64,000 nt of DNA, from the IMG/VR virus record IMGVR_UViG_3300050019_000176, positions 11,522-75,521 of that record. One strand, 5' to 3'. Shown piece by piece: positions 1 to 64,000 of this stretch. Positions within the stretch are counted from its first letter, which is position 1. Each line of letters starts with the position of its first letter. The DNA comes from a virus. A program made the position numbers and the translations under genes. The notes beneath the pieces are model-generated. The model saw nothing but the letters and a program-made list of their open reading frames with translations, ran no database searches and was not told the origin of the DNA.

Positions 1-38
1 TCGTAGGAGCAGCACCGTCACCAGACGATAAACCCGGC
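1..38 (-). tRNA. Partial tRNA (5' half), probable anticodon UAC (Val), truncated by window edge
   Basis: Minus strand GCCGGGT-TT-ATCGTC TGGT GACGGT-G-CTGCT CCTACGA: acceptor 5' strand, 6-bp D stem with 4-nt loop, start of anticodon arm. Confidence 0.55.
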
Positions 39-39
39 A

Positions 40-129
40 TGGTCCCCGGCCCAGGTGCCGACCCTGGATCTAGCTCCGATCTGGAGAAACGGTTATAGGC
101 CGTCTTGCGGCGCCGGCCGCCCACCGGGG
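40..129 (-). tRNA. Atypical tRNA with anticodon UAU (nominally Ile, reads AUA), long variable arm
   Basis: Acceptor CCCCGGT/GCCGGGG + ACCA; D arm GCGGC CGGC GCCGC; loop CC-TAT-AA; V arm CTCC..GGAG; T arm CCAGG GTCGGCA CCTGG. Confidence 0.75.
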
Positions 130-665
130 GAAGGTTGATCCTTCAATACAATCAAGCCATCATGGATCTCTCCGTGACAGTTAGCGCATGTGAGCACGCA
201 CTTGTCTAGTTCTTTTTTTATCCGAACCCAAGATGCCGTGACTCGGCTGATCGAAAAATCCTTTTGCGATTGGTCACTGTGGTGGAACCCTAATGAGCGC
301 AAGCACTTAGCATACCCGCAGAATTCGCACGCCCCTCCCTTGTATTCTACCGCCTTGAGCTTTAATCGCTTCCTCCACGCAGTTACCCCACGAACCGATC
401 TAGCTTTTGGATCGGAGGATTGTCTGCTCGCCACCCGCGCGTTATGGCGGCATTGATTGCTGCAATATCGGGAGCGCCTTGTAGAGGGGGAACCGCAGAC
501 TGCGCACTTCCCTTCCGGTTTCCGTTTTGGAAACTTCTTGTTATTGTACTTGGCGGCGCATGACTTATTGCAGAACTTCTTAATCCGAACATCCCGCGCA
601 GACTGCCCATCCATCGCCACAATCTTTCGTCGACATGATCGGCAGTAGTGTTGATTCGAAGCCAT
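93..665 (-). CDS. HNH endonuclease with N-terminal Zn-binding repeats
   Basis: CxxC / FCNKSC / YCSNQC motifs, then KGGACEFCG..LGFHH..ELDKCVLTCANCHGEIH; start MASNQH follows TGT-TAATAT-7nt; stop lies in the anticodon loop of the downstream tRNA. Confidence 0.88.
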   Translation of the reverse strand: MASNQHYCRSCRRKIVAMDGQSARDVRIKKFCNKSCAAKYNNKKFPKRKPEGKCAVCGSPSTRRSRYCSNQCRHNARVASRQSSDPKARSVRGVTAWRKRLKLKAVEYKGGACEFCGYAKCLRSLGFHHSDQSQKDFSISRVTASWVRIKKELDKCVLTCANCHGEIHDGLIVLKDQPSPGGRPAPQDGL

Positions 666-688
666 CAATAATATATTAACACGAAAAC

Positions 689-777
689 TGGCTGGCGGAA
701 GAGGATTCGAACCTCCATGCGGGATCACTCCACGGCAGATTAACAGTCTGCTGCCTTACCAGTTAGGCGATCCGCCA
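689..777 (-). tRNA. tRNA-Asn(GUU) with 18-nt variable arm
   Basis: Acceptor TGGCGGA/TCCGCCA, loop CT-GTT-AA, TTCGAAT T loop, CCA encoded. Confidence 0.92.
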
Positions 778-781
778 ATCT

Positions 782-857
782 TGGTGGGTCCAGCGGGGCT
801 CGAACCCGCACATCCCTGAGTAAGAATCAGGTACGCTGCCACTCGCGTCCTGGACCC
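782..857 (-). tRNA. tRNA-Lys(CUU)
   Basis: Cloverleaf, loop TT-CTT-AC, CCA. Confidence 0.9.
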
Positions 858-863
858 GAAACT

Positions 864-938
864 TGGTAGGGGTGACGCGAATTGAACACGCATCGAGAGA
901 TTGAAAGCCTCTCATCCTAACCATTAGACGACACCCCC
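864..938 (-). tRNA. tRNA-Glu(UUC)
   Basis: Loop CT-TTC-AA, CCA. Confidence 0.9.
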
Positions 939-939
939 A

Positions 940-1015
940 TGGCGTCCCCAGCCGGATTCGAACCGGCGATTTCTGGCGTGAGAAGCCAGCGTCCTTGCCG
1001 CTAGACGATGGGGAC
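940..1015 (-). tRNA. tRNA-Glu(CUC)
   Basis: Loop TT-CTC-AC, GGTTCGAATCC, CCA. Confidence 0.92.
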
Positions 1016-1020
1016 AAACT

Positions 1021-1095
1021 TGGCGCGGTGGACGGGTAACGATCCCGCTTCGTCTCCGTAGACAGCGGAGTGCATATCCTACCTGCCCCCACCGC
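1021..1095 (-). tRNA. tRNA-Asp(GUC)
   Basis: Loop CT-GTC-TA, G73, CCA. Confidence 0.88.
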
Positions 1096-1102
1096 GCAAA
1101 CT

Positions 1103-1138
1103 TGGTCGGCCCGCCGGGATTCGAACCCGGAGGGATAC
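1103..1138 (-). pseudogene. 3' half of interrupted tRNA-Arg(CCG)
   Basis: GTATCCCT-CCGGG TTCGAAT CCCGG-CGGGCCG-A-CCA; the acceptor strand pairs with the orphan 5' half at 1667-1714. Confidence 0.85.
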
Positions 1139-1139
1139 T

Positions 1140-1215
1140 TGGTGATCGTGGCTGGATTCTAACCAGCGACCTCTACCTTCGGAGGGCAGTGCTCTTTACG
1201 CTGAGCTACACGATC
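1140..1215 (-). tRNA. tRNA-Arg(CCG), intact copy inside the insertion
   Basis: Acceptor GATCGTG/CACGATC, loop CT-CCG-AA, T loop TTAGAAT, CCA. Confidence 0.88.
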
Positions 1216-1656
1216 AAGACCTAATACTGTAATCCATTTCCATCCACGCTCAAGAGCAGTCTTGATAGTGTGACACTTCGAACACCGAACATCACACTTG
1301 CTGATCTCTTCTTGCCGTCTGCGTTGACTCCACCCTTGCATATTCGAAACACTGGCGACCTTTTTCCCACGCACGTGATCGAATTGAAGAACGAGCGGGT
1401 TTGATTCACCACAATCTACACACGGGTGTTCACGAAAGAACGGCACCATTTCTGCGAAGAATGCTTCCATCCACTTGTCTCTCGAACGATCCGCCTTCAA
1501 GCGGTAGTATTCTTTGTTTCTCTGGTAATGATCCTTGTTATATGCCCTGTGGCATATTTTGCAGTCATCGGATCTTATGCCGCGGGATTTGTACTTGAAT
1601 GAAAACTCATCGACGTTCTGTTCTTTTCCGCAGCGACAACATGTTTTCTTAGTCAT
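1159..1656 (-). CDS. HNH endonuclease
   Basis: MTKKTCCRCG..DCKIC N-terminus; HPCVDCGESNPLVLQFDHVRG..EEISKCDVRCSKCH; start follows TGG-TATACT-7nt. Confidence 0.9.
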   Translation of the reverse strand: MTKKTCCRCGKEQNVDEFSFKYKSRGIRSDDCKICHRAYNKDHYQRNKEYYRLKADRSRDKWMEAFFAEMVPFFREHPCVDCGESNPLVLQFDHVRGKKVASVSNMQGWSQRRRQEEISKCDVRCSKCHTIKTALERGWKWITVLGLDRVAQRKEHCPPKVEVAG

Positions 1657-1666
1657 CCTCCGAAGT

Positions 1667-1714
1667 ATACCATCCTTCGGAGAGATGTGCCCTGTCCAGT
1701 TGAGCGACAGGCCG
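1667..1714 (-). pseudogene. 5' half of interrupted tRNA-Arg(CCG)
   Basis: CGGCCTG-TC-GCTC AACTGGACA GGGC-A-CATCT CTCCGAA GGATG-GTAT; no T arm follows. Confidence 0.85.
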
Positions 1715-1718
1715 AAAA

Positions 1719-1795
1719 TGGTACGCCCGCGAGGATTCGAACCCCGGTCTGATCGTTCGTAGCGATCTATCCTTTCCGGATTGGACGACGGGCGC
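1719..1795 (-). tRNA. tRNA-Arg(ACG)
   Basis: Loop CT-ACG-AA, CCA. Confidence 0.92.
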
Positions 1796-1803
1796 GCGAA
1801 AAA

Positions 1804-1886
1804 TGGTAAGCACCCACCCAGTGATTCCGACACTGGCTCTGTACCGACTCCCGCCGGTCGAGACTCCATGCCTCCCGTGGGTGCAT
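1804..1886 (-). ncRNA. tRNA-like RNA without a normal anticodon loop
   Basis: 8-bp acceptor-like stem GCACCCAC/GTGGGTGC, D-like arm, ACCGGC GGGA GTCGGT hairpin, 6-bp T-like arm, ends ACCA. Confidence 0.6.
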
Positions 1887-1895
1887 AAGCATAAA

Positions 1896-1971
1896 TGGCT
1901 GGCCGCCCAGGGTACGATCCTGGAACCTCTGCGTTCAGAGCGCAGCGCGCTGCCAATTGCGCCAGCGGCCA
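1896..1971 (-). tRNA. tRNA-Gln(CUG)
   Basis: Loop CT-CTG-AA, U1-A72, CCA. Confidence 0.92.
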
Positions 1972-1972
1972 A

Positions 1973-2046
1973 TGGCCGGGAGGGAGCGAATCGAACGCTC
2001 GAAGCTGGCTTCAAAGACCAGCGGCTTACCATTAACCTACCTCCCG
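1973..2046 (-). tRNA. tRNA-Gln(UUG)
   Basis: Loop CT-TTG-AA, CCA. Confidence 0.9.
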
Positions 2047-2049
2047 AAT

Positions 2050-2123
2050 TGGGGTGACCGATCGGTTCGACCCGACAACCTCCGGGGCCACAACCCGGCG
2101 CTCTACGTTTGAGCTACGGCCAC
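2050..2123 (-). tRNA. tRNA-His(GUG)
   Basis: Loop TT-GTG-GC, C73, CCA; atypical 6-nt T loop, no encoded G-1. Confidence 0.85.
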
Positions 2124-2126
2124 ACT

Positions 2127-2201
2127 TGGTGCCGGAAGCGGCGCTCGAATCCGCGTCACTGGCTTTTCAGACCAATGCTCTACCGTCTGAGCTATTCCGG
2201 C
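2127..2201 (-). tRNA. tRNA-Phe(GAA)
   Basis: Loop CT-GAA-AA, CCA. Confidence 0.9.
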
Positions 2202-2206
2202 GAAAT

Positions 2207-2286
2207 TGGTGGACCTCCAGAGAATTGAACTCTGCTGACTATCTTCCTTGCAAGGGAAGCGACCACCCCATGCAGTCTCGAGGCCC
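2207..2286 (-). tRNA. tRNA-Ala(UGC)
   Basis: Loop CT-TGC-AA, G3:U70 identity pair, 8-nt variable region, CCA. Confidence 0.92.
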
Positions 2287-2291
2287 AAAAT

Positions 2292-2364
2292 TGGTAGCGG
2301 GGGTCGGTGTTGATCCGACGCGGCTGGGTTTATGAGGCCAAGCTGTGAACCGTCTCTCCCCGCA
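2292..2364 (-). tRNA. tRNA-Met(CAU), initiator-like, weak anticodon stem
   Basis: Loop CT-CAT-AA, 1:72 mismatch (U:U), GCGGGG acceptor, CCA. Confidence 0.7.
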
Positions 2365-2372
2365 ATAAATTC

Positions 2373-2452
2373 TGGCATACAACCTCACGGCCCGGTATGC
2401 CGGCGGGTCGCGGCATGGACTGGAGTAGGGCTCACAGCGCCGCAGACGTCGA
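2373..2452 (-). ncRNA. Unassigned structured RNA within tRNA operon
   Basis: Two hairpins (GCGGCG..TGCCGC; GGCATAC..GGCC GTGA GGTT..GTATGCC) filling a tRNA-sized slot and ending in CCA. Confidence 0.4.
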
Positions 2453-2455
2453 ACT

Positions 2456-2529
2456 TGGTGCGTCCCCGAAGAGTTGAACTTCGATTGCTCCCCTATCGAG
2501 GGAGAGTCCTGCTATTGGACGAGGGGCGC
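2456..2529 (-). tRNA. tRNA-Ile(GAU)
   Basis: Loop TC-GAT-AG, CCA. Confidence 0.85.
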
Positions 2530-2530
2530 A

Positions 2531-2606
2531 TGGGGCCGGTGGCGGAACTCGAATCCGCGGATTCTTCCTTACCAAAGAAGCGGTGAACCATCCCACCTCC
2601 ACCGGC
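2531..2606 (-). tRNA. tRNA-Thr(GGU)
   Basis: Loop TT-GGT-AA, GCC acceptor start, CCA. Confidence 0.88.
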
Positions 2607-2611
2607 GAAAC

Positions 2612-2686
2612 TGGGGCCAGATCGGAGAATCGAACTCCGGTCACAGGGATACGAATCCTGCACTCTGCCGACTGAGCTAATCTGGC
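2612..2686 (-). tRNA. tRNA-Thr(CGU)
   Basis: Loop TT-CGT-AT, CCA. Confidence 0.9.
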
Positions 2687-2687
2687 A

Positions 2688-2762
2688 TGGAGCCGGGCGC
2701 CGAACTCGAAGCGGCCTCACTGACTTACAGGGCCAGCGCATCGCCATCTATGCTTGCCCGGC
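2688..2762 (-). tRNA. tRNA-Thr(UGU)
   Basis: Loop CC-TGT-AA, CCA. Confidence 0.88.
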
Positions 2763-2835
2763 TGGAGCGGATGGAGGCATCGAAGCCTCGTATCGACCTT
2801 GGCAAGGTCGCGCTCTACCATTGAGCTACACCCGC
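2763..2835 (-). tRNA. tRNA-Gly(GCC)
   Basis: Loop TT-GCC-AA, GCG start, U73, CCA. Confidence 0.92.
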
Positions 2836-2842
2836 AGAAACT

Positions 2843-2916
2843 TGGAGCGGACGGGGGTACTCGAAACCCCTTCTCTGGGTTGGAGGCCCAGGGCACACCC
2901 TATATACCACGCCCGC
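2843..2916 (-). tRNA. tRNA-Gly(UCC)
   Basis: Loop CC-TCC-AA, GCG start, U73, CCA. Confidence 0.9.
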
Positions 2917-2933
2917 CTTACTGCCTACACTCT

Positions 2934-2974
2934 GTTGTCAAAGACCCTGCCGCGCCTTCATGCCACTGCGCGGC
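2934..2974 (-). promoter_or_regulatory. boxB-like hairpin followed by boxA-like antitermination element
   Basis: GCCGCGC..GCGCGGC hairpin then GGTCTTTGACAAC, resembling rrn boxA (GCTCTTTAACAA). Confidence 0.65.
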
Positions 2975-2979
2975 GAACT

Positions 2980-3056
2980 TGGTCGGGGCGGCAAGATTCG
3001 AACTTGCGACCTTCTGGTCCCAGGCCAGACGGGTTAAACCACTTCCCTACGCCCCG
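2980..3056 (-). tRNA. tRNA-Pro(UGG)
   Basis: CGGGGCG acceptor, loop CC-TGG-GA, CCA; first gene of operon A. Confidence 0.92.
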
Positions 3057-3062
3057 AAAATC

Positions 3063-3091
3063 AAAAAGGCCCGAATCTTTCGATCCGAGCC
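3063..3091 (-). terminator. Intrinsic terminator (attenuator) between leader A and tRNA operon A
   Basis: GGCTCGGATC GAAA GATTCGGGCC followed by TTTTTGATTTT. Confidence 0.85.
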
Positions 3092-3120
3092 CACTGGAAA
3101 ACCGGAAATCCCAAGTGGGC

Positions 3121-3213
3121 TTACGGAGCATCGCGGGCGACTGGATTCATCGCCGGTGCGATGGGTTCCGTCCCCTGCTGCTTCCTTGTGCCGAAATGGA
3201 ATATGTATCTCAT
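3121..3213 (-). CDS. Leader peptide A, 30 aa: MRYIFHFGTRKQQGTEPIAPAMNPVARDAP
   Basis: ATG 10 nt downstream of TATACT; stop overlaps the antiterminator 5' strand; not reported as a separate ORF in the track. Confidence 0.75.
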   Translation of the reverse strand: MRYIFHFGTRKQQGTEPIAPAMNPVARDAP

Positions 3214-3250
3214 GTACGATTTCAGTATATCACGGTTTCGCCGAATGCAA
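3214..3250 (-). promoter_or_regulatory. sigma70-type promoter of tRNA operon A
   Basis: TTGCAT-15nt-TATACT with extended TG; TATACTGAAATCGTA is identical to the operon B promoter. Confidence 0.8.
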
Positions 3251-3258
3251 GCACTTTT

Positions 3259-3343
3259 TGGCGGAAGATGGCCGAATCGAACGACTCCGCTTGCGCGGAC
3301 CCCGGAATTCGAACCCGGTTGCCCACCATGGGCGGCATCTTCC
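3259..3343 (-). tRNA. tRNA-Ser(CGA), 8/4 fold
   Basis: GGAAGATG/CATCTTCC 8-bp acceptor, 4-bp T stem, long V arm, loop TT-CGA-AT. Confidence 0.88.
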
Positions 3344-3347
3344 GAAC

Positions 3348-3432
3348 TGGCGGAGAGCACCAGAGTCGAACTGGCACCCTTTCGGGGCTCCGGTTTTCCA
3401 GGCCGGCCGGGATCCACATCCCCGTACTCTCC
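3348..3432 (-). tRNA. tRNA-Ser(GGA), 8/4 fold
   Basis: GGAGAGTA/TGCTCTCC, T stem CCAG/CTGG, long V arm, loop CT-GGA-AA. Confidence 0.88.
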
Positions 3433-3439
3433 AAACTTA

Positions 3440-3524
3440 TGGCCGCGGGCGAAGGAATCGAACCCTCATCCCGAAGGAGCGCCAGTACTCAAGACTGGTG
3501 GCGGACCATCCGCCCGCGCCCGCG
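3440..3524 (-). tRNA. tRNA-Ser(UGA), 8/4 fold
   Basis: CGCGGGCG/CGCCCGCG, T stem AGGG/CCTT, long V arm, loop CT-TGA-GT, G73. Confidence 0.82.
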
Positions 3525-3525
3525 G

Positions 3526-3599
3526 TGGAATGGGGATCGGGAATCGAACCCGACATAACAGCTTTGCAGGCTGCCCTCTAGCCGATTGAGTTTCCCCAC
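3526..3599 (-). tRNA. tRNA-Cys(GCA)
   Basis: Loop CT-GCA-AA, U73, CCA. Confidence 0.9.
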
Positions 3600-3600
3600 G

Positions 3601-3671
3601 CACCCCAGCGACGATTCGAACGCCGAAAATCCGCTTTGGAGACGGACCACCTCACCATCGGTAACCGGGGC
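3601..3671 (-). tRNA. tRNA-Trp(CCA), no encoded CCA end
   Basis: Loop CT-CCA-AA, G73, abuts tRNA-Cys. Confidence 0.85.
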
Positions 3672-3676
3672 AAACT

Positions 3677-3760
3677 TGGTAGGCTCGGTGGGATTCGAAC
3701 CCACAGGGGAAAACGCTCTTGAGGCGTTTGGTTGTGCCAATTCACCTTATCCACGAGCCT
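3677..3760 (-). tRNA. tRNA-Leu(CAA), short variable region, enlarged D loop
   Basis: Loop CT-CAA-GA, A73, CCA. Confidence 0.85.
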
Positions 3761-3766
3761 AAAACT

Positions 3767-3843
3767 TGGTGCGCCGCCCGAGATTCGAACTCGGAAAAGT
3801 CAGGGCCTAAACCTGATGGATTTGCCAATTTTCCTAGCGGCGC
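3767..3843 (-). tRNA. tRNA-Leu(UAG), short variable region
   Basis: Loop TT-TAG-GC, A73, CCA. Confidence 0.88.
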
Positions 3844-3849
3844 ATAACT

Positions 3850-3937
3850 TGGTGAGTGCGGATGGATTTGAACCACCGTGGCCCCGAAGGACAGAAGGGT
3901 TACAGCCTTCCCGTTTCAGCCGCTCACGCACGCACTC
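3850..3937 (-). tRNA. tRNA-Tyr(GUA)
   Basis: Loop CT-GTA-AC, long V arm, CCA. Confidence 0.92.
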
Positions 3938-3938
3938 A

Positions 3939-3950
3939 TTGTCAAAGATC
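3939..3950 (-). promoter_or_regulatory. boxA-like element
   Basis: GATCTTTGACAA directly after the first tRNA of operon B. Confidence 0.65.
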
Positions 3951-3952
3951 TT

Positions 3953-4041
3953 TGGCGGAGAGCCGGCGACTCGAACGCCGGAGTCCCGAAGGAAGCACGC
4001 GTTTAGCAGACGCGCCGGACGGCCCACTGTCCATGCTCTCC
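3953..4041 (-). tRNA. tRNA-Ser(GCU)
   Basis: GGAGAGC acceptor, loop CT-GCT-AA, long V arm, CCA; first gene of operon B. Confidence 0.92.
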
Positions 4042-4054
4042 GAAACCTGGGCTC

Positions 4055-4153
4055 CTATAAACTCGACAGGGATGATAGGTGCCCGGACGGACACCACAAA
4101 TACTCGGCGGAGCGCCGATAGGAAAGAAATCCGCGATTGGAATTCTTGTGCAT
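4055..4153 (-). CDS. Leader peptide B, 32 aa: MHKNSNRGFLSYRRSAEYLWCPSGHLSSLSSL
   Basis: ATG 9 nt downstream of TATACT and overlapping the upstream stop (TAATG); TAG 13 nt before tRNA-Ser. Confidence 0.75.
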   Translation of the reverse strand: MHKNSNRGFLSYRRSAEYLWCPSGHLSSLSSL

Positions 4154-4458
4154 TACGATTTCAGTATAGCACGGGTACGTTCGGTGTCAAGTGGTATACG
4201 TTTCGAGGCATGGATCGGCGCAAACATGCTTCGCATCCTGCGGCGCTCCTCGGCCCACTTCGGGTCCGCCAGTTCCCGGCGCCGGTCGCGTTCATTCGAT
4301 ATTTCTCCCAACCGATAGAGAGCCTGTCCCTCCCACGAACTTTCTCCGTGATCATCTTCATCCAGCATGCCGACGCCGGCGTCGAGCAATTCCTGTTCCA
4401 GGATATAGAGTTCTGCATCCGTAAAACTTGTGACTTTTGCTTGGTAGAAGTTAGGCAT
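4153..4458 (-). CDS. Hypothetical protein
   Basis: ORF MPNFYQAK.., acidic/helical; stop overlaps leader B ATG. Confidence 0.6.
   Translation of the reverse strand: MPNFYQAKVTSFTDAELYILEQELLDAGVGMLDEDDHGESSWEGQALYRLGEISNERDRRRELADPKWAEERRRMRSMFAPIHASKRIPLDTERTRAILKS
4154..4190 (-). promoter_or_regulatory. sigma70 consensus promoter of tRNA operon B
   Basis: TTGACA-16nt-TATACT with extended TG. Confidence 0.88.
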
Positions 4459-4661
4459 TACCGAGGCTCCGAGGGCCACCCATACCACCGATGGTGCAGG
4501 TCAGCCGGACAGATTTTCTTCTCCTCGCCATCGTGCGGCACGGCGGCATGGAGGATCTTCAAAAGTAGGCGGGGCCATCCGAGAAGAGGTCGGGTGGCCC
4601 CGATGGAGGAGAATAGACGTACCACTTGACTTCATGCTACCACATTTTCTCCAAAATAAAA

Positions 4662-4691
4662 CTGGACATTTGGACAATCCTGACGCACAAT
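4662..4691 (+). promoter_or_regulatory. Putative promoter overlapped by tandem TGGACA half-sites
   Basis: CTGGACATTTGGACA; TGGACA-17nt-CACAAT upstream of AAGGAG..TTG. Confidence 0.5.
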
Positions 4692-4709
4692 CAGGGTAAG
4701 GAGAAGAAC

Positions 4710-5129
4710 TTGACAGCAAATACCCTTCCGACATTCAAGTGCGGGACGTGGTTCGATCCCGAGATTTTCGGCCGGCTCGATGCCGCCATCCAGAAAGAAG
4801 AGGCCGACAAGATTCGCGGCGCTCCGGAGTGCCTGTATTGCGGGCGTCCGTCAACCACCCCGCAAGGCATGTGTGGACATCACTTCGCCCGCAGTCTGCG
4901 TTATGGAGATCCACTCGCCGATGGGCCAATGGATCGGGGGTGCGAATTCCCGGGTTGCACGCGTCCGCATCTCGCCCGTGGCATGTGCGCCACGCACTAT
5001 TCTCGGTGGAAGCGTGGCCGGACTATTCAGACCACGTCTGCGGTGGTGGAGTCCCTACCGGTCCAGATGGACTTCGGGTGGATTGTACCGAACCATGCCG
5101 AGTTATACGCGGCGTCGAGTTGCGTGTAG
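4710..5129 (+). CDS. Zn-binding repeat protein (motif of the type found N-terminal to phage HNH proteins)
   Basis: Two C-x2/4-C-x8/9-GMC-x2-H(F/Y) motifs; RBS AAGGAG before TTG. Confidence 0.65.
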   Translation: MTANTLPTFKCGTWFDPEIFGRLDAAIQKEEADKIRGAPECLYCGRPSTTPQGMCGHHFARSLRYGDPLADGPMDRGCEFPGCTRPHLARGMCATHYSRWKRGRTIQTTSAVVESLPVQMDFGWIVPNHAELYAASSCV

Positions 5130-5677
5130 TTCCGGTCGACGTAGCGTCCAGTGAAGCGGCAATCCCATTCCTCCATCCATTCGTCGACTGGCCAAGTGAT
5201 ATTCCACTCGAACCAGTTCAGTGCACGGCGCCACCACGGCTTTGGTGTTGGCGTTATCAACTGGTAGATCGCTTTCTCCGTAAATACGTAGAGAGATCCG
5301 TTGAGTGATACGGGTTGGCCGGGAGGCATCATGGCGTTACCAAAAACGTATAGCTCTCGATCGCCTGCGCGTCCGCCGTACTCACCACGATTCGCTGAAT
5401 GCCGGGCACGGGGATGGTCAACCGGTGGCTCGGCGATAGCGATGAAGATCTCTCCATCGGGGACCGGGAGCACTGCCGGGAGCGGATCGGGAGACTTGAC
5501 TATCGCCGTCTTCCCCCACGTGGATCCGTAGACGTGGATCAGAAACTTGTCGATTACGCCGGAAAACTTGTTCTCCAGGCAGTAACCACAGATTCCGCGC
5601 ATTTGGCTTGTGCCTTCCCGGAAGATGTAGACGGACTCTCGCATTTCGCAGATACAACACGGTTTCCCGGTTTTCAT
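5027..5677 (-). CDS. Hypothetical protein (N-terminal CxxC..CxxC)
   Basis: 216-aa ORF, ATGA-coupled to the upstream gene. Confidence 0.65.
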   Translation of the reverse strand: MKTGKPCCICEMRESVYIFREGTSQMRGICGYCLENKFSGVIDKFLIHVYGSTWGKTAIVKSPDPLPAVLPVPDGEIFIAIAEPPVDHPRARHSANRGEYGGRAGDRELYVFGNAMMPPGQPVSLNGSLYVFTEKAIYQLITPTPKPWWRRALNWFEWNITWPVDEWMEEWDCRFTGRYVDRNYTQLDAAYNSAWFGTIHPKSIWTGRDSTTADVV

Positions 5678-6030
5678 GAGAGTGGGGGGTAGGGTGCTAG
5701 CGGGAGTGTGGAATCAAAATTCCAGACCTTCATGATAGAATCTTTCGACTGAGTGGAATGGATGGTGAACCCGAAGGTATACCCGCACCGCGTGTTATAT
5801 GCCTGCACCCACAGTCTTGGGTCAGATGCGCGCATGGACCCATCGGGCAATCGATGGATGCTGACGATCTTCTTTGGGCCGCCGTCGATGGAACATGTGA
5901 GCGATCCCACCACTGGGGAGAACTTCCTAAACTGTCGCAATGCCCGCATCTCCGGCGTCCAGGGGATGCGCTTCGCCGCCTTCGCCATGAATGGGGCGAA
6001 CAGTGTTGCCAGAAACCATCGTCTCAACAT
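5674..6030 (-). CDS. Hypothetical protein with RR-hydrophobic N-terminus
   Basis: MLRRWFLATLFAPFMAKAA; TACAAT-6nt-ATG. Confidence 0.6.
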   Translation of the reverse strand: MLRRWFLATLFAPFMAKAAKRIPWTPEMRALRQFRKFSPVVGSLTCSIDGGPKKIVSIHRLPDGSMRASDPRLWVQAYNTRCGYTFGFTIHSTQSKDSIMKVWNFDSTLPLAPYPPLS

Positions 6031-6097
6031 GCCTTCATTGTACACCCGCGTGCAAAGGTTCTGGACATTTGGACAGGACTTGGTTTACCATAAAGGC
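6031..6097. promoter_or_regulatory. Divergent promoter region with tandem TGGACA half-sites
   Basis: Leftward TACAAT (6037-6042), rightward TGGACA-18nt-TACCAT, CTGGACATTTGGACA at 6061-6075; gene orientation switches here. Confidence 0.6.
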
Positions 6098-6120
6098 ATG
6101 GGAATTGTGGGTCGGCGCTG

Positions 6121-6330
6121 ATGGCAAAGAAGCGTGTGAAGGACCCATGCTCCTACTGCCACCGAGCGGCGACGGTGCGGTGTGATGTGGAGGGGTTGAC
6201 CATCGGTTCGCTGGAATGCGGTCGCGCCTGCTGCCCACGGCACTCGACGAAGTTGCCGAACGGGCAGGTACGATGCTTGGGGCATGAGGGCGTTGGGGAG
6301 CAGGTGTCCAATGTCTTGCCCAAGACATGA
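6121..6330 (+). CDS. Small Cys-rich Zn-finger protein
   Basis: CSYC..CD..CGRACCPRH..CLGH. Confidence 0.65.
   Translation: MAKKRVKDPCSYCHRAATVRCDVEGLTIGSLECGRACCPRHSTKLPNGQVRCLGHEGVGEQVSNVLPKT
6305..6327. repeat. Dispersed palindrome copy 1
   Basis: TGTCCAA-TGTCTTGCCCAAGACA. Confidence 0.9.
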
Positions 6331-6512
6331 AGGCTCTTGACTACTGGACAAGCTGTGCCGGGAAAATCCCACTGACCGGGAAGGTGGCGCGGAAGGTGGC
6401 GAAGAGGATGACGAGCCGAGACAAGGAGATATACGTCTGCTATAGATGTAGGTTCTGCGGGGGTGGCACTTGGCACGTGGGGCATAAACGAGAGGATAAA
6501 GTAGATGGATAA
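6327..6512 (+). CDS. Small Zn-binding protein
   Basis: CAGK..YRCRFCGGGTWHVGH; ATGA overlap. Confidence 0.65.
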   Translation: MKALDYWTSCAGKIPLTGKVARKVAKRMTSRDKEIYVCYRCRFCGGGTWHVGHKREDKVDG

Positions 6513-6738
6513 CACTCCAATTACGGGATGTAGTGGATGCGCCACTACGGGTGGCCGGATGGGTTGTCCGCATCACGGGACGCTGGCCATTACACCGCTA
6601 AGTCCAGCAACGGTGGGCTGGGTCTGTCCAAAGTGCGGTAGGGGGAATTCCCCACTATTGATGACCTGTCCATGTAATTTGTTGAAGATGTGGGACTATG
6701 CTCCGCCTCCAGCCAGACCGGGCGGTGGGGGTTGGTAA
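6505..6738 (+). CDS. Small Cys-rich protein
   Basis: GCSGC..GCPHH..GWVCPKCGRGNSP..CPC. Confidence 0.65.
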   Translation: MDNTPITGCSGCATTGGRMGCPHHGTLAITPLSPATVGWVCPKCGRGNSPLLMTCPCNLLKMWDYAPPPARPGGGGW

Positions 6739-6932
6739 TGGCTGAAGACATCTTCGTTTCCCCGGAAAAAGCCAGTGAGATGACGGGCATCTGTGGGCGC
6801 ACGCTGCGCCGATGGATCGAGGCCGGTCGATGTCCTGGCCGGCGCGGGCCGACGGGTCGCTACTCGGTGCCGATGACCTGGATACGCCAGCACCTGAAGG
6901 GGAAGGACGATGCCATTGCTGCCGCTGAGTAA
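6738..6932 (+). CDS. Excisionase/MerR-like winged HTH DNA-binding protein
   Basis: VSPEKASEMTGICGRTLRRWIEAGRCPGRRGPTGRYSV. Confidence 0.8.
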   Translation: MAEDIFVSPEKASEMTGICGRTLRRWIEAGRCPGRRGPTGRYSVPMTWIRQHLKGKDDAIAAAE

Positions 6933-7719
6933 CGAGCAGATGTTGGAGTGCGGGTACGGCACTACCCCGCTGGCCACCGGGAATCTATTTTTCGATCCAG
7001 AGACCGTCCCACCGGTTGGCTCCCGGCTGGTCTGCCTCCGCGAGAACACGATCCTTCAGCTTTTTCCGGCGGACGGTGCCGCGTGGTACGCGTGGTACAT
7101 CTGCGTCTACCTCGTGAAGGGTCGTTTGATTAACGGTACAACGTATCCGGCTGGCTCCAACGGGATTCCGCCGACCATCAGGAACATGTATCGGAACGGG
7201 TTGCTGCCGCGTGACCCTGGATTGCTGCTCACGGAGGGCGGCAGTCGAGATGTCTACCCTGTTCTCTTCGGCGAATGGTACGTGCGAGCGTGTGCCAGAA
7301 CCTGGAGCGCGAACCCCTATCGCCGGACTATGGCGGAACAGCCAGCGTTCTTCGCCCCCGCTGGCGTGGATGCGCCGGAAGAGATTGGCGTGCCGAGCCT
7401 GATCCAGTTTGTGCGAGACGATGGTGAGGAGCCAAACGTGGCCGGACGGCAGGTGGCGGAGGCGATGAAGCGGGAGGATCCAGTACCGGACTGGGGATCG
7501 ACCTGGGCCGGTAACGTCTTCCCTACGTACGGACAACAGTTTCGCTTGCAGACGGACGGTATCCCGTTTAGGACCTACGCGTACTCAGGGACGATGGGTT
7601 CTGGTCCATGGCCATCGACGCCTGTGGTGACACGGGAGGAGCGCCCTCGTCCTTCGGTGCCAATCCCCGACATCACCGAAGCACCTAAGAGAAAAATTCG
7701 TCTATGCGAGGAGAACTGA
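6910..7719 (+). CDS. Hypothetical protein
   Basis: 269-aa ORF with RBS, in operon. Confidence 0.7.
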   Translation: MPLLPLSNEQMLECGYGTTPLATGNLFFDPETVPPVGSRLVCLRENTILQLFPADGAAWYAWYICVYLVKGRLINGTTYPAGSNGIPPTIRNMYRNGLLPRDPGLLLTEGGSRDVYPVLFGEWYVRACARTWSANPYRRTMAEQPAFFAPAGVDAPEEIGVPSLIQFVRDDGEEPNVAGRQVAEAMKREDPVPDWGSTWAGNVFPTYGQQFRLQTDGIPFRTYAYSGTMGSGPWPSTPVVTREERPRPSVPIPDITEAPKRKIRLCEEN

Positions 7720-7771
7720 AGACTTTTTCGTGCTGCGATGGCACAATGAAGGGGTCAATCGATCTTTGAAT

Positions 7772-8020
7772 ATGGCGAAACTTCGACAAAGCGTTTACTA
7801 CGAAGTGAAGTTCCTACGGATGTTGGCCCACAAGAGGCCGGCGGCGTTCCTGAAAGCCGCCAAAATTATCCTGGCCGACCGGCGGGTATGGGATCCAGAC
7901 ATTCTGCAGGCCGAGATCGTCGGTGGCCAGAACGGCGTCGGCCAGATCAAGAACGAGTGCCGGTGTCTGATCGACTGGATTCGGTACGAGGAAGAAAACG
8001 GCAAGGTGAAATCCAAATGA
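7772..8020 (+). CDS. Hypothetical protein
   Basis: ORF coupled to the next gene (ATGA). Confidence 0.6.
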   Translation: MAKLRQSVYYEVKFLRMLAHKRPAAFLKAAKIILADRRVWDPDILQAEIVGGQNGVGQIKNECRCLIDWIRYEEENGKVKSK

Positions 8021-8499
8021 GCGGAAACGAGATTATCCTTATTATTGCGGCGACATTCCTGTTTTGCGCCATCACATTCGGCCTTGGTGCGCTCCTGTGG
8101 CGATACTTGGCGGAGCGCGGCCGCCGAGAGCGCGAGCGCGACGAACTTCTGCGGAAACTGGTGCCGGCGCTCGAAGCCTTCGCCGCGGCGGTAGTGCCGT
8201 TCAGTATTCTCCCCAAGATGTTGGATGGGCTGACAAAGGTGTGCGCCGCGCAGGTAGCCGAGATCACCAAGTTCCGGGAGGCCACCCAGGTAATCGCCGG
8301 GATCTTGGGGCAGAAGCCGCCGAAGGATGAGTTCACGGCGCCGACTGAGGAAGACGCCTACCGGGCCGGCCGGAAGCAGGAGTATCTGATTCGCGGTCTA
8401 TCGCCGGAGGAGGCGGAGACGCAGATGGAAGTCGATGAACAGCAGAAGATCTACGGCGGCGGAGATCCCTCGGTTCTCAACAGTATGATGGAGACGTAA
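8017..8499 (+). CDS. Membrane-anchored hypothetical protein
   Basis: N-terminal TM helix IILIIAATFLFCAITFGLGALLW. Confidence 0.7.
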   Translation: MSGNEIILIIAATFLFCAITFGLGALLWRYLAERGRRERERDELLRKLVPALEAFAAAVVPFSILPKMLDGLTKVCAAQVAEITKFREATQVIAGILGQKPPKDEFTAPTEEDAYRAGRKQEYLIRGLSPEEAETQMEVDEQQKIYGGGDPSVLNSMMET

Positions 8500-8503
8500 T
8501 CCC

Positions 8504-9307
8504 ATGAAGGCATTCGAGAAACTGATCGAGAAGGCGATGGCGAGGACGCAGGGGATGCCACCGCGTGAGCAGTGGGCATCTATCCAGCAGCAGGTGGAGG
8601 TGTTCTTCGACATATTTGAGGATGGCGGCGCGATCGGGTATGCGGGGACGGCTGCGGAAAAATCGGCTGCGGACAAGTTCCGCACGGTGTTGGCATCGGA
8701 CCTTCAGCAAGTCATCCAGAAGGCCAATCCCAATGGGCTGATCCTACTGCCAGGGAGGAAAGAAGACATTGATTCGGCTGTCCCCGTGGGACCTCCGGTC
8801 CGTATCGTCTACGCCGGCGGACCGTCGGCCGGCGACGAAGCGGCGCTTCCGGTGGAACACTGGCTAACCCTCGACGCCTTGGTGGAGGAGGTCCGTCGTG
8901 TGATGCCGACGGTGATTGAACTCGACCTACCGGGCTTCGCACAACCGCTCAAACTCAACCGGAAGATCACCCCCGGTCCGCCAGTCACCGAAGGCGTGAA
9001 GTTCTTACGTTTGCAGTACTTGGCGGAAGGCGCACCGGACGGCCCCGGTGTCTTGTGCAAGACATCGGACAGTTCGGTAGACGTCCAATCCATTCTCAGC
9101 GAGATCCAGGCCGGTGCGGTCGCCCAGTTCAGCGCCACGCAGCGCAAAGTCGAACCGCGGACGCCTTACGTGCGGCCACCTTCCCTCGATGAGCTTCGTC
9201 GGATGATGCCTTCGTCTGATCCCGGTCCAGGGAAAGACGAGGAACGTGCTCCTCATGACGAAGACATCGTCACCGATCGCAACCGATGGGACCGCTATGC
9301 CAAATAG
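8504..9307 (+). CDS. Hypothetical protein
   Basis: 267-aa ORF in operon; contains a copy of the 16-bp palindrome. Confidence 0.75.
   Translation: MKAFEKLIEKAMARTQGMPPREQWASIQQQVEVFFDIFEDGGAIGYAGTAAEKSAADKFRTVLASDLQQVIQKANPNGLILLPGRKEDIDSAVPVGPPVRIVYAGGPSAGDEAALPVEHWLTLDALVEEVRRVMPTVIELDLPGFAQPLKLNRKITPGPPVTEGVKFLRLQYLAEGAPDGPGVLCKTSDSSVDVQSILSEIQAGAVAQFSATQRKVEPRTPYVRPPSLDELRRMMPSSDPGPGKDEERAPHDEDIVTDRNRWDRYAK
9049..9071. repeat. Dispersed palindrome copy 2
   Basis: TGTCTTGTGCAAGACA-TCGGACA. Confidence 0.9.
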
Positions 9308-9396
9308 CTCGGCCACGTTACCCTTGAAGTCGTTGTCATTAAACCACTAGAATAGGGTTGTGGGTGGAGGTGCGCCGCCACCACAGGAGGTCTTGC

Positions 9397-9747
9397 ATGC
9401 AACTCATTCCACTCGGGCAGATTTTGCCGGGGGCTACTTATGCCACTGTTTCCGTTCCTGTCTTGTCGAGCGCCCTATTGGCCGCCCACCCCGAACTGGC
9501 GAATAAAGACGTCAATGTAGTCTCCATCCAGTTCGATCCGGGCAGCACCGGCGGTGGTCGAATCTACATCTGCAACAGCGCTGCTGCACCGGCGTCCAAC
9601 CGTTCCAACGTTATTTATACTATCCAGTCTCCAGGAGACTCATGGCCACTGGTCGGTCACGCGTTGAACGACGTGGAGTTGGGTGGCCTTTACATCGGCG
9701 CCGACAATGCCGACGACTACGCCTGCGGGTACGTGCGGAGGGCCTAA
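9397..9747 (+). CDS. Small beta-rich virion-type protein
   Basis: RBS AGGAGG; beta-strand pattern. Confidence 0.65.
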   Translation: MQLIPLGQILPGATYATVSVPVLSSALLAAHPELANKDVNVVSIQFDPGSTGGGRIYICNSAAAPASNRSNVIYTIQSPGDSWPLVGHALNDVELGGLYIGADNADDYACGYVRRA

Positions 9748-9751
9748 TCCC

Positions 9752-11371
9752 ATGAAGCGCATTGGATTTCTATTCGCGTTGATGTCCTCCCTGTGCTTGG
9801 CACAGAACCCGGTGACATCCAACGCCACAAGCATTTGGGGCAGGCGGATAGCCTCGACCGCGCCCAATGATGGATATACGTTGGTCTGGAGCGCCAGCCA
9901 GGGGAAATGGATCGTCTCCGCCGGCGTAGCGTCGGCCATCGCCTGTGTGGGCACTCCAGGGAATACCACAGGCTCCTACCGCCAGCAGTGTCAAACGACA
10001 GCGGGAGCGGTCTACGCCTGCAACAATGCGGCAGGATGCACGGTGGCGGGAGACTGGGTTGCAGTAGGCGGCGACGCAACCAGCACCCCCGTCTGCAATC
10101 CAACGACGGCCAGTGGCTCAACCTATGCCTGCCCATCCGCCACGCTTTCCACCTACACCGCAGGTGGTTTGGTGGCGTTCACCCCCGATGTGGACTGCGC
10201 GGGCGGTGCAACCACGATTGCCGTGGCTGGGCTGTTGGCGAAGTCGTACAAACTCGCTGACGGGTCCACCAACCCATCGGCAGGGACCTGCACGGCGGGC
10301 AGTTTGCAGATCCTCGAATACGACGGCACTGTGCTTCGGCTCATCTATCCATTCGACGCTACGCATTCCGGCGGTCTATACTTCTCGGGGTTTACGTCCG
10401 GAGGCACCGGCATTGCGGCGCGAGATACGGCGGGGACAGCAATCACGTGGTATCTGCCGACGACGAATGGCTCGGCAGGGCAGGTGCTGTCTGATTCTGG
10501 CGTGGTGGCTTGCGACGCCAAGTTGCCTGCGTTCATGCCGCAGACTTGTCATCTGCTCGCGTGGATAGCGGCTGGATCTGGGACTGGATCTGGGACGGTT
10601 ACTTCTATCGCCACAACCGCGCCACTCACGGGCGGAACGATCACCGGGAGCGGAACCATCGCGCTCGACACAACCAAAGTCCCACAGAAGTATTTTGGCA
10701 CGGCTGCGCCTGGTAGCGTGACCGGAAATCTACCCGGCGATTTCTTTACCGACACGACAGCCCATAACCAGTACGTCTGTAATGCGCCCTCGGGAACTGC
10801 CGCACCAGCCTGCACGTCGGTTACAGCGGCGGGATGGCTGCTGGTGAATGGAGGAGGCGGAACGGGTGTTGGGCGGGCGGTGCTTTCCCCCACCTACACG
10901 GCCATCGGGGACGGCGGATGCCAAGACCAGACCGCGACATGGACCGGAGTCGGTACGGGAGACTCTGTGATCCTCGGTCCTCCCTCCAGTCTTGCGGCTG
11001 GCATGATCGCAAATGGTTGGGTGAGTTCGACGAACAACGTGACCATCCGCCTGTGCAACACCAGCGGGGGCGCGGTGACTCCGGGAGTACTCAGTTTTAA
11101 TGGCACGCTGGCGATCTACAATCTTTCCGCGACAGCAGCCATCGATTTCACCTCCATCGCTGACGGGTCTTGCCTGTCGAACAATCTGACGGTGACCGGT
11201 GCGGCGGCGGGCGATCCAGTGACACCCAAGTGGCCTGCGGCTCTCGAATCCGGATTGATCGGCAGCATGGTCACTTCGGCCACGAGCACTGTAGCGGTTC
11301 GGCTTTGCAATTGGAGTGGCGCGGCAGTCGATCCGGCCAGCGCGACATTTGGGGCGAGCATCGCCAAATAG
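9752..11371 (+). CDS. Tail/head fibre-like protein with signal peptide
   Basis: MKRIGFLFALMSSLCLAQ; G/T/A/S-rich; fibre motifs APNDGYTLVWSASQGKW, GTVTSIATTAPLTGGTITGSGTI; paired Cys. Confidence 0.75.
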   Translation: MKRIGFLFALMSSLCLAQNPVTSNATSIWGRRIASTAPNDGYTLVWSASQGKWIVSAGVASAIACVGTPGNTTGSYRQQCQTTAGAVYACNNAAGCTVAGDWVAVGGDATSTPVCNPTTASGSTYACPSATLSTYTAGGLVAFTPDVDCAGGATTIAVAGLLAKSYKLADGSTNPSAGTCTAGSLQILEYDGTVLRLIYPFDATHSGGLYFSGFTSGGTGIAARDTAGTAITWYLPTTNGSAGQVLSDSGVVACDAKLPAFMPQTCHLLAWIAAGSGTGSGTVTSIATTAPLTGGTITGSGTIALDTTKVPQKYFGTAAPGSVTGNLPGDFFTDTTAHNQYVCNAPSGTAAPACTSVTAAGWLLVNGGGGTGVGRAVLSPTYTAIGDGGCQDQTATWTGVGTGDSVILGPPSSLAAGMIANGWVSSTNNVTIRLCNTSGGAVTPGVLSFNGTLAIYNLSATAAIDFTSIADGSCLSNNLTVTGAAAGDPVTPKWPAALESGLIGSMVTSATSTVAVRLCNWSGAAVDPASATFGASIAK

Positions 11372-11380
11372 GAGACAGTC

Positions 11381-12739
11381 ATGAAAACGAAACTCATTTT
11401 ACTTTGCGCGCTCCTGGCGATGAGCGCCTGGGCGCAGAACGCAGTGAAGCGCGATCTGGGATGCCCTACGGTGTCATCGGGGAGTGCCACAACGTACGCC
11501 TGTAATATTGCCGTGAACCCCACCGCATACGTTGTGGGAGAGACATACTACTTCGTGGCGGATGTCGCGAACACCACCTCTGGCGGAAATCCGACGATCA
11601 ACTTCAACGGCATCGCGGCCAAGAAGATCGTCAAGGTGCAGGGGGCGATTACCACGGAGTTGGTCGCCAACGACATCAGGGTCGGGCAAGTGGTGGTGAT
11701 GCGTTACGACGGCACCAACATGCAGATGACCAGCCCGCTCGGGAATGCTCCGGCAGGCGTCACTAATGGGCATGTGGTCGCGGTCGTGCTCACTTGCGCT
11801 GGCACGAACTCCAGCACCACGGCGGAAGTCTGCAACACTTCGCCCACATTTACTCCGGTAGCTGGCGACACGATCATCTATCAGCCGATCACAGCCAATA
11901 CCTCGACGTACACACTCAACGTGAACTCGCTCGGTGCGAAGGCGGTCACAAAGCGAGGCATGAATGCTCTCATCGCGGGCGACATCGCGGCGTCGCCATT
12001 CCAAGTGCTGGTGACTTACGACGGCATCCAATGGGAGATGCACAACGGAGCAAACCAGGTCGCGTATACGGGCGCGGCGAACACGTTCACGGCGATACAG
12101 ACGTTTAACAATCCTATTCTCGCAGCATATGGGAATGCTAGTAGCGTAAGTTACGGATTCACGGGCACCAACGGGGGACGCACTGGGATGTTCACGACAG
12201 GGGCAGATGTTGTGAAATTTGCGGGAGGCGGATCTTCGATGCTCTCTATATCCGTAAATCAAATGAACCTTCGAGACTCATGGAACGGACTTGGATATAC
12301 TTTGGGCGTAAATGCTGATAACTTCGGCCTTTCCGGTAACTCAAACCGTGCTGGAGGACCACTCATAATTCAGCCTGAAGCGAGCACTGGAAGTGCGTCT
12401 GCTGGGTATTTGTCCCTCCGTGTGGCTCCATCTGGTACGAGCGGAGTCAGCGTGAATCCTTTTATCGAGGTCGTTAGAATACTTGCAACCGGCAAAATAG
12501 GATTTGGTCCCCTTAACACCGCATCCACGAGCACACTGGACATTACTGATAAGACGGCGACTATTGGCGCAACCCTCGTTACCATTGGGCTCGGGGCGGC
12601 AGACTCGGCGACTACCGCTACGTTTGTCAATGCGGGTACCACCAAGTCGGCTGGTTACCAGTCCAGCGATGGAAGCGCAGGTGCAACCGTGACAACATGC
12701 ACCGGCTACAAGAACGGTCTTTGTGTAAGCGGGAGCTAA
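11381..12739 (+). CDS. Tail fibre-like protein with signal peptide
   Basis: MKTKLILLCALLAMSAWAQ; two ANT..TINxN..AK....L.AGDI..YDG modules; C-terminal YKNGLCV. Confidence 0.78.
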   Translation: MKTKLILLCALLAMSAWAQNAVKRDLGCPTVSSGSATTYACNIAVNPTAYVVGETYYFVADVANTTSGGNPTINFNGIAAKKIVKVQGAITTELVANDIRVGQVVVMRYDGTNMQMTSPLGNAPAGVTNGHVVAVVLTCAGTNSSTTAEVCNTSPTFTPVAGDTIIYQPITANTSTYTLNVNSLGAKAVTKRGMNALIAGDIAASPFQVLVTYDGIQWEMHNGANQVAYTGAANTFTAIQTFNNPILAAYGNASSVSYGFTGTNGGRTGMFTTGADVVKFAGGGSSMLSISVNQMNLRDSWNGLGYTLGVNADNFGLSGNSNRAGGPLIIQPEASTGSASAGYLSLRVAPSGTSGVSVNPFIEVVRILATGKIGFGPLNTASTSTLDITDKTATIGATLVTIGLGAADSATTATFVNAGTTKSAGYQSSDGSAGATVTTCTGYKNGLCVSGS

Positions 12740-12749
12740 GGAACTGATC

Positions 12750-13040
12750 ATGAAAACGATCTTGTCTCTTATTCTCGCGGTCGGTTGGTGCGTAATGCTA
12801 GCGCGTGCCGACGAGATCAAGCCACCAGTCAAAGCCGAGATCACGGCGGAACTGCGTGCAAAGTTCTGGCGGGCGAGCGCAGAGAACACTGCGGCGCAGA
12901 TGCAGGCACAGAAGACTACTGCTGCCGTTCAAGTAATCGTAGACAACATGCAGAAGGTCTGTGGGGATGCCCAGTTGACTATCGGACAAGACGGCGAGCC
13001 AGCGTGCGTGGCCAAACCACCCGAAACTAAACCGAAATGA
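12750..13040 (+). CDS. Small secreted coiled-coil protein
   Basis: Signal peptide, helical core, Cys pair. Confidence 0.65.
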   Translation: MKTILSLILAVGWCVMLARADEIKPPVKAEITAELRAKFWRASAENTAAQMQAQKTTAAVQVIVDNMQKVCGDAQLTIGQDGEPACVAKPPETKPK

Positions 13041-16000
13041 AGCGACTTCTCATATTCTGTCTCGCGGCTTCAACTTTCTATGGTCAGGGAATAATTTCTG
13101 GTGGCAGAGTTACGAGTGCGGGAACTGCGCCGGTGGGCATCCCGACGCTTGCCACGTTCAACCTGACCGACCTTTTCAACGCTGCATGGCCCGATCAGCC
13201 TATAGAGTTCCGGTACGACGGGGGTCTGCCTCCATCAGGGACAACGCGCATGGTCGTTGGCGGGACGGAGGTGCCTTACCAGTGGGCCTCGACCTGCGCC
13301 GACCCCAATGCCACTAGCGGGTGCATTGTGGTGCGTGGAGCGTTGGCAGCAAACGCAAACTCAACTTGGACGTTACAAGCCAAGAGCGTGCCGCTGTCCA
13401 GCCCCACGAATCCGGCAGTCGTAGCAACAGTCGGAAACAATCTAGAGGTGACCAACGGGTTAACAGGAGTTCGCATCGTTACTGCGGCAGCGAACGGAAC
13501 GCCCTGGAACAAGGCTCCGATTCAGGGGATTCTGTTGGCTGATGCGACTACGTGGACTGGGGCTGGTGGATCTCCCAATCTCCTTTACTCTGAGCCAAGC
13601 AACCAAGCGGGGAATGTTGGGTGGCCACTTCGCACTCCGATGTACGCGGCCACAGGCTACAGCGCCGCCGTGACCGATGCCGGCCCACTGAAAGTGGTAG
13701 TGACGGCCACGTACACGTTCAATCGACCTCAGTATTCCTATGGCGCTGTCATTATCAACACCGCAGGTGCGGGACACTACACAGCGGTCATTACGCTCTA
13801 CGCGAATTCCAAGTCGATTCTGATCGACGAGGATTCTGATATGCAGTTCGCTTACTACCTGCCGATGTATGCCCAACTGACACCAGACATTGCGCGCTGG
13901 CGGGGCCACGATTCGCTTTCGGGGGCAGGAGTAAGCGATTCGATGTGCGGGTACGAGAGCGCTGATGCAGTTTCAGGCGCGACGAACGCCACGCCTATCG
14001 TCGTCAGCGCTCCGTCCAGTCTATCGAACGGTCAGCCTGTCCTGATCGCTAGTGTTGGAGGGAATACCGCTGCCAACGGTAAATTCTATGCGAAAACAAC
14101 CAGCTACTCTGCTGGTCAGTTCGCGCTGTATTCCGACGCTAACCTCACTGTCCCAATCGCGGGGACCGGGAACTTCACAAGCGGCGGAGTTGTCAAGCCC
14201 GCATATCGGGGGCAAACTCTTTACCCAACTCCAGACGCCTACTTGGACCTGACCTACTCAGGGGACAGACCTGCTTCATATACTTGCAGTGGCACTGACC
14301 TGTCCGGTCCAACCTACAAAAAACTCTTGACCGACTACCCGGCCGCAGCTCATAGCTCTGGCTGGTACTCGATACTCTACAATTCCACTGGAAACTCGGC
14401 CTCGCCAGTGGTTGGCTTTTACACGGGACGGGCATCGCAGCAGGTGCGCTCGGCGCCCGGACCCTCGATGCCTGGCATCTATACCAGCAACAGTCACTGG
14501 ATTACGAGTAGCCAGGATGCCGGAATTCAGATAGACAATCTGCTGCGTGGCCCGGACGCTACGCTCGCGCCTCTAGTTCATCGCAATTGGGCGATTTGGG
14601 TGAGCACCAAAGCTGACCTCTTGGCGCCAGCCGCTCACCAACCAATCGCGGACGATCAGAACAGCCTAACCGGGATCAACCTGTCCAGGCTCTACACTTA
14701 TCAACTAGCATTCCCCGATCCGGCTACTGGGTGGAATTGGCAGTACTTGACCTCCGCCGCTGCAAGCCAGCTTGTTGGTTGGGTGCGGGATGGAACCTCC
14801 AAGTGCGGATCGACGACTTGCTACTACACGCTTCTGTACAATTCTGAGACTTCGACCTGGGGGCGCGGCCTCCTGGACATGTGGAAAGGGAATAGTTCGG
14901 CGGCTGTCCAGACGATGCTCAACGCAGCAACCACGTTTGGGCAGAGGATGGTCAACAACTTCACGTCCGGGGACAACCACTTCGACGCGGCCTTGCATTA
15001 CTACCAGCTTGGCCTGACAACCTCTCCCGCAACGGCAGTGCTTAACGCCATCCTAATGGACTCCAACAGCACGGTGGCACAGAAGCGAACCGCGAAGGCT
15101 TGCCTAGCACTCTTTGGCTCAGTCTTCTGGGACAACGATTGGTTCCCCATCGACAACGCCAGCGGCGAGAGCGTTGGCTTGGCCAATCAGATCCAGCAGT
15201 ATTTGCAGTACCGGGCGCAGTCGGCAGCAGTGATCCCCTCGAATCCGTTTTTGGCGACGAAGCTGGCCCAGGGGAAGGCATCTGTGCTGTCGGACCTTGC
15301 TACAGAATTCAGTGCGACAGGAGCGGCTGGAGCTTCTACACACTACCAGGGCACGTACTTCCAGCCCCTGTATCTGAATTACCAGAACCTATCACTCATC
15401 GGGGAGGAGACGTTCGCCGGGTCCCGCTGGATTCCCTACGCCCAGTGGGAACTCTCGATCCAGACCCCACCAGAGCCACGCTTCGGAAATCTCCGAAAGG
15501 GCTACAGCAACGGTGATGGGAACACAGAAGCGGATGTCCGAACGGGAATGCTGGCGACGGGGATAAACTCTGTAAATCCGACCCTGGCCGGGAATCTAAT
15601 ATGGGCCTGGAATCAGTCAAATAGGGCTGCTATGCTGACCGAAGATATGCAGTTTGTGACTACCATTCCGACCATCGACGTTACCATCACTCCGGTCACG
15701 CCAACTCTCGGCAGCATCAATATCCCTGGCTATCACACGGCAGAACGACACAGTTTTGGCACTGCGAACGAGACAGCACTCTGGTTCATTAATGGAGGCT
15801 TCTACGCGACTGGGGGGCACCGGCACTATGACGATGGTCAGGTAAGCATCTATGCTCATGCCGCTCCATTGGCTATCGACTGGAATGCGAATTTGTACTC
15901 GCCGGATACGCCGGGCCGGTTCATGCATGACTCGATCGTCTACGACTCAGAGCGCATCCCGGCGTGGAGTGACGATAACCCATCCCCAGACGAAGTCTCA

Positions 16001-16951
16001 ACGCTGTTTTCCTCACCAACCAATACGGAGTACGAAGGGTTCACCAGATCCACGCATTCCACGGCGACGTTCACCAAGGCCGACTCTACCATTTGGACTC
16101 GCAACGTTCGCATGATGGCGTTTAACGCGAGCTACCCGATCATCTATGTGGCCGATTCGTTCTCCGGGACCAGTGCGGCAGCAGCGAAGACGCTCACGTG
16201 GAACCTGATGGCCACCGGCGCAGTAACAACGCCCTCTGGCTCCGTGACGCCCACCGCTCGATTCAGCACGGGCTGTCAGTCACCGGCTGGAGCGCTCCCG
16301 TCCAACGGTACGATCTACAATCTGGGGTCCGGGCTCCAACCGTTCAGCTTCACGGGCTACACGTGGGCGCAACACGCTACGGGTGGAATCAACTGGGATC
16401 TGCTGACGCTTTCCGCCGTGACCTCGCAGCAGTTCTTGATCGGTGATTGGGGACATGGATGTCACTCGGGGCGCGAGACTGGCGAATACAGTACCGCCAA
16501 CTCCGCATCGTTCGCGGAGAAGCAACACATCCTGCGGGTCCACGATACCGGACCGTTCACGACGATCATCCTGCCGTACCGCAAGACCGAGACTCCCACG
16601 CGGACGATCACCAGCGAAACGTGCGGGACGCAGATCGTACAGGGCAGCGAGACAACGTGTTTTGACGGTGCCCACGCCACCTGGACGGATCAGACGAACA
16701 GCAACTTGTCGGTGTACGACAACTCAACGCAGACGGCCTTCGGCACCACGGCGGTCGGTGGGCCACAAGAGGTAACCATCACGCCATCTCAGATCGTGTG
16801 GACGATCAGCGGGGCGGCATCGGGCGACCGGAGCCTGACATTGACGGGCACCTGGACGCCAACGCCATCGGTGCCGAAGGTTGGCGGGACGTACACATAC
16901 ACATTTGCGGGTGGATTGCAGGCCGCGCCTGTGACCATTACGTTCAATTGA
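13037..16951 (+). CDS. Large secreted polysaccharide lyase-like protein (heparinase II/III-type C-terminal domain)
   Basis: Signal peptide MKRLLIFCLAASTFYGQ; helical middle region; GHRHYDDGQVSIYAHAAPLAIDW..Y..HDSIVYD resembles the heparinase II/III HxHxD..HN motif. Confidence 0.7.
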   Translation: MKRLLIFCLAASTFYGQGIISGGRVTSAGTAPVGIPTLATFNLTDLFNAAWPDQPIEFRYDGGLPPSGTTRMVVGGTEVPYQWASTCADPNATSGCIVVRGALAANANSTWTLQAKSVPLSSPTNPAVVATVGNNLEVTNGLTGVRIVTAAANGTPWNKAPIQGILLADATTWTGAGGSPNLLYSEPSNQAGNVGWPLRTPMYAATGYSAAVTDAGPLKVVVTATYTFNRPQYSYGAVIINTAGAGHYTAVITLYANSKSILIDEDSDMQFAYYLPMYAQLTPDIARWRGHDSLSGAGVSDSMCGYESADAVSGATNATPIVVSAPSSLSNGQPVLIASVGGNTAANGKFYAKTTSYSAGQFALYSDANLTVPIAGTGNFTSGGVVKPAYRGQTLYPTPDAYLDLTYSGDRPASYTCSGTDLSGPTYKKLLTDYPAAAHSSGWYSILYNSTGNSASPVVGFYTGRASQQVRSAPGPSMPGIYTSNSHWITSSQDAGIQIDNLLRGPDATLAPLVHRNWAIWVSTKADLLAPAAHQPIADDQNSLTGINLSRLYTYQLAFPDPATGWNWQYLTSAAASQLVGWVRDGTSKCGSTTCYYTLLYNSETSTWGRGLLDMWKGNSSAAVQTMLNAATTFGQRMVNNFTSGDNHFDAALHYYQLGLTTSPATAVLNAILMDSNSTVAQKRTAKACLALFGSVFWDNDWFPIDNASGESVGLANQIQQYLQYRAQSAAVIPSNPFLATKLAQGKASVLSDLATEFSATGAAGASTHYQGTYFQPLYLNYQNLSLIGEETFAGSRWIPYAQWELSIQTPPEPRFGNLRKGYSNGDGNTEADVRTGMLATGINSVNPTLAGNLIWAWNQSNRAAMLTEDMQFVTTIPTIDVTITPVTPTLGSINIPGYHTAERHSFGTANETALWFINGGFYATGGHRHYDDGQVSIYAHAAPLAIDWNANLYSPDTPGRFMHDSIVYDSERIPAWSDDNPSPDEVSTLFSSPTNTEYEGFTRSTHSTATFTKADSTIWTRNVRMMAFNASYPIIYVADSFSGTSAAAAKTLTWNLMATGAVTTPSGSVTPTARFSTGCQSPAGALPSNGTIYNLGSGLQPFSFTGYTWAQHATGGINWDLLTLSAVTSQQFLIGDWGHGCHSGRETGEYSTANSASFAEKQHILRVHDTGPFTTIILPYRKTETPTRTITSETCGTQIVQGSETTCFDGAHATWTDQTNSNLSVYDNSTQTAFGTTAVGGPQEVTITPSQIVWTISGAASGDRSLTLTGTWTPTPSVPKVGGTYTYTFAGGLQAAPVTITFN

Positions 16952-17002
16952 GGGCCGCGCTGCCCAGCGGGGAATGGGCAGAATGGAAGTGAGGTAAAGA
17001 CG

Positions 17003-17428
17003 ATGATTATCAGAGCAGCAGACGGAACACTCAGTTACACGAAGGCGGATGGCACGGTAGTCAGTGCCGGGATCTTCGACGAAGCGAAGTACGCCCAACT
17101 GGAAGAGATGGAGACCGTGGAGTCGGGACAGGAACTTCTCAACCAAACCAACCTCAACAACTACAACCGCGACCTCGCCAATGCCCAGGAGTCGGTGGAC
17201 ACAGGTCGGTCGGCCATGGCACCCACAAAGCCGGTTAGGGGCGTCTTGAACTACGACACCGGGAAGATTGTCCCGGCGGATTGGGTACCCCCACTGAAGG
17301 ATCTGGTTCAGCCGGCCACGCCGAACGCGCCGAGCAGCGGACTGATCGCGGTGCCGACCGTCAATGAGGCGCACTTGACGTACCTCATGGTCAAGGCGCT
17401 ATACGCCAAACAGTTCCCTGGAGCGTAA
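17003..17428 (+). CDS. Hypothetical protein
   Basis: RBS GAGGT, 141 aa. Confidence 0.7.
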   Translation: MIIRAADGTLSYTKADGTVVSAGIFDEAKYAQLEEMETVESGQELLNQTNLNNYNRDLANAQESVDTGRSAMAPTKPVRGVLNYDTGKIVPADWVPPLKDLVQPATPNAPSSGLIAVPTVNEAHLTYLMVKALYAKQFPGA

Positions 17429-17432
17429 ACCA

Positions 17433-17759
17433 ATGGGACTGCTTGACGGAACAGTGAAAGACCTCTCCTCCGAAGTTGTCACGCCCGCTCTGGACAAGGT
17501 TCGCACGGAGACTATCCCGGCACTGGGTTCGATGATCAACGCCGAGTTGACTGCCGCCATAGCCCAGACATCGAACGTCATCCAGGGGGCCGAAATCGGG
17601 CTTCAGGCGACAGTGGACAGCGCACTGATGAAACTGTCACCGGTCATTGCGCTGGCGACCGCCTTCCAGCCCGTGGCCGCGGATATCCACGCGCTGCTGG
17701 CGAAGCTAAATGCTGGTGAGACGGTGGAGATCACCGTGCGTCTGGGAGGGAAGGCGTGA
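17433..17759 (+). CDS. Hypothetical amphipathic helical protein
   Basis: 108-aa ORF in operon. Confidence 0.65.
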   Translation: MGLLDGTVKDLSSEVVTPALDKVRTETIPALGSMINAELTAAIAQTSNVIQGAEIGLQATVDSALMKLSPVIALATAFQPVAADIHALLAKLNAGETVEITVRLGGKA

Positions 17760-18232
17760 GACTCCTGCTAATCTCGCTCATGGCATCTATCTGCCTTGCC
17801 CAGGCCCCCGCTCCCGTCACCCTTCCCGCCAACTGGGTGGGGGTGGGCGCGGGGTACACGGCGGGCGCCGTCCCGCCCGTCAACGGGTGGGCCAGTTATG
17901 CCACGCTGATCTCCACCAAAGGCCAAATCTACTCGTTCTCGTCCTACGACTTGATGGCCTCGGCGACCGCCCCACACAATATCACTACCACTGCCCGAAC
18001 AGGCTTCGCTACACTCTTGCGCACCTGGGGTCCAGTATACGTCCTCGGGTTCGGCACGGCCGGCGTAGCGGCCTCTGGGACGGCGACCACCGGAGCATTC
18101 AGCGGCGGAGGCATCGCCGTCCTGAAGATTGGCAAGACCGCTTGGACAATCGAGGGCGGATGGCGCGTGGCCAAGACACCGATGAACGGGACGCAGAACG
18201 TCTACGAATTCGGAACCGGGAGGACGTTCTAA
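17756..18232 (+). CDS. Putative small outer-membrane beta-barrel protein
   Basis: Signal peptide ending AQ, alternating amphipathic strands, C-terminal YEFGTGRTF. Confidence 0.65.
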   Translation: MRLLLISLMASICLAQAPAPVTLPANWVGVGAGYTAGAVPPVNGWASYATLISTKGQIYSFSSYDLMASATAPHNITTTARTGFATLLRTWGPVYVLGFGTAGVAASGTATTGAFSGGGIAVLKIGKTAWTIEGGWRVAKTPMNGTQNVYEFGTGRTF

Positions 18233-18326
18233 TGAAACCCGCGGCGTACTGTCACCATCCACCGTGGATGTGGTGTCCGGGATGCGATCCGAGGCGCGTC
18301 CTGGCCCCGCCGCCGAAGGCAAAACG

Positions 18327-18683
18327 ATGAACTGGTACAAGCGAATTCAACCTGTGAGCGCACGGGATCTCGATGACCTGGAACGAAGGGTGAATAAAAT
18401 TATGGCTACACAACAGGAACAAATCAACGCAATCGCAACCGAACTGTCCGCGACCAAACTGGTTGTGGACAAGACCGCAACGAACGTATCCGTCATCAAA
18501 ACCGGCATCGACAGCCTGAAGTTAAGCGTGGCGGACCTGCAACAGAAAGTGCTGGATCTGCAAGCGCAGAACCCGGCATTGGACCTGACGGCCCTCCAGG
18601 CTGCGGCGAACGCCGTATCGGACGATGTGGCAGGCGTGGAGACGGCAACCGAATCGACGGTGGCCGACCTTCCGGTCGCGTAA
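18327..18683 (+). CDS. Coiled-coil hypothetical protein
   Basis: Heptad pattern. Confidence 0.65.
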   Translation: MNWYKRIQPVSARDLDDLERRVNKIMATQQEQINAIATELSATKLVVDKTATNVSVIKTGIDSLKLSVADLQQKVLDLQAQNPALDLTALQAAANAVSDDVAGVETATESTVADLPVA

Positions 18684-18694
18684 AAGAGGCAACC

Positions 18695-18880
18695 ATGTCG
18701 CCTATCCTGTATTTTCTCTGCGTTCTGACCCTGGTGCTGCTGTTCTTCGCGGCACTGGGGCAGACTTTCTGGTGGCGTCCCCAAGGCCAGCCATGGCACG
18801 GGAACGCCACCTTCGCTTGGGGCGTGTTCTTCCTTGCCGTCTACATCACGTGGCCGACACTCAAAGCGATGGGGGTGTAA
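18695..18880 (+). CDS. Small 2-TM membrane protein
   Basis: Two hydrophobic helices, RBS AAGAGG. Confidence 0.7.
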   Translation: MSPILYFLCVLTLVLLFFAALGQTFWWRPQGQPWHGNATFAWGVFFLAVYITWPTLKAMGV

Positions 18881-18882
18881 TC

Positions 18883-19041
18883 GTGCTTCTTTTACTGATC
18901 GTGCTTCTTCTGTTGTTCGGCGTTCCCGGTTGGCGCTACGGCGGTCCAGGGATCAGCCTCGGTGCTATCGTGTTCATCCTGGTGATCTGGTGGCTGGTTA
19001 TGGGGTTCCCCGGATACCCCGGCCACTACTATCACTGGTAA
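18883..19041 (+). CDS. Small membrane protein (DUF3309-like)
   Basis: LLLIVLLLLFGVPGWRYGGPGISLGAIVFILVIWWL. Confidence 0.6.
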   Translation: MLLLLIVLLLLFGVPGWRYGGPGISLGAIVFILVIWWLVMGFPGYPGHYYHW

Positions 19042-19047
19042 ACCGGT

Positions 19048-19899
19048 ATGGGTGACAGGGACTACGTTCAGCGGACGGTGGCGGTGACCACCGTCTGCGC
19101 GCTGTTGTTGGCCAGTGTGTCTGGCGGCCTGATCATGGCGCAAAATAAAGCCGAGATCAGCGCCGCCGACCTCAAGGATCGGATGGTTCTGATGCAGAAG
19201 ACCATCGACGATGGAAAGGCAGAGCGCGCCCGTATGACTGCGGAACTGGCCAAGGCGAACGCAGCCGCAGCGAGGAATACGCAGACTCTGCGGAGTGTGG
19301 AGGGTATCACCGTAGCAATGAAGGGTGAGGTACTAGCCCGTCAACAGGCCGACGCGCAGGCGAAGCAGGAGCAACTTGTAAAAGATACAGCAGCCGCCGC
19401 ATTGGCAGCGAAGAGTGCGGCGGATTCCACGCATTCCCAAAATGCCGCGCTCCTGATCGTCCAGAGTTTCATGCTTCTGACGCTCATCATCACCATCGGG
19501 GAGAGACTCTGGAACCGCAGAGACGAGCGCCACACTAGGGAGGTCAACCATCAGTGGCAGGTGGCGGCGACGGATCGTGAAAAAAATATCGTGACAGGTA
19601 TTGGGCAGATCCATACGCTGGTGAATAGCGGTTACACGCTGGTGTTGGAGAACACCCTGAAAGCGTTCAAGGCCACACTGGTGTCGTTGCAGAGCAATCT
19701 TTCCCTACTCAAGGCTGCGTCTGGCTCAAGCGCCGAAGACATCGGTTCGGTAACGATGCAAATAGGAGACACTTGGACGAACATCGCTGATCTGACAAAG
19801 CAACTAGCGGAACGACAACAGCAGACAGACGATGCGGCAACCAGGCTGGAGATCGACAAGAAAAATATCGAGAACCACGCACCATTGGTGGTGAATTAA
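19048..19899 (+). CDS. Membrane coiled-coil protein (possible lysis accessory)
   Basis: N-terminal TM/signal, coiled coil, second TM, QIHTLVNS motif. Confidence 0.7.
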   Translation: MGDRDYVQRTVAVTTVCALLLASVSGGLIMAQNKAEISAADLKDRMVLMQKTIDDGKAERARMTAELAKANAAAARNTQTLRSVEGITVAMKGEVLARQQADAQAKQEQLVKDTAAAALAAKSAADSTHSQNAALLIVQSFMLLTLIITIGERLWNRRDERHTREVNHQWQVAATDREKNIVTGIGQIHTLVNSGYTLVLENTLKAFKATLVSLQSNLSLLKAASGSSAEDIGSVTMQIGDTWTNIADLTKQLAERQQQTDDAATRLEIDKKNIENHAPLVVN

Positions 19900-19950
19900 G
19901 TTGAGATATTGGGAGAAATCCCGTGAGACGTTTTACGTCAATTTACGTCA

Positions 19951-20334
19951 ATGACTTTTACCCGCGTTAAAATCTTGGCATTGTCCGGATCTCTGATCTG
20001 GATGGGACTGGCGTTTTCCCAGTCAACGAGAAACTCCCTAAGTACTCAGGATCGTATTCAGGATCTCAACGATAAACTCCAGGATCATCTAGTGACTGCC
20101 GAAGGCAAGATCGCCGAAGTGTCCGACCTGCAACGTAGGGTGAACATCATAGAGGCTGGAGCCAGGGCAGACCGGCTGGATGCCCGCGTGGCGCGCATAG
20201 AATCCAACGTAGAAAGCCTTCACTCGATGTTCTGGGGAATCCTGATTCCTGTTATGCTGATGGGGGCTGAGGCGATCATGCGGTTGATCGTAGCGGCACA
20301 GTCGGCCACAAAAAAACGGCTCGGCTCGGGGTGA
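19951..20334 (+). CDS. Membrane coiled-coil protein (possible holin/spanin-like)
   Basis: Signal/TM, coiled coil, C-terminal TM. Confidence 0.65.
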   Translation: MTFTRVKILALSGSLIWMGLAFSQSTRNSLSTQDRIQDLNDKLQDHLVTAEGKIAEVSDLQRRVNIIEAGARADRLDARVARIESNVESLHSMFWGILIPVMLMGAEAIMRLIVAAQSATKKRLGSG

Positions 20335-20357
20335 TGTCTTGGACAAGACATTGGACA
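20335..20357. repeat. Dispersed palindrome copy 3
   Basis: TGTCTTGGACAAGACA-TTGGACA. Confidence 0.9.
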
Positions 20358-20749
20358 TTTTCGAAGACGTCGAGACACTTCCAGCCATTTCCCCTACGGC
20401 CGAACCACCGGCCAAGAAGAAGCGCTGGTCCCGGAAGAGTCTGCAACGGGAACTGGACTCCAGGACCGCGGAGAAACTCCCTGATGTCCTCGATGCCGCA
20501 CTCAGCAAGGCACTGACGCTCATCAATGGCAACAACGAGAAGGCGGCCACCGCCCTGATCAGCGTGGTGTTCGAAGCCGCTGGGTTGAAGCAGCGCACCG
20601 GGATGACGGTGAACGTGCAGCAGAACAACTCCAATGGCGTCGGCGCTGGCACTAACTTCCGATCTATCGACTCCATCATCCGGGCGCGGGAGCAGGCAGC
20701 GCAGAGAGCCTCGGAGCAGATCATCGATGTGACCCCGGAGAGGAGGTAG
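20339..20749 (+). CDS. Probable terminase small subunit
   Basis: Directly upstream of terL; helical; VNVQQNN and C-terminal IIDVTP tail. Confidence 0.6.
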   Translation: MDKTLDIFEDVETLPAISPTAEPPAKKKRWSRKSLQRELDSRTAEKLPDVLDAALSKALTLINGNNEKAATALISVVFEAAGLKQRTGMTVNVQQNNSNGVGAGTNFRSIDSIIRAREQAAQRASEQIIDVTPERR

Positions 20750-20753
20750 ACCC

Positions 20754-22979
20754 TTGGGCTCGATCGTCACCCCGCGCGGCCCGCTGATCAAGGTCGCCCA
20801 GTACATCCCCGCCGGCCGAGATCTGGAAGTCTACTCCCGCCTCGAATACTTCGACCAACCAAACCTAAAAAACCAGTGGGACCGCCTATCTAAGAAGGAC
20901 CTGAATTGGATCGACGAAGAGGTTGGCCGTATCCAGGACGGGTTCAAGGGGTTCGTCTACGCTGCCCGCAACTACTTCTGGATCAAAACCAAGAAACAGG
21001 GAGAACAGTTATTCTCCCTGTGGCCGTCACAGGAACTGCTGCTCGAAGTATTGACCGAGATGCGGAACAAGGGCCTTCCGCAGAAGGTCATGATCATCAA
21101 GTCTCGGAAACTCGGGTATTCCACGCTCATCGAAGCGCTGCTTGCTTGGCGGACGATGTTTTTCACCAACCAGGAGGGCATGGTGGTCTCGTTCGACCCG
21201 GAGAGTGCCGCCTACCTGTTCGGCATCATGCAGTTGATCTATGACCGGATGCCGTGGTTCCTGAAACCCATGTGCTCGTCTCGCGAGTTCAAGGAAGGGC
21301 TGAAGTTCGAGAACCCCAACTACAAGGGCCGCGGCGATGACCCCGGGCTAAACTCTCTGATCACCGTCCAGGGAGCCAACAAGAAGACCGGTATCGGACA
21401 GGGAATGACACTTTCTGGCGTGCATTTTTCGGAATTCTGTGATGTAGATGACAAGCAATGCAAGCAGATTATCCAGGAAGATATGGGTAACGCTCTCGGG
21501 CAAGGGCCGGGAGTATTCGCTATCCTCGAATCGACGGCGAAGGGTGCTGGCAGGTATGCCCACTGGCTCTGGATGAAGATGTGCGAGTTGGGAGAGAGGG
21601 CGGACTGGCGACCGGAGTTCTTCCCGTCCTTCTTCGATGCTGAGAATTTCCTGGCACCTCCCGGAGGGTGGCAACCGGAGGACAATGAGGCCGGCATCCG
21701 CGCCCAGGCGGCGCAGGAGTGGGTGCGTTGCAATGCCGCAGACTGTCTGCGGTATCAGCGCCGCTACCTGTCCGGGGAAGACCGCAACCAGACGACGTGC
21801 CCATCGTGCGGCGTCGGTGTACTCCAGGACCTGCTAGTGACCAACGGGTTCCTATACTGGATGGAGCGGAAGCGCAAGAACGCCGAAGGGGATGCCGAGT
21901 CGTTATCACTACTTTGGCAAGAACAAGCTGTCACCGCAAGTGATGCGTTTGTGGTGAGTGGCAACCCGGTTTTCCCTGCCGAAGCGCAGAAGTGGGCGGC
22001 GTCGAAGTGCACTGACAACTACGTCGAGGTCTTCATCTCCGCTGACGGGCACTTCCACGGTGTGCACCCCAAGCACAATCATTGTATCGATGCTGACTGC
22101 GAGGAAGACCACAGTTTCGACCGGCGCCCCATCAAACTGTATGAGTTGCCGATCCCCGGTGCGCGGTACGTCTGCGGGGGAGATCCATCCCACGGGAACG
22201 GCGGCGAGGCCGACTACTTCGTGGGTTCAGTGATTCGAGTGCCATCGCAGGGTGCCGATATCCAGGTAGCCGTCGCCCGGGCGAACGACATCGACCCGAC
22301 GGATCAGGCGATGATACTGAACTACTTGGGGCGTCACTACAACGATGCGTTGATGGCGGTGGAAGCAAACAAGTTGGATGTCGTCGCCAGCGATCTTCGG
22401 ACGAAGTGGAACTACCCTAACCTGTACAAGGAGCGAAACCGGTCCACCGGCCAGCCGACTGGCAGGTTCTGCTGGATCACCGATGAAAAGAGTAAGCCGG
22501 CGATCTACCTGCACATGAAGCGGTGGCTTCGCCTGCACCTGTTCGAACCGCGGTCCCGCAACTTCGCCGAGGAGATGAAGTTCTTCCGGAAGGAGGATAC
22601 TGAATCAGACAAGGCCGGCGCGATCCGGAAGTTCAAAGACGACGAGGTGATGGCGTCGTGTGTGGCTCTGTACGTTGCCCACTCCGACGACTGGGATGAG
22701 AACCTGGGGATGATCCGGATTCAGCAGGCGATCACCAACGAGAACTGCACTTGGCACATGTCGTGTGATGCCTGCGGTTTCCATTGGCCTTCCAACGACA
22801 TTGCGGCGGAGAAAGCCTGTGGACAGTGTGGGTCGATGTGTTTCTCGGCGCGGCAGAACCCCGAGTACAAGAAGCCGGAGGAGGAGCCCGCTGAGGAGGA
22901 CTTCTTTGCGGAGTTGAACCGAATGCTCAAGACGACAGACGACACCGACCCCAACAACCCGGACTACGCTCTACTCTGA
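20754..22979 (+). CDS. terL: Terminase large subunit
   Basis: Q motif LWPSQ, Walker A IIKSRKLGYST, Walker B VHFSE, coupling ESTAKG, nuclease GGDPS/AVEAN/DDEVMA. Confidence 0.95.
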   Translation: MGSIVTPRGPLIKVAQYIPAGRDLEVYSRLEYFDQPNLKNQWDRLSKKDLNWIDEEVGRIQDGFKGFVYAARNYFWIKTKKQGEQLFSLWPSQELLLEVLTEMRNKGLPQKVMIIKSRKLGYSTLIEALLAWRTMFFTNQEGMVVSFDPESAAYLFGIMQLIYDRMPWFLKPMCSSREFKEGLKFENPNYKGRGDDPGLNSLITVQGANKKTGIGQGMTLSGVHFSEFCDVDDKQCKQIIQEDMGNALGQGPGVFAILESTAKGAGRYAHWLWMKMCELGERADWRPEFFPSFFDAENFLAPPGGWQPEDNEAGIRAQAAQEWVRCNAADCLRYQRRYLSGEDRNQTTCPSCGVGVLQDLLVTNGFLYWMERKRKNAEGDAESLSLLWQEQAVTASDAFVVSGNPVFPAEAQKWAASKCTDNYVEVFISADGHFHGVHPKHNHCIDADCEEDHSFDRRPIKLYELPIPGARYVCGGDPSHGNGGEADYFVGSVIRVPSQGADIQVAVARANDIDPTDQAMILNYLGRHYNDALMAVEANKLDVVASDLRTKWNYPNLYKERNRSTGQPTGRFCWITDEKSKPAIYLHMKRWLRLHLFEPRSRNFAEEMKFFRKEDTESDKAGAIRKFKDDEVMASCVALYVAHSDDWDENLGMIRIQQAITNENCTWHMSCDACGFHWPSNDIAAEKACGQCGSMCFSARQNPEYKKPEEEPAEEDFFAELNRMLKTTDDTDPNNPDYALL

Positions 22980-23264
22980 GGTGTCCAAATGTCCAATGTC
23001 TTGTGTAAGACATTGGCGCTTCTTCATGATCCGGAGCACCAGATCTTGTGGAGAAACTTCAAACGCTCCAGATGCCACAGCCTTGGTGCGCTTAGAAAGG
23101 CAGATATCGAAGTGCTCCCATGGGGTTCCGGCCTTCTGTATCCACTTCCTCTGGACGCCGATTCGGTCCACCATAGATAATAATTCATCTCTGGTGTCGG
23201 CGATCATGTGGCACATCACCATCCGGCCAAAGGAAGCACCGTAATTATCCACGTATACGGACAA
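22971..23264 (-). CDS. DUF4031-family protein
   Basis: MSVYVD..GRMVMCHMIADTRDELL..IGVQRKWIQ..HFDI..KR..AV..GA. Confidence 0.85.
   Translation of the reverse strand: MSVYVDNYGASFGRMVMCHMIADTRDELLSMVDRIGVQRKWIQKAGTPWEHFDICLSKRTKAVASGAFEVSPQDLVLRIMKKRQCLTQDIGHLDTSE
22982..23012. repeat. Dispersed palindrome copy 4
   Basis: TGTCCAAA-TGTCCAA-TGTCTTGTGTAAGACA (1 mismatch). Confidence 0.9.
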
Positions 23265-23265
23265 T

Positions 23266-23718
23266 TCACTTCTCCCTCGGTGCCTTCTTGTCCTTGAACC
23301 CAGCCTCTCGGCACCATAGGAGAATTGCAGCGATGGTGGTGACCGACCGCTCCTCGTGCTTCATGGCCTCGTCTTGCGCTTGGGAGTTCTCGAAGGTAGG
23401 CGGACCCCACATCCGCATCTCGTTCAGGAGTACGTGGCAGATCTCGTGCCTAACGATGCGGTCCAGTTCCGAGTCGCAATTGCAGGAAATCGCGTCCAGA
23501 TTCCAATGGAAGCAGACCGTATAATACTCCCAGGACACCGAAGCACGGGCGGTTGTCTCCGTGTTGGCATCGTTTCGGTTCCCGCTATCGGCACCGGCGG
23601 TTCCATCCCGGTGCCACATGTGGGTTACGATCCATGAACCCATGCCAGTAGGCGAACTCCATTTGGCGTAGAATTTTAGGACGCGGGCTCGCTGGATTCG
23701 GAATTCTTTATCCGTCAT
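23266..23718 (-). CDS. Zincin-like HExxH protein
   Basis: IVRHEICH..EER. Confidence 0.7.
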   Translation of the reverse strand: MTDKEFRIQRARVLKFYAKWSSPTGMGSWIVTHMWHRDGTAGADSGNRNDANTETTARASVSWEYYTVCFHWNLDAISCNCDSELDRIVRHEICHVLLNEMRMWGPPTFENSQAQDEAMKHEERSVTTIAAILLWCREAGFKDKKAPREK

Positions 23719-23826
23719 ACCTTCATTATCCACCGAATATTCTGGGTGATACCCACCTTTCGCTGCCCCACCTCGGCCACGAACTTGTTGTCCGGCCAAC
23801 CACTTCGCGTCAAAATAGAGGTAGCT

Positions 23827-24405
23827 ATGGCAACCAAGCAGGATACCGTCAATTTCAACCTTCCCCTCGATCTACCCAAGGGTGACTTCGAGGCGATAGC
23901 CAAAATCTCCAAAAGCGATGCCATCACCACCCTGAAATCCTGGGTTCCTTGGTGGCTGAAGAACCACCTCGGCGGTGGCATCATGCTCCAGCCAGAGCAT
24001 GTGACCTACCTCAACAAGCTGAAACCGGACGGCACGGCCTTCCGGGAGGCTACCGAGATCGTGAAGTGCGTCGAGAAGGCGTTGGGCCGGGAGGAAGGCC
24101 AATTCACCTTCCAGGTGGCCGTCGACCCGGCGCGGATTCCGGGCATCGAGCAGCGGGCGAAGGAGTGCTCCGTCGAGCCGCTCGACCTGATTCAGCGGGC
24201 GATCATGATCGCGCTGACGCACCCCGACCTGATGAATATCGCTTCCTCCATGGACCAGTCGCTGATTTTCGACAGGGACCAGTATCGAGAACTGGCGAAG
24301 CTGACTGGGACCGGGACGCCCTTCGGGGCGGACGTCCTGGCGGCGCTCCGTAAGTTGGTGCCGGCCGAGGCCGACCAACCGGAGCCTGCCGGGACGAAGG
24401 GGTGA
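23827..24405 (+). CDS. Hypothetical protein
   Basis: RBS GAGGT, 192 aa. Confidence 0.7.
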   Translation: MATKQDTVNFNLPLDLPKGDFEAIAKISKSDAITTLKSWVPWWLKNHLGGGIMLQPEHVTYLNKLKPDGTAFREATEIVKCVEKALGREEGQFTFQVAVDPARIPGIEQRAKECSVEPLDLIQRAIMIALTHPDLMNIASSMDQSLIFDRDQYRELAKLTGTGTPFGADVLAALRKLVPAEADQPEPAGTKG

Positions 24406-24408
24406 GCA

Positions 24409-24834
24409 ATGCCGATTTTCGAATTGGTCTGTCGCTCGGCACCAACCTGCCCGAACTACGGCAAGGTGGAGGAGGTGCTTCAGCACTTCGATGCGCAGGA
24501 CCCGTTCTGCCCGGAATGCGGCATCCAGATGAAGCGGCGGATCAGTGCTCCGCACGTCATCTGGACTAGACCGCTCGCCGCCTATGGTGATCCAAAAAAA
24601 GAGACTTATGAAAAAGATCTTCGTCGCGGGGGGCACTGGGTTGCGCGTAAGCGGAGCGGTGGAGGAACGCCAGAAAATCCCAAGTTCGAGTTGATTCGGA
24701 CACGGCAAGACCAAATCGCTTATTGCAAATCCGAGGGCCTAAGCGACCCTACTGATTTTTCCCCCAACGTGCGGGTTTCGCAGGACGGAAAGTCGTTCTC
24801 TTCTGGCGTTGGTGAACCAGGATGTTGGACGTGA
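24409..24834 (+). CDS. FmdB-like zinc-ribbon protein
   Basis: MPIFELVC..C..CPECG..MKRRISAP. Confidence 0.8.
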   Translation: MPIFELVCRSAPTCPNYGKVEEVLQHFDAQDPFCPECGIQMKRRISAPHVIWTRPLAAYGDPKKETYEKDLRRGGHWVARKRSGGGTPENPKFELIRTRQDQIAYCKSEGLSDPTDFSPNVRVSQDGKSFSSGVGEPGCWT

Positions 24835-24845
24835 AGGGAGTTGTG

Positions 24846-25061
24846 ATGAAGCCATCTTTGTGCAGGTGTGTCATTTTCTGCGAGAAGCGCGACGGTGCTC
24901 GGGCCGGTATGGAGTCCGCCGCCATCATTCACGGCGTCGGTGACATGACCGTCGATCTCACGGTATTCGGGCCTGGGTATGGGGCGCCGCGCATGATCTG
25001 CGACGTGCTCTACAACGAAGACGGGAAACCGGGGACCTGGCACTGGCCGGTGAAGGTCTAA
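24846..25061 (+). CDS. Small phage hypothetical protein
   Basis: AAII..VDLTVF..PGTWHWP. Confidence 0.7.
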   Translation: MKPSLCRCVIFCEKRDGARAGMESAAIIHGVGDMTVDLTVFGPGYGAPRMICDVLYNEDGKPGTWHWPVKV

Positions 25062-25074
25062 CGAGGTCTAAACT

Positions 25075-26937
25075 ATGTATGCGCTGCCCCGTGGTTCCAT
25101 TTACCGCGAAGATGGAGAGACCCAGTTTGACACAGGGTCTGGGTCATCTGGCTACATTCGGGCACTGGGAACGTGGCAGCAGGGTGCGGCTGAGGAAGCT
25201 ACCCGCACCGCCCGACTGAACGTCGAACTCGATCACATCGCCCGCTACATCAGTTTCATTCAGGGGAACCATTGGGATCCGCGCCGACCGCGGTACAAGT
25301 CCAGATTCGTGGACAATCGCGTGGGGAAGACCCGCTTCGATGTGCTGTCTCTGCTGACCAACCCCCGCCCCGTATTCGATGTTGGCACGAAGGTGGCAGA
25401 GTATCAGGACACCGCCGATGCCATCGAAGGGGTCATCCGCCACGAATGGCTCCACAACGATATGGACCTGAGCCTTGTGACGGCCACCGACATCTGCATG
25501 GCCTACGGAACGTCGTTCTGGAAGCAAGGTGCTTGCAAGCCCGGGATGATGAGGGTTTCGCCGTGTGGGCCGGATCAGGTTATGCCGATCCAACCGGGAA
25601 TGCACATCCAGGAATCCTCGGCTGTCTTGTACAAGACATACAAGCCGGTCCACTGGGCGCGGTCGCGGTTCCCCTTCCGGGCGGAGGACATTGAGCGAGA
25701 GGCGGCAGCGATCGACATCCGAACGGCCGCCGGCACGTCGACGTATGCGCGTCCAGGCCATATCGAGGAGTACGTCTGGCAGGGATTATCTCCGCAAATG
25801 CGGAGAATCGTCGGTGTGCGGCAGGAACCAACCGCCGCCGGCCAGGACTTCTTCAAGTCCTTGGAGATCAGGGAGTTCTACGTCGATGACCCAGAAGTGA
25901 ATGAGTCGAAGGAAACGGTGATCATGCGTGACCCGTACCTTTCGCTCGATGCCCACAACTGGTGGTACAGGGTCCGTCCCGGAGAGCGACTGTACCCACG
26001 GAAGCGGTTGCTGATCTTCGCTGGGCGCCGCGTCCTGTACGATGGCCCATCGCCGTTCATCCACGGGCTCTACCCCTTCTCGATGCTTCGGCTGAACCCG
26101 GTGTTCTATTCGTTCTGGGGTCTGTCGAAGTACCGTGATCTGATCCCATTGAACATGGCGATCAACGAGATCGTGGCCGGCGGACTGGACATGATCAAGC
26201 GGACACTGAATCCGCAGGCCATTACCAAGGAGAACGCCGTCAGCCAATCTGCGTGGCGCGAGTTCTTCAGCGATATGCCGGGTGCCAAGTTGCGCCTGCA
26301 GAACAACGCCAACCCCGCGACGGACTTCAAGTACCTGGATTCGCCGAAGATCTCGGCGGATGTCTTCACGATGTTGCAGGGTTGGTTGGATCCGGAGTAC
26401 CAGAAGATGTCCGGCATGTTCGATGTGACCGGCCTGATGGGAAAGAACCAAGTCCCCGGCGGCGACACGGTCGAGCAGATGCGCGATTCGCAGCAGACCG
26501 GTACCCAACTGGAGGGCCGCTACCTGGAAGCGTTCATCCGCGATGCCGGTGTCCAGGCCGTTCCGAACGTGGTCCAGTTCTACACCGCCAGCCGGACGAT
26601 GCAGATCCTCGGTGCCGCTGGGCTGGTACTGGCGCACGCCGATTGCAAGCCGGGAGAATTCACGCCGGCGGGTGTCGACCAAAGCCTATTCGCGAAGACG
26701 TTCGAGATGTCCATCGAACCGGGATCGCTGAGAAGTGGACACCATGATCGCGACAAACAGGTAGCAATTCAACTTGTAGCGATGGGCCTGATACCGATCA
26801 AAAAATTCTACCGGATCATGGAGTTCACGGACGCCGACCAAATGCTGGAAGAACTCAAAGAGCAATCGTCGGCCGGAATTTCTCCCGGTGCTGGTCCCAG
26901 GATGACGCGGGGCCAGAAAAACGGCCAAGCGGCCTGA
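25075..26937 (+). CDS. Portal protein (P22-like)
   Basis: 620 aa between terL and scaffold; G.HW..VDNR, YG.SFWK, YPF..FWGLS..DLIPLN..IN motifs. Confidence 0.9.
   Translation: MYALPRGSIYREDGETQFDTGSGSSGYIRALGTWQQGAAEEATRTARLNVELDHIARYISFIQGNHWDPRRPRYKSRFVDNRVGKTRFDVLSLLTNPRPVFDVGTKVAEYQDTADAIEGVIRHEWLHNDMDLSLVTATDICMAYGTSFWKQGACKPGMMRVSPCGPDQVMPIQPGMHIQESSAVLYKTYKPVHWARSRFPFRAEDIEREAAAIDIRTAAGTSTYARPGHIEEYVWQGLSPQMRRIVGVRQEPTAAGQDFFKSLEIREFYVDDPEVNESKETVIMRDPYLSLDAHNWWYRVRPGERLYPRKRLLIFAGRRVLYDGPSPFIHGLYPFSMLRLNPVFYSFWGLSKYRDLIPLNMAINEIVAGGLDMIKRTLNPQAITKENAVSQSAWREFFSDMPGAKLRLQNNANPATDFKYLDSPKISADVFTMLQGWLDPEYQKMSGMFDVTGLMGKNQVPGGDTVEQMRDSQQTGTQLEGRYLEAFIRDAGVQAVPNVVQFYTASRTMQILGAAGLVLAHADCKPGEFTPAGVDQSLFAKTFEMSIEPGSLRSGHHDRDKQVAIQLVAMGLIPIKKFYRIMEFTDADQMLEELKEQSSAGISPGAGPRMTRGQKNGQAA
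25623..25638. repeat. Dispersed palindrome copy 5
   Basis: TGTCTTGTACAAGACA inside the portal gene. Confidence 0.85.
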
Positions 26938-27042
26938 AAGAACATCCTCGGCAAGAAATTTGTGGACGCCAATTTCTCCACAGGCGAAAATAGGGTTGTG
27001 GAAGGTAACAGAAACAAGTAGTTGCGCCGATACTGAGCGCGG

Positions 27043-27321
27043 ATGGTACAAACTATGAAAAATCAGCAATCCTTTGGCGAGAAGGCACCCTTGAAGAAAG
27101 GCCCGAACTCAATGGAGCGTGAAGGGTTCACGGGCGGCCACACCCAGAGTTTCGCGACCAAGGCGCCGCTGGTGAAGAATGCGCCGAAGGCCGACACCTA
27201 CACCGGGTGCCCCGACGGCACGCGCCAGTCCTTCGGCGAGAAGGCTAAGTTGGATCGGACCCCGCGCCGGGAGTGGGACAGTTTCTCGACGCCGGCCTCG
27301 ACGGACCGGTCGACGAAGTAA
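27043..27321 (+). CDS. Small basic protein with three QSFGEKA-like repeats
   Basis: QSFGEKAPL / QSFATKAPL / QSFGEKAKL. Confidence 0.65.
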   Translation: MVQTMKNQQSFGEKAPLKKGPNSMEREGFTGGHTQSFATKAPLVKNAPKADTYTGCPDGTRQSFGEKAKLDRTPRREWDSFSTPASTDRSTK

Positions 27322-27338
27322 CCCCGGCTTGCCGGGAA

Positions 27339-27362
27339 TGTCTTGGGCAAGACATCTGGACA
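27339..27362. repeat. Dispersed palindrome copy 6
   Basis: TGTCTTGGGCAAGACA-TCTGGACA. Confidence 0.9.
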
Positions 27363-27387
27363 TCGACCCAAGACTTGAGGTGCGTCT

Positions 27388-27792
27388 ATGGCTCCTTCGG
27401 GAAGCTCGGGAAGGGATTATTCGATGCCGCCGCTGCCGCCGGATGTGACGGCGCAGCAGCAACCGCCGATCGCCCGCTATGCGCAGGCGCAGCAGACCGG
27501 TAACTCCGGCCCGGCGAGCACTCCGGACCCGTCGCACGGCGATGGGGCGAACATGGGATTCGTCAATGACTGCATGGGGCAAATCGCCCAGTTATTGACC
27601 AAGGTCGTGAAGGTAGTCGAAGTGGCACGGCCTGAACTGATGCCGATCTTGCAGCGAATGGCGCAGATGGGCAGCATGTTGACAAACGAAATTCAGTCGT
27701 CGAAGTCTCCGCAAGGAACGGGTTCCTCGCTGGCTCCCCCACAGGCGCAAATGGCCCCAGGGGAAGGCGCGGGTTCGGTCGGGATGTCGTAA
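27388..27792 (+). CDS. Pro/Gln-rich head morphogenesis protein
   Basis: RBS GAGGTG; lies between portal and scaffold. Confidence 0.65.
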   Translation: MAPSGSSGRDYSMPPLPPDVTAQQQPPIARYAQAQQTGNSGPASTPDPSHGDGANMGFVNDCMGQIAQLLTKVVKVVEVARPELMPILQRMAQMGSMLTNEIQSSKSPQGTGSSLAPPQAQMAPGEGAGSVGMS

Positions 27793-27835
27793 CTGTCCCA
27801 GATCCCCGAACTGGCTGCGTGTAGGCTAAGTCTCT

Positions 27836-28723
27836 ATGGCAAAAAACAATAACGCTTTTGACAATCTGCTGGCGTCGGCTTCCTGGGGAACCCCGGAGAG
27901 TCGGCAGGCATTCGAGGAACTGGCCACCAAGGAGCCATTTCTCAAAGAAGCGGTCATGTTGCGGTCGGACTACTCCAGGAATCTGGACGAACTCAAGCCC
28001 AAACTGGCGAAAGCCGAGGCGTGGGACACGTGGGAATCCGATAACTGGGATTTCGAACACAACATGACGAAAGCTGAGTACGTGCTGACACAGCGGAATC
28101 TGGACATCCAGACCAGCCTGGAGACGGCCGCACTGGGAAAAGGGGGCGAAGTGACATTCGACGATTTGAACAAGCACCTGGATGCAAAGATCAAGGCGCT
28201 GGGGATCGACCCGGCGAAACTCGTGAAGCAGGAAGATTTCGACAAGGCAGTCGGCAGCAAGGTTGAGGAAGCGCGGAACTACAACAACTACACCGCGAAT
28301 CTGGCCACCCGGGCGACGTACTGCATGCTGAAGCACAAAGAAGAATTCGGCGAGATTCTGGATCCGAACGATCTGTTCAAGTTCGCGCAGGAGAAGGGCA
28401 TCAGCGACATCGATGACGCCCACGCCAAGATGGTCGCGGACAAACGGCAGGCGAGGATCGACGCCAAGATCGCCGACGAGAAGAAGGCCGAACGTGAAGC
28501 CGGCCGGAAGGAAGGGCTCCAGGAGCGCGCGATGGGTGAATCGAACATGCCCACCGCCGACGGCTCCCCAGACATGGGGCACTTCCAGAAACGGCTGCTT
28601 TCCATCGGCGAGAAGAAAGACGGCGCCGGCGTGGTCGACGAAAGCGTTGGCCTCGGCCAGGGTGTCGCACAGCATGCTGCTCGGGTGTACGAGCAGAGGG
28701 CTATCGAGCAACGTAGCGCCTGA
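27836..28723 (+). CDS. Probable capsid scaffolding protein
   Basis: Charged helical 295 aa, LRSDYSR motif, just upstream of the capsid gene. Confidence 0.75.
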   Translation: MAKNNNAFDNLLASASWGTPESRQAFEELATKEPFLKEAVMLRSDYSRNLDELKPKLAKAEAWDTWESDNWDFEHNMTKAEYVLTQRNLDIQTSLETAALGKGGEVTFDDLNKHLDAKIKALGIDPAKLVKQEDFDKAVGSKVEEARNYNNYTANLATRATYCMLKHKEEFGEILDPNDLFKFAQEKGISDIDDAHAKMVADKRQARIDAKIADEKKAEREAGRKEGLQERAMGESNMPTADGSPDMGHFQKRLLSIGEKKDGAGVVDESVGLGQGVAQHAARVYEQRAIEQRSA

Positions 28724-28796
28724 ACTCCCGGCGTGGCGCGTTGACTTCGGTGGCGAACATAGGGGTAGTTTTAACTGAGCCTTGTGAGGGGTATCC

Positions 28797-30628
28797 ATGG
28801 CACTCTCTATCACCGAAGTCAATGCGTTCACCCAACAGGAGTTGGTTCCGCGAACCACTGACGTAATCTTCAAGCAGTCGCCGCTGTTCGTGCGTTTGAT
28901 GAATCGCCGGGCGATCAAGATCGACGGCGGCACGCAGATAAACTAAGAGGTAGCCTGTGTCTGCGTTAAATCTGGCTATATCGGTGGAACTCCTTGAACA
29001 ACCGGGCTACAACGGGCACGGCAAGGACAATACCGAGGTAAGACTGGGCTGAAATGAAAGAAATCAACCAACTCACGGAACCGCAGGTAGCGTACCTGGC
29101 AGGCTTGATCGACGGCGAAGGCACGATCTGCATGTCCAAGTGTAACCACGCAACCGGCGACCGTAAGGTTCGGTATCGGGTGAGGCTTACGGTCGTGGCG
29201 ACCACCTCGCTGGAAATGCTGGACTGGTTGGTCTCTGAAATTGGCGCTATACCCACCAAGGTCGGCACCCCAAAGTCTCCCAAGCATAGGCAGGGATGGA
29301 GGGTTTCTCTAGCCGAGAAGCAGGCGGAACAGCTTCTTGAGCGGGCGATGCCGTACCTGGTGATCAAAAAGCGCCAAGCAGGTCTCTACTTGCGATACCG
29401 GAGTCTCCAGAAAGCGTGTGGCAATCCAGCGCTCCGGTTGTCCAAGGAAAAGATGAAGGCAATGCGAGTGATCCGAGACTGCTTCTTGCAGGAATTCCGG
29501 AAACTGAATGCCAAAGGCCCAGAAACCGTATCGACTAATACGCCAGACATGATTTCCGAGTTTGAAATCATGAAGATAGAGTCAGGACTGCATGGTAACA
29601 TGCAGAGGGTAAACGGTGACGTTGCCCCGCCTACGGTACTGCAGTAACCCGTAGGTCATCAAGTAACAGAGCGTCAACGCCCGATCCAATACGCGAAACT
29701 AAACGGCGGGTTCTTCCAGCGCGGCGATTCCTTCAATACCGCCTTCGTGCAGACCGACACGGCCTTCCTTGTCAACTGGAAGCACGCGTACGTCAACATC
29801 ACGCTTTACGGCACCGATGACGTGCTGAACCGCGGGCGCAACGCCGCGTTCTCCCAGGTGGAGTCGAAGTTCTCCAACGCGTCGATGCGTATTGCCGAGA
29901 TCATCGCCAAGTCCATGTACATGGACGGCCAGGCGACCGTCGGCGCCACCGGCACCACCGGCAGCGATCCGTACTTCACGCCGGCCACGTCCCTGGACGG
30001 ACTGGCGGCCTGGATCGACGATGGCAACAGCAATTCCACCACGTACTCCGCCGCGACGACTCTGTTGAAGTCGTATCTGGCGGTGGGCGGCATCACCCGC
30101 AGCGACCTGTTTGCGACGGCCCCGACCTTCACCGGTGCGGTCACCCCGAACTCCGCAGTCGCCGGTGCCAATGCCTACACTCTGCGCAGTTTCAATTCGT
30201 TCACGCTGTTGGACGTGCAGAACGCCTTCGGCGCCGCGTGGTACGGCAACGAGTACCCCGACCTGATCGTCTGCAACATGAACGCGTTCAATAAGTTCTG
30301 GAATGCCGTCCAGTCCCTGCAACGCTACAACGACGAGCAGGCGGACGTGGCCAAGGTCGGCTTCCGGACCTTCCGGTTCAACGGCCTAACCGAAGTGACG
30401 GTGGACAAGTACATCCCCGACGATGGCACCAACGGCATGCTGTTCGGCCTGAACACCAACTACGTGGAACTGTACACCACCAGCAATCCGCGGTTCCAGT
30501 TCGGGTTCACCGGCTTCAAGGACGACCAGAAGACCATCGACCTCGCGGGACAGTTCCTGTGGGCCGGAAATTTGGTCTGCGCCAACCCAAGGACCTCGTT
30601 CAAGATGGTGGGAACTGCTTTGCTGTAA
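28797..30628 (+). CDS. Major capsid protein, spliced (exon 1 28797-28939, exon 2 29674-30628; 365 aa)
   Basis: Joined exons give 1098 nt in frame: MALSITEVNAFTQQELVP..SPLF..IDGGTQI|QRPIQYAKL..LDGL..PDLIV..GFRTFRFNG. Confidence 0.88.
28940..29673 (+). mobile_element. Group I self-splicing intron
   Basis: P1 ACGCAGAU/GUCUGCGU with U.G at the 5' splice site; P3 TCTGGC/GCCAGA; ATATCGGTG/AATACCGAG; P7 CGACTA/AAGATAGAGTC; terminal G. Confidence 0.9.
29054..29647 (+). CDS. Intron-encoded LAGLIDADG homing endonuclease
   Basis: AYLAGLIDGEGTI..PYLVIKKRQA. Confidence 0.93.
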   Translation: MKEINQLTEPQVAYLAGLIDGEGTICMSKCNHATGDRKVRYRVRLTVVATTSLEMLDWLVSEIGAIPTKVGTPKSPKHRQGWRVSLAEKQAEQLLERAMPYLVIKKRQAGLYLRYRSLQKACGNPALRLSKEKMKAMRVIRDCFLQEFRKLNAKGPETVSTNTPDMISEFEIMKIESGLHGNMQRVNGDVAPPTVLQ

Positions 30629-30686
30629 ACGACTTAGCGATGTGGGCTGCACTCAAATGTAGCCCACATAAACTGAGGAATTTGCC

Positions 30687-31304
30687 ATGAATAGGCTCAA
30701 CATCTTCGAAGACGTCACCTCGCTTGCAGCGTCCACCACGCTAGGCTACGGTCCGGGGCAAACCATCCCGGCCAGCCTGATGCTGGTCACTGCTGCCGCT
30801 ACGATTACCCTGCCGCCGATCCTGACCTCGACGCAGACGGTACTTCCCGGTCTCGTGACCGAGGGCGCTGGCTCTATCGAGATCACAATCCGCAGCGCAG
30901 TGGCTGGCACTGTGGCGCTGGCCGCCGCGTCCGGCGACACGCTGAACGATGCCTACAACCTGTCCGAGGTTGGCGCCCTGGTCACGCTTCGGTCCAATCC
31001 TTCGGATCGGAAGTGGTATCGGGTAAGGTCCGGCCTGACCAAAGGCTACCGGACGGTGGCAACCGGCGGAACCCTGTCGGCCAATGACCGAATCGTCACC
31101 ATCATCGGCGCCGGAACGACGGTTGTGCCAGCGCCATCCGCTGTCGAAGTTGGCATGCCGCTGACCATCCTGAATGTCACAGCAAGCCAAACTATCAATC
31201 CTTCGGTGAGTGAGACCTTCGATGGATTGGCTCACGTTACGCTCGCCGGGTATGGCAAGGTAACGCTGGTCACCGATGGCACCAACTGGATTTCCATCGC
31301 CTAA
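30687..31304 (+). CDS. Putative head decoration protein, copy 1
   Basis: Follows the capsid gene; two beta modules ITLP..W and TDGTNW. Confidence 0.7.
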   Translation: MNRLNIFEDVTSLAASTTLGYGPGQTIPASLMLVTAAATITLPPILTSTQTVLPGLVTEGAGSIEITIRSAVAGTVALAAASGDTLNDAYNLSEVGALVTLRSNPSDRKWYRVRSGLTKGYRTVATGGTLSANDRIVTIIGAGTTVVPAPSAVEVGMPLTILNVTASQTINPSVSETFDGLAHVTLAGYGKVTLVTDGTNWISIA

Positions 31305-31318
31305 GAGAGGAAAATATC

Positions 31319-31936
31319 ATGAACAGGCTCAACATCTTCGACGACGTCACCTCGCTTGCGGCGAGCACCACGCTGGGTTATGGACCGGGGCAGACGATCC
31401 CCGCCAGCCTCATGTTGGTCACCGCCGCCGCTACCATCACCCTCCCACCCATTCTGACCTCGACCCAGACGGTGCTCCCCGGCCTTGTGACCGAGGGTTG
31501 CGGATCGATCGAGTTCACGATTCGCAGTGCCGTCGCCGGCACTGTCGTCCTGGCCGCTGCATCCGGCGACACGCTGAACGACAGTTACAATCTGTCACAG
31601 GTCGGCTCCCAGGTTACCCTAAAGGCCAACCCGGCAGACCGGAAGTGGTACCGAACCAATGCCGGCGGAACCAAGGGATACCGAACGGTCGGCACCGGCG
31701 GAACTCTGACGGCTAACGACCAGGTCGTCAGCATCCAGGCCGCGGGCACGACCACGATGCCGGCGCCGGCTACGCTACAGATCGGCCAACCGCTGACCAT
31801 TTACAATGTGGCGGCCAGCCAAACCCTGGCACCGGCGTCCGGCGAGAACTTCAACGGCGCAGCCAATATCACGCTCGGTGCGTTGGGCAAGGTGACGCTG
31901 ATCACCGATGGCACCAACTGGCTGTCCATCGCGTAA
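31319..31936 (+). CDS. Putative head decoration protein, copy 2 (tandem paralog)
   Basis: Same length (205 aa), nearly identical N-terminal half. Confidence 0.7.
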   Translation: MNRLNIFDDVTSLAASTTLGYGPGQTIPASLMLVTAAATITLPPILTSTQTVLPGLVTEGCGSIEFTIRSAVAGTVVLAAASGDTLNDSYNLSQVGSQVTLKANPADRKWYRTNAGGTKGYRTVGTGGTLTANDQVVSIQAAGTTTMPAPATLQIGQPLTIYNVAASQTLAPASGENFNGAANITLGALGKVTLITDGTNWLSIA

Positions 31937-32000
31937 CCCGAACATTCGGGAAAGCGGCGCTGGTCGTTGCGGGTTACAAGCCCGCCGCGGCCAGCGCCGA

Positions 32001-32031
32001 TGTCTTGCACAAGACATTGGACATTTGGACA
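32001..32031. repeat. Dispersed palindrome copy 7
   Basis: TGTCTTGCACAAGACA-TTGGACA-TTTGGACA. Confidence 0.9.
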
Positions 32032-32053
32032 AAATAAGTGAAACAGGTGAACC

Positions 32054-33214
32054 GTGCAGTACAACGATACGCTGCAAAGTATGATCGGCTACGTCCGGAA
32101 TGTCAAACCTAACTGTCCGGCCCCACTTTGTCGGCAATTTTTGAACTCGCGTATACGCCAGATCATTGATGCCAAGCCTAATTGGGCCGGACTGATCAAG
32201 TACACCACAGTCAAAATCCCAGATGCTTTTGTCAGCGGTTCCATCAATCTAACGTCCGGTTCCCCAGTCGTGGCAGGCGTTGCAGCCACGTTCCCCACCG
32301 ATGACGTAGTCAATAGTGTCATTGCTGCTGGCGTAACAAGCACCGGCCTGCAATGGGTGGCTCCGGCATCGATGGACGGCATCACCGCGGACACCATCCT
32401 CTACGTCGATGCAGGTGGGACGAATCCCGAAATCGTCCCGGTCACCGAAGTCAGGTCCACCACGTTTCGGGCAAACTTCCGTTCGCCGCACAATGCGAAC
32501 GTCCCCATCACCTGCTCCAGCCTATCGGGCCGGCAATTGGTCACCGGTCTGACCTACCCCATTTTCACGGTTCTGGCCGTCAAGGACAGTTCCACGCTCA
32601 TCCTCGATGCTAAATGGAGCGGGACGTCACTGGCCAACATGTCGTACAGTATCCTGGGGATCTACTACACCTTCGCCACCGATATTAAGGAAATCCTCAG
32701 CATCGTGGACCCGATCCAACCGCTGGAGCTTTCGATCCACGTTCCACAGCGGTACATCGCTGTCCGCGACCCGCGGCGACAGACTGTCGGCTCGGCGCCG
32801 GAACTCTTCCTGGACCGTTCACCGAACCTGTGCGGAAATATGCAGTACGAGATCTACCCGCCGCAGTCCGCAGCCCGGCAGTTGAATATGCTCTATTACC
32901 AGCAGTGGCCGGACCTGGAAGCGCCCGGGGATCGACCACCGACGTTCATCAATCCCGGCGTGATACTTGATGGAGCGATGGCGGACGCGAAGCGGCACAA
33001 GGCGGAAGCGAACGACATCTACTACGATCTTGCGGCAGCACAGTACTACGAGCAGCGATTCATGATGGGTCTCGGCGATGCGATGAACGCCGACAACACC
33101 AAGGCGCAACAGCAACTGGAATGGAACTACCGGCAGTTGTACGGGATGGGCGGATTCGCCAGTAGCGGATCGTTCGCACAACAGCATGACGTTGGAGGTT
33201 ACCTTGACTACTAA
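32054..33214 (+). CDS. Probable head-tail adaptor with inserted beta domains
   Basis: Adaptor-like N-terminus (FLN..I..NW) and C-terminus (IYPP..YY..L..D.PP..ILDGA). Confidence 0.65.
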   Translation: MQYNDTLQSMIGYVRNVKPNCPAPLCRQFLNSRIRQIIDAKPNWAGLIKYTTVKIPDAFVSGSINLTSGSPVVAGVAATFPTDDVVNSVIAAGVTSTGLQWVAPASMDGITADTILYVDAGGTNPEIVPVTEVRSTTFRANFRSPHNANVPITCSSLSGRQLVTGLTYPIFTVLAVKDSSTLILDAKWSGTSLANMSYSILGIYYTFATDIKEILSIVDPIQPLELSIHVPQRYIAVRDPRRQTVGSAPELFLDRSPNLCGNMQYEIYPPQSAARQLNMLYYQQWPDLEAPGDRPPTFINPGVILDGAMADAKRHKAEANDIYYDLAAAQYYEQRFMMGLGDAMNADNTKAQQQLEWNYRQLYGMGGFASSGSFAQQHDVGGYLDY

Positions 33215-33233
33215 GGAACGCATAACCCAGGAG

Positions 33234-33527
33234 ATGTTATCGCCGGACACGCAGTTGGGTGGCCAGATCCACACCCCGCTCTCCGGGGCGCTGTTGGAGC
33301 GTCCGGAGACGGAAGACTATGGAGGCGACGGCATGTTCTCGGCACCGTCGCAGGCGCAGGCGAAGCAATACAGCGATGACTGTGCGAAGTACTATAGTGC
33401 CCGCCAGTCATGGAGCGACCACACACAGCCCGGTGGCAAGACATTCGACTTCTCGGATGACGGCAACGACCGGATGGCGGAGTGCACGGCGGCCGTTCCG
33501 TCGAGGGATGACGCGGAAGAGGTTTGA
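33234..33527 (+). CDS. Hypothetical acidic protein
   Basis: ORF in operon. Confidence 0.55.
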   Translation: MLSPDTQLGGQIHTPLSGALLERPETEDYGGDGMFSAPSQAQAKQYSDDCAKYYSARQSWSDHTQPGGKTFDFSDDGNDRMAECTAAVPSRDDAEEV

Positions 33528-33817
33528 TGGAGAGGTCTATGAATAAAGATATGAGTGGTGATTCCTGGCTTGTTGTGGAACTCGGCTTGGCGCTATTGGT
33601 CATCACGGTGTTCTCCTTCTTCTTCAGCCCGACCTACGCGAAATCAGTGGACCGAATCACCGACGTCCTGGCCATCGCGTTCACCTCCGTGATTAGTTAC
33701 AAATTCGGTCGCACGATGCCACAACAAGCATCCGACCCGAAAGTAGGGCAGGCGTCAACGAGCGACGTCCATCAATCATCCACGCAATTGCCACCAGAAG
33801 TAGTCCCTGGAAAATGA
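33524..33817 (+). CDS. Holin-like 2-TM protein
   Basis: Two TM helices, VISYKFG. Confidence 0.55.
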   Translation: MMERSMNKDMSGDSWLVVELGLALLVITVFSFFFSPTYAKSVDRITDVLAIAFTSVISYKFGRTMPQQASDPKVGQASTSDVHQSSTQLPPEVVPGK

Positions 33818-33823
33818 AACACC

Positions 33824-34471
33824 ATGCCGCTGCTGACATTGAATTCGCTCGACCAAATGGTTCTCGGATGTCTGGAGAATAACGACACTCTATATCTCCT
33901 GCGCGAGCGTACTGCGGCCATCAACGAAGCCATCAAGATCATCAATCTGCACACCGGATTCCTCCATACTTCGGCGAACATGGCCGGATGGAGTGTGGCC
34001 GGACGGCACTTCTATGACGTCCCTGCCGGAATGCTGATCCCGCTACGTATGGAATTCGAGGGACGCTACCTGCCACCCATCGGACTTCGGGCGATTGGCC
34101 AGTCTTACCCGGACTGGATGAAGGAGACCACAGCGAACACTGGATGCCCCGTGGCGCGCTGGGTGCGCGCCGGCCTGAAGCGCATTGCGATCCATCCGGC
34201 CGATTCCATTGGTGGGCAGGACATGCTGTTCTACGGAGTGGCGGAGCCGACTCCGCTGGTCAATCCCACCGATACCATTCCACTGAACGACGAACTCGCC
34301 GATGAGATCAAGGACTACGCCGCGCACATCCTGCCATTCAAGGAGGGCGGGGCTATCTTCGCCGCGGCCAGCCTCTACTACCAGGAGTTTATTCGCAAGC
34401 GTAAGAAGACGGAGAGGTGGCGCCAGATGGAGTGGCCGGCCTACTACGTCGAAATGAAGGTGGCAGCATGA
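33824..34471 (+). CDS. Head-tail adaptor-like protein
   Basis: AINEA..YDVP..IHP..IKDYAA pattern. Confidence 0.7.
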   Translation: MPLLTLNSLDQMVLGCLENNDTLYLLRERTAAINEAIKIINLHTGFLHTSANMAGWSVAGRHFYDVPAGMLIPLRMEFEGRYLPPIGLRAIGQSYPDWMKETTANTGCPVARWVRAGLKRIAIHPADSIGGQDMLFYGVAEPTPLVNPTDTIPLNDELADEIKDYAAHILPFKEGGAIFAAASLYYQEFIRKRKKTERWRQMEWPAYYVEMKVAA

Positions 34472-35274
34472 CCAACGTAAACGACATTTACGTAGAAACG
34501 TGTGATGCGTTTCTGGAACCAAATGGTCTCCAACTCGGACTGATCACCGAGGCAGACTTCCTGAAGTTCCTGTTCGAGACACTGTCGGATTTCCTGATGA
34601 CCGGACTCATCTGGAAGATGGTCTGTCTGGAGGGGCACGCTGGGCAGACAGATTACATTGAGCCTGACCAGATCACGGACATCAGCGAAGCCTTTTGGAA
34701 CGACGGATTCCTCAACGATACTAGCTCGTTCTCGCTGGACAATGCTGGCAGCGGTGAGGAGCCGGAACCGGGCAATCCGGAGGCGTGGTACGAAGACCAC
34801 CTTCCGGTCAAGCGCATCCGCGTGTTGCCTCCGCCGGACGTGGAGGGATTCCAGGTGGGTGTGACCGGCGCTGGTTACGGTCTCCCGGCGAAGACTTCAG
34901 CGGCTAACGACTTCGATGTGGTCAGTGCTCCAGGCGGCCCATATTACGGAACAGTGGCTGGAGCACCGAAGGGGGCTGTCTTCGCGGAATCGCTCCAGGC
35001 AGGATACGGAATTCCGGCCAACATCGTGCCCAGCACCGGAAATCTGAAACTGGTAGGTACCGCTATACCTACCATCCTGACTCTCACACTGGACACGCCG
35101 ATCGAGTTCGTTCCGGACAGCTTCATCCCTTATTTGAAGTGGGGAGTTCTGGAGAAGATCCATTCAGTCGACGGAGAGGCCAAAAATTTGGCTTCCGCCA
35201 AGTATGCGGCGGCCAGGTACCTGGAAGGGAAAAATCTTGTAAACGCGATTTTCGGAGAGCCCACGGAGGCGTGA
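34468..35274 (+). CDS. Head-tail adaptor-like protein
   Basis: GQTDY..P..WY..IRVLPPP..VPDSFIPYLKWG..A.Y pattern. Confidence 0.7.
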   Translation: MTNVNDIYVETCDAFLEPNGLQLGLITEADFLKFLFETLSDFLMTGLIWKMVCLEGHAGQTDYIEPDQITDISEAFWNDGFLNDTSSFSLDNAGSGEEPEPGNPEAWYEDHLPVKRIRVLPPPDVEGFQVGVTGAGYGLPAKTSAANDFDVVSAPGGPYYGTVAGAPKGAVFAESLQAGYGIPANIVPSTGNLKLVGTAIPTILTLTLDTPIEFVPDSFIPYLKWGVLEKIHSVDGEAKNLASAKYAAARYLEGKNLVNAIFGEPTEA

Positions 35275-35276
35275 TT

Positions 35277-35507
35277 ATGGCAGATAGCGTAGTTATCCAA
35301 TTCAGAAAGATCGTTCAGGAGGACTTCGCGTCCAGCGCCACTGCGGATGGGGCTACCACGACAACCATTATGGGGATCGGCGATGGTGTGCCGGTGCACG
35401 CGTTCATCGCTGCGGCGAACGATGCGGCGGCGGCGGCGCTGAACTGCGCTGTTGGGCAGGTTTACTGGTCGACGACGCTGAACGCGTTGGCGGTGAGGTT
35501 GATATGA
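35277..35507 (+). CDS. Small hypothetical protein
   Basis: RBS GGAGG; in operon. Confidence 0.55.
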   Translation: MADSVVIQFRKIVQEDFASSATADGATTTTIMGIGDGVPVHAFIAAANDAAAAALNCAVGQVYWSTTLNALAVRLI

Positions 35508-38500
35508 TTCGAAAAATGTCCAATGTCTTGGGCAAGACATTGCCCTTCGCGATCTTCCTGCTGGTGGCCAGTACTCTACGTGGCCAAGGTGTCACTAGGT
35601 CCACGCCCCTACAGGTTACTAGGATATACAACATCACATCGACCTGGGCCGGAGAGTGCGGTGCGGGAGTGATTGACAATCGTTCTCTGGTGGCCGGCCG
35701 CACCAACAATTACCACTCTGTCTATGCTACTGGCTCCGGTTCCTGGACCGTCGCCATCAACTACTCCGACACATCCTGTTCCGGTTCTTGGACATCCTTC
35801 GGATCGACATCTTCGATCTCTCAAGCTAGCAACCCTCCGATCGCCTACGCCAACGGTAACCACTCGTTCATTCAGATTGTAGTCACTGGCAACGCCTCGG
35901 TGACCTATTCCGCAGCCAAGGACTTCTTCCTGGCCACCTCGGTCGGTTCAGTGTCTTTCCCTGTCACTGTCCCGCAGGGTGGTACTGGCCTAGCCACGCT
36001 TCCATTGCACAGTATTATGCTAGGCAACGGGAACTCGACTCCAAATACAATTACCCCAGGGGATGCGGGAACGGTGTTGACTTCCAACGGTCCAGGGGCT
36101 GATCCAAGCTACAAAGTATCGTCTCCCGTCTCTACTGATTACGATTACGCGGCGCAGTATCCGGGAACCACTCTGATCGCCCTGGGATCAAACCAGACGA
36201 TTACCATGACGCCGTGCCCGAAAGGCATTTACGCAAACGGCATCTGGGCGCCCGTGTATCTGTCTGGTGGTACGGGGACCGCCGAGCATCTAGTGCCGAT
36301 CGGTGGAACCTGCACCTCGGGAGCAACCACTGGGACAATTATCCTCACGCCGACATACGGGCATTCGAACGCCTATACGGTACAGTCCTACACCGCTGGA
36401 ATTCAGGAAGCCGTGAACGCGAATCCAGGGAAAACCATTAAGATTCCACCTGGACAGCACTCGGTAGGTAACGTCAGGATCACGACCAACAGCACTTACC
36501 TGGAAGGTGGCGGAGACCCTGGGGGCGGGGACAACGGCCTTGGCACGGTAATTGTTCCCTTGGTTAGTTCGGGTTGCGTCTTCGAATGGACGACGGCGGT
36601 GAACCACCAGATCATCATCGGCGGCGGGATGTCCAAACTGGGATTCGCCAAACCCGCGTATGCCGCAGGTACAGAGATCGCCGTCTGCGTGCATGGCGAG
36701 GCAGCGAACCAAACCTACGGGATGCGCTTCACTGAACTAACAACGCACTACGTGGGTCGCGCACTCGAAACGATTTACGACCAAGGATCCTATTATTCAG
36801 ATTCCGGCTTCAGCGGCACGACCCCAGGCCAAAATGTCATCGGAATCGGCAGCGGGCTCGCTCGCTATTTTCGAGGGATCACAACCTACAACGGATCCGG
36901 CCCTCTCGGATCTCCTTCTTCCGTCTCCACGGCATCTTGGGCTACTGGTACGGCAACCTATACGGTCGGGACGCACGCGATCCTACTGGGCCAAGTGGTT
37001 GGGATTACGGGGATCACCCCATCTGGATATAACGTCGCGTGGGCGACCGTTACCGGGATCACCCCAACCACAATCAGCGTTTCCATTGTCAGCGACCCGG
37101 GTTCTTACTCGACCGGGGGGTCTGTGCAACCAACCGGGCTAGCTGGGACGGTTATCGACATTACCGAGGATGCTGGTGATGATTTTGCATCTCTCAACCC
37201 GATGGGGGCGGACACCGTAATCAAGCTCCATCCCGCCTCCGGGAAAAGCACAAGTTGGAACGAGTTCACCGCGGTCAACGTGGATTCTTCGCTTCACGGC
37301 ATCGTCATAGCTCCTGAGACTGGTGGAACGGCGAACATCAATTCTTTCAGCAATATGTGGTTCTCGTCGATGCTTGTGGGTAGTGCTATCTCTCTCGAAG
37401 GCACAGGCACAATTGGCGACACCAACTTCACTGGAGGTCGCATCCGAGCGAGCAAAGGTCCCGTCATCAGTATCACGAACAGCAGTGTAGTCAACTTCAA
37501 GGTTACGGGAGCACAGATTGGCGACGGTCTCGACGATGGCATTCTCATCGCGGCCGGGTCAGGCATTTCTCTAATTGGAAACTCGATCACGGGCAACGTC
37601 AAGAACGGCATCCACATCACTGGTGGCTACAACATCCACATATCCAGTAACACCATCACGGGGAACTCGGTCTCACCGAGCACCTCCGGTCAGTATGACG
37701 GCATCCGAATTACCGGTGGTCCGCAAGGTATCGACATGCCCGGCAACAAACTGTGCACTCTCTATGGCGAAACCCAAGGGTGGGGCCTTAACTGGGGGGG
37801 CACGGGCGATGCTGGCTCATTCACAGGCGGATCGGCTGGACCGGGGTGCGTCAATGGGCCATTTACCTACAGTTCAACAGGCGGTAATTTCATCTATGGC
37901 GGCGTGCAGGGAATTGATAATGGTGTCCAGTCCTGCACAAACGGAGCCAGTGAATGCGTAGTATCAGGATCGACTATCACAGTCACCCCGAAGAAAACGA
38001 TCAATTTGCTGAGTTCTGCCACCGTCCTAAACATCGTTGACCCATCGCATTTCGAAGGCAAAACGATCCACATCGTCGCCGCCGCAAGCCCACCAGCATC
38101 GCCGACGCTTCAAGCCGGAGGCACTCTGGGGTCCGGGTTCGCCGAAAATCTGACTTTAGCGCGGTATCAAATGGCAGATTGCACGTACTCCACCATCGAC
38201 TACTCCTACCACTGCACTGCGAAAAATAGGGAAAACGTTCGTGATTATGGGGCTAAGGGAGACGGGTCCACCGACGACACTTCGGCGATCAATTCCGCTT
38301 TGGCCCGGTGTCCTAACGCGACGATCTATTTTCCGGACGGGACCTACAAAATCACCGCACCTCTTAGCGCTGTCGGTAACGGCTGCAACGTCGTCGGTGC
38401 CGGACGCGGAGCCACCGTAGTCAATCAGGCAACGGCAGGACAGGACGCCTTTGACTTCTCAGGGAGCGGATATTTTTCTTCCATCCAGGATATGACGATC

Positions 38501-39889
38501 TCTGCGACCACGGGGACCTCTGGTACCGCCGGATGGGCGATCAACGCCAACACGGTGTTCTGGCTGACCGTAAAGAATCTACACATCACCGGATTCCCGA
38601 ATGGCATCAACCTGTACGACGCTTCCTCGACCCACATCACTCAGTCGGATATCCGAATTATGGCGCCAACGACAGGGATAGGTCTACAGGTTAGCGGCAG
38701 CACCAGTTTCGATGGTTCGGTGGACGTATGGATGGACCATTCAATAATCGCAGGAGATACCTCTAACATGGCTGCTGCTGGGGTAGTTTTGATCAATTCC
38801 AGCGGATTCAACATGGACCACGTTGGGGTCCTCGGAAACGCCATTGGTCTATGGGCGAAGCCGGGCACTAACCAGATCGTGCAATGGACCTTTTTGAGCC
38901 ACGTTCAGTTTGACACCAATAATCTCGGGGTGAAACTGGCACCCACGGTTTCCAGTATTATGGTCCGCGGATTTAACGGCACAGATGTCTGGATGAGCGG
39001 TAGCCAAACTGGCGACGGCATGCAGTTGGCCCCAGTTGGCGGAGCCTTTGTCACGGGTGTGGACTTTGGAAACTGCTACGTGTATTCGAACGCCAAACAC
39101 GGCATTGACATTGCCGGGCCGGGTACGGTGGAGAACGTCGATTTTCACGGTTGTCACATCGGTGGCAACGGGAAACTACCGGCCGCTGGTTCTGGGTCGG
39201 ACATATACGTCGCTGCCAACCAGAACAACTGGACCGTTCGGGATTCCAGAATTGGCGTGATTGATTCGACCGGCGACATCCAGCCGACCGAGACGAAAGG
39301 AATCCAGGTTGCCGCTGGGACATCTTCGCATTTCTCGATCACCAACAATACCTTTGTCATCCCGGCCACCGCCAGTACAGTGACAGTGTCCGGCACTACC
39401 GCTGTCCACGTGACGGCGGGGTCGGGCTTCGACCAGCGCCTGGCGGGAAGCACTGTGCTGCTGAATGGCGTCCTACTTCCCGTCCTTACGGTTACCAATT
39501 CCACCGACTTAGTGCTGGCGACTCCGACCAGCAACGGAACCGGCTTGTCCCTTACGGCATTCTATGACATCGACGACCAGAGCACCGGCGTCAACAAGAC
39601 GATCTCTGGCAACCAGACCTCTACCGACGCCCCGCAGACCCTGGCCTCGGCCACCACGTTGAACCTTCCCGCCTGGCAGGACGAAATCTATTTTGTGACG
39701 GGCAACGCCGTTATTGCGACGTTGGGAGGCGGTTGGAATCAGCGGACGGTGACGCTGATCCCGGCATCGTCACCTCCGTTTACGTTGACCACAGGGGGCA
39801 ATATCGCCGCTGCCGTGACGCCGGTTCAGTTCTCCCGGGTGGTTTGCACCTACACCGGTGGAACGACCGCCTGGTATTGCAGCAAATAG
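35504..39889 (+). CDS. Tailspike with two right-handed beta-helix (pectin-lyase-like) domains, signal peptide
   Basis: TAGIQEAVNA..IKIPPG and NVRDYGAKGDGSTDDTSAINSAL..IYFPDGTY; Asn/Gly/Ile ladders; N-terminal LPFAIFLLVASTLRGQ. Confidence 0.85.
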   Translation: MIRKMSNVLGKTLPFAIFLLVASTLRGQGVTRSTPLQVTRIYNITSTWAGECGAGVIDNRSLVAGRTNNYHSVYATGSGSWTVAINYSDTSCSGSWTSFGSTSSISQASNPPIAYANGNHSFIQIVVTGNASVTYSAAKDFFLATSVGSVSFPVTVPQGGTGLATLPLHSIMLGNGNSTPNTITPGDAGTVLTSNGPGADPSYKVSSPVSTDYDYAAQYPGTTLIALGSNQTITMTPCPKGIYANGIWAPVYLSGGTGTAEHLVPIGGTCTSGATTGTIILTPTYGHSNAYTVQSYTAGIQEAVNANPGKTIKIPPGQHSVGNVRITTNSTYLEGGGDPGGGDNGLGTVIVPLVSSGCVFEWTTAVNHQIIIGGGMSKLGFAKPAYAAGTEIAVCVHGEAANQTYGMRFTELTTHYVGRALETIYDQGSYYSDSGFSGTTPGQNVIGIGSGLARYFRGITTYNGSGPLGSPSSVSTASWATGTATYTVGTHAILLGQVVGITGITPSGYNVAWATVTGITPTTISVSIVSDPGSYSTGGSVQPTGLAGTVIDITEDAGDDFASLNPMGADTVIKLHPASGKSTSWNEFTAVNVDSSLHGIVIAPETGGTANINSFSNMWFSSMLVGSAISLEGTGTIGDTNFTGGRIRASKGPVISITNSSVVNFKVTGAQIGDGLDDGILIAAGSGISLIGNSITGNVKNGIHITGGYNIHISSNTITGNSVSPSTSGQYDGIRITGGPQGIDMPGNKLCTLYGETQGWGLNWGGTGDAGSFTGGSAGPGCVNGPFTYSSTGGNFIYGGVQGIDNGVQSCTNGASECVVSGSTITVTPKKTINLLSSATVLNIVDPSHFEGKTIHIVAAASPPASPTLQAGGTLGSGFAENLTLARYQMADCTYSTIDYSYHCTAKNRENVRDYGAKGDGSTDDTSAINSALARCPNATIYFPDGTYKITAPLSAVGNGCNVVGAGRGATVVNQATAGQDAFDFSGSGYFSSIQDMTISATTGTSGTAGWAINANTVFWLTVKNLHITGFPNGINLYDASSTHITQSDIRIMAPTTGIGLQVSGSTSFDGSVDVWMDHSIIAGDTSNMAAAGVVLINSSGFNMDHVGVLGNAIGLWAKPGTNQIVQWTFLSHVQFDTNNLGVKLAPTVSSIMVRGFNGTDVWMSGSQTGDGMQLAPVGGAFVTGVDFGNCYVYSNAKHGIDIAGPGTVENVDFHGCHIGGNGKLPAAGSGSDIYVAANQNNWTVRDSRIGVIDSTGDIQPTETKGIQVAAGTSSHFSITNNTFVIPATASTVTVSGTTAVHVTAGSGFDQRLAGSTVLLNGVLLPVLTVTNSTDLVLATPTSNGTGLSLTAFYDIDDQSTGVNKTISGNQTSTDAPQTLASATTLNLPAWQDEIYFVTGNAVIATLGGGWNQRTVTLIPASSPPFTLTTGGNIAAAVTPVQFSRVVCTYTGGTTAWYCSK
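35517..35539. repeat. Dispersed palindrome copy 8
   Basis: TGTCCAA-TGTCTTGGGCAAGACA. Confidence 0.9.
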
Positions 39890-39930
39890 GAGACCGCACG
39901 AGTGGAATTCTCCTGTGTGGGGAACTGACT

Positions 39931-42900
39931 ATGGCAGACGCTCAAACCAAAATCTTCCCGTTCAGCAACAAGGGCTGGGTCCAGAAATTAGACCCGGCCC
40001 AACTCGGAGATGGGCAGTACCAACTCCTGCAGAACGCGCAGAGCTTCCAGGAGGGAACCATCTCATCGAGGAATGGGTCCAAGCGTCTGACAGCAGCATC
40101 TCCCGCCAGTGTATCGTCCACGGTCTTCATCAATTCGTTGGCGAAACTGCGCGTGGATTCGACTCACACCTATCGGTATTTCGGGCACAACACCAATCTC
40201 TACCGATCCGGCAACAGCGGATACTCCACCATCGCTCCCGGAAATTTCCTCGATACGCTAACGTTTGTCACCATCGCTGCCGGACTCTGTTCTTCCGCCA
40301 GCGACCGAATCGCCGGAATTCAGTATGACTCCGGACCATCGGGGATCCCGGTAGCCTACTTTGGCGGCTCCGCAGCGATGAAGATGGACGATGGCACCCG
40401 GGCGGCGCCGGCGCTTCGTTGGGGTATCATGCCGTTGGACCAGGCGGTGGTCGCCACCGCTGTCATCGCCAGCCTTGGGATTTCTGGAATCAGCATCGAT
40501 ACGGCGGCCGAGGTGACCACCGCGGCACCACATGGGCTTTCTACTGGGACGATGGTCACGATCTCTGGGGCCGTGGGAACTGGGTGGACGGACGTCAATG
40601 CGACGTGGCAAATTAGCGTCACTGGAGCCAGCACATTCACGATCCCGATAGACTCCAGTGGCTTCGGAGCATTGAGTGGCACAATTGTATACACCACCGG
40701 CGGTTCGGATCTGTTGGTTCCTTACTCATACTGTGCGACGGCACGCGATCCAGTGACCGGCTCCGAGGGAAACCCGAGCCCGCTGATGATCGATGCGCTA
40801 CAGATTACGCAGGTTGGTGCATCTGGCGTTTCACTTGCCATTGGCGGCATCGATTCTGACAATGGCAGAATCTCCACGACCAGTGGAGATAAGAGCATTG
40901 CGGTCTACCGTGCCGGCGGGACCCTAGATGATGGCCTATACCGAAAGATAGGGTACACCACCAACCCCGGATCAGGGAGCACGGTGACGTATGTCGATAC
41001 GGCACAAGACATCGACATCGTCAATGGAGACATCCTGGAGTTCGACAATGATCCGCCGGTACCCAGCGCGCTGAAGATCCCTCTGGTATCGCCGATCAAC
41101 TATTCATCCTCAACCCTTCACCACGGAGCGGTGAGTACGTTTCATATCGATACGGCAGACATGCCAACCGGCATCACAGACCTGCGCACCGTGCTAACTC
41201 CAGGAAGCATCGTGAGGATCACGGGGATACAGTGGTGGCCCGGACCGCCGAGCGTGGAGAACATAACGGAGTCTGCAATTATTCGGTCGGTCACCACAGC
41301 AAACGAGTTCACGGCATACACCCAGCAGCAGTTCTGGGATGGGGGAACATCCGTCCCGATCACGGTGGAGGTTACCACGGCCTGCGCCCACGGGGCAAAT
41401 ATTGGCTGCTCGGCGTTCGAGAACATCTTCCTGGCCGGCGACGATGCCAATCCGAGCGTCCTGTACAAGTGCAAGAATGGGCGCCCGGAATCCTGGCCGT
41501 TGCTGAATATGACCAGTGGGTCCGTCCAGCAATTGCGCGTCGGAAGTCCATCGAATCCGATTCGCGGCATCACGGAATTCAACGGAGAACTGGTCTGTCT
41601 GAACGCCGCCAACATTTTTGTGGTTGGATTCGCAGCGAACGGAAAGGACATGCGGCAGGCCAGCGCCACGCCGGCCACGCACGGGGTGGTTGGCAAAGAG
41701 GCTTGGGTCAAGGCAGACAACCAGATCTGGTACGTCGGGGCAGACGGATTGTACTCATGGCGTGGCGGTCAGGAGACGTTGCGCAGTCTCGCGGTGGAGT
41801 TCATGTTCCGTGGATTGACGGTCAACGGGATTGCTCCAATTAACATGACCAAACCCGAGAAGATCATCGTCGGGTACCACCAGAACATAGTTTTCATCTC
41901 GTTCGAGGACACCAGCGGTAAGCCACACCGGATGCGATACGAAACCCTGTTTGATCGCTGGAACTATGATATAGTGGACGATTTCGGAACAGCCTCTACC
42001 GTTGGGGCTACGGCCATGCTGACCGAGACGGACACCAATCTTCTTACCTCGGCTAAGTTGACAGGGAGCACGGAATGCCGTATTCACCAGGAGAATGTAG
42101 GGTTCACCGATGGTTGGGTGACAGATCCGGCATCTGCCAGCGATGGTATCCCGCCAACATTCATTGTTGATACGGCAGCCTACGATCTTGGAGACCGCCT
42201 ACTGGACAAGCAATTCTCAGAACTCGGATTGGAAGCCGTTGCCAACGGTTCTTGTCTGGTGGAAACGTTCTATGACTACGGTTCGTCGATAGATGAAACA
42301 TTTTCATTCCCAAACTCAGTAGTTAGATCACGCGCATCGTTTTCGATCCAGTCTGGATCTGGCAAGGAAGCATCGGTAATGTCTTTCCGGATCACCGGTG
42401 GTGGAGGATCAGTAAGGACGACGCTCTACTCGATGCTATTCAATACGATCCCGTTGACGCGCATCCAGGTAGGCGCGGCGACGGATTGGACGGACTGCGG
42501 ACACCCGTTCGATAAACGCTTCTATCAACTACTGATCGAGTACAACACTTCTGGGACGGATGTTGTGATGAACGTGGACACGATATCCGGGATAACCGGG
42601 GCCACGCACACCAGCGCGGTCGCCACGTTCACATTAAACAGCGCCGTCCGTGCCCAGGCCACGTTGCCATTCCCGGATGGAGTGATTGCCAAGAAGGTTC
42701 GCCTTCGCCCGACGGTCGGCTCGACCACCTTCCGCGTATGGCGGACCGACTTCAAGGTAGAGAAGTACCCGGAGGACATCGTCGCCTTCACCGAAACGGA
42801 GGACGGCGGCACGCCGGAGTTGAAGTACGGTGAACAGATCACTTTCAACGTCGACACGGGCGGGAAAGACGTCCCCGTGAAGATCCAGGCGGACGGAACC

Positions 42901-44961
42901 ACGGTGCAGACTCTGACGGTGAACTCAACCGCTACGGACCGGGAACGGCGCTACACGCTTCTCCCTAACCTGTCGGGACGCCGGTGGCGTTTGTACGTGG
43001 ACACCACCACTGTGCCCAGCGGAGGGAAATTCCAGTTATTCGACCATCAATTCAAGTTCCTGCCGGCGGACAAGGGTCCGGTGGCCCACACCTACGACTG
43101 GGATGACTTGGGGCACCCGTACGACAAGCGGCTATACACCGTGGCGATGGAGTGGGACAACGTCGGCGGTGCTGCGGTCACAATGGCGATGGACACCCTT
43201 TCGGGCATCGATGGTGCGACGATCGCCGCGGCGGTGGAAACATTCTCCCTGCCCCCCGGAACCCGCCAGCAGAAGACGTTCCCAATCACCGATGGGCTGA
43301 TCGTCAAAAAGGTAAAGTTTTATCCGCAAGGGACGCCAGGAACGGCTTTCCGCCTGTGGTGGTACAAGGTCACTGCGGAGAATTATCCTCCCGACGTGGT
43401 GCCGTTCACGGAACCAGAGGACGGCGGGTATCCGTCCGAGAAGTACGCCCAGGAGTTATTCCTGGACGTGGACACCGCCGGCCATCCGGTACCAGTACAG
43501 GTCCAGGCTGACGGCACAACGCTCCAGACCCTGATAATGACGACGACCCCCACTGATCGTCGGCGCCGGTTGACCCTCTCGCCGGAACTGTCTGGTCGCC
43601 AATGGCGCTTGCTGGTCGACCCATCGCTGATCCCGGCCGGCGGGAAGTTCCAGTTGTTCGCTCACCAGTTCAAGTTCCTGCCAGTCGACAAGGGGCCTGT
43701 GGAGCACAGCGCCGGCTGGGATGATATTGGGCACCCGTTCGACAAGCGGTTGAAGACCGTCACTATCGACTTCAACACATCTGGGACGGACACGACGATG
43801 GAGATGGATACGATCTCCGGAATCAATGGCAATACGACGAATCTGGCTGTGGCCTCATTCGTTTTGTCTGGTGCTGATCGAGCGCAGAAGACCTTCGCCG
43901 TCCCGGACGGCAACGTTGTCAAGAAGATCCGCCTGCGCCCTCTCGGAGACAACACGCTGTTCAAAATGTGGGGGTACCAATTCGATCTGGAAAAGTATCC
44001 AGCAGACTCTATCGCCGCAACGGAGTATTCGGATCTCGGGCATCCATACGAGAAGAACCCGAAGAACCTATGCCTCAACGTGGACACAGGTGGCGTGGCC
44101 GCTACGGTAGAGGTATGGACGGACGGGGCCATCGTGCAGACCTTTAGTGTCGACACGACGGCCAGCACGCGCCGATGGGAAGGGTCTTTCGACCGGGACA
44201 TCTTCGGCAAGATCTGGCGCCTACTTATCACACCCGGGGCCGGCGGAAAGTTCCAGATGTGGGAGTGGAAGATCGAGGCCACAAATGAACCGTCCTATTC
44301 GGTTGAGTTCACTGACTGGAACGACTTCGGCTATCCTTACGAGAAGGTAGCCCGCAACTTGGTGTTGAACTGCAATTCTGGCGGCGAGGCGGCAACAGTT
44401 CAGGTCGAGGGGGATGGAATCGTTCTCCAGACATTCTACGTTACAACCACCAACGAGAACCGGCAGATCGTTCTGCCATTCGATACCGAAAAAATCGCGC
44501 GCCGATTCCGACTGCTTGTCACTCCTGGAACAGCCCATCAGCAGTTCAAATTATACAGTTGGAACATCAACTATGTAAGGGAACCGGCGACGGTAACGTA
44601 CTGGAACTCCCTGCCGATGTTGTTCGGGTTCGCTGGCCACAAGCTCATAAAGCAGATCTGGATAGAGTACCGGTGCGCTTCTGCCCCAACGTTCTCAATA
44701 TATCGCGACAACGGACAACTCTTCTGGCAAGAGACCCTGCCGATCCATGCTTGGAGAGACATTGAGCGCTTTTACCTTCCGCCGATCAACGGGTTAGCAT
44801 TGAACAAATCGAAAACCTACGAGTTTACGATGTCAGCGGCCACTCCATTCGCCTTCTACCGAGATGGAACCAGGATCGAAGTCAAGTCCCTGTCCGGAGA
44901 CCAACGTTCGGCTTACGAGCAAAAGTACCTGTTCGAGAGTCAAAATGGACCAGACTCGTGA
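39931..44961 (+). CDS. Tail hub/stabilization protein (P22 gp10-like) with tandemly repeated C-terminal domains
   Basis: N-terminal GW..DP..L.DGQ..LQN..SRNG; propeller motif LYKCK..PESWP; about nine D.G.P..K modules. Confidence 0.75.
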   Translation: MADAQTKIFPFSNKGWVQKLDPAQLGDGQYQLLQNAQSFQEGTISSRNGSKRLTAASPASVSSTVFINSLAKLRVDSTHTYRYFGHNTNLYRSGNSGYSTIAPGNFLDTLTFVTIAAGLCSSASDRIAGIQYDSGPSGIPVAYFGGSAAMKMDDGTRAAPALRWGIMPLDQAVVATAVIASLGISGISIDTAAEVTTAAPHGLSTGTMVTISGAVGTGWTDVNATWQISVTGASTFTIPIDSSGFGALSGTIVYTTGGSDLLVPYSYCATARDPVTGSEGNPSPLMIDALQITQVGASGVSLAIGGIDSDNGRISTTSGDKSIAVYRAGGTLDDGLYRKIGYTTNPGSGSTVTYVDTAQDIDIVNGDILEFDNDPPVPSALKIPLVSPINYSSSTLHHGAVSTFHIDTADMPTGITDLRTVLTPGSIVRITGIQWWPGPPSVENITESAIIRSVTTANEFTAYTQQQFWDGGTSVPITVEVTTACAHGANIGCSAFENIFLAGDDANPSVLYKCKNGRPESWPLLNMTSGSVQQLRVGSPSNPIRGITEFNGELVCLNAANIFVVGFAANGKDMRQASATPATHGVVGKEAWVKADNQIWYVGADGLYSWRGGQETLRSLAVEFMFRGLTVNGIAPINMTKPEKIIVGYHQNIVFISFEDTSGKPHRMRYETLFDRWNYDIVDDFGTASTVGATAMLTETDTNLLTSAKLTGSTECRIHQENVGFTDGWVTDPASASDGIPPTFIVDTAAYDLGDRLLDKQFSELGLEAVANGSCLVETFYDYGSSIDETFSFPNSVVRSRASFSIQSGSGKEASVMSFRITGGGGSVRTTLYSMLFNTIPLTRIQVGAATDWTDCGHPFDKRFYQLLIEYNTSGTDVVMNVDTISGITGATHTSAVATFTLNSAVRAQATLPFPDGVIAKKVRLRPTVGSTTFRVWRTDFKVEKYPEDIVAFTETEDGGTPELKYGEQITFNVDTGGKDVPVKIQADGTTVQTLTVNSTATDRERRYTLLPNLSGRRWRLYVDTTTVPSGGKFQLFDHQFKFLPADKGPVAHTYDWDDLGHPYDKRLYTVAMEWDNVGGAAVTMAMDTLSGIDGATIAAAVETFSLPPGTRQQKTFPITDGLIVKKVKFYPQGTPGTAFRLWWYKVTAENYPPDVVPFTEPEDGGYPSEKYAQELFLDVDTAGHPVPVQVQADGTTLQTLIMTTTPTDRRRRLTLSPELSGRQWRLLVDPSLIPAGGKFQLFAHQFKFLPVDKGPVEHSAGWDDIGHPFDKRLKTVTIDFNTSGTDTTMEMDTISGINGNTTNLAVASFVLSGADRAQKTFAVPDGNVVKKIRLRPLGDNTLFKMWGYQFDLEKYPADSIAATEYSDLGHPYEKNPKNLCLNVDTGGVAATVEVWTDGAIVQTFSVDTTASTRRWEGSFDRDIFGKIWRLLITPGAGGKFQMWEWKIEATNEPSYSVEFTDWNDFGYPYEKVARNLVLNCNSGGEAATVQVEGDGIVLQTFYVTTTNENRQIVLPFDTEKIARRFRLLVTPGTAHQQFKLYSWNINYVREPATVTYWNSLPMLFGFAGHKLIKQIWIEYRCASAPTFSIYRDNGQLFWQETLPIHAWRDIERFYLPPINGLALNKSKTYEFTMSAATPFAFYRDGTRIEVKSLSGDQRSAYEQKYLFESQNGPDS

Positions 44962-44969
44962 GGTGATTG

Positions 44970-46628
44970 ATGGCTTCCAATAACGCACCTCCGGGATTCC
45001 CCAAGTTCGACCCCGTCGACATCATCGGCGAACAGCTTGCTGCACAGTACCCAAACCTTGACCTGTCGAAACTCAACCGGATGTTCACTAACATCCTCAC
45101 GGAACTACAGGATTCCCAGTCCGCCGCAGCGACGGCACAGACTACCGCCAACACCGCTTCCGCAACCATGGGTGCAAAAACCGGGACACACGCACAACGG
45201 ATCGGCTTACCGGTCCCGGATAATGGCACGATCTTCGTTGAGACCGACCGCAATGATGTCGCCTATCAAGTCCAAGGAGGAGTGTGGCGATACGTTCTCG
45301 GGGAGATGTTTGGGGTGCTGTCCGGCAGGCCAACGGACCTTGGGGCGAACGATGAGGGATTCCTGTACTCGGCATCGAATGCGCTGGACTACCGATGGAG
45401 CGGAACCGCCTGGGTGAGCCTGGATACCGTGCGCGGCGGGACGGCGCTGGTGGATGTCGGTCGGCTGATAAAGGTGGGCGCCACTGGAACGCTTGGAGAA
45501 ACGGCGTTCGCGGATAGCGCCGTGGTTTTGGGTGCAACCAACCTGACGCACGCCAACCATCTTCTGAAGGTAGATGGGTCAAGCGGGACAGCTACGGAGA
45601 GCGTAGTCACCGACGACGGGACGACGGTTGTTATCAACAAAAATACCGTCGCACCCGCCGCAGCAGCGGCGGGAACGATTTTGCAGTTGGCTGGAGCAGA
45701 CGCCGCTGCCGCCCGAGCCCTCATCGATGCCTATGGCGGCTTTGTAACGATTAGCGGACGGAGGGCAAACGGCACAGCCGCTGCCCCATCGGCATTGGCC
45801 GCCCTTGATGTCATCGCCGGATACCAAGCGCGTGGGTACGGGGCGACGGGATATTCGGCCACCAGCCGCGCCCAAATGGCTCTTGCCGCCGCAGAGGCTT
45901 GGTCGGATACCGCTCAGGGAACACGGATTGACTTCTATACCACTCTGAACGGCACGGTCACGACCATCCTACGGATGACCATCGCTGACGACGGAAAAGT
46001 CGGTGTCAACTGCGTCCCGGCCTACCAGTTCGATGTGGGTGGAGGCATCAACACTAGCACCGAATACCGACTCGGCGGAACGGTGGTGATTGCATCTACC
46101 GAAGCGGCGAACACCTTCCTACGCGGGCCGACCAGCGGCGCGGCTGCGCTCCCTTCCTTCGGGGCACTTGTAAGTGCAGACATCCCGAACAATGCCGCCG
46201 ACACCTCTGGGACTTCCGGGAACACCACAAAAGTTAACGGGGCATCCGTGCCCGCTTCGGCCGGATTCCTCGGTAGCAACGGGTCCAGCCAGTTGGTGTC
46301 CGTATCGTCGCCTACTATCCTAACCGGCCAATCCGTCGTGACGGGAAGTAGGAACCTCACCTCGATATACCAAAACACTGGGGCGAAGCCAATTTACGTT
46401 CTAGTGACACTGGCCTGTACGGCGGCCGGCGGAGCCAATTTCGGGCAGGCCGAGGCCAGGACGGACGCATCCGCCACGCCGACGACGACGGTGGGCAGCA
46501 CGTTCAATGGATCTGCCACGGCGACCGTCAACCAGCAGATGGCCTTCTGGGTGCTCCCAGGGAACTATTACCGCGTCGTCGTCGTGACCACCACCGTTAC
46601 CCTGTCCTGTTGGACAGAGTGGAGTTGA
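44970..46628 (+). CDS. Tail fibre protein
   Basis: G/A/T-rich; RRANGT..P.A..D.I..RGY, AEAWSDTAQGTRIDFYTT, RMTI..GKVG; C-terminal YQNTGAKPI..VLPGNYYRV..W.EW. Confidence 0.8.
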   Translation: MASNNAPPGFPKFDPVDIIGEQLAAQYPNLDLSKLNRMFTNILTELQDSQSAAATAQTTANTASATMGAKTGTHAQRIGLPVPDNGTIFVETDRNDVAYQVQGGVWRYVLGEMFGVLSGRPTDLGANDEGFLYSASNALDYRWSGTAWVSLDTVRGGTALVDVGRLIKVGATGTLGETAFADSAVVLGATNLTHANHLLKVDGSSGTATESVVTDDGTTVVINKNTVAPAAAAAGTILQLAGADAAAARALIDAYGGFVTISGRRANGTAAAPSALAALDVIAGYQARGYGATGYSATSRAQMALAAAEAWSDTAQGTRIDFYTTLNGTVTTILRMTIADDGKVGVNCVPAYQFDVGGGINTSTEYRLGGTVVIASTEAANTFLRGPTSGAAALPSFGALVSADIPNNAADTSGTSGNTTKVNGASVPASAGFLGSNGSSQLVSVSSPTILTGQSVVTGSRNLTSIYQNTGAKPIYVLVTLACTAAGGANFGQAEARTDASATPTTTVGSTFNGSATATVNQQMAFWVLPGNYYRVVVVTTTVTLSCWTEWS

Positions 46629-46632
46629 GCCA

Positions 46633-46656
46633 TGTCTTGTGCAAGACTTTTGGACA
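46633..46656. repeat. Dispersed palindrome copy 9
   Basis: TGTCTTGTGCAAGACT-TTTGGACA (1 mismatch). Confidence 0.88.
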
Positions 46657-46707
46657 TCAGGGACGGCGGCAACGCTATTGTAGAATCTAGCAGTTGCAAG
46701 TGGGAAA

Positions 46708-47286
46708 ATGGGGATGCGGGGGTGTGTCTTGCAGGAATATGAAAAACAGGACGGAATCTATCGGATAGGCAGTCTGATCGTTGCGCCAAACCTTCCAGAG
46801 GTTGTGGTGGCTGGGGCCTACCTGCGGTTCGCCAAAGAAGACCTGCTGGGGCAGATTTTCTACGAAGGTATCCCGTCGATGGTGTGGTTCCTGAACGAGT
46901 TTCGGAAGCCAGATACCCACCTTCTCGGATGTTACCAACGCGTTGGTGATATGGCCGATCTCCGCGGCCTGGGTTGGGTCAACAAGATCACCGCAGGAGC
47001 GGACGGGTTCCGGCGGGCGGAAGTGGGAATCGCGTTTTTCCGGGGAACCACCCTTCGATCGGTGAAGTTCGGCGGCATGATGGTGGACTGGATCTTCGAG
47101 AACTGCAAACTCGACATGATCTACGGGACCACCCCCGTGCCCAACGAGCCAGCCTGGAAGTACGCTCGGGCGCTCGGGATGACGCTCGCCGGGCCGGTTC
47201 CGAATTTCACTTCCTGGAATGGAGAACTGTGCGGGGTATGGATTTCCAGCCTGTCCCGGAAAGATTGGCAGACGATGCGGGGGTAA
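46708..47286 (+). CDS. GNAT-fold virion assembly protein
   Basis: AEVGIAF..IYGTTPVPN..A..LG; sits before the ejection genes like P22 gp14 / T7 gp13. Confidence 0.65.
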   Translation: MGMRGCVLQEYEKQDGIYRIGSLIVAPNLPEVVVAGAYLRFAKEDLLGQIFYEGIPSMVWFLNEFRKPDTHLLGCYQRVGDMADLRGLGWVNKITAGADGFRRAEVGIAFFRGTTLRSVKFGGMMVDWIFENCKLDMIYGTTPVPNEPAWKYARALGMTLAGPVPNFTSWNGELCGVWISSLSRKDWQTMRG

Positions 47287-47291
47287 TTCTT

Positions 47292-48134
47292 ATGGGCGGA
47301 AATAACGACGCAACGAACCAGGAAAACTCGATTGCCCAGCAACAGATTGGCATAGCGCAACAGGCTAACACGCTGTCGCAACAGCAAATGGCACAGCGTC
47401 AAGCGCTTCAGGCGCCAGCCATTGACCAGTTGACGAAGATCATCTCCGGAGACAAGAATGCGTTGACCTCTGCCACATCGGTGCCCATCGGTCAACTCGC
47501 CAAATCGGCGCAGGCGACGAAGGAGAACATCTACGACCAAATTCCGGCTGGAGCCGGACGCGATGTCGCCTTGGCGCAGAACACGATGAACAAAAACACC
47601 GGAGTGGCATCGTTCCTGAACGATACCTACATGAAGGCTTTCCCAGCGCTGGCGCAGATGGGTTCGGAGAGCGGTAACGTGGGACTTCAGGCACTCGGCG
47701 GATCCGAGAACGCATTCAGCGGGGCATCGAGTACCACCGGGCAGGTAATGCAGGCTGATTCCGCGAACAAGGCCAGCACGATGGGGTTGTTGGGATCGTT
47801 GGCCGGAGCGGGTGGGATGGCAGCAATGGGTAAGAGTGATGCACGGCTGAAAGAGAACGTCGAGACTCTCGACGGAACCCTTGATAAACTCGATTCGATC
47901 CGTGGTGTTCACTTTGACTTCATCGGTGAAAACCCACGCCCTGGTGGCAACATCGGTGTCATCGCCCAGGAAGTTCTGGAAGTCTTCCCGGAACTCGTCA
48001 CGACTGACCCATACGACGGCATGTACCGTGTCGACTATGGTGCCCTTTCGGCGGTGGCGATTCAGGCCGTGAAGGAACTACACCAGCAGGTGAAGGCGCT
48101 TCAGGAGCGCCTTACTGCGCTGGAGGTGAGGTAA
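47292..48134 (+). CDS. DNA ejection-type protein with C-terminal peptidase S74 / intramolecular chaperone domain
   Basis: MGG start, Q/A/G-rich; SDARLKENV..GVIAQEV..FPELV..VDY..AVKEL. Confidence 0.85.
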   Translation: MGGNNDATNQENSIAQQQIGIAQQANTLSQQQMAQRQALQAPAIDQLTKIISGDKNALTSATSVPIGQLAKSAQATKENIYDQIPAGAGRDVALAQNTMNKNTGVASFLNDTYMKAFPALAQMGSESGNVGLQALGGSENAFSGASSTTGQVMQADSANKASTMGLLGSLAGAGGMAAMGKSDARLKENVETLDGTLDKLDSIRGVHFDFIGENPRPGGNIGVIAQEVLEVFPELVTTDPYDGMYRVDYGALSAVAIQAVKELHQQVKALQERLTALEVR

Positions 48135-48138
48135 CGCC

Positions 48139-50082
48139 ATGGCAACCAGTCAACCAACTCCGGGTATGAGTTTTGGGCCGTTCAGCAGCATGCTGACCGC
48201 GCCAACGTACTCCGCGCAGAATCTGCCACAGAACCACGTCTCCGGGTTCACCGGTCCGGCCGGACAGGTCGCCAACATCCTCGATCAGTTTATGAAAGGT
48301 GCGGCTCTGGGACGCTTCCAGCAGTTCCAGCAGAATGAACTGGCGAAGGCGAAGCGTCACGATGGCATCAACGACCTGATGGCGACGATGTCTAGACCCG
48401 GGTTTGACCAAAGCATCGCGGCCCAATATCAACCGCAGTTGCTGGCGTGGCAGTCTCAGGACGTGCTGGATTCTACCAAAAAAGCAGACGACAAGACTCC
48501 ACCCGGAGCGTTCCATAAAGCGATAGCCGGGGCGCTCAGCGGTATCCTTGGCCCCAAAGCGGAGAAGATTGAACCGCTAAATCCAGATCTCCTATTGGAG
48601 ATGCAACAGGCCATCAAAAATCCGAACAACTGGAAACTAGGTGCGATGCCGGGGGTGGCAACGCACGACCTCCCTACTGCGCCTCCTCCCAGTCAGGCCA
48701 CACCGCAGATCTCCGGACCTCCGATCCCGCAGCAGTCCGCGCCGCCCCCGGGAATGCCGGCGGTGGCGGCGGCTCCTCCGATGGCTCCCCTCGGTCCGGT
48801 AGTGAACGGTAAGCCGGCGGCCGGTCCGCCGGAGGCGGTCGAACCCTCCGCTCCAGTGACAACCCCGCCACCCACGGTATCTCCGGTCGCGGCGCCCATC
48901 GCCTACGATCCTACCGCGGCGGTCCAATCCACCCCGCCTCCGGGGGCTCCGCCGAAGCAGACGGTGTATCAGCAGGACTACATCAATCGGGTCATGGCCA
49001 GCCCGGACTACGCGGAGTACGCAAGGTACGGCAGGAACCTACTGGACAGTTCGCAGGTGAAGGCAACGCTCGCTACGCTGCCGGTGCGTCCAACAGAGGA
49101 GCAGAGGGCTGACATCGCGGAACGTGGCGCACGGACGAACCAGTACAACGCAAACGCGGAGTACATGCGGGGAGGGATGAAGAATCCCGTGAACATGATC
49201 GTCACCACGCCAGACGGTAGATCCACCTCCCATTCGGTGTACAGTTCTTCCACCGCAGACGGAAGGATGCAGACGATGGATGTTGCCACAGGGCAACCCC
49301 TTGTGATTCCCCCAGGCGCATCGACATCGTTCGAGAAGGCCGCGGCTCCGGGAGCGGCGAAGACCATCTCGACGGCCAACGGGTTCTATCAGGTGATGCG
49401 CAACGGAACCACGCGGGCGTTGACGGACGAAGGCGACGAAGCGCTGATGCCGCAAGTCAAGATGCTCCCGAAAGTCGACCAGAACGGTCAACTGAGGATG
49501 GTGAATCCGGTGGACGGAACCTCGATGCAGGCGACCGACGAGGACGGCCAACCCATCAAGATGACCACGGAACTCCAGAAGATCATCACCCGCGAGGGAT
49601 ACATCGACAATCGCTTCTGGCAGCGCACGGATACCCAACTCGCCGTGGCATTAGGCAAGACACGGCAACAGCAGGCGGCACTTACGGGGAGCCTAAAGAC
49701 CATTAAGAACCCAGCACTGCGGGCGGCCACGCAGGGGCAGATCAACGACCTGATGGATCAGGAACGCGCTCAACTCGAAGCCTACCGTGCCAGCACTGGA
49801 GCGGGAACTCCGGCACGCGGCGGGGCAAAGCCAACAGCGAAGACCACTCCACCTCCGGGTGCTCCAAAACCCGCGCTGTCCGCTCAGGATTATGCGGCTG
49901 CGGCAGCGGCGGGCGGAAAGGCTCCGGCTTCCTCGGCTCCGCCGGCGGCGGGCGGACGCGGTGGCAGGCAGGTTACCGGCGGAGCCGGGAAAATCAACGT
50001 TACTGCGCCGGATGGATCAGTGCATCCATTTGACACACAGGAGCAGGCTGACAATTTCAAGAAAATGGCGGGGATCAAGTAA
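48139..50082 (+). CDS. Probable DNA ejection / internal virion protein
   Basis: 647 aa, Pro/Ala/Gln-rich, no Cys, position in module. Confidence 0.7.
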   Translation: MATSQPTPGMSFGPFSSMLTAPTYSAQNLPQNHVSGFTGPAGQVANILDQFMKGAALGRFQQFQQNELAKAKRHDGINDLMATMSRPGFDQSIAAQYQPQLLAWQSQDVLDSTKKADDKTPPGAFHKAIAGALSGILGPKAEKIEPLNPDLLLEMQQAIKNPNNWKLGAMPGVATHDLPTAPPPSQATPQISGPPIPQQSAPPPGMPAVAAAPPMAPLGPVVNGKPAAGPPEAVEPSAPVTTPPPTVSPVAAPIAYDPTAAVQSTPPPGAPPKQTVYQQDYINRVMASPDYAEYARYGRNLLDSSQVKATLATLPVRPTEEQRADIAERGARTNQYNANAEYMRGGMKNPVNMIVTTPDGRSTSHSVYSSSTADGRMQTMDVATGQPLVIPPGASTSFEKAAAPGAAKTISTANGFYQVMRNGTTRALTDEGDEALMPQVKMLPKVDQNGQLRMVNPVDGTSMQATDEDGQPIKMTTELQKIITREGYIDNRFWQRTDTQLAVALGKTRQQQAALTGSLKTIKNPALRAATQGQINDLMDQERAQLEAYRASTGAGTPARGGAKPTAKTTPPPGAPKPALSAQDYAAAAAAGGKAPASSAPPAAGGRGGRQVTGGAGKINVTAPDGSVHPFDTQEQADNFKKMAGIK

Positions 50083-50085
50083 TCC

Positions 50086-53000
50086 ATGGCCGACGTCGAC
50101 TACAGCGTACTGGCCCAGCAGGCGAGGGACGCCACCCCGCCGCCGCCGGACTATGCGGCGATGGCCCAACAGGCGAGGGACGCCACCCCGCCGCCGCCGG
50201 ACTATGCGGCGATGGCCCAACAGGCGAGGACGTCTGCGCCAATTGACTACAACGCGCTCGCACAACAGGCCCGTAGCATAACAACTACGCCGCGCACCAA
50301 CCCGGAGGGAATCCTGGAGGGTGTCGGTAAAGATCTCAGCATCGGCTTCCGAACTGGCGTAGCCGACATCGCGCACACCGCCGCCAATGTCTTGGACAAG
50401 ACACCGTTCACCGACTTCGCCGACCGCACTCGTGCCTTCGCCGCCGAAGAGGAGCCAAAGCCGGAGGAGACGGTTGACCGCGGCGGATTCGGTAATGCCC
50501 TGGTACAGGGGGTTGGTGGGCTGGTTCCTTCGGCCGTAAAATATGCTCCGGCGATGGTGGCCAAGAAGTGGGCACCACTCGTGGCCGGTGCTATCGAGGC
50601 AGCGGGGAAGGCCGACGAAGGGCTGGTCCCAGCGATCAAGGCTGGAGTGAAGGGTGCTGCCCAGTTCGCTTTGGTTGGCAAAGCGGCAGACCTACCCACC
50701 CGGGCGCAACGCGCGATCGGCATGTCTGCGGCGATGGCCACGCCGGCGCTGATCGAATCAAAGGGGAACACCGCACAGACCGCCTCCGCCGCGGTACTCG
50801 GCGCAGCGATGGGTGGGTTATCCAAAGCGCCAAAGGGCGAGACATCGCCGGTCATGGATGAAGCCATCTCCGCCGGAAAGCAGTTGGCGGATAACTTCAA
50901 GAGTGTCTTCGACCCACAGTCGCGCGAGTTCAAGGGGAGCACAGCCCCACCGAATGCCGCTGCACAGACAGCGACAGTGGCCCGCGCTCACCTTGGCGAG
51001 ATGTGGCAGAAGGGCGTTCAGGTGGAAGATTCGCTAAGGAAGTTGAGTGACTTCTTCGACGAGCAGGCACCAGATCCAAGATTCCCCGAAGGCCCATCGA
51101 CGCCGGCCATCGACTTCATGATGGCAATCCGTAAGGGGAATGTTGACCAGTTGCCGGAAATGATGCAGCCGTTCGCCAAGGTGGTGCGGGACACGTACGA
51201 CAATCGCGCCGAAGTCATGCAGCAGAAGGGCATCCTGAAAAGCTACGTCGACAACTATTTCGGTCTGTTATGGAAGCGCGGTGGCGACAATCCGGACTTC
51301 CAAGCCATCGCCAAGAAACCCCTGGAGGGGCAGAAGGGATTTGCCAAGCAACACGTTTTCGACGATGTGATGGAAGGACTGGAGTACGCGCAACAGAACC
51401 CAGACTCCGGGTTGCAATTGGCCTTCAATAACCCGGTCGACTTGGTGATGAGCAAGGTCCGGGAGATGGACAAAGCCATCATGGCGCACGATACGCTTTC
51501 GGAGATGCGGGACATGGGACTCTCGCAATTCGTGCGGCAGGGTACTCGGGCACCGGATGGTTGGACGCAGATTGATGACAAGACGTCGACGGTGATGTTC
51601 AAAGACCCCCGGACGGACATGTGGACGCTGGCGGGACACTGGTTCTCACCGGAACCGGCGGCGAAGGTAATCAATAATTATCTCTCGCCCGGACTGGGAA
51701 AGAACGCTGCTTTCCGCGGATACAAACTGGCCGCCAACACCATGAACCAATTCCAATTGGGATGGTCGGCGTTCCACCTTGGATTCACCACGTACGATGC
51801 CATGCTATCCCAGTTCGCGCTCTCGGCGGAGGAAGCCGCCACCGGCCTTGCACGCAAAGACCCGGCTCTCATGGCGAAGGCGGCAGGGCATGCACTCACC
51901 GCACCATTCGCCGCGTTCGAACCCATCGTGGCCGCTGCAGCGCACCAAATCTCCCCTGAACTTGGGAAGATGTTCCGCTCGAATCAACTCATGCAGGAAT
52001 GGCGAAATCCTGGATCGTTCCCCCAACTGGCTCCCATTGTGGAGTATGCCAAGCAGGCCGGCGCCCGCTTCGAATTGGACCCATTCTACAAAAACGATCT
52101 CTGGCGCAACATGAAGCAGACGTACTACGAAGGCAATGCCCTCGGTGCTGCGCTGAAGTTGCCCACGGCGATAACCGAGCAGTTGGCGAAGCCCATCATG
52201 GAGTACGTGGTACCGCGCCAGAAGGCGGCAGTATTCGCCAAACTGACGGAGTTCGAGGTAGGGAAACTGGGGCCGAACGCGACACAGATGCAGGTACGCA
52301 GTGCGGTACAGTCGGCATGGAATAGCGTCGATAACCGAATGGGGCAACTCGTTTATGACAACCTGTTCTGGAATCGGACGGCAAAGGATCTGGCGATGAC
52401 CAGCATCCGGAGCGTGGGTTGGAACCTGGGAACGTGGCGAGAACTCGGCGGCGGCATGAAGGATTGGGCGAATGCCGTGCTGAATGTCACTACCGGAGGA
52501 CGGGTTGGCAAGATGCCGGAAGCCTACCACCGGATGGCATACGCTGCCACCCTGCCGGTAGTCACCGGACTGATCGGCGGAATCACCACCTATCTGGCTT
52601 CCGGTCAAGCCCCACAGTCTCTGACGGATCTCTACTTCCCGAAGACCGGTGGAACGGATGAATATGGTCGACCGGAGCGGATCTCCCTGCCTTCGTACAT
52701 GAAGGATGTGTACCATTACGGGAGCGGATTCGGCGAAGGGTTAAGATCCGGCGTCCGCCAGATGGGTAAGACAGTGGCGGGGAAAATGCACCCTATGATC
52801 CAGTTGATGGCCGACATGTACGAGAACTCCGACTGGCAAGGGAATAAACTCTGGAACGAAGACGATCCGATGATGAAGCAGTTGTACGGCGCCGTGCAAC
52901 ACACCGGATCGCAACTAATGCCGTTTGGTCTGCGCCGAGCCATCGAAGATACGGTCAACACCGAAGTGCGCGGAGTGCCGCCGCGGTACGGAGCATTGGA

Positions 53001-53541
53001 ACGGTACGCCCCGTTCGTGGGCGTCACGCCAGCACCGGCGGACATCAAAAAGACCGATGCGGAACTCCACCTCGACAGGAATCAGAACTATCGGCAGGGC
53101 GAACGCACGCAGCAGTCGGCCACGCGGTTTGATCGGATCGCGGAGATGGAGCGGGCGCTACGTAAGGGCGACACGGCATCGGCGGAACTGATCTCCCAGA
53201 AAGCCATCGCTTCCGGTGAAGCACCGGAAGGCGCTCTCGCCCAGGCCGAGAAGCGTGCCGCCGAAGTCCCACTGCTACGGAAATTCAAGATGGCCAGTCT
53301 TGGTACGGCACTCGGGGCCTACGCGCGGGCGCTACCAGACAGCAACATCCCGACCGATCAACTCGCGCAGATCAAAGAACTCATGCAGGACAAAGTCGAT
53401 AACAAACTGGATGAGATTCTTGCCCTGCCAAAAGATAATACTGATCGTATCAAGACCATGGCGCAGATTCGGCGCTTGGGGCTTGATACGCATGGGCTTG
53501 AGGTGGAGACAGCTCCGCCTCCGGCGAACTTACCGAGGTAA
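50086..53541 (+). CDS. Large internal virion / ejection protein
   Basis: 1151 aa, helical, Cys-free; C-terminal region typical of large podovirus ejection proteins. Confidence 0.75.
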   Translation: MADVDYSVLAQQARDATPPPPDYAAMAQQARDATPPPPDYAAMAQQARTSAPIDYNALAQQARSITTTPRTNPEGILEGVGKDLSIGFRTGVADIAHTAANVLDKTPFTDFADRTRAFAAEEEPKPEETVDRGGFGNALVQGVGGLVPSAVKYAPAMVAKKWAPLVAGAIEAAGKADEGLVPAIKAGVKGAAQFALVGKAADLPTRAQRAIGMSAAMATPALIESKGNTAQTASAAVLGAAMGGLSKAPKGETSPVMDEAISAGKQLADNFKSVFDPQSREFKGSTAPPNAAAQTATVARAHLGEMWQKGVQVEDSLRKLSDFFDEQAPDPRFPEGPSTPAIDFMMAIRKGNVDQLPEMMQPFAKVVRDTYDNRAEVMQQKGILKSYVDNYFGLLWKRGGDNPDFQAIAKKPLEGQKGFAKQHVFDDVMEGLEYAQQNPDSGLQLAFNNPVDLVMSKVREMDKAIMAHDTLSEMRDMGLSQFVRQGTRAPDGWTQIDDKTSTVMFKDPRTDMWTLAGHWFSPEPAAKVINNYLSPGLGKNAAFRGYKLAANTMNQFQLGWSAFHLGFTTYDAMLSQFALSAEEAATGLARKDPALMAKAAGHALTAPFAAFEPIVAAAAHQISPELGKMFRSNQLMQEWRNPGSFPQLAPIVEYAKQAGARFELDPFYKNDLWRNMKQTYYEGNALGAALKLPTAITEQLAKPIMEYVVPRQKAAVFAKLTEFEVGKLGPNATQMQVRSAVQSAWNSVDNRMGQLVYDNLFWNRTAKDLAMTSIRSVGWNLGTWRELGGGMKDWANAVLNVTTGGRVGKMPEAYHRMAYAATLPVVTGLIGGITTYLASGQAPQSLTDLYFPKTGGTDEYGRPERISLPSYMKDVYHYGSGFGEGLRSGVRQMGKTVAGKMHPMIQLMADMYENSDWQGNKLWNEDDPMMKQLYGAVQHTGSQLMPFGLRRAIEDTVNTEVRGVPPRYGALERYAPFVGVTPAPADIKKTDAELHLDRNQNYRQGERTQQSATRFDRIAEMERALRKGDTASAELISQKAIASGEAPEGALAQAEKRAAEVPLLRKFKMASLGTALGAYARALPDSNIPTDQLAQIKELMQDKVDNKLDEILALPKDNTDRIKTMAQIRRLGLDTHGLEVETAPPPANLPR
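50098..50275 (+). repeat. 51-nt coding tandem repeat (DYAAMAQQARDATPPPP)
   Basis: Two near-perfect units plus degenerate flanks. Confidence 0.9.
50388..50403. repeat. Dispersed palindrome copy 10
   Basis: (CCAA)TGTCTTGGACAAGACA. Confidence 0.88.
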
Positions 53542-53547
53542 CCAACA

Positions 53548-56500
53548 ATGGCCGACTGGACTCCCACACCGCCAACACCAAGCGAATCGCAGGACCTGAA
53601 GAACCTGTCTTCGATGCCGGGGATCTCTACCCTGTCGCCGCAGAGTCGTCGCGATGCGTACCGTCGCGCCGTGCCATCGTTGGCGGGAGCCCCAGATCAG
53701 TTCCTCGATCAAGTCCACCAGAGCCTCGCTGGTCCCCCGCAGAGCGCCCCGCCTCCCGGCGCGTCAATGCCGCAGGCGTTCCATACTTCCACAGTAGTTC
53801 CGGGGATGACGGCTCCAGTTCCCATGACCGGCAGTCGAGCGCGGTCGATTGTAAATGTCCCCGGTGCACCGCTGGACATGCAGCAGGTCAGTCGGTCCTC
53901 GGTATTCACGGATGCGGCGAAGGCAGCGGTCACCGTTGCCGGACCGATGGGGATGGGAGCGAAACTTGCCAACCTGACGGGTCCATTGATCTCCAAAGAC
54001 TACCAGCAGGTTCCGGAAACAGCGACCGATACTTGGGACAAAGCCTGGGGCGGATTGATGGATAGGTTCGCCGGAAGCGATGTGGCACAGGCGGGAGTTA
54101 AGACGGCATCCAAAATCACCGGTTTGCCGATCGAGAATGCCGTTCGAACCGTTGCCGGCGCAGGCCGCTCCGTAATGAAGATGTCGGACTTCCTTCAGAG
54201 TCCAGTTGGTGGGTTGACGGTCGCCGGCGCCGCAGCGTTTCCCGCAGTCGGACTCGCCGCCATCGGCATGGGGGCCTGGAATACGATCAACGAAGGTATG
54301 GCTGCGCTGGACAACCCCACACCCGAAAAGGTGGGAGAGGTTATCACCGACGCGTTGCTTCTGTACGGAGCCAAGAAGGGAATCACAAAGACTAGGGTAG
54401 CGCCGACAGAACCCGGTGGACAGCCGGGGATGATCGGGAAAATATCCAAGAACGTGCTCGATGGACTCATTCGCCGAATCTCGCAGAGGTTCTCGGGGAC
54501 TGACCCGCGCTCCGTGCAGATGCGGGCGAGTCTCGATGCCATCGCGGCCGAGACGGAATCGCGTGGGGTCCAGCCCGGAACCGCCTCGAAGGGCACGGGC
54601 ACGGTGACGCCGCCAACAGGTGGTGGACCAACCCCTAGCACTCCTACAACGGAGAATCCACTGGCTCCGCGCGGCGATATCCGAACTGCCACCGGCGAAC
54701 AGATCAGTGCTGCGTGGGATGCTGCCAGAGCCAAATCCCCGAACGCCCCATCTGGTGCTAAGACCTTAGCGCAGGCTACTCCAGCCGACATCGATGCCGC
54801 ATGGAATGATGGCGGAAATCCCACTCCTCGGCCATCGGCCCCGCCGCGTCCAGCGGGTAACGTTGAAACGCAGAACATTGTAGGACCCGATGGGCGCGTC
54901 CAACAGGTACAGGTACAGACTTTGGCCGAAGGGCCACCCCCAGGTAAGGGGAACACGCTGGAAACGATAACGGAATCCCCAAATACCAGCCTACTTGATC
55001 AGATCGCCGAAGGGGGTGGTGCGCTACGATCTTCGCCGCCTCCGGGTGCGGTTTCGGCAGGCACCAAGGCTCCATCCGCCGTGACGAAACTGTCCAGTCC
55101 GGCTCTCATCAGCCTCCTGCAGGTTGAGCAGGACCGGAACAAGCGCAACGTCCTTCTCGACGAAGCCACCCGCCGAGGGCTCCACCCGCCGGACTACCGC
55201 GGGCTCACCGATGACGCGCTGCGCGCCCAGTGGGGAGTGGAAAGCAATCCACAAAAACTTCAGAACCTGAACATCGAAGCGCAGGCGCGCGGTTTGGATC
55301 TCGGGGCTCCGCCGCAACGCCCGATGGAGCAGGGAGAAGCCGCGACCGACCAAGCGGCGAACGCCGGGGCATTCGGCTATCAGGCCAACCGCGCCTTCGA
55401 GCAATCCCGGCAGAAGGCTCCGGGAGCATCCGTACCGGCCACTGGCGAAGACGATCTCGACCAGCGCGCCCGCGCTATAGCCGACGGCTACAAGGTGGAC
55501 TACGACACCCTGGACGATGGCGACAAGCAGGCGCTGCGTGATCTGGCGAGTCAGGGCCTGGGGAGCGTAACCCCTCCCGCGCCAGCGGCCCCGCGACAAG
55601 TCGGTGTCCAATTGTCCAATGTCTTGCCCAAGACATCGCCGCCGCCGAAGACTCCGCCGCCGACTGCCGCGCCACCTGTCAAGGAACCCTTGACAACTCC
55701 CCCCGTGTCACCCGCCGCCGCGCAAGAGCAGCCATCGGTGCCCGAGTCTCCCACTCCCCAGGTTCCGGCAGAAGTGGCCGGTCAGACTCCCCTGCCAAGC
55801 GTAGGTGGAAATCAGGGGGCGCCGCCGGCCGCCGCGCCCCTCGCAGAACCCGCCTCCGGGGTGATCACGGACAATGGCAACCCGCCACCAAAGATCGAAG
55901 GTGCTCCGTGGTCCAATCCAGAACACGATTCCCGCTACATTGAGGAGTCGGCCAGGAACGCTATGTACGTTCAGCCGGGCGTCCCCGGCGTTGCGCCGCC
56001 GCCGAGCGGCGACCAACTGAAGTTCCCCACCTCCTTCATCGAAGCCGACCCCGATCGCTTCCAGTACAAGATCGGTGCCGTTGGTAAGGGCGGGACTACA
56101 GACGAGATGCGGGATATCCAGAACTGGGATCCGACCAAGGCTGGAACGATCCTGGTCTGGAAAAACCCCGAGGACGGCAAGGTCTACGTGACCAACGGAC
56201 ACCACCGTCTGGAACGCGCTAAGGCCCTCGGTGTGCCGTGGATGGACGTTCGGTTCACCAACGATCAGGCTCCGGACGCTGCCTCGGCGCGGGCGGTCGG
56301 CGCGATGGCGAACATCGCCGAAGGGCGTGGCACCTCGGTGGATGCCGCCAAGGTATTCCGCGACGGCAAACTGACACCAGAAGCGCTCGCCAAAGAAAAC
56401 GTTCCCATCCGCGGCAAGATCGCGCAGCAGGGAATGGCACTCGCCCAACTGGCACCGGCCATCTTCTCGCAAGTGGTCAATGGCGATCTCACCCCAGAGC

Positions 56501-59500
56501 GCGGCGCGCTTATCGGCGAAATGCTTCCCGACCATGAGCAGCAGTTGGCCGCACTGAAAGTCCTTGACATGGGAGAGCGCAAAGGCAAACTACTCAGCGA
56601 CAAGGAATTGCGCGACATGATCGCGCGAGTGCAGCGCGGTCCACAGAAACTGGAAACGAGTGCCGACCGAGCGCAGGGGGAGATGTGGGACTTCGGCGAT
56701 GTGATGCGCAGCTACGCATTCGAGGCCGCCCAACTTTCCAGTTACGTGCGCGAGCGTATCGGCAAGGAAAAGCGCCTGTTTGGAACCGTAGGCGCTAACG
56801 CCGGAGCGCTGGGTAAGGCGGGCAACAAGATCGACGTTGCCAAGAGTGAGCAGATCGCCGAAGATGCCAAGGTGGCTAAGGCGATGTACGACAAGCTGTA
56901 TGATAAAGATGCACAGATCGAAGCGGCCATTAACGAAGGAGCCCGGCAGGTCGCTGAGAAGGAGGCAAGCTACAATGACGTCGCCGACAATCTCTACAAC
57001 TGGGTCCGGGACCGGCTCGAAGGCATCCTCAACCCCAACCGCAAAGGCACCGAATCTGGCAAAGTCGCTCAGGTGGCTTTTGGAAAACAACCTGGTGCGG
57101 AACAACCAGTTCGACCTACAGGACAAGCCGAACCAGAAAGCAAAGTAGAACCAGCCCCCGCGCCGAAGCCAACGCCACCGAAGAAAGCTAAACCGGCACC
57201 AGCGCCGGCGAAAAAGGCCGAACCGCCGACGAAATCCACTCCACCGCCAGCCGAACCGGCGAAAAAACTGTCCGACATGTCGATGGAGGAGGCGTTCGAC
57301 GCCTACCAGCAGGCTAAAAAAAAAGTAGGTAGTGGACCGCCCCAACAGCGGGCCGCGCAATCCGACCAACCAGCCATCCAGTTCAGCGAAGCGCCACCCA
57401 ACGCGATGTCTGCTGAGTACCGAGAGTTTCTGGACTGGTATGAGACAATGATATCAGCGGAGTTCGCTAACGGAGATATCTCCCCGGACTCCTCCAAAGC
57501 GGAGAAATTCTACAAAATCTTCCCCACCATCGGTGAAAAGTATGCACCAAAGAAAGCCAATGCACCGAAAGGCAGTAACCAGCCCGCCGCCGCAGGAACC
57601 GTGGACGTCGGTTCAAAACCCAACGCAGGAGCAAATGCGGTCGGCGGACCAGAACCCGGAGAGCCTGGACTGGAATCGCCTGGCAGCGATGGAGTGCCTC
57701 TCCTCAATAAAACAATCGTCTCCGTCGGCAACCCTCCGGACGTCGACACCTCCTCCGTCCCCAAGCCACGAACCGCAACCCTAGCACCGCACCAAGCGAA
57801 AGCTATTGCTGCATCTATACGGGCAATGGATAAGATAGGCGGTTTCCTAAATTCCTCTGGCGCTGGTTCAGGCAAGAGTACGAATGCTGCCGCAGTAGCC
57901 CGCCATTATCTCGATGCGGGAAAATCCGTATTCTTGGTGGCCCCCGCCGAAGTGATGAAGTTCAAAAACCAAACCACCGGGATGCCGTCGTCCTCCTATA
58001 AGTTCTGGTTTGACGAATATGGTCTAGCCCCGGATCGCTACATCGCGCAGCAGACCTTCGAGCCGGGTAAGATGTACGTTTCCACATACGACAAGTTTTC
58101 CGAAGCCCCAGTTAACGCAGGTACCGTCCTGATATTCGACGAATCCCACGCACTTCGCAATCTAGGGGACTCGCAGCGATCCGAGTATGGGGCGAACCTC
58201 ATTGATCGTGCTGGCCATGTTTTGTTCATGTCTGCCACCCCAGCCGACAAACCGTATCAGATCGGATACTTGAAAAAGATGGGGCTACTGGAAGACAAAT
58301 CAGAAGCACAGGCCATCGCCGATCTCGGCATGGAGTTGCAGCAGAAGGTCAACAAGAAGACCGGCAAGACGTTCCAGAAGTGGGAGGTCCGGGAGGGAGT
58401 CGACCCACGAACGATCAGGAAACGTTTTGTGGATTTGTTCACCCGCATGATCGAGAACGGCAACATGCGGAAGGACGAAATCCTGCTCGATGGTCTTGAC
58501 ATCCAGGCGATGAATATCCACCTCCCCGAGGAAGGACACGAAGTCCAACGGTTTTTGACGAAGGAGATGAACTCGCCGAACACGGCGGTGCGTCTGATGC
58601 ACCTTCGACGCCAGCAGGAGCCGTTCAAAATCGACGCCACGATTGATCTCGTCAAGCACGAGCTCCGGCAGGGGCGGAAGGTCGTGGTATTCGCGGCGCG
58701 GGTTAATGCCAGCGATGTGATCAACCGGCACCGAGACCCCTATTCCGGGGATGTAATCGAGGACGTGATCTACTCCTCCGAGGGGACGTTGAAGACGCTG
58801 AAGCGCCGTTTCCAAGAGGAAGGGATTACCCGCATCGCGGAATTGCACGGAGCGGCCGAAGAGAAGGGTGCCGCGGCGATGGATCGGTTCCAGGCCGGCG
58901 GTGCCGACGTTATCATCGCAACATCTAAGTCCGGTGGAACCGGGATTGACCTGGATGATACCAAGGGAGATGCACCACGGTCTGTAGTGGTCATGACCCC
59001 AGACTTCGATGCTTTGTCCAATGTCCAGTTGATGGGCCGCATCTACCGGATGTCCACCAAATCCAATGGGCGGGTGTTCTACCTATTCGCCGATACGCCG
59101 GTGGACCGCTGGAACGCCGGAATCTTCAGCGAGAAGATGAAGACCCTCGCGTCCGTTGTGCAGGGCGAGTCCAAGAAGATGGACGTGGCGCAGTTCTTCG
59201 GCAATGCCGCCGATGACGAACTGCGGGAGTACCTGAAGGGCAGTGCGCCGAAGGAAGCGAAGGCACGCCCGCTCCGCGGCGCACGGTACGGCGACTACAT
59301 CGAGTTCTTCGGTGACGACGCGCACACCGTAGCGGATGCCACTGGCCTGCCAATCCATAAGGCAAGGAACGGAAAGGAGATCGCCGGGTTCCCGGTGAAA
59401 GACCTTTCGTTGTACCAGAAGCAACTAAACGATAAGGGCATATCCTTTAATTACATCGACCGATCGGCAGACAACATGTGGCACCGAAGGCCGGCGGTCA

Positions 59501-61152
59501 ACACCGACCGGGGCTACAAGTTCCCCGAGCAACCCCTCCTCCAGCGGAGCGCGCCGACCCCATCCGCCGACCAGGGCGACCTGTTCGACAAAGCCCTCCG
59601 GGAAGTCGATCTCTCGCCGGAGGCCCGACGTGCGGCGCGCGGTGCCGTCCGCTACCAGCCCCAGGTGCTGGAGCGGTGGACGGACCGGGCAGGCAAGGAG
59701 ATCGAGATCCGCAAGCTCGACGAGCACTCCTTCTGGAAGTACCTGACCAACCAGGACCCAGGCGTCGAGACGTACGCCGACTTCCAGGCCAAGTACCCTT
59801 CGGCGAAGTACTACTCGGTCTACCGAAACCCCAAGGGGTACGTGTTCAATCTCTCTGCCGTTTCACGGAGCATGAACAACCTGCGTCCAAGGGGCGGCGA
59901 GAAGGTGGAGAAGTTCACCTCGCCGATGCCCGACGCACATCTGGACATCGCGTCCCACTTCATTGAGCAGTCCCAGCCGCCGCACGGGTATGCCAAACAT
60001 ACCCCGGAGGAATGGCAGCGAAGGCGCGTGGCGAACGAGCCAGCATCGGGCATGCCGCCGATGTGGCAAAAGTCTGATGTCCAGATGTCCAATGTCTTGC
60101 CCAAGACATCACCACCGCCGGGCTCCGTGGAGACGCTCAACATGTTCCCCGACGGCGAGGCGGAGCGCCTGGAGCAGGAGCACACGCTCGACCGCGCCAT
60201 CCTGGAGGCACAGCGTCTGTCTGCGGAGTTTGGTTCGCCGCTTACCCGCACCAATCTACGTAAGGCACTAAAGAAGGCCAAACTTCCAGAGCAGGGCGAC
60301 ATCTTCGCTGGCCCGCTGGAGGAAGACGAAGGCAATGGCTTGCTGTTCTCCAAGCCGTTCTCCGACGTTCCTTACGACCGGACGAAGGGTCCGGACGCCA
60401 TGATCGAGAGCGCCCGCATGCGGTACTATCCACCGAGGTCTGGCCGCCCGGGTAGGGTGTACATCAACCAAGCCGGGGTCCAGATCCTTCGCGGCGTGTT
60501 CAGCCGGATCGGGTGGGATTCCGGCGGTATGGACGGAATCCAACTTGAACCGCGGAGCGTTGCGCAGATCAACGGAGTTCTTCGCCACACCAAGTCCCGT
60601 GCCACCATGTCCGAAGGCGCGGTGCAGGTGTTGGATCAATTAGCCGACATGCTGGACACTGCCGTAAGAGACAATGGAGAATTCGCTGTGATCCGCGCCG
60701 GCGACGGGCGCACCATCGCTGAAATCAAGGCCACCGTCAGCCACGAAATGTCGCACGTAGTCCAACAGTGGTTCAGGACAGAAGACCCAGAGGGAGTGTA
60801 TTTTACGCTGGCCGCCTCACGCTCACTGCCGAACTACCAAAAGGCAGAGCGGCAACTGATTGACCAGTGGAGATACCCGGACAAGAAGATCGAACTCTTC
60901 CAGGAGATTCTGTCCCATACTCTCGCAGGCCAGCACGGTAGGCTGGATCTCACCGAAGAGGAATCCACGGCGCTGTTGTTCGCTATCCGCCGTAACGCGC
61001 TAGAATATATAGAGGGGAACGCTGATGAACTATTCAAGTACGGTCGCCCAGGAATCCGAAAAGCCATATCCGGGGGATTTGTTCCCCGGACAAGCCTCCC
61101 TCCAGGAGCTTCTCGCTACGCTGGACAGGGCAGTGTTGGCGAACGACCGTGA
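53548..61152 (+). CDS. Giant polyvalent (DarB-like) protein: ParB-like domain, SF2 helicase (Strawberry-notch-like), MutS domain I-like, HExxH peptidase-like
   Basis: DPDRFQYK..VTNGHHRL; SGAGSGKST, FDESH, MSATP, GGTGIDL, QLMGRIYR; YGDYIEFFGDDA..AGFP; SHEMSH. Confidence 0.85.
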   Translation: MADWTPTPPTPSESQDLKNLSSMPGISTLSPQSRRDAYRRAVPSLAGAPDQFLDQVHQSLAGPPQSAPPPGASMPQAFHTSTVVPGMTAPVPMTGSRARSIVNVPGAPLDMQQVSRSSVFTDAAKAAVTVAGPMGMGAKLANLTGPLISKDYQQVPETATDTWDKAWGGLMDRFAGSDVAQAGVKTASKITGLPIENAVRTVAGAGRSVMKMSDFLQSPVGGLTVAGAAAFPAVGLAAIGMGAWNTINEGMAALDNPTPEKVGEVITDALLLYGAKKGITKTRVAPTEPGGQPGMIGKISKNVLDGLIRRISQRFSGTDPRSVQMRASLDAIAAETESRGVQPGTASKGTGTVTPPTGGGPTPSTPTTENPLAPRGDIRTATGEQISAAWDAARAKSPNAPSGAKTLAQATPADIDAAWNDGGNPTPRPSAPPRPAGNVETQNIVGPDGRVQQVQVQTLAEGPPPGKGNTLETITESPNTSLLDQIAEGGGALRSSPPPGAVSAGTKAPSAVTKLSSPALISLLQVEQDRNKRNVLLDEATRRGLHPPDYRGLTDDALRAQWGVESNPQKLQNLNIEAQARGLDLGAPPQRPMEQGEAATDQAANAGAFGYQANRAFEQSRQKAPGASVPATGEDDLDQRARAIADGYKVDYDTLDDGDKQALRDLASQGLGSVTPPAPAAPRQVGVQLSNVLPKTSPPPKTPPPTAAPPVKEPLTTPPVSPAAAQEQPSVPESPTPQVPAEVAGQTPLPSVGGNQGAPPAAAPLAEPASGVITDNGNPPPKIEGAPWSNPEHDSRYIEESARNAMYVQPGVPGVAPPPSGDQLKFPTSFIEADPDRFQYKIGAVGKGGTTDEMRDIQNWDPTKAGTILVWKNPEDGKVYVTNGHHRLERAKALGVPWMDVRFTNDQAPDAASARAVGAMANIAEGRGTSVDAAKVFRDGKLTPEALAKENVPIRGKIAQQGMALAQLAPAIFSQVVNGDLTPERGALIGEMLPDHEQQLAALKVLDMGERKGKLLSDKELRDMIARVQRGPQKLETSADRAQGEMWDFGDVMRSYAFEAAQLSSYVRERIGKEKRLFGTVGANAGALGKAGNKIDVAKSEQIAEDAKVAKAMYDKLYDKDAQIEAAINEGARQVAEKEASYNDVADNLYNWVRDRLEGILNPNRKGTESGKVAQVAFGKQPGAEQPVRPTGQAEPESKVEPAPAPKPTPPKKAKPAPAPAKKAEPPTKSTPPPAEPAKKLSDMSMEEAFDAYQQAKKKVGSGPPQQRAAQSDQPAIQFSEAPPNAMSAEYREFLDWYETMISAEFANGDISPDSSKAEKFYKIFPTIGEKYAPKKANAPKGSNQPAAAGTVDVGSKPNAGANAVGGPEPGEPGLESPGSDGVPLLNKTIVSVGNPPDVDTSSVPKPRTATLAPHQAKAIAASIRAMDKIGGFLNSSGAGSGKSTNAAAVARHYLDAGKSVFLVAPAEVMKFKNQTTGMPSSSYKFWFDEYGLAPDRYIAQQTFEPGKMYVSTYDKFSEAPVNAGTVLIFDESHALRNLGDSQRSEYGANLIDRAGHVLFMSATPADKPYQIGYLKKMGLLEDKSEAQAIADLGMELQQKVNKKTGKTFQKWEVREGVDPRTIRKRFVDLFTRMIENGNMRKDEILLDGLDIQAMNIHLPEEGHEVQRFLTKEMNSPNTAVRLMHLRRQQEPFKIDATIDLVKHELRQGRKVVVFAARVNASDVINRHRDPYSGDVIEDVIYSSEGTLKTLKRRFQEEGITRIAELHGAAEEKGAAAMDRFQAGGADVIIATSKSGGTGIDLDDTKGDAPRSVVVMTPDFDALSNVQLMGRIYRMSTKSNGRVFYLFADTPVDRWNAGIFSEKMKTLASVVQGESKKMDVAQFFGNAADDELREYLKGSAPKEAKARPLRGARYGDYIEFFGDDAHTVADATGLPIHKARNGKEIAGFPVKDLSLYQKQLNDKGISFNYIDRSADNMWHRRPAVNTDRGYKFPEQPLLQRSAPTPSADQGDLFDKALREVDLSPEARRAARGAVRYQPQVLERWTDRAGKEIEIRKLDEHSFWKYLTNQDPGVETYADFQAKYPSAKYYSVYRNPKGYVFNLSAVSRSMNNLRPRGGEKVEKFTSPMPDAHLDIASHFIEQSQPPHGYAKHTPEEWQRRRVANEPASGMPPMWQKSDVQMSNVLPKTSPPPGSVETLNMFPDGEAERLEQEHTLDRAILEAQRLSAEFGSPLTRTNLRKALKKAKLPEQGDIFAGPLEEDEGNGLLFSKPFSDVPYDRTKGPDAMIESARMRYYPPRSGRPGRVYINQAGVQILRGVFSRIGWDSGGMDGIQLEPRSVAQINGVLRHTKSRATMSEGAVQVLDQLADMLDTAVRDNGEFAVIRAGDGRTIAEIKATVSHEMSHVVQQWFRTEDPEGVYFTLAASRSLPNYQKAERQLIDQWRYPDKKIELFQEILSHTLAGQHGRLDLTEEESTALLFAIRRNALEYIEGNADELFKYGRPGIRKAISGGFVPRTSLPPGASRYAGQGSVGERP
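55605..55635. repeat. Dispersed palindrome copy 11
   Basis: TGTCCAAT-TGTCCAA-TGTCTTGCCCAAGACA. Confidence 0.9.
60078..60108. repeat. Dispersed palindrome copy 12
   Basis: TGTCCAGA-TGTCCAA-TGTCTTGCCCAAGACA. Confidence 0.9.
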
Positions 61153-61237
61153 GGTCTTCGGTGCCACGCTGAAGGAGATCCAGACGGTGTACGGCCCGTG
61201 CGTCCAGCCGGACATCACGGGACACGAGTAGGATTGG

Positions 61238-61420
61238 CTATTTCTTCTTCCCGCCGCGCTTGGCCGTTCCGCCAACCACTGCGTTTGCCTGCCGAATAGC
61301 AGACGAATCCGACTGCCCACGGGCAAGTGCGCTGTCGGCAACGTCCGCCCACTGCCGCTGCTTCTTCGGCGTGTCGGCTTTGTGGGTCTTCTTCTGTGCG
61401 TCTTTTGCTGTCCAAGGCAT
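61238..61420 (-). CDS. Small basic phage protein (ChaB-like)
   Basis: MPWT..RQWADVA.SAL..AIRQANAVV; RBS AAGGAG. Confidence 0.7.
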   Translation of the reverse strand: MPWTAKDAQKKTHKADTPKKQRQWADVADSALARGQSDSSAIRQANAVVGGTAKRGGKKK

Positions 61421-61467
61421 AGTGTGTTCACTCCTTACGGACAATATGTTGTCCATATACCGTTAGT

Positions 61468-62118
61468 TCAAGACTTTGCGGATAATATGTAGGCCAGATA
61501 GCGTTCGGGTCCGATCTCCAGCGAGAAGTCGATATTGGTTGCCGCCACGATCTCGAAGCCGGCCCGACGGAACAACTCCTCCCACATAATGGGCGAGAAT
61601 AGCGACCAGTGGGATGGATTGGTTTCATGGTGGGAGCAGGTTCCTTCAATCGGAACTTCGGCGTAAACCCAACCACCGGGACGCAGAATAGACTTGATCT
61701 CGCGCAGCACAAAAAACGGGATTGGGCTATGCTCCAGGGCGTGGCGGATCCACACGAAGTCCATCGAGGAAGTGCAGACACCCATCGCGTGCATGTCTCG
61801 AAGGTAGACATGCCACCCCTTTCCACCGTTGAGTTCGTCTGCCGCGGTGTAGTCGGCCTCGTTGCAGGTGATGCCACAGGCGTCGTATCCCTCATCACGG
61901 AACATTCTCAGCGCCGTCCCGGGACCGCACCCGATGTCCAGGATTTCCGCTCCCTTCGGCAGGGTGATATGCTTTTTGACCCACCCCCACATTGTGACCG
62001 TCAACCGATCATGGAGTTCGCAGGACTCCTCGGGGACGGTGACGTTCTGCAGGTCGGCGAAGAGATCATCGAGGTGTCGGATCGCCTTCGGTGTGAGCAC
62101 TTTCAGATTACTGTCCAT
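61468..62118 (-). CDS. Class I SAM-dependent methyltransferase
   Basis: ILDIGCGPG, DMH, HALEH..P, ILRPGG. Confidence 0.9.
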   Translation of the reverse strand: MDSNLKVLTPKAIRHLDDLFADLQNVTVPEESCELHDRLTVTMWGWVKKHITLPKGAEILDIGCGPGTALRMFRDEGYDACGITCNEADYTAADELNGGKGWHVYLRDMHAMGVCTSSMDFVWIRHALEHSPIPFFVLREIKSILRPGGWVYAEVPIEGTCSHHETNPSHWSLFSPIMWEELFRRAGFEIVAATNIDFSLEIGPERYLAYILSAKS

Positions 62119-62272
62119 CTGGATTCCTTCGCGCCATGTGGGCGAGTTCGCAAGTCATGGCTCCAGCTATCCACTGTACCGCCCCGCGGGCCTCTGGGAC
62201 ACCCATCCAGGCGCCGGCCATGCAGACGAACAAAAGCACGAAAAAGCTGACGATGATGATCCACGGTTTCAT
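62108..62272 (-). CDS. Small 2-TM protein
   Basis: MKPWIIIVSFFVLLFVCMAGAW; ATGA coupling. Confidence 0.55.
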   Translation of the reverse strand: MKPWIIIVSFFVLLFVCMAGAWMGVPEARGAVQWIAGAMTCELAHMARRNPDGQ

Positions 62273-62508
62273 AACGGGCACTTGATGCTCGGCTTGACGG
62301 GCTGCGGTCGGCCGGTGAAGGTCCACAGTTGAATCCAGACATCACCGAAGAGAAGGACGCGCAGGCGCTCCCAAAATGTGAGACGCCATCGGCTAGTTAC
62401 GATAGCGTCGTCATCGTCGCTTCGGTGCGCCGGAAGGGGAATGTACTGCGGTTGATCCTTGGCGAAGATAATGGTTGGGATGTTCCTGCCGGGATGGATT
62501 GGTTTCAT
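62269..62508 (-). CDS. Phage hypothetical protein
   Basis: AKDQPQYIPLPAH..SRWRLTFWERLRVL..TF..QP. Confidence 0.7.
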   Translation of the reverse strand: MKPIHPGRNIPTIIFAKDQPQYIPLPAHRSDDDDAIVTSRWRLTFWERLRVLLFGDVWIQLWTFTGRPQPVKPSIKCPL

Positions 62509-63629
62509 TGTGTCAGTACCTCGTAGAACTTCTTTGCCGCCGCCGCCCAGGTGAACTGCTGCATCCGCTGGCGGTTGAGTTCGCCGGCTACGGACGGGCC
62601 GCCGTGCGCGTAGGCTAGTTCCAGTTTGTCCACCACTTCATCGATGTCCGGCTCTGGCCATGTGGCGACGTGCTGGCCACCGTCGTAGATTGGCGTTTCC
62701 GTGTACCGTTCCAGTGACAGCGTGGCGGTTGCGTCCACCACATCGGCATGGCCAGTACCCGTGGACGCCACACACGGCAGGCCACAGGCGAACGCTTCCA
62801 TTAGGACTAAATTTGTCCCACCTTCACATCGGCAGGGGAAGCATCCGACGTTGCAGTTGGCAATCAGTTCCGCCACGGCGGGACCGTGCTGGACCGGCTG
62901 CTCAACGGGGATGACACGATCTAGAGGGATGCCGTTTTCGGTGAGTGCGGTGTAGATGATCTTCTCGTAACTGCTGGCGAAGGACGAGATTTTGATGTGC
63001 TTCGACTTGGCCATCGACAGCATTGTCTGCGTCCAAGGATTGTACCAAAGCGGTAGCAGCATCACGTCGGAGTGCCGCTCCATCATGATGGCGGTGGCCC
63101 GGATGACGATATCCTGTCCCTTGCGGTACTCGAACTTTCCGCCGCTGAAGATCACAAACGAGTCTCTCCAGCGAGTGCGCCCCATGGGTTTGAACACATC
63201 CACATCGACGCCCTGTACTACGGTGGAGACATTGTTCAGGCCAGCCTCGCGCAGCACGTCCTCCAACCACGTTGAACCGGCAAAGATGTGCTCAAAATAT
63301 CGGCGACCGTTTGGAGCGAAGTCTCGGATACGGATGTTATTCTCCGCGAATATGTATCCACCGTTTTTCTCGCTACTCCACAGATTCTGGCGCACAGGAA
63401 GGAGGTTTTCCCCTTGAATAGCTTGGAGGAGTGGGGACGCTACCACCAGCGGGAAACCAGCGTCAAGGCGCCGGTAGAGTGGCGAGGTCTGCCCGAAGAT
63501 GTCAGTGGGACCGCTGGGCGGGAAGGCCACCAGCCAACCATCAGCAAGGGGAGAGATTGCGCGATTCAGCGCATCGCCGCAAATCCCCCATCCGTGATAG
63601 TTCCCCGAGGGGAGGCATGTGTTAATCAC
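62505..63629 (-). CDS. Glycosyltransferase, GT-B fold (GT4-like)
   Basis: GVD..FKP, GKFEYRKGQD, FP..EGGTNLVLMEAFACGLP, FTW. Confidence 0.9.
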   Translation of the reverse strand: MINTCLPSGNYHGWGICGDALNRAISPLADGWLVAFPPSGPTDIFGQTSPLYRRLDAGFPLVVASPLLQAIQGENLLPVRQNLWSSEKNGGYIFAENNIRIRDFAPNGRRYFEHIFAGSTWLEDVLREAGLNNVSTVVQGVDVDVFKPMGRTRWRDSFVIFSGGKFEYRKGQDIVIRATAIMMERHSDVMLLPLWYNPWTQTMLSMAKSKHIKISSFASSYEKIIYTALTENGIPLDRVIPVEQPVQHGPAVAELIANCNVGCFPCRCEGGTNLVLMEAFACGLPCVASTGTGHADVVDATATLSLERYTETPIYDGGQHVATWPEPDIDEVVDKLELAYAHGGPSVAGELNRQRMQQFTWAAAAKKFYEVLTQ

Positions 63630-64000
63630 CGTATCACCTTTGCCTGTAAGTGCTTCGGCACCTTGACCGTGCAGCCGGTGAGGTAGAGGCTCCCGCCGAC
63701 GGAGAGGCCCTGGGGCAACGCCTTGAGCCCGGTGCAGCCGGAGAGGTCGAGGCCCCAGCTGACGGAGAGGCCCTGGGGCAACTCCTTGAGCCCAGTGCAG
63801 CCGTAGAGGTCGAGGTTCCCGCCGACGGAGAGGCCCTGGGGCAACGCCTTGAGCCCGGTGCAGCCGGAGAGGGAGAGGTTCCCGCGGACGGAGAGGTCCT
63901 GGGGCAACGCCTTGAGCCCGGTGCAGCCGGTGAGGTTGAGCCACCCGCCGACGGAGAGGCCCTGGGGCAACGCCTTGAGCCCGGTGCAGCCGGTGAGGTA
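63626..64000 (-). CDS. LRR-like 22-aa repeat protein (5' end outside window)
   Basis: Repeats of LPQGLSVGGxLxLxGCTGLKA. Confidence 0.85.
   Translation of the reverse strand, partial: YLTGCTGLKALPQGLSVGGWLNLTGCTGLKALPQDLSVRGNLSLSGCTGLKALPQGLSVGGNLDLYGCTGLKELPQGLSVSWGLDLSGCTGLKALPQGLSVGGSLYLTGCTVKVPKHLQAKVIR
63670..64000 (-). repeat. 66-nt coding tandem repeat, at least 5 units
   Basis: ACGGAGAGGCCCTGGGGCAACGCCTTGAGCCCGGTGCAGCCG recurs every 66 nt. Confidence 0.95.

Follow-up and report, generated by a model that had tools for sequence, protein, structure and literature searches.

An intron-less cassette of a predicted HNH-type nuclease gene and a complete tRNA-Arg(CCG) splits the resident tRNA-Arg(CCG) gene of a peat phage

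To our knowledge, homing endonucleases in conserved genes are thought to survive only inside introns or inteins, or beside their target. Group I introns with homing endonucleases are found in bacterial tRNA genes. In phage tRNA clusters, T4 SegB is encoded by a free-standing endonuclease gene that is co-transcribed with the tRNAs (PMC2330249). Its Shine–Dalgarno sequence (SD) and AUG lie in a hairpin of -20.2 kcal, maturation of the downstream tRNA-Arg cuts its message between the last codon and the stop codon, and its 27-bp recognition site includes the T-loop box of tRNA genes (PMC2330249). SegB acts on a tRNA gene in relatives without it and, in mixed infections, drives inheritance of its own tRNA region (PMC2330249), and SegB-driven amplification of tRNA-Tyr allows T6 to escape Septu (PMC13096335). 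Site-specific nucleases are likewise placed among phage tRNA genes in the accounts of the T5 enzymes, which class F-TflIV as HNH and propose control of expression by processing of the tRNA transcript (PMC2330249, PMC5714182). With T4 SegF, SegG and MobE, the nuclease gene is passed on along with a neighbouring variant of its target that presumably cannot be cut (PMC2988022).

Here we describe a nuclease gene that sits inside a phage tRNA gene and is accompanied by a second tRNA gene with the same anticodon. The phage record, an IMG/VR virus from peat, is 75.5 kb long; the window, meaning the whole stretch of DNA analysed here, is its right-hand 64 kb. ARAGORN finds 30 tRNA genes in the whole record, and the tRNA genes are arrayed on the minus strand at the left end of the window. 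Within this array, and on the same strand, a resident tRNA-Arg(CCG) gene is split, and between its halves lie an intact HNH-type ORF and a complete, sequence-divergent tRNA-Arg(CCG), referred to below as the spare (Table 1). The cassette consists of a 14-nt leader, the ORF, the spare and an 8-nt tail, in that order. It is inserted in the variable loop of the resident gene, between tRNA positions 43 and 47, and has displaced three bases of a loop that has four bases in the intact gene. The orphan 5' part retains the acceptor 5' strand, the D arm and a complete anticodon arm with the anticodon CCG; the orphan 3' part retains the last variable-loop base, the T arm, the acceptor 3' strand, the discriminator A and CCA. 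Their acceptor strands pair at 7/7 positions, one G-U among them, and the two parts joined programmatically are called as tRNA-Arg(CCG) by ARAGORN. This arrangement, including the rejoining of the halves into a full tRNA, had been put forward in the initial annotation and is confirmed, with a correction to the borders: the halves had been drawn running on into the insert, whereas comparison with the intact allele described below stops them at 1671 and 1131. Nor is the GTAT noticed at both junctions a target-site duplication, as the second copy lies 3 nt inside the insert and three variable-loop bases were replaced.

Table 1 Features of the split tRNA-Arg(CCG) locus, in window coordinates
Feature	Position	Strand	Basis or remark
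Orphan 5' part, resident tRNA-Arg(CCG)	1671..1714	-	tRNA positions 1-43, 44 nt
Orphan 3' part, resident tRNA-Arg(CCG)	1103..1131	-	29 nt
Inserted cassette, 539 nt	1132..1670	-	intact-allele comparison
Predicted HNH-type endonuclease ORF, 165 aa + stop	1159..1656	-	phrog_2255 match
Cassette-borne complete tRNA-Arg(CCG), 'spare', encoded CCA	1140..1215	-	ARAGORN, Rfam
Hairpin: old anticodon arm / SD + AUG	1654..1687	-	folding energy vs shuffles
TGGTATACT, extended -10-like match at junction	1664..1672	-	read from sequence; putative
Consensus promoter heading co-oriented tRNA array	4163..4190	-	11/12 matches

The uninterrupted gene was recovered from relatives. A 29-mer of the 3' part used as query retrieved 18 intact loci, 16 on metagenome contigs and two on Candidatus Solibacter MAG contigs. 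All 18 are syntenic tRNA arrays with a single 76-nt tRNA-Arg at the corresponding spot, 4 nt after tRNA-Arg(ACG), and they have a gene order in common with the window (Gln-UUG, Gln-CUG, Arg-ACG, 4 nt, Arg-CCG, Asp, Glu and onward). Compared with the intact gene, the orphan 5' part is identical at 43/44 positions, the single change being C31→T (window 1683), and the orphan 3' part at 29/29; the BLAST alignments of the window to every relative end exactly at 1671. Because the uninterrupted gene could be compared directly in 18 loci, both halves derive from one gene and not from different tRNAs or from chance, which bears out both the expected existence of an uninterrupted allele (18/18 syntenic loci) and the single origin that had been proposed for the halves. 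When Rfam was run on each half alone, the 5' part had no tRNA match and the 3' part just T-arm-like ones, an uninformative result that the direct match supersedes. Queried exactly, the 5' part (a 35-mer against viral contigs, a 27-mer against metagenome and genome contigs) returned nothing because of the single C31→T change. Neither the cassette nor a homologue of its ORF is present in any of the 18 related arrays, and no close phage relative was found in INPHARED, or in IMG/VR via the neighbouring 562-aa protein.

The target is better conserved than its surroundings. Its anticodon is CCG in 17/18 loci and UCG in the remaining one, and the gene is identical in 15 of the 18 despite more divergent neighbouring tRNA genes, which are 70–85% identical at the DNA level between the window and the relatives. 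Such near-invariance marks a conserved site, as suits a homing target, and argues that the function of the gene matters.

Intact and occupied alleles co-occur in the same samples. When Logan contigs of four public runs were aligned to the window, a contig joining 1131 to 1671, which skips the 539 nt and has three other bases in between, was present in each of two peat runs, X3 and X1, the latter being the probable source sample. The occupied form is represented in X1 by a 612-nt unitig that covers 1102–1713 without a mismatch, and in X3 by an exact 151-nt piece (1554–1704). On its shorter side the empty-site contig of X1 has just 29 bases, and the target is common to relatives; its origin may therefore be another, related phage of the sample and not the same strain. 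With 18/18 arrays empty and an empty site in both X1 and X3, the locus displays a presence/absence polymorphism at one precise site and supplies a concrete allele pair, intact and occupied, from the same peat samples.

We class the ORF product as a putative 'HNH-type' nuclease because of its profile matches and motif rather than its structure. Among PHROG families it matches phrog_2255 'HNH endonuclease' (E 4.8e-30), and also 3106 and 4234 (HNH endonuclease) and endonuclease VII 1035. The Pfam search gave no match at E ≤ 0.1, a search of the sequences of solved structures gave no HNH match, and no GIY-YIG family is among the PHROG or Pfam matches. Across an alignment of 49 homologues, C79, C82, D93, H94, E117, K120, C121, C125 and H129 are invariant, and the window's protein keeps all the invariant Cys, Asp-His and His residues of a CxxC...DH...CxxCH motif, which we take to be the pattern of zinc-bound ββα-Me nucleases such as T4 endonuclease VII. 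Within the second CxxC it has Lys at position 127, which is Asn in at least 90% of homologues, and because of this replacement of a near-invariant residue the activity of the window's nuclease is not assured. The AlphaFold (AF2) model has a pLDDT of 90.5, with confidence dropping after residue ~140, in the tail encoded by the tRNA gene. Structural comparison aligns the model with Hpy99I, a ββα-Me enzyme, over the N-terminal zinc ribbon only (Z 6.3, wide alignment); the catalytic half gives weak scores (Z 2.8–3.4) against the Gme HNH, GVE2 HNH, Cap5, endonuclease VII and Cas9 HNH domains, and Foldseek against the PDB finds HNH structures at E ~1 only. Among 5.8 billion proteins the nearest homologue is 48% identical, and every match is unnamed.

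Both ends of the nuclease gene are tied to tRNA sequence. At the start, the SD-like GGAGG of the insert and the HNH AUG pair with the 5' strand and loop of the old anticodon arm, in a hairpin of 12 bp with one bulge (-17.9 kcal/mol, z -4.5; 0/200 shuffles equally stable); the complementarity that the initial annotation had read as able to sequester the start codon is well founded. At the other end, the last 19 codons and the stop codon overlap the spare, and the TAG falls within its T loop (TTAGAAT). Location in a tRNA array, a start enclosed in a hairpin and a stop overlapping the downstream tRNA are features shared with SegB, as is the position of the gene, co-oriented with the array and directly upstream of a tRNA-Arg. 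The fold is GIY-YIG in SegB and, by prediction, HNH-type here, so the cassette would be SegB-like in its working and not a member of that group. Two candidate sources of transcripts are present. A promoter heading the array (TTGACA-16-TG-TATACT) is the sole promoter-like site in 1–4400 and is the likely source of read-through transcripts spanning the cassette. At the junction itself, TGGTATACT takes its TG from the target and its remainder from the insert, ends 7 nt before the HNH AUG and matches the -10 element of the array promoter in form (TGnTATACT). The promoter scan left this site uncalled owing to a poor -35, and on sequence grounds we regard it as a putative promoter.

These observations are probably best read as an intron-less homing cassette, in which an HNH-type gene and a complete tRNA-Arg(CCG) split the resident gene and bring a spare. 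The homing-element interpretation of the initial annotation is supported to this extent, while cutting by the nuclease and resistance of the spare are parts of it that we infer. The insert would have inactivated the resident tRNA-Arg(CCG), whose two parts persist as its flanks. The nuclease would be made at a low level off the tRNA-array transcript, and its expression may be held down by means like those put forward for T4 SegB: the hairpin formed with the old anticodon arm would sequester SD and AUG, and RNase P, in maturing the cassette tRNA, would cleave the mRNA upstream of the stop codon. In a cell co-infected by a relative with the intact gene, the nuclease would cut that gene near the variable loop, and repair templated by the cassette-bearing genome would copy the cassette into the break, the homology arms being provided by the orphan parts and adjacent tRNA genes. 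The divergent cassette tRNA-Arg(CCG) would maintain CGG decoding, so that the element, though it has neither intron nor intein, could be tolerated in a conserved gene, and both the broken site and the divergent spare would escape cutting. In the founding event, a nuclease gene and an adjacent divergent tRNA-Arg may have been captured into a break without homology, and for that reason both target pieces would have been left behind.

Set against the described systems, the cassette would belong with the free-standing homing endonucleases of phage tRNA clusters. SegB homing replaces the recipient tRNA region by homologous co-conversion, whereas here the target is left in two recognisable parts around a cassette with a same-anticodon spare. 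The recipient allele is likewise replaced with SegF, SegG and MobE, while in the window both broken recipient pieces persist, and because of this the insertion site is known at base resolution. As far as the T5 enzymes can be compared from the descriptions in the sources cited above, a split target tRNA with a carried spare does not appear in those descriptions. Intron-encoded enzymes such as T4 I-TevI resemble the window in having a selfish nuclease gene within a conserved gene, a hairpin over the translation start and a possible internal promoter; the difference is that the window has no ribozyme or splicing, and that a second gene copy would preserve function. Full-text literature searches returned SegB, the T5 enzymes and overviews of tRNA arrays in general, and nothing that describes a nuclease cassette with a same-anticodon spare splitting a tRNA gene. 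The element would represent a third solution, seen at base resolution, in which a conserved tRNA gene is broken and a substitute, predicted to work, is carried along.

By profile and fold the spare is a canonical tRNA. It scores 64.3 bits in Rfam, the top score of the array, and at minimum energy it folds as a cloverleaf. Of the Arg codons in ten long phage ORFs, 28% are CGG, and the spare would keep this decoding. It is identical to the resident tRNA-Arg(CCG) at 51/77 positions and differs in every stem, with many differences around position 43/44, the region of the break; the anticodon loops are identical. Two departures read from the sequence count against the homing reading: its D loop is without the usual GG (G18/G19), and in its T loop A stands in place of the customary C56. 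Immunity through a T-loop change is not supported, since the T arms of spare and target show no consistent difference across the three split cases described below.

The divergence of the spare also allows the cassette to be read from its cargo. On this account the variant tRNA-Arg(CCG) was selected, either as an escape from a host tRNA-cleaving defence or for dose, the nuclease being its vehicle and the break of the resident gene a side effect. Phage tRNAs are known to act against defences that target tRNAs, and under pressure from Septu a tRNA locus is amplified through SegB (PMC13096335); changes in every stem and the unusual D and T loops would fit such a role. However, with identical anticodon loops a loop-recognising nuclease could not tell spare from resident, the cassette replaces the resident gene instead of adding a copy, and there is no known defence context for the host. 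We consider selection on the cargo unlikely as the primary explanation; it is compatible with the homing-cassette reading.

The same layout recurs in other phages. Searches of IMG/VR with the protein and with the alignment gave 87 homologous ORFs, 30 of which have a same-strand tRNA at most 60 nt downstream of the ORF end; the downstream tRNA contains the stop codon in 21 of the 30, often at the conserved U8-A9-R10. A strict split-tRNA detector (acceptor strands matching at 7/7 positions, a T arm present, the join called by ARAGORN and both parts outside called tRNAs) was positive for three loci, the window, L003 and L025, each arranged as 5' half, HNH gene, complete same-anticodon tRNA and 3' half. 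L003 lies in a 333-kb AT-rich phage, where a nuclease 46% identical to that of the window and a complete tRNA-Arg(ACG) are enclosed by a split tRNA-Arg(ACG); in L025 a split tRNA-Lys(UUU) encloses a complete tRNA-Lys(UUU). The detector gave 0 orphan-orphan matches in 593 mismatched upstream/downstream pairs. The layout therefore recurs independently in unrelated phages, with Arg(ACG) and Lys(UUU). A search for the intact alleles of the L003 and L025 tRNAs, with their 3' parts against viral contigs, matched only those loci themselves. Remnants extend beyond the strict cases: a same-anticodon loop motif is found at most 110 nt upstream of the ORF in 15/28 units, compared with 17% for other anticodons (permutation p < 2e-4), and several of these motifs belong to recognisable 5' halves that end immediately 3' of the anticodon loop. 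Both these remnants and the coupling to tRNA genes exceed chance expectation by far. Breaks are concentrated in the stretch from the anticodon loop to the T arm, and that of the window lies a few bases 3' of most.

This recurrence bears on a simpler account, in which a neighbouring HNH-plus-tRNA segment was moved once by illegitimate recombination, tRNA-Arg genes were not targeted, and the same-anticodon match merely reflects the survival of phages that retained CGG decoding. Junctions without a target-site duplication and the loss of three bases would agree with such an event, and so would the single background from which the window's cassette is known. We infer the mobility of this copy, since the exact cassette is present in one genomic background only and no second one was found, the closest nuclease among the proteins searched being the homologue already mentioned. 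A one-off event nevertheless has to contend with a layout that recurs with three different tRNAs, a same-anticodon spare each time, with the same-anticodon remnants upstream of related units and with the clustering of breaks between anticodon loop and T arm; moreover, cutting of the gene adjoining their own is known from free-standing homing endonucleases (PMC2330249). We therefore regard it as decidedly improbable.

Very little speaks for an origin as a degraded mobile group I intron in a tRNA gene, or for a working split tRNA with halves that are rejoined or act when annealed. Such introns, complete with homing endonucleases, do occur in bacterial tRNA genes, and the acceptor strands of the halves still pair. 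Against an intron, Rfam detects none in 1–4300 at E ≤ 1, and the leader and tail of 14 and 8 nt are all that lies outside ORF and tRNA, leaving no room for a ribozyme; neither a self-splicing intron nor an intein surrounds the nuclease gene, and the element is intron-less, as had been claimed at the outset. The window has neither the ribozyme core nor the anticodon-loop insertion of group I introns, its insertion being at position 43/44, outside that loop. Archaeal split tRNAs are joined through long complementary extensions of their halves; the halves in the window have no such leaders, only 4–5 nt of complementarity (GUAU) between the bases that follow the 5' part and those that precede the 3' part, and the 5' part has already been substituted (C31→T). 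That the contig is chimeric, a concern with any metagenome assembly of repeat-rich tRNA arrays, is scarcely credible given the independent mismatch-free unitig of X1, the exact piece of X3, junction homology of at most 4 nt and the recurrence of the layout in other assemblies.

Taken further, HNH-plus-tRNA units could form a widespread and undescribed class of two-gene homing cassettes that target genes of their own anticodon, turn over tRNA arrays and have their expression gated by tRNA context. We put this forward tentatively, with slightly less than even confidence. In such a class the orphan anticodon arm would base-pair with the start codon, a -10 element across the junction may yield a leaderless message, and the stop codon would be lost when RNase P cuts the spare tRNA. 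If this holds, HNH-plus-tRNA cassettes drive the turnover of tRNA genes in phage arrays, a suggested role for selfish nucleases in shuffling and replacing these genes. On the nuclease tree, tRNA identity is weakly clustered (16 changes, against 19.5 in shuffled data; 2/300 shuffles as low). Anticodon-specific nuclease lineages were considered and set aside, the tree being poorly resolved and the window's protein not grouping with other nucleases linked to tRNA-Arg. Nucleases this compact that target tRNA genes may also be of use as sequence-specific tools.

Each of the three nuclease ORFs of the array (3/3) terminates within the tRNA that follows it. In the main cassette, the HNH ORF (1656-1159, minus strand) is set in a frame relative to its tRNA (overlap 1159-1215, minus strand) that differs from the one used at L003, a phage locus in which a homologous nuclease ORF accompanies a split tRNA-Arg(ACG), and at L004, another phage locus with a homologous ORF; because of this difference, the main-cassette ORF bypasses the U8-A9-G10 stop. 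It runs on for 17 codons beyond that triplet and ends at a TAG supplied by the atypical T loop of the cassette tRNA (TTAGAAT). The third HNH-like ORF, located before the window start, ends at a TAG corresponding to positions 8-10 of the next downstream tRNA, tRNA-Lys(UUU).

Nuclease ORFs and tRNA-like features of the array and of other phage loci (G000:C1, numbering of the whole virus record; L029 and L081, loci with homologous nuclease ORFs)
Feature	Coordinates	Strand	Remarks
Second HNH-type ORF	665-96	-	phrog_2255, E 3.7e-26
tRNA-Ile(UAU)-like gene, 90 nt	129-40	-	atypical; second HNH-type ORF extends into it
Third HNH-like ORF, 235 aa	G000:C1:10757-11464 (57-764 nt before window start)	-	motif DHIDGN...CGNCD
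tRNA-shaped RNA, ~80 nt	1806-1885	-	8-bp acceptor-like stem, T-arm-like hairpin, two further arms
tRNA-Asn(GUU), 89 nt	689-777	-	variable arm 17 nt
Homologue of relatives' tRNA-Val(UAC)	window 38 to 37 nt before window start	-	acceptor and anticodon stems mismatched
Region with nuclease ORF between complete tRNAs	L029:1889-2500		Pro-UGG
Region with nuclease ORF between complete tRNAs	L081:1869-2532		Lys-UUU

At the left end of the window, the second HNH-type ORF and the Ile(UAU)-like gene (together 40-665, minus strand) occupy a site that carries a normal tRNA-Ile(UAU) in the related syntenic arrays, and no leftover of that ordinary gene remains. The Ile(UAU)-like gene has a D loop of 4 nt, an additional variable arm and the T loop GUCGGCA.

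In other phages, at L029 and L081, the nuclease ORF is preceded at a distance of 46-58 nt by a complete tRNA and followed directly by a second complete tRNA of the same anticodon; a hairpin in the upstream spacer contains a copy of the anticodon-loop sequence.

The tRNA-shaped RNA has no 7-nt anticodon loop, was not called by ARAGORN or Rfam, and is absent from the relatives, where the gap from Gln-CUG to Arg-ACG measures 9 nt. The tRNA-Asn(GUU) is dissimilar in sequence to the 76-nt tRNA-Asn of related arrays. The tRNA-Val(UAC)-homologous stretch, not called by ARAGORN, is possibly a tRNA gene in decay. Two of the syntenic arrays (L106 and L107) lie on peat contigs binned as Candidatus Solibacter (Acidobacteriota), which either provides a lead to the host or reflects mis-binned phage contigs.

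Follow-up and report, generated by a model that had tools for sequence, protein, structure and literature searches.

The purpose of phage tRNA arrays is a 50-year-old question. The answers now given are codon compensation and evasion of defences that cleave tRNA (e.g. PMC10264068, PMC11464382), and answers of this type are silent on how expression of the array is controlled. In Anabaena sp. PCC 7120, the long tRNA array of the trn operon is induced under translational stress (PMC8421152) via the repressor TrcR (PMC10272220). This operon is the nearest published functional parallel to the locus described here, being a large accessory tRNA array whose expression goes up when translation is impaired. 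Its control is exerted by a protein repressor on direct repeats over the -10 and the transcription start, and the trn paper describes no leader ORF or attenuator (zero occurrences of "leader" and "attenuat").

An earlier reading of this DNA from its letters, here called the sequence-only reading, knew of no described leader-peptide control of tRNA arrays, and our literature search agrees with it, having turned up no publication on leader-peptide control of tRNA genes. A Phe-rich leader before the E. coli tRNA-Phe genes was considered and rejected: pheV is preceded by a promoter region of just about 100 nt, and a leader ORF is absent. In the phage analysed here, each of two tRNA operons is preceded by a short ORF. 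From the sequence features described below, we consider it rather likely that these ORFs are cis-acting translated leaders, which would couple the transcription of each operon to the speed at which the codons of its own tRNAs are decoded.

Organization of the tRNA operons and their promoters

The source is an uncultured peat phage with a 75.5-kb genome, of which a 64-kb stretch, called the window, was analysed, and the two tRNA operons lie on its minus strand (Table 1). The sequence-only reading had described a split array, twin promoters, and short ORFs; all were found, with small coordinate corrections, and the tRNA calls at 4041-3259 bear out that operon B holds only Ser x4, Leu x2, Tyr, Trp, and Cys. 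The Leu(caa)-like tRNA of this operon, at about 3680-3762, is missed by default ARAGORN and scores 27.8 bits in Infernal. The array of operon A runs leftwards from tRNA-Pro at 3056, its first gene, is interrupted by HNH cassettes, and extends past the edge of the window, where Lys(ttt), Arg(cct), and Arg(tct) follow; its Thr(tgt) and Met(cat) tRNAs were added by lowering the ARAGORN threshold. We read the ARAGORN call "Ser(cga)" at 2456-2529, in operon A, as an Ile(gat) tRNA, because in our reading of the anticodon loop the ARAGORN anticodon is one base off (position 32). The tRNAs of this phage match actinophage tRNAs.

Table 1. Features of the two tRNA operons of the peat phage, with positions in the 64-kb window
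Feature	Position	Strand	Description
Promoter B	4163..4190	-	TTGACA, 16-nt spacer, TG-n-TATACT; score 11/12 with extended -10
Leader B ORF	4055..4153	-	32 codons and TAG; 17/31 S/L/Y/W/C; 9/9 operon-B anticodons sampled
tRNA operon B	3259..4041	-	Ser(gct), Tyr(gta), Leu(tag), Leu(caa)-like, Trp(cca), Cys(gca), Ser(tga), Ser(gga), Ser(cga)
boxA-like TCTTTGACA(A)	3940..3948	-	Spacer after first tRNA of operon B
Promoter A	3215..3250	-	Extended -10 TG-a-TATACT at 3229-3224, weak -35; identity with promoter B over CCGTGnTATACTGAAATCGTA
Leader A ORF	3121..3213	-	30 codons and TAA; 16 amino-acid types, no S/L/W/C; codons 1-8 are attenuator region 1
Predicted antiterminator hairpin (regions 2:3)	3088..3121	-	AGCCCACU...AGUGGGCU; begins in stop codon; GGGCU common with terminator
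Predicted intrinsic terminator (regions 3:4)	3057..3092	-	11-bp stem, GAAA loop, U tract; ends 1 nt before tRNA-Pro
tRNA operon A	1..3056, past window edge	-	Pro, Gly x2, Thr x3, Ile, Met, Ala, Phe, His, Gln x2, Arg x2, Asp, Glu x2, Lys, Asn, Ile(tat)
boxA-like TCTTTGACA(A)	2936..2944	-	Spacer after tRNA-Pro, first tRNA of operon A

The twin promoters A and B have 21 bases in common, and the 15-mer TATACTGAAATCGTA has exactly two copies in the 75.5-kb genome, both of them on the minus strand (4168-4154 and 3229-3215). Promoter B sits within the 3' end of a conserved 101/111-aa gene, and the ATG of leader B overlaps the stop codon of the upstream gene (TAATG). For both operons, as had been claimed, the shared promoter motif is followed 0-1 nt later by an ATG opening a short ORF. 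This ATG lies 10 nt (leader A) and 9 nt (leader B) from the -10 hexamer and has no Shine-Dalgarno. In the other three strong promoters of this genome, and in the B leaders of both relatives described below, the ATG stands 6-7 nt after the -10.

Leaderless promoters drive ordinary genes in this phage and its relatives, which makes it plausible that an ATG lying at the 5' end, or close to it, can initiate translation. Since the distance from the -10 to the ATG is 9 and 10 nt in the two leaders and 6-7 nt in bona fide leaderless genes, the leader mRNAs may carry 1-4 extra 5' bases. The starts of transcription and translation of both leaders are predicted from sequence.

The identity of the two promoters runs through the discriminator and start region, ACTGAAATCGTA, as would be expected if a DNA-binding factor acted on initiation at the identical 9 bases after the -10, in a TrcR-like manner, with the ORFs being secondary; a published tRNA array indeed has operators over the -10 and transcription start (PMC8421152, PMC10272220). 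However, the bases in common show no repeats and no clear palindrome, they are missing from the B promoters of the relatives, and such control would leave both the ORF composition and the attenuator unexplained. We judge it highly improbable as the main control, and it could coexist with codon-matched leaders.

Codon content of the leader ORFs and their occurrence in relatives

Both leader peptides are read as they had been given earlier, that of A with 16 amino acids and without S, L, W, and C, that of B with 17 S/L/Y/W/C residues (17/31). All 14 amino acids of operon A are present in leader A, which samples 21 of the 24 operon-A anticodons; most tRNAs are sampled by one codon only, a weaker arrangement than the runs of codons in classical attenuators. 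The exceptions in leader A are a single Tyr, which belongs to the amino acids of operon B, and a single GUC codon (Val) without a clear cognate phage tRNA. Leader B has 14 residues outside S/L/Y/W/C, and all B leaders, homologues included, also contain Arg, His, Asn, and similar residues.

The content of the leaders was compared with a chance null given by a first-order Markov model built from the genome. For leader A, the probability of at most one S/L/Y/W/C residue was 0.004 and that of sampling at least 21 of the 24 operon-A anticodons 9e-4 (joint 3.7e-5). For leader B, at least 17 S/L/Y/W/C residues had a probability of 1.7e-4 and 9/9 operon-B anticodons one of 2.2e-3 (joint 1.7e-5). The presence of all 14 set-A amino acids in leader A had a probability of 0.0046, and the joint p for this leader is put at 3.7e-5 to 7e-5. 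When each leader was compared with dinucleotide shuffles of itself, the joint p was 1.7e-3 (A) and 8e-5 (B), and the codon skew is confined to the leader reading frame, the other two frames being unskewed in A and B alike. By both the Markov null and the shuffles, the claimed match of the short ORFs to the downstream tRNAs is non-random and frame-specific. The statistic was framed after the data of this phage (G000) had been seen, and the prospective tests are those of the relatives G009 and G011 only.

These two relatives are distant, with TerL 38-40% identical, and each has a perfectly leaderless ORF of 25 codons before its Ser/Leu/Tyr/Cys tRNA block, with the ATG exactly at the expected start site. 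Of the 24 residues in the leader of G009 (L043 8332-8409), 16 are S/L/Y/W/C (p=4e-5), and the leader samples all 6 of the anticodons downstream; for the leader of G011 (L080 2379-2456), the figures are 15 of 24 (p=1e-4) and 7/7. Both leaders use UCN Ser codons, whose cognate phage tRNA was not found. G037, which is identical to G011 in this region, was left out of the independent count. The nucleotide sequences of the B leaders are barely alignable, so what is conserved is the open frame and its composition. In G011 the tRNA-Trp is in another cluster and the leader has no Trp codon, while in G000 and G009 Trp occurs in both leader and block. Over the three B leaders, the S/L/Y/W/C codons make up 34/42 of the 3' halves and 14/37 of the 5' halves.

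A systematic scan of the G009 and G011 arrays gave no further ORF of this kind and no A-type leader, and the A-type leader with its attenuator was found in one genome only. The expectation that the short ORF would be conserved in related arrays therefore holds for the B type, in two distant lineages (p about 1e-4 each); the A type was not found in them. Two candidates for A-type elements in L055 were rejected: a GAAA-loop terminator before tRNA-Glu, which ends a protein gene, and the promoter at 4372, which drives an HNH gene. Most of the TerL relatives of about 100 kb have 0-2 tRNAs and are therefore uninformative, and Streptomyces phage Gilson was rejected for comparison, its tRNAs being scattered among genes.

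Conservation of the frame, under selection in three lineages, would also be expected if the short ORFs encoded functional micropeptides (Ser/Leu/Arg-rich in B) unrelated to tRNA sensing, placed before the arrays by shared early promoters. The short LLSR motif common to the leader peptides of the relatives fits such peptides, as does a leaderless geometry that is the same as in ordinary genes of these phages. Yet it is the composition that is kept, the peptide sequence being poorly kept, and this composition follows the tRNA set behind (9/9, 6/6, and 7/7 anticodons, with the Trp co-variation); moreover, leader A has a complementary composition and ends inside the attenuator. Micropeptides appear improbable on these grounds.

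Closer homologues of the locus were also sought. With blastn against GenBank phages only single-tRNA matches were obtained and no close homologue of the locus, and none was found by exact-pattern scans of IMG/VR, by two metagenome scans, or by scans anchored on the protein of the 111-aa neighbour gene or on TerL alone. The gene upstream of leader B has a 56%-identical homologue (protein P0002), encoded on a 1651-bp ENA contig that probably carries a closer B leader. Three peat DNA runs contained this phage as well as, over the Ser tRNAs, an 87-91% variant, and gave no readable leader variant; in run X2, an 87%-identical contig of a closer strain stops aligning where promoter A begins.

Predicted attenuator of operon A and the terminator-less B leaders

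The leader A region contains a complete set of alternative pairings (1:2, 2:3, and 3:4), and the stop codon of the ORF abuts region 2. The 2:3 hairpin has a predicted energy of -15.8 kcal/mol, with 1 of 200 shuffles folding equally well, and the 3:4 terminator one of -18.6 kcal/mol (z = -4.7). The full conformers are at -61.5 kcal/mol with the terminator and -58.2 kcal/mol with the antiterminator. The behaviour of the switch was calculated in an equilibrium mask model, in which the position of the ribosome masks the RNA. In this model, the terminator has a probability of about 1 when the RNA is not translated and when the ribosome sits on the last four codons or the stop; the antiterminator reaches 0.5-0.8 for stalls at codons 1-18 and 25-27; and stalls at codons 19-24 still give the terminator.

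Promoter A lies 160 nt upstream of this strong terminator and its overlapping antiterminator, which is, as modelled, the architecture of a regulated leader. Chance and ordinary parts would instead make the promoter a duplication, the ORFs meaningless, and the terminator merely the end of operon B. Given the near-identity of the promoters, the ATG may be part of the copied stretch, the sequence had been read before the hypothesis was formed, and such a terminator would also stop read-through from operon B. Against this stand the joint probabilities of about 1e-5 per leader, the two independent lineages at about 1e-4 each, and the regulated-leader architecture itself; chance was already disfavoured and we give it almost no weight.

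If the short ORFs are translated leaders, operon A would be controlled by ribosome-mediated attenuation. In the absence of a ribosome, region 1 (codons 1-8) would pair with region 2 and the terminator would form, and a ribosome at the stop codon would cover region 2, again leading to the terminator. A ribosome delayed earlier would leave region 2 free to form the antiterminator, with readthrough into at least 25 tRNA genes. Almost all operon-A tRNAs are represented in leader A by one or two codons, so a delay in decoding any of these codons would be expected to raise the output, and the new operon-A tRNAs would close a feedback loop. Because the frame of leader A is tied to a transcription stop that can be switched, slow decoding of the leader codons by ribosomes probably leads the phage to make tRNAs. 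Candidate natural triggers, which look alike from sequence, are cleavage of host tRNA by a defence nuclease, loss of host tRNA induced by the phage, and codon demand.

Leader B and its homologues (G000, G009, and G011) have no terminator and no significant or conserved alternative fold, and their RNAs are weakly structured, with C in excess of G (28/23, 24/13, and 24/17). The claim that the leaders survey a panel of tRNAs and switch on the matching block is thus borne out in part: leader A has a full switch, placed correctly with respect to its stop codon, whereas the B type has no terminator or conserved RNA switch. A processing switch by pairing of the leader 3' end with the 5' half of the first tRNA was rejected, as it was seen in G000 only and was not significant.

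The leaders could act as non-coding RNAs, with A switched by a protein, an uncharged tRNA, or a small molecule, B serving as a pyrimidine-rich leader for processing or Rho loading, and the ORFs being by-products. The A switch would respond to any factor that frees region 2, the C-over-G, weakly structured B leaders would suit such a role, and the ATGs of G000 are off the exact position expected for leaderless genes. But the skew is limited to one frame, even against shuffles of the leaders' own composition, the ATG is exactly at the expected start in both relatives, and the stop codon of leader A abuts region 2. No Rfam family, T-box included, matches the region (E up to 1, window 1-6000). This reading is, in our view, quite unlikely.

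The boxA-like motif TCTTTGACA has just two copies in the 64-kb window, each behind the first tRNA of an operon, and the same motif is found in the same position in G009 (L043 8504) and G011 (L080 2550). The string TCTTTGACAA resembles the boxA core, on a test of the motif only. The motif contains TTGACA and was considered as a -35 element; this was rejected, because by our reading no -10 hexamer lies at promoter spacing behind any of the four copies.

For operon B, the same codon logic would have been long kept, with the S/L/Y/W/C codons packed in the 3' half of the ORF. Our best guess for its read-out, a tentative one and less likely than not, is that a ribosome stalled near the end of the ORF may shield or block the leader RNA from Rho until the polymerase passes the boxA-like site behind the first tRNA, much as in control of the tnaC type. 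A wider proposal, which we find possible though unlikely, takes phage tRNA arrays to be controlled by "roster" leader peptides, each a codon list of the tRNAs behind it. Loss of any host tRNA, for example to an anticodon nuclease, would stall the ribosome and switch on the matching tRNA block; this lineage would contribute the leaderless form and a second, terminator-less read-out, a Rho roadblock before boxA, kept across phages at about 40% TerL identity.

Comparison with known regulatory systems

T-box riboswitches resemble the leaders described here in being cis-acting terminator/antiterminator controls that respond to tRNA status. T-boxes act by direct binding of uncharged tRNA, on synthetase and amino-acid genes, while the phage signal would lie in a translated frame. 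With rrn boxA/Nus antitermination the arrays have in common, at the level of the motif only, a boxA-like core early in long untranslated operons, its position being kept in three phage lineages. The phage motif, however, stands after the first tRNA and not in the leader, and no boxB or boxC was identified.

The B type resembles Rho-dependent leaders (tnaC; mgtL/mgtA-type), with which it shares a short ORF, no intrinsic terminator, matched codons near the 3' end, a weakly structured RNA with C over G, and a boxA-like element downstream. It differs from these leaders in that the boxA-like motif comes after the first tRNA and not beside the stop codon, and the stall signal would be a missing tRNA and not a ligand-arrested peptide; the role of Rho is putative here. 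The occurrence of this terminator-less form in three lineages points to a putative second read-out.

If the translated-leader reading is true, the phage gauges its capacity for decoding one codon at a time and makes tRNAs as they are needed, a question directly testable by reporter. Ribosome-mediated attenuation would then extend from amino-acid biosynthesis to tRNA genes, and also to leaderless transcripts. Leader A has the parts of the amino-acid operon attenuators (trpL, hisL, leuL, and pheL; the multivalent thrL and ilvL), namely a promoter-proximal ORF, matched codons, the 1:2/2:3/3:4 pairings, a stop codon by region 2, and a terminator before the genes. It has no sequence homology to the classical attenuators and matches no Rfam leader family, and its initiation appears to be leaderless, without a Shine-Dalgarno. 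Those attenuators regulate biosynthetic enzymes, whereas leader A precedes tRNAs. Classical leaders use runs of one or two amino acids, while leader A samples about 21 anticodon classes once or twice, and sensing by attenuation, so far of one or two amino acids, would thereby come to cover a panel of about 20.

tRNA array and twin leader ORFs

The window covers bases 11522-75521 of the source IMG/VR record, which is linear, 75.5 kb long and about 77% complete. The phage (G000) is present in peat metagenomes and encodes a portal protein and a large terminase (TerL). This terminase is one of a large family from uncultured phages of roughly 100 kb; many of its homologues reach 1000–1200 aa and contain domains of the intein or homing-endonuclease type (PF14890, PF14528). 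The phage has an array of at least 30 tRNA genes on the minus strand, which continues beyond the window on its left side and most closely resembles actinophage tRNAs. Two HNH-gene cassettes in the array are skipped by contigs of the peat metagenome runs X1 and X2 (joints 43→689 and 1131→1671, the second with 'TCG' between the two sides), so these insertions are polymorphic in the natural population. In the Leu(caa)-like tRNA the D arm is odd and the variable arm short; the gene is unseen by default ARAGORN and scores 27.8 bits in Infernal, just under the gathering threshold.

The 15-mer TATACTGAAATCGTA has exactly two copies in the genome. The promoter identity runs on to CCGTGnTATACTGAAATCGTA, and an ATG follows 0 nt (leader B) or 1 nt (leader A) past the shared sequence. 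The tRNA split by amino acid, the shared promoters, the position of the ATGs and both leader peptides, all described in the sequence-only reading, were present on recheck. Promoter B lies inside the last codons of a small conserved gene whose homologue P0002 is 56% identical; the TAA of this gene overlaps the leader B ATG (TAATG), which makes coupled re-initiation possible on longer transcripts. An 87%-identical X2 contig covers Ser tRNAs at 3255-3505, and its alignment ends at promoter A and the start of leader A (3194-3254), where the closest known strain may therefore differ.

No Shine-Dalgarno sequence precedes either leader ATG in G000. Three other strong sigma-70-type promoters of this genome have an ATG 6–7 nt past the -10, and the ORFs that start there are 193, 127 and 60 aa long, so that the phage early genes look leaderless. 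The relatives' B leaders share this geometry. Leaderless mRNAs are evidently translated in the host, as would fit an actinobacterium. The G000 leader ATGs are 9 and 10 nt past the -10, and their transcripts may thus carry 1–4 extra bases.

Features of the tRNA array, its leaders and related loci (window positions unless a locus is named)
Feature	Position	Strand	Description
Operon B	4041-3259	minus	Ser(gct), Tyr, Leu(tag), Leu(caa)-like, Trp, Cys, three UCN-reading Ser tRNAs
Operon A	from tRNA-Pro at 3056	minus	only P, G, T, I, M, A, F, H, Q, R, D, E, K, N tRNAs
Leader B ORF	4153-4055	minus	MHKNSNRGFLSYRRSAEYLWCPSGHLSSLSSL
Leader A ORF	3213-3121	minus	MRYIFHFGTRKQQGTEPIAPAMNPVARDAP
Region 1	3211-3190		codons 1-8 of leader A; pairs with region 2 in the untranslated fold
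Region 2	3120-3097		just past the leader A stop codon
Region 3	3095-3088		alternative partner of region 2; resulting hairpin -15.8 kcal/mol
Terminator	3092-3057		11-bp stem, GAAA loop, U tract
Small conserved gene	4153-4488	minus	upstream of leader B
Leu(caa)-like tRNA	about 3680-3762	minus	
Large terminase	20754-22979	plus	
Other strong promoters	G000:C1 about 8264 (+), 6802 (-), 4483 (-)		left of the window
Ser(gct)-Tyr(gta)-Leu order	3850-4041; L043 9204-9463; L080 3462-3741		
boxA-like TCTTTGACA(A)	2936-2944, 3940-3948 (minus); L043 8504-8512; L080 2550-2558		directly past first tRNA
G009 leader ORF	L043 8332-8409		MNRAHILSLLSRSCLWSSRLQLSSY
G011 leader ORF	L080 2379-2456		MATILRPRLLSRALRSSLCLCSYSL
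Degenerate cloverleaf, G009	L043 about 8419-8497		between leader ORF and boxA-like motif

Codon content of the leaders in G000 and its relatives

Each leader was scored by its count of S, L, Y, W and C residues (the amino acids of the operon B tRNAs) and by how many tRNAs of its operon have one or more cognate codons in it, wobble rules being applied strictly. Against a first-order Markov null, leader A has 1/29 such residues (P 0.004) and samples 21/24 anticodons of its own operon (P 9e-4), while leader B has 17/31 (P 1.7e-4) and samples 9/9 (P 2.2e-3); the joint P values are 3.7e-5 and 1.7e-5, respectively. The chance of finding all 14 operon A amino acids within 30 residues is 0.0046. Shuffles of each leader's own sequence preserve its composition and so make a harsh null, yet the signal persists under them (joint P 1.7e-3 for A and 8e-5 for B). 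In neither leader do the remaining two frames stand out, with 4–8 of these residues, so that the signal belongs to the reading frame rather than to base composition. As the statistics were framed after the data had been seen, the G000 values alone are suggestive, not conclusive.

No close relatives of the locus were found by blastn against GenBank phages, by exact-pattern scans of IMG/VR, by protein-anchored scans or by metagenome scans. Through TerL alignment, 76 IMG/VR loci were gathered. These phages are of roughly 100 kb and most carry 0–2 tRNAs; arrays occur in two lineages at 38–40% TerL identity, G009 (locus L043) and G011 (loci L055 and L080; G037 is identical to it in the array region). 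Both set Ser(gct)-Tyr(gta)-Leu apart in a block of its own, joined by Cys and, in G009, by Trp; all three lineages keep the order Ser(gct)-Tyr(gta)-Leu. This separately transcribed block is made up of long-variable-arm (class II) tRNAs together with Cys and Trp, and mostly reads U-initial codons.

In both relatives the promoter ahead of the block is of the sigma-70 type, and an ATG lying 6 or 7 nt past its -10 opens a perfectly leaderless ORF of 25 codons. With the statistic set before the relatives were tested, the G009 leader gave 16/24 S, L, Y, W or C residues (p = 4e-5) and 6/6 downstream anticodons sampled, and the G011 leader 15/24 (p = 1e-4) and 7/7, including a CGG that matches an Arg(ccg) tRNA in its block. 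The enrichment is frame-specific and holds under own-composition shuffles (p < 1e-4 in G009, 2.5e-3 in G011), and when all four array regions were systematically scanned for short ORFs close to a promoter, essentially these leaders alone came up. Related arrays had been named as the place to look for such ORFs, and the B-type leader, with its composition match, is there in both lineages.

The three B-type leaders are barely alignable as DNA; they have in common an open frame that starts at the transcript 5′ end, its length and its codon classes, the signature that would be expected of a leader peptide whose codons outweigh its sequence. In G000 the tRNA array is split between two leaders of complementary composition, the B type being conserved across three deep lineages. 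In G011 the tRNA-Trp is in another cluster and the leader lacks a Trp codon, and G000 and G009 have both; with no more than three lineages to compare, the co-variation amounts to a hint.

Predicted attenuator of leader A and possible read-out of leader B

From its presumed start to tRNA-Pro, the leader A RNA measures 161 nt and, untranslated, folds at -61.5 kcal/mol (z = -3.9). The antiterminator (2:3) hairpin begins in the leader A stop codon and competes with the terminator (3:4) for GGGCU, and the forced antiterminator conformer is just 3.3 kcal/mol over the minimum. A ribosome was modelled as a 28-nt footprint masked codon by codon. With no ribosome the terminator probability is 0.99, and with the ribosome at the last four codons or the stop it is about 1.0; at codons 1-18 and 25-27 the antiterminator probability is mostly 0.5–0.8 (0.25 at codons 12-13). 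At codons 19-24 the terminator still forms in the model, and kinetics would favour the local 2:3 hairpin. At the level of sequence and thermodynamics, leader A shows the full trp-type logic.

Neither an intrinsic terminator nor a significant alternative fold was found in the three B-type leaders, alone or with the first tRNA; the B type is a terminator-less version. Its RNA is weakly structured and C-over-G in the three lineages, with 7–18 nt from stop codon to first tRNA or tRNA-like gene, and the S, L, Y, W and C codons are concentrated 3′ (34/42 in the 3′ halves vs 14/37 in the 5′ halves). The tRNA-like element of G009 is a degenerate cloverleaf whose anticodon loop is readable as Cys(GCA), unlisted by default ARAGORN and the Infernal search.

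The boxA-like motif has only two copies in the 64-kb window, each after the first tRNA of an operon, and its position is kept in the three lineages. It was also considered as a -35 element and rejected, since no -10 hexamer was seen at promoter spacing behind any copy. As a working guess, control of operon B may be tnaC-like, in that a ribosome stalling towards the end of the ORF would keep Rho off or behind it until the polymerase gains a boxA-dependent modification.

Interpretation and comparison with known systems

The best reading is that the leaders are probably codon-matched, translated and cis-regulatory, the attenuator of operon A being complete. The sequence-only reading, in which each leader switches on its own tRNA block, is partly supported, by the codon match of both leaders and by the attenuator of A; for B, neither a terminator nor a switch fold was found. 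Its full form, sensing of host tRNA loss to anticodon nucleases as against a general feedback on decoding speed, seems to us rather unlikely.

The leader region has no match among Rfam families, including T-box, at E up to 1, and leader-peptide control of tRNA genes was not found in the literature searched; a Phe-rich leader before E. coli tRNA-Phe genes was looked for at pheV and is absent there. In structure leader A is a leader-peptide attenuator, but it would regulate tRNA genes and it samples about 21 anticodon classes. The nearest published functional parallel is the trn array of Anabaena, which is induced under translational stress (PMC8421152) and controlled by the repressor TrcR through operators over the -10 and start site (PMC10272220), no leader or attenuator being described there.

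Follow-up and report, generated by a model that had tools for sequence, protein, structure and literature searches.

A candidate leader-peptide attenuator in front of a large block of phage tRNA genes

Results

Organization of the tRNA array

The stretch of DNA analysed (64,000 nucleotides, referred to as the window) belongs to a 75.5-kb phage contig from peat whose minus strand carries about 33 tRNA genes. The genes lie in two blocks with a short leader region, leader A, between them, and all leader A features are on the minus strand as well. The proximal block (3259..4041, minus strand) consists of Ser-GCU, Tyr, Leu-UAG, a Leu-CAA-like gene, Trp, Cys, Ser-UGA, Ser-GGA and Ser-CGA. The Leu-CAA-like gene (approximately 3677..3760) is missed by ARAGORN at default settings and was found with the Rfam tRNA model (27.8 bits, E 2e-4), the alignment of which places CUCAAGA in the anticodon loop.

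The distal block (40..3056, minus strand) follows the terminator described below. Its order according to ARAGORN is Pro, two Gly, three Thr, a 74-nt tRNA, Ala, Phe, His, two Gln, two Arg, Asp, two Glu, Lys, Asn and Ile-UAU, with two HNH genes scattered among the tRNA genes, and it is extended past the start of the window by Lys-UUU, Arg-CCU and Arg-UCU. The Thr-UGU gene (2691..2762) scores 40.2 bits with Rfam. A putative tRNA-Met at 2292-2364, called by ARAGORN at a relaxed threshold, had no Rfam support and was removed, and the distal set used for codon scoring comprised 22 well-supported tRNAs.

A 10-mer, TCTTTGACAA, is found directly past tRNA-Pro (2935..2944, minus strand) and again directly past tRNA-Ser(GCU) (3939..3948, minus strand). 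These are the only exact copies in the window, each following the first tRNA of its unit. We take the 10-mer to resemble the boxA of rrn operons.

Promoters and leader open reading frames

Each block is preceded by a promoter-like sequence and a short open reading frame (ORF). P_A (3224..3250, minus strand) has the -35 hexamer TTGCAT at 3250..3245, a 15-nt spacer and the extended -10 element TGaTATACT at 3232..3224; it was read by eye, since the promoter scanner admitted spacers of 16-18 nt only and did not call it. P_B (4163..4190, minus strand) has TTGACA, a 16-nt spacer and TGcTATACT, agreeing with the consensus at 11 of 12 positions and including the TG. It sits within the 3' end of a conserved gene of 101 amino acids, the sole homologue of which (P0002, 51% identity) is encoded on a 1.65-kb ENA contig. 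The 15-mer TATACTGAAATCGTA, located at 3229..3215 in P_A, is identical in the two promoters; the window holds two exact copies against 0.02 expected, and both head a tRNA block. It overlaps the -10 element and the start region, the same position as that of the operator of the Anabaena tRNA operon (PMC8421152). The two promoter regions look duplicated, together with the final codons of the gene upstream, ILKS being encoded at both sites.

Leader ORF A (3121..3213, minus strand) has 30 codons, from ATG at 3213..3211 to TAA at 3123..3121, and encodes the peptide MRYIFHFGTRKQQGTEPIAPAMNPVARDAP. The ATG is located 10 nt past the -10 element and has no Shine-Dalgarno sequence, unlike the HNH genes of the array, which are preceded by GGAGG. 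Translation of ORF A would need leaderless or near-leaderless initiation, as predicted from this arrangement, and the 9-10 nt separating the -10 element from the ATG in ORFs A and B exceed the distance in typical leaderless genes. Leader ORF B (4055..4153, minus strand; 32 codons) encodes the peptide MHKNSNRGFLSYRRSAEYLWCPSGHLSSLSSL. The start codon of ORF B, 9 nt past the -10 element, overlaps the TAA that closes the gene upstream (TAATG), and its stop codon is found 13 nt ahead of tRNA-Ser(GCU).

The codons of ORF A are unusually varied, with 26 of the 29 after the ATG being distinct. The four Ala codons occur once each, and the ORF also contains CCC/CCG/CCA, AGA/AGG/CGC, AUA/AUC, ACA/ACG and GGC/GGG, exactly as listed in the first-pass annotation, whose sequence features were all found where it had placed them.

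Codon content of the leader ORFs mirrors the tRNA blocks

Of the 22 distal tRNAs, 19 have a cognate codon in ORF A (null mean 12.6, p 0.0015); of the nine proximal tRNAs one does, ORF A having a single codon of proximal type (p 0.03). The joint probability of such high distal and low proximal coverage is 1.5e-4, in a proximal/distal partition test that was devised after the peptides had been seen. In ORF B the pattern is reversed, as all nine proximal tRNAs have cognate codons (null mean 4.2, p 6e-4) and 15 of the 31 codons are of proximal type (p 5e-5). Under the strictest null, which used dinucleotide shuffles of each ORF that were kept open, p was 0.012-0.028 for ORF A and 0.003-0.012 for ORF B. 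The +1 and +2 frames of the ORF A region and both other frames of the ORF B region gave no such coverage. It is not unusual for a frame to be open here, as 60% and 41% of the shuffles stayed open. The idea of codon sampling put forward earlier is supported for both leaders, and in the unrelated phage phiCbK as well (see below).

The codons of ORF A that have no firmly assigned phage tRNA are ATC, GTC, GCC, GCT, CCC and the second ATG. For the TTG in the Y-L-W-C run of ORF B, ARAGORN had listed no cognate tRNA, and the anticodon CAA was later supplied by the Leu-CAA-like gene; this match is retrospective, a partial Rfam tRNA match between Leu-UAG and Trp having been in hand already. The order of the codons in ORF B is modestly colinear with that of the genes, as seen in the Y-L-W-C run and in a longest increasing subsequence of 7 (p about 0.024 each).

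Secondary structure of leader A

Three hairpins, 1:2, 2:3 and 3:4, can be drawn on the leader A transcript. Hairpin 1:2 (3123..3171, minus strand) is formed by ACGGA/UCCGU, CAUCGC/GCGAUG and GGCGA/UCGCC (5+6+5 bp, -24.8 kcal/mol) and spans codons 15-30, which agrees with its earlier description as covering the second half of the ORF. The antiterminator 2:3 (3084..3127, minus strand; 16 bp with two bulges, -22.8 kcal/mol) has its 5' arm at 3127..3109 and its 3' arm at 3099..3084. The 5' arm includes the last codon and the stop codon, and its core AGCCCACU, which starts at the last A of UAA, pairs with AGUGGGCU. The 3' arm includes 9 nt that belong to the terminator's 5' arm, where 8 nt had been reported before, and the terminator sequence captured in this way is GGGCUCGGA. 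The terminator 3:4 (3057..3092, minus strand) has an 11-bp stem (3092..3067) with a GAAA loop, a stability of -17.8 kcal/mol and the U-tract UUUUUGAUUUU reaching 3057, 1 nt before tRNA-Pro starts at 3056. It stands directly before the first distal tRNA, as the first-pass annotation had it, and ranks third among the terminator-like sites of the whole 75.5-kb contig. The distance from P_A to the terminator is about 150 nt, and there is no space for a further promoter between the terminator and tRNA-Pro.

The leader region is more stable than shuffled sequences (z -2.8). The 80 nt upstream together with the 5' arm of the terminator fold with -42.7 kcal/mol, compared with -28.8 +/- 3.4 kcal/mol in shuffles, and an equally strong antiterminator was found in 0.4% of dinucleotide shuffles when 40 nt upstream were considered and in 4.6% with 50 nt. 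The antiterminator is also the more stable of the two competing structures (-22.8 against -17.8 kcal/mol).

These values and those for the codons bear on the explanation that the arrangement is due to chance, a promoter fragment having been duplicated beside the terminator of the proximal block, with the alternative pairings and the codon content being coincidental. The apparent duplication of the promoter regions, including the ILKS codons, would fit such an origin; alternative hairpins readily arise in GC-rich RNA, and the statistics were partly framed post hoc. Chance would nevertheless have to bring together several independent oddities, namely the 2:3 pairing (p 0.004) and the two tRNA coverages (0.0015 and 6e-4), as well as a 15-mer and a 10-mer that each occur in two exact copies at equivalent positions. 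It would also leave a terminator past P_A that defeats P_A unless it is conditional. An origin by chance is accordingly regarded as very improbable.

The scheme of three alternating hairpins proposed earlier was upheld in one part, in that 2:3 excludes 3:4, and had to be modified in the other. Hairpins 1:2 and 2:3 have only UCCG(U) in common (4-5 nt), and 1:2 can coexist with the 12-bp core of 2:3 at -42.7 kcal/mol. Because the overlap is so short, the 12-bp core is compatible with 1:2, and 1:2 is no classical anti-antiterminator.

Folding was also carried out with a ribosome footprint of 30 nt, the A site being stepped along ORF A. The antiterminator can form, or has a slight advantage, while the A site is at codons 4-17. 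Once the A site is at codon 27, and from there up to the stop codon, the antiterminator can no longer form and only the terminator remains, in line with the earlier suggestion that a ribosome near the stop masks segment 2. As modelled, the switch would depend for the most part on whether a ribosome masks the beginning of the 2:3 arm. At equilibrium the terminator and antiterminator states are at most 2.5 kcal/mol apart, so that the argument for attenuation relies on the order of folding. For the same reason an untranslated leader is more likely to give read-through or a mixed outcome than to be super-attenuated, the two states lying within +/-2.5 kcal/mol of each other.

A small RNA gene, too, consists of a structured RNA (50-300 nt) between its own promoter and an intrinsic terminator. 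Leader A could accordingly be a small non-coding RNA gene of about 155 nt, from P_A to the terminator, or a fixed leaky terminator, with a constant fraction of the transcripts from P_A and P_B reading past the terminator to supply the distal tRNAs, and with the ORF and its codons being incidental. A promoter and a strong terminator 150 nt apart with stable hairpins are standard for bacterial and phage small RNAs, ORF A lacks a Shine-Dalgarno sequence, open frames occur readily in so GC-rich a stretch, and nearly isoenergetic states suit a fixed partial terminator. The anatomy does not tell the two readings apart, and only the codon evidence speaks against a small RNA gene. The frame-specific matches of ORF A with the distal and ORF B with the proximal block would be left unexplained by such a gene, as would the position of the stop codon, right where the antiterminator arm begins, and the codon-matched mini-ORFs of the same design in phiCbK. 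Nor does the stretch match a known family, a search of 3057..3258 against Rfam with E up to 1 giving no match, T-box included. A small RNA gene or a leaky terminator is considered unlikely, while being the most credible of the alternatives.

No convincing terminator or antiterminator was found for leader B, which has a weak 6-bp hairpin inside the ORF and a poor U-tract. Leader B was therefore rejected as an attenuator. It does show the codon logic of leader A, in this case for the proximal block.

Search for related leaders

Viral, metagenome, genome and phage collections yielded no relative that carries the leader region. The promoter 15-mer gave 88 matches in viral contigs, which were judged to be due to chance and none of which heads a comparable tRNA array, and an 18-base promoter motif gave 18 matches in metagenomes, several of them resembling ordinary extended -10 promoters and none near a tRNA. 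The single match in a scan of genome contigs was a chance one within a coding region. A tRNA-Pro T-arm pattern returned 120 generic matches, among which local blastn showed nothing like either leader, and the 3' end of Ser-CGA returned 0 matches as a query. The portal protein and the 101-amino-acid gene, used singly or as an alignment, had no match in viral or metagenome contigs, and blastn against 50,697 phage records matched single tRNAs only. A tRNA-Pro D-loop motif led to one other phage array (L212/L216), which was rejected as a relative: its leader is short and ordinary and lacks a mini-ORF. The sequencing runs listed as containing this DNA include no RNA run. In contigs from four peat or lake DNA runs, positions 3081-3300 were almost uncovered. 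A contig from a relative aligns with the Ser tRNAs at 3255-3505, with 33 differences and 1 gap, and then continues in unlike sequence at the position of P_A.

Discussion

Proposed mechanism

A terminator between P_A and the tRNA genes would defeat P_A and makes sense only if it is conditional. Leader A may well be a leader-peptide (ribosome-mediated) transcription attenuator that gates at least 22 distal phage tRNA genes, a reading to which we give about an even chance. From the elements found, their energies and geometry and the correspondence of codons and tRNAs, we infer where transcription would start, that the ORF would be translated, where termination would occur and in which direction control would act. 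RNA polymerase would initiate at P_A, 1-4 nt upstream of the ATG of ORF A, and the ORF would be translated from a message with no 5' leader or almost none. With fast decoding, the ribosome would be at the last codons or the UAA while the polymerase makes segments 3 and 4; it would there mask the 5' arm of the antiterminator, the 11-bp terminator would form and transcription would end at 3063-3057, just short of tRNA-Pro. A ribosome that is slow or stalled at any of the diverse codons would allow 2:3 to form first and withdraw its part of the stem from the terminator, and the polymerase would continue into the tRNA genes. Since ORF A samples the codons of almost all tRNAs past the terminator, the switch would report the supply of those tRNAs. 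The output could be feedback as phage tRNAs build up or induction once host tRNAs run low; in either case the phage probably gauges decoding speed to set its tRNA output, as judged from the codons and the hairpins.

Conditional termination could also be a matter of timing. Antitermination is a common means of timing phage gene expression, and leader A might be a gate at which transcription terminates early and which is later bypassed with a phage or host factor, without any role of the ORF. Such a factor could be a processive antitermination complex at TCTTTGACAA, or else a protein that binds the RNA and stabilises 2:3. The presumed boxA-like 10-mer that follows tRNA-Pro and tRNA-Ser(GCU) is consistent with this. 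So is the 15-mer shared by the promoters, which covers the -10 and start region as the operator of the Anabaena tRNA operon does (PMC8421152). The boxA-like motif is, however, located downstream of the terminator and cannot aid passage through it; no candidate regulator was found among the genes of the contig, most of which match no family, and the codon mirroring would remain without explanation. Such a factor-dependent gate seems improbable.

Implications of a possible attenuator

The reason for phages to carry tRNA genes, and the timing of their expression, have been debated for about 50 years (PMC10264068), and phage tRNAs are able to rescue infection when host defences cleave tRNAs (PMC11464382, PMC11555353). 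Extending the attenuator reading to both leaders, it is conceivable, in our tentative view somewhat short of probable, that the two "pangram" ORFs, each written in the codons of its own sub-array, measure, in real time, the capacity of the cell to decode nearly the entire genetic code. Transcription of the tRNAs would be switched on when host tRNAs are scarce or have been cut by anticodon nucleases, and off once the phage's own tRNAs fill the pool. The system would then act as an autonomous homeostat for tRNA and as a defence sensor, and attenuators of this kind would form a widespread class in phage tRNA arrays that has so far gone undescribed. In the literature no paper was found that describes control of tRNA genes by a leader attenuator, or the design of promoter, mini-ORF, terminator and tRNA block.

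If attenuation does take place at leader A, phages produce tRNAs on demand with the ribosome itself as the sensor, and textbook attenuation is extended from amino-acid operons to tRNA genes. The leader would offer a testable read-out of the tRNAs that are limiting during infection, and the cassette could become a compact synthetic sensor of decoding capacity.

Comparison with known systems

The trn operon of Anabaena sp. PCC 7120 is a long, stress-induced tRNA array controlled by the repressor TrcR, which acts at direct repeats over the -10 and start site (PMC8421152, PMC10272220). It shares with the control proposed here an accessory tRNA array, expression that rises when translation is impaired and the same biological aim. 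In contrast to leader A, neither a leader peptide nor attenuation nor a terminator is mentioned for it in PMC8421152 or PMC10272220.

T-box riboswitches resemble leader A in having a terminator/antiterminator switch that reports the status of tRNA. They differ in binding uncharged tRNA directly, in needing no translation and in controlling synthetase and amino-acid genes. The T-box leader model, with Stem I, a specifier loop and the T-box sequence, does not describe leader A, 3057..3258 having no Rfam match.

The proposed mechanism is close to that of the attenuators in front of enterobacterial amino-acid operons, such as trpL, hisL, leuL and pheL and the multivalent thrL and ilvL, which sense several amino acids. 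In these, as in leader A, a short promoter-proximal ORF is followed by overlapping 1:2, 2:3 and 3:4 pairings, 3:4 being an intrinsic terminator, and the stop codon is placed by segment 2, so that a terminating ribosome would favour the terminator and a lagging one the antiterminator. In both, the regulatory codons fit what the operon supplies. Leader A differs in that the genes regulated would be tRNA genes instead of biosynthetic enzymes and are encoded by a phage. It has no runs of a single codon, its codons instead sampling about 19 tRNA species, nearly the full set. It is without a Shine-Dalgarno sequence and likely leaderless, and its 1:2 hairpin hardly competes with 2:3.

The same order of parts, with promoter, mini-ORF, terminator and tRNA block and with the ORF a few nt past a -10-like box, is found in the cultivable Caulobacter phage phiCbK (JX100813), which has three tRNA blocks, each after a promoter-like site, a mini-ORF and a terminator annotated by the depositors. 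The mini-ORF gp083, likewise annotated by the depositors, has cognate codons for all nine tRNAs of its own block in 21 of its 44 codons (p 7.5e-5), and the third leader covers seven of seven (p 0.03). One of the three leaders has no significant codon match. Coverage of the other blocks is low, and the second and third leaders are able to pair with the 5' arm of their own terminator. No published account of these cassettes as attenuators was found. The two phages and their sequences are unrelated and the promoters are of another type; one terminator in phiCbK lies 130 nt ahead of its tRNA block, and the blocks comprise 2-9 tRNAs as compared with at least 22 here. A like design in unrelated phages suggests convergent evolution, and a class of leaders that annotation pipelines have missed.

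Organization of the tRNA array

The source contig, an IMG/VR virus of 75.5 kb of which bases 11522-75521 form the window, was present in a peat metagenome run. It has a GC content of 58.5% and a completeness of ~77%, and it encodes P22-like portal and tail-fibre proteins, while family matches are absent for most of its genes. The tRNA array is located on the minus strand, with 27 tRNA genes within the window and three more just past the window start according to default ARAGORN. The distal part of the array is broken up by HNH endonuclease genes. In contigs from the peat sequencing runs X2 and X5, position 1131 is joined to 1671 and 539 bases with an HNH gene are missing; relatives without the HNH insertion beside tRNA-Arg therefore exist.

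Four non-canonical tRNA or tRNA-like genes on the minus strand were missed or mislabelled by default ARAGORN. Rfam adds a tRNA-Thr(UGU) at 2691..2762 (40.2 bits, with C at position 33) and a Leu(CAA)-like tRNA at ~3677..3760 (27.8 bits, E 2e-4), and a cloverleaf-like RNA with no clear anticodon is found at 1810-1882. The 74-nt gene at 2456..2529 was labelled Ser(CGA) by ARAGORN, a label rejected because the gene is shorter than bacterial serine tRNAs; a one-base shift makes an Ile(GAU) reading possible, with C33, and the gene was excluded from the supported tRNA set. Such odd anticodon loops agree with the published proposal that phage tRNAs escape anticodon nucleases (PMC10264068).

Two promoters, each followed by a mini-ORF, divide the array. 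P_B (4190..4163, minus strand; TTGACA, 16-nt spacer, TGcTATACT) is the top sigma-70-like site of the first 6 kb and heads the proximal block, and P_A (3250..3224, minus strand; TTGCAT, 15-nt spacer, TGaTATACT) heads the distal block. They have the exact 15-mer TATACTGAAATCGTA in common, of which no further copies were found in the window, even at two mismatches. P_B falls within the 3'-terminal 40 nt of a conserved 101-aa gene (4153-4455, minus strand), which is confirmed as real by one homologue in ENA with 51% identity. ORF B has 32 codons and its ATG, 9 nt past the -10 box of P_B, overlaps the TAA of the 101-aa gene (TAATG), so that translation by coupling is also possible; its stop is 13 nt ahead of tRNA-Ser(GCU). 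The window has two exact copies of the 10-mer TCTTTGACAA and no others, at 2935-2944 and at 3939-3948 on the minus strand, each directly past the first tRNA of its unit. We take this 10-mer to resemble the rrn boxA antitermination motif; a processive antitermination complex may be loaded there after polymerase has cleared the leader checkpoint. The order of the array is therefore P_B, ORF B, nine proximal tRNAs, P_A, ORF A, terminator and 22 or more distal tRNAs.

The 18-base promoter motif GTGnTATACTGAAATCGTA was also found in unrelated soil and water metagenome contigs (L218, L220, L222, L227, L228 and L231), often with TTGAC at the correct -35 distance; L220 and L228 are alike over the next ~20 nt too. 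The motif may be a common strong promoter with the initial transcribed sequence of some bacterial group, and as such a possible clue to the host.

Structure of leader A

The first-pass annotation had, from sequence alone, described leader A as an attenuator upstream of the first distal tRNA, and all the features it listed are found in the window on the minus strand. ORF A (ATG at 3213, TAA at 3123..3121) has 30 codons. The 1:2 hairpin spans 3171..3123 (-24.8 kcal/mol), the 2:3 antiterminator has arms at 3127..3109 and 3099..3084 (-22.8 kcal/mol), and the 3:4 terminator has a stem at 3092..3067 with a GAAA loop (-17.8 kcal/mol) and a U-tract that ends at 3057, one base from tRNA-Pro (3056). The fold of the region has a z-score of -2.8 against shuffles, and the upstream 80 nt together with the 5' arm of the terminator give -42.7 kcal/mol, compared with -28.8 +/- 3.4 in shuffles. 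Only 0.4% of shuffles equalled the antiterminator when 40 nt of upstream sequence was included, and 4.6% did so with 50 nt; the terminator ranks among the top three contig-wide. These features are beyond chance expectation. No relatives carrying leader A were found in viral, metagenome, genome or phage collections.

Codon content of the mini-ORFs

The two mini-ORFs mirror the tRNA content of their own blocks. With codons assigned by standard wobble rules and tRNAs limited to those supported by default ARAGORN or Rfam, ORF A covers 19 of the 22 distal tRNAs (null mean 12.6, p 0.0015) and one of the nine proximal (null mean 4.0), and ORF B covers 9/9 proximal (null mean 4.2, p 6e-4) and 11/22 distal (null mean 13.0), nominal p-values that make the case look somewhat stronger than it is, because the partition into blocks was set post hoc, with the peptides already seen; the promoter-proximal ORFs to choose from were, however, only two. 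The codon lists previously given for ORF A are right; 26 of 29 codons are distinct, Ser, Leu, Trp and Cys do not occur, and a single codon is of proximal type (p 0.03); the joint probability for A is 1.5e-4. In ORF B 15 of 31 codons are of proximal type, compared with 17% across the phage genes (p 5e-5). Its Tyr-Leu-Trp-Cys run includes a TTG without cognate in the ARAGORN list; the partial Rfam match between Leu(UAG) and Trp has the anticodon CAA in the alignment, a retrospective match to this codon. The codons of ORF B follow the gene order no more than marginally (p about 0.02).

Among 481 spurious ORFs with an ATG start in this genome, none reached the coverage of ORF A and two that of ORF B, ORF B itself probably being one of these. 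The strictest null, in which each ORF was dinucleotide-shuffled with its frame kept open, strips out any signal carried by composition; p was then 0.012-0.028 for ORF A and 0.003-0.012 for ORF B. The remaining two frames of each ORF region have ordinary coverage values. As an explanation of the whole arrangement, chance is very improbable.

Proposed model of regulation

The attenuator interpretation stands in part, and it gains weight from the codon mirroring specific to each block. The 1:2 hairpin overlaps 2:3 by 4-5 nt only and resembles a pause or timing element more than a classical anti-antiterminator. When the nascent transcript was folded under the constraint of a 30-nt ribosome footprint, the terminator and antiterminator conformers were at most 2.5 kcal/mol apart as long as the 2:3 arm was free. 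A ribosome with its A site at codons 4-17 tips the balance slightly towards the antiterminator, whereas at codon 27 and beyond, up to the stop, the 2:3 arm is covered and the terminator is the sole option. An sRNA gene or a fixed leaky terminator in this position is an unlikely, though not negligible, explanation. A leader-peptide attenuator that gates the distal tRNA genes is the reading we put forward, with about even confidence. Because 2:3 is complete before the 3' arm of the terminator is transcribed, the folding order favours read-through unless a ribosome is at the end of ORF A, and untranslated transcripts, for example from P_B, would probably show partial read-through.

Quick decoding of the codon sample in ORF A, which stands for the distal tRNAs, would lead to termination, and sluggish decoding to increased tRNA transcription. 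The codons that the phage uses least (AGA, AUA, CAU, AGG and ACA) all fall within codons 2-10 of ORF A, where a delay would hold the ribosome far from the switch. The transcription start, termination and the direction of control are inferred, as is the translation of ORF A, which lacks a Shine-Dalgarno sequence. No credible terminator was found for ORF B, despite its codon signal; it may act through Rho access or on the processing of the first tRNA, or it may have no output. A factor-dependent gate as the explanation of leader A is improbable.

Comparison with known systems

The design recurs in an unrelated, cultivable phage, since matching cassettes are found in the Caulobacter phage phiCbK (JX100813, 47000-53000; L237). 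Rho-independent terminators were annotated by the depositors directly ahead of three tRNA blocks, and a 45-aa hypothetical protein, gp083, ahead of one of them. The gp083 gene covers 9/9 tRNAs of its own block (21/44 codons, p 7.5e-5) and 1/7 of the next, and the third mini-ORF covers 7/7 of its own block (p 0.03) and 3/9 of the other; for the first mini-ORF, ahead of the Glu and Asp block, the codon match was not significant. In the second and third leaders, base pairing with the 5' arm of the respective terminator is possible. The first and third cassettes have clear promoter-like boxes with an ATG a few nt past the -10-like box, as in the window. Judged by sequence, gp083 and the two mini-ORFs that lack annotation have the properties of codon-matched leaders.

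A 21-tRNA phage array (L216; IMGVR_UViG_3300025929_000061, 1-2500, minus strand) has a plain TTGACA/TAAAGT promoter and a leader of ~26 nt with neither ORF nor terminator, and the cassette is therefore not universal in phage tRNA arrays.

Full-text searches of the literature turned up no description of tRNA genes under leader-peptide attenuation. The nearest published case is the trn operon of Anabaena, which is induced under translational stress and in which the repressor TrcR acts on repeats across the -10 box and start site (PMC8421152, PMC10272220); leader peptide, attenuation and terminator are unmentioned in both papers. Attenuation is a known kind of mechanism, proposed here for a new target and with a new sensing logic.
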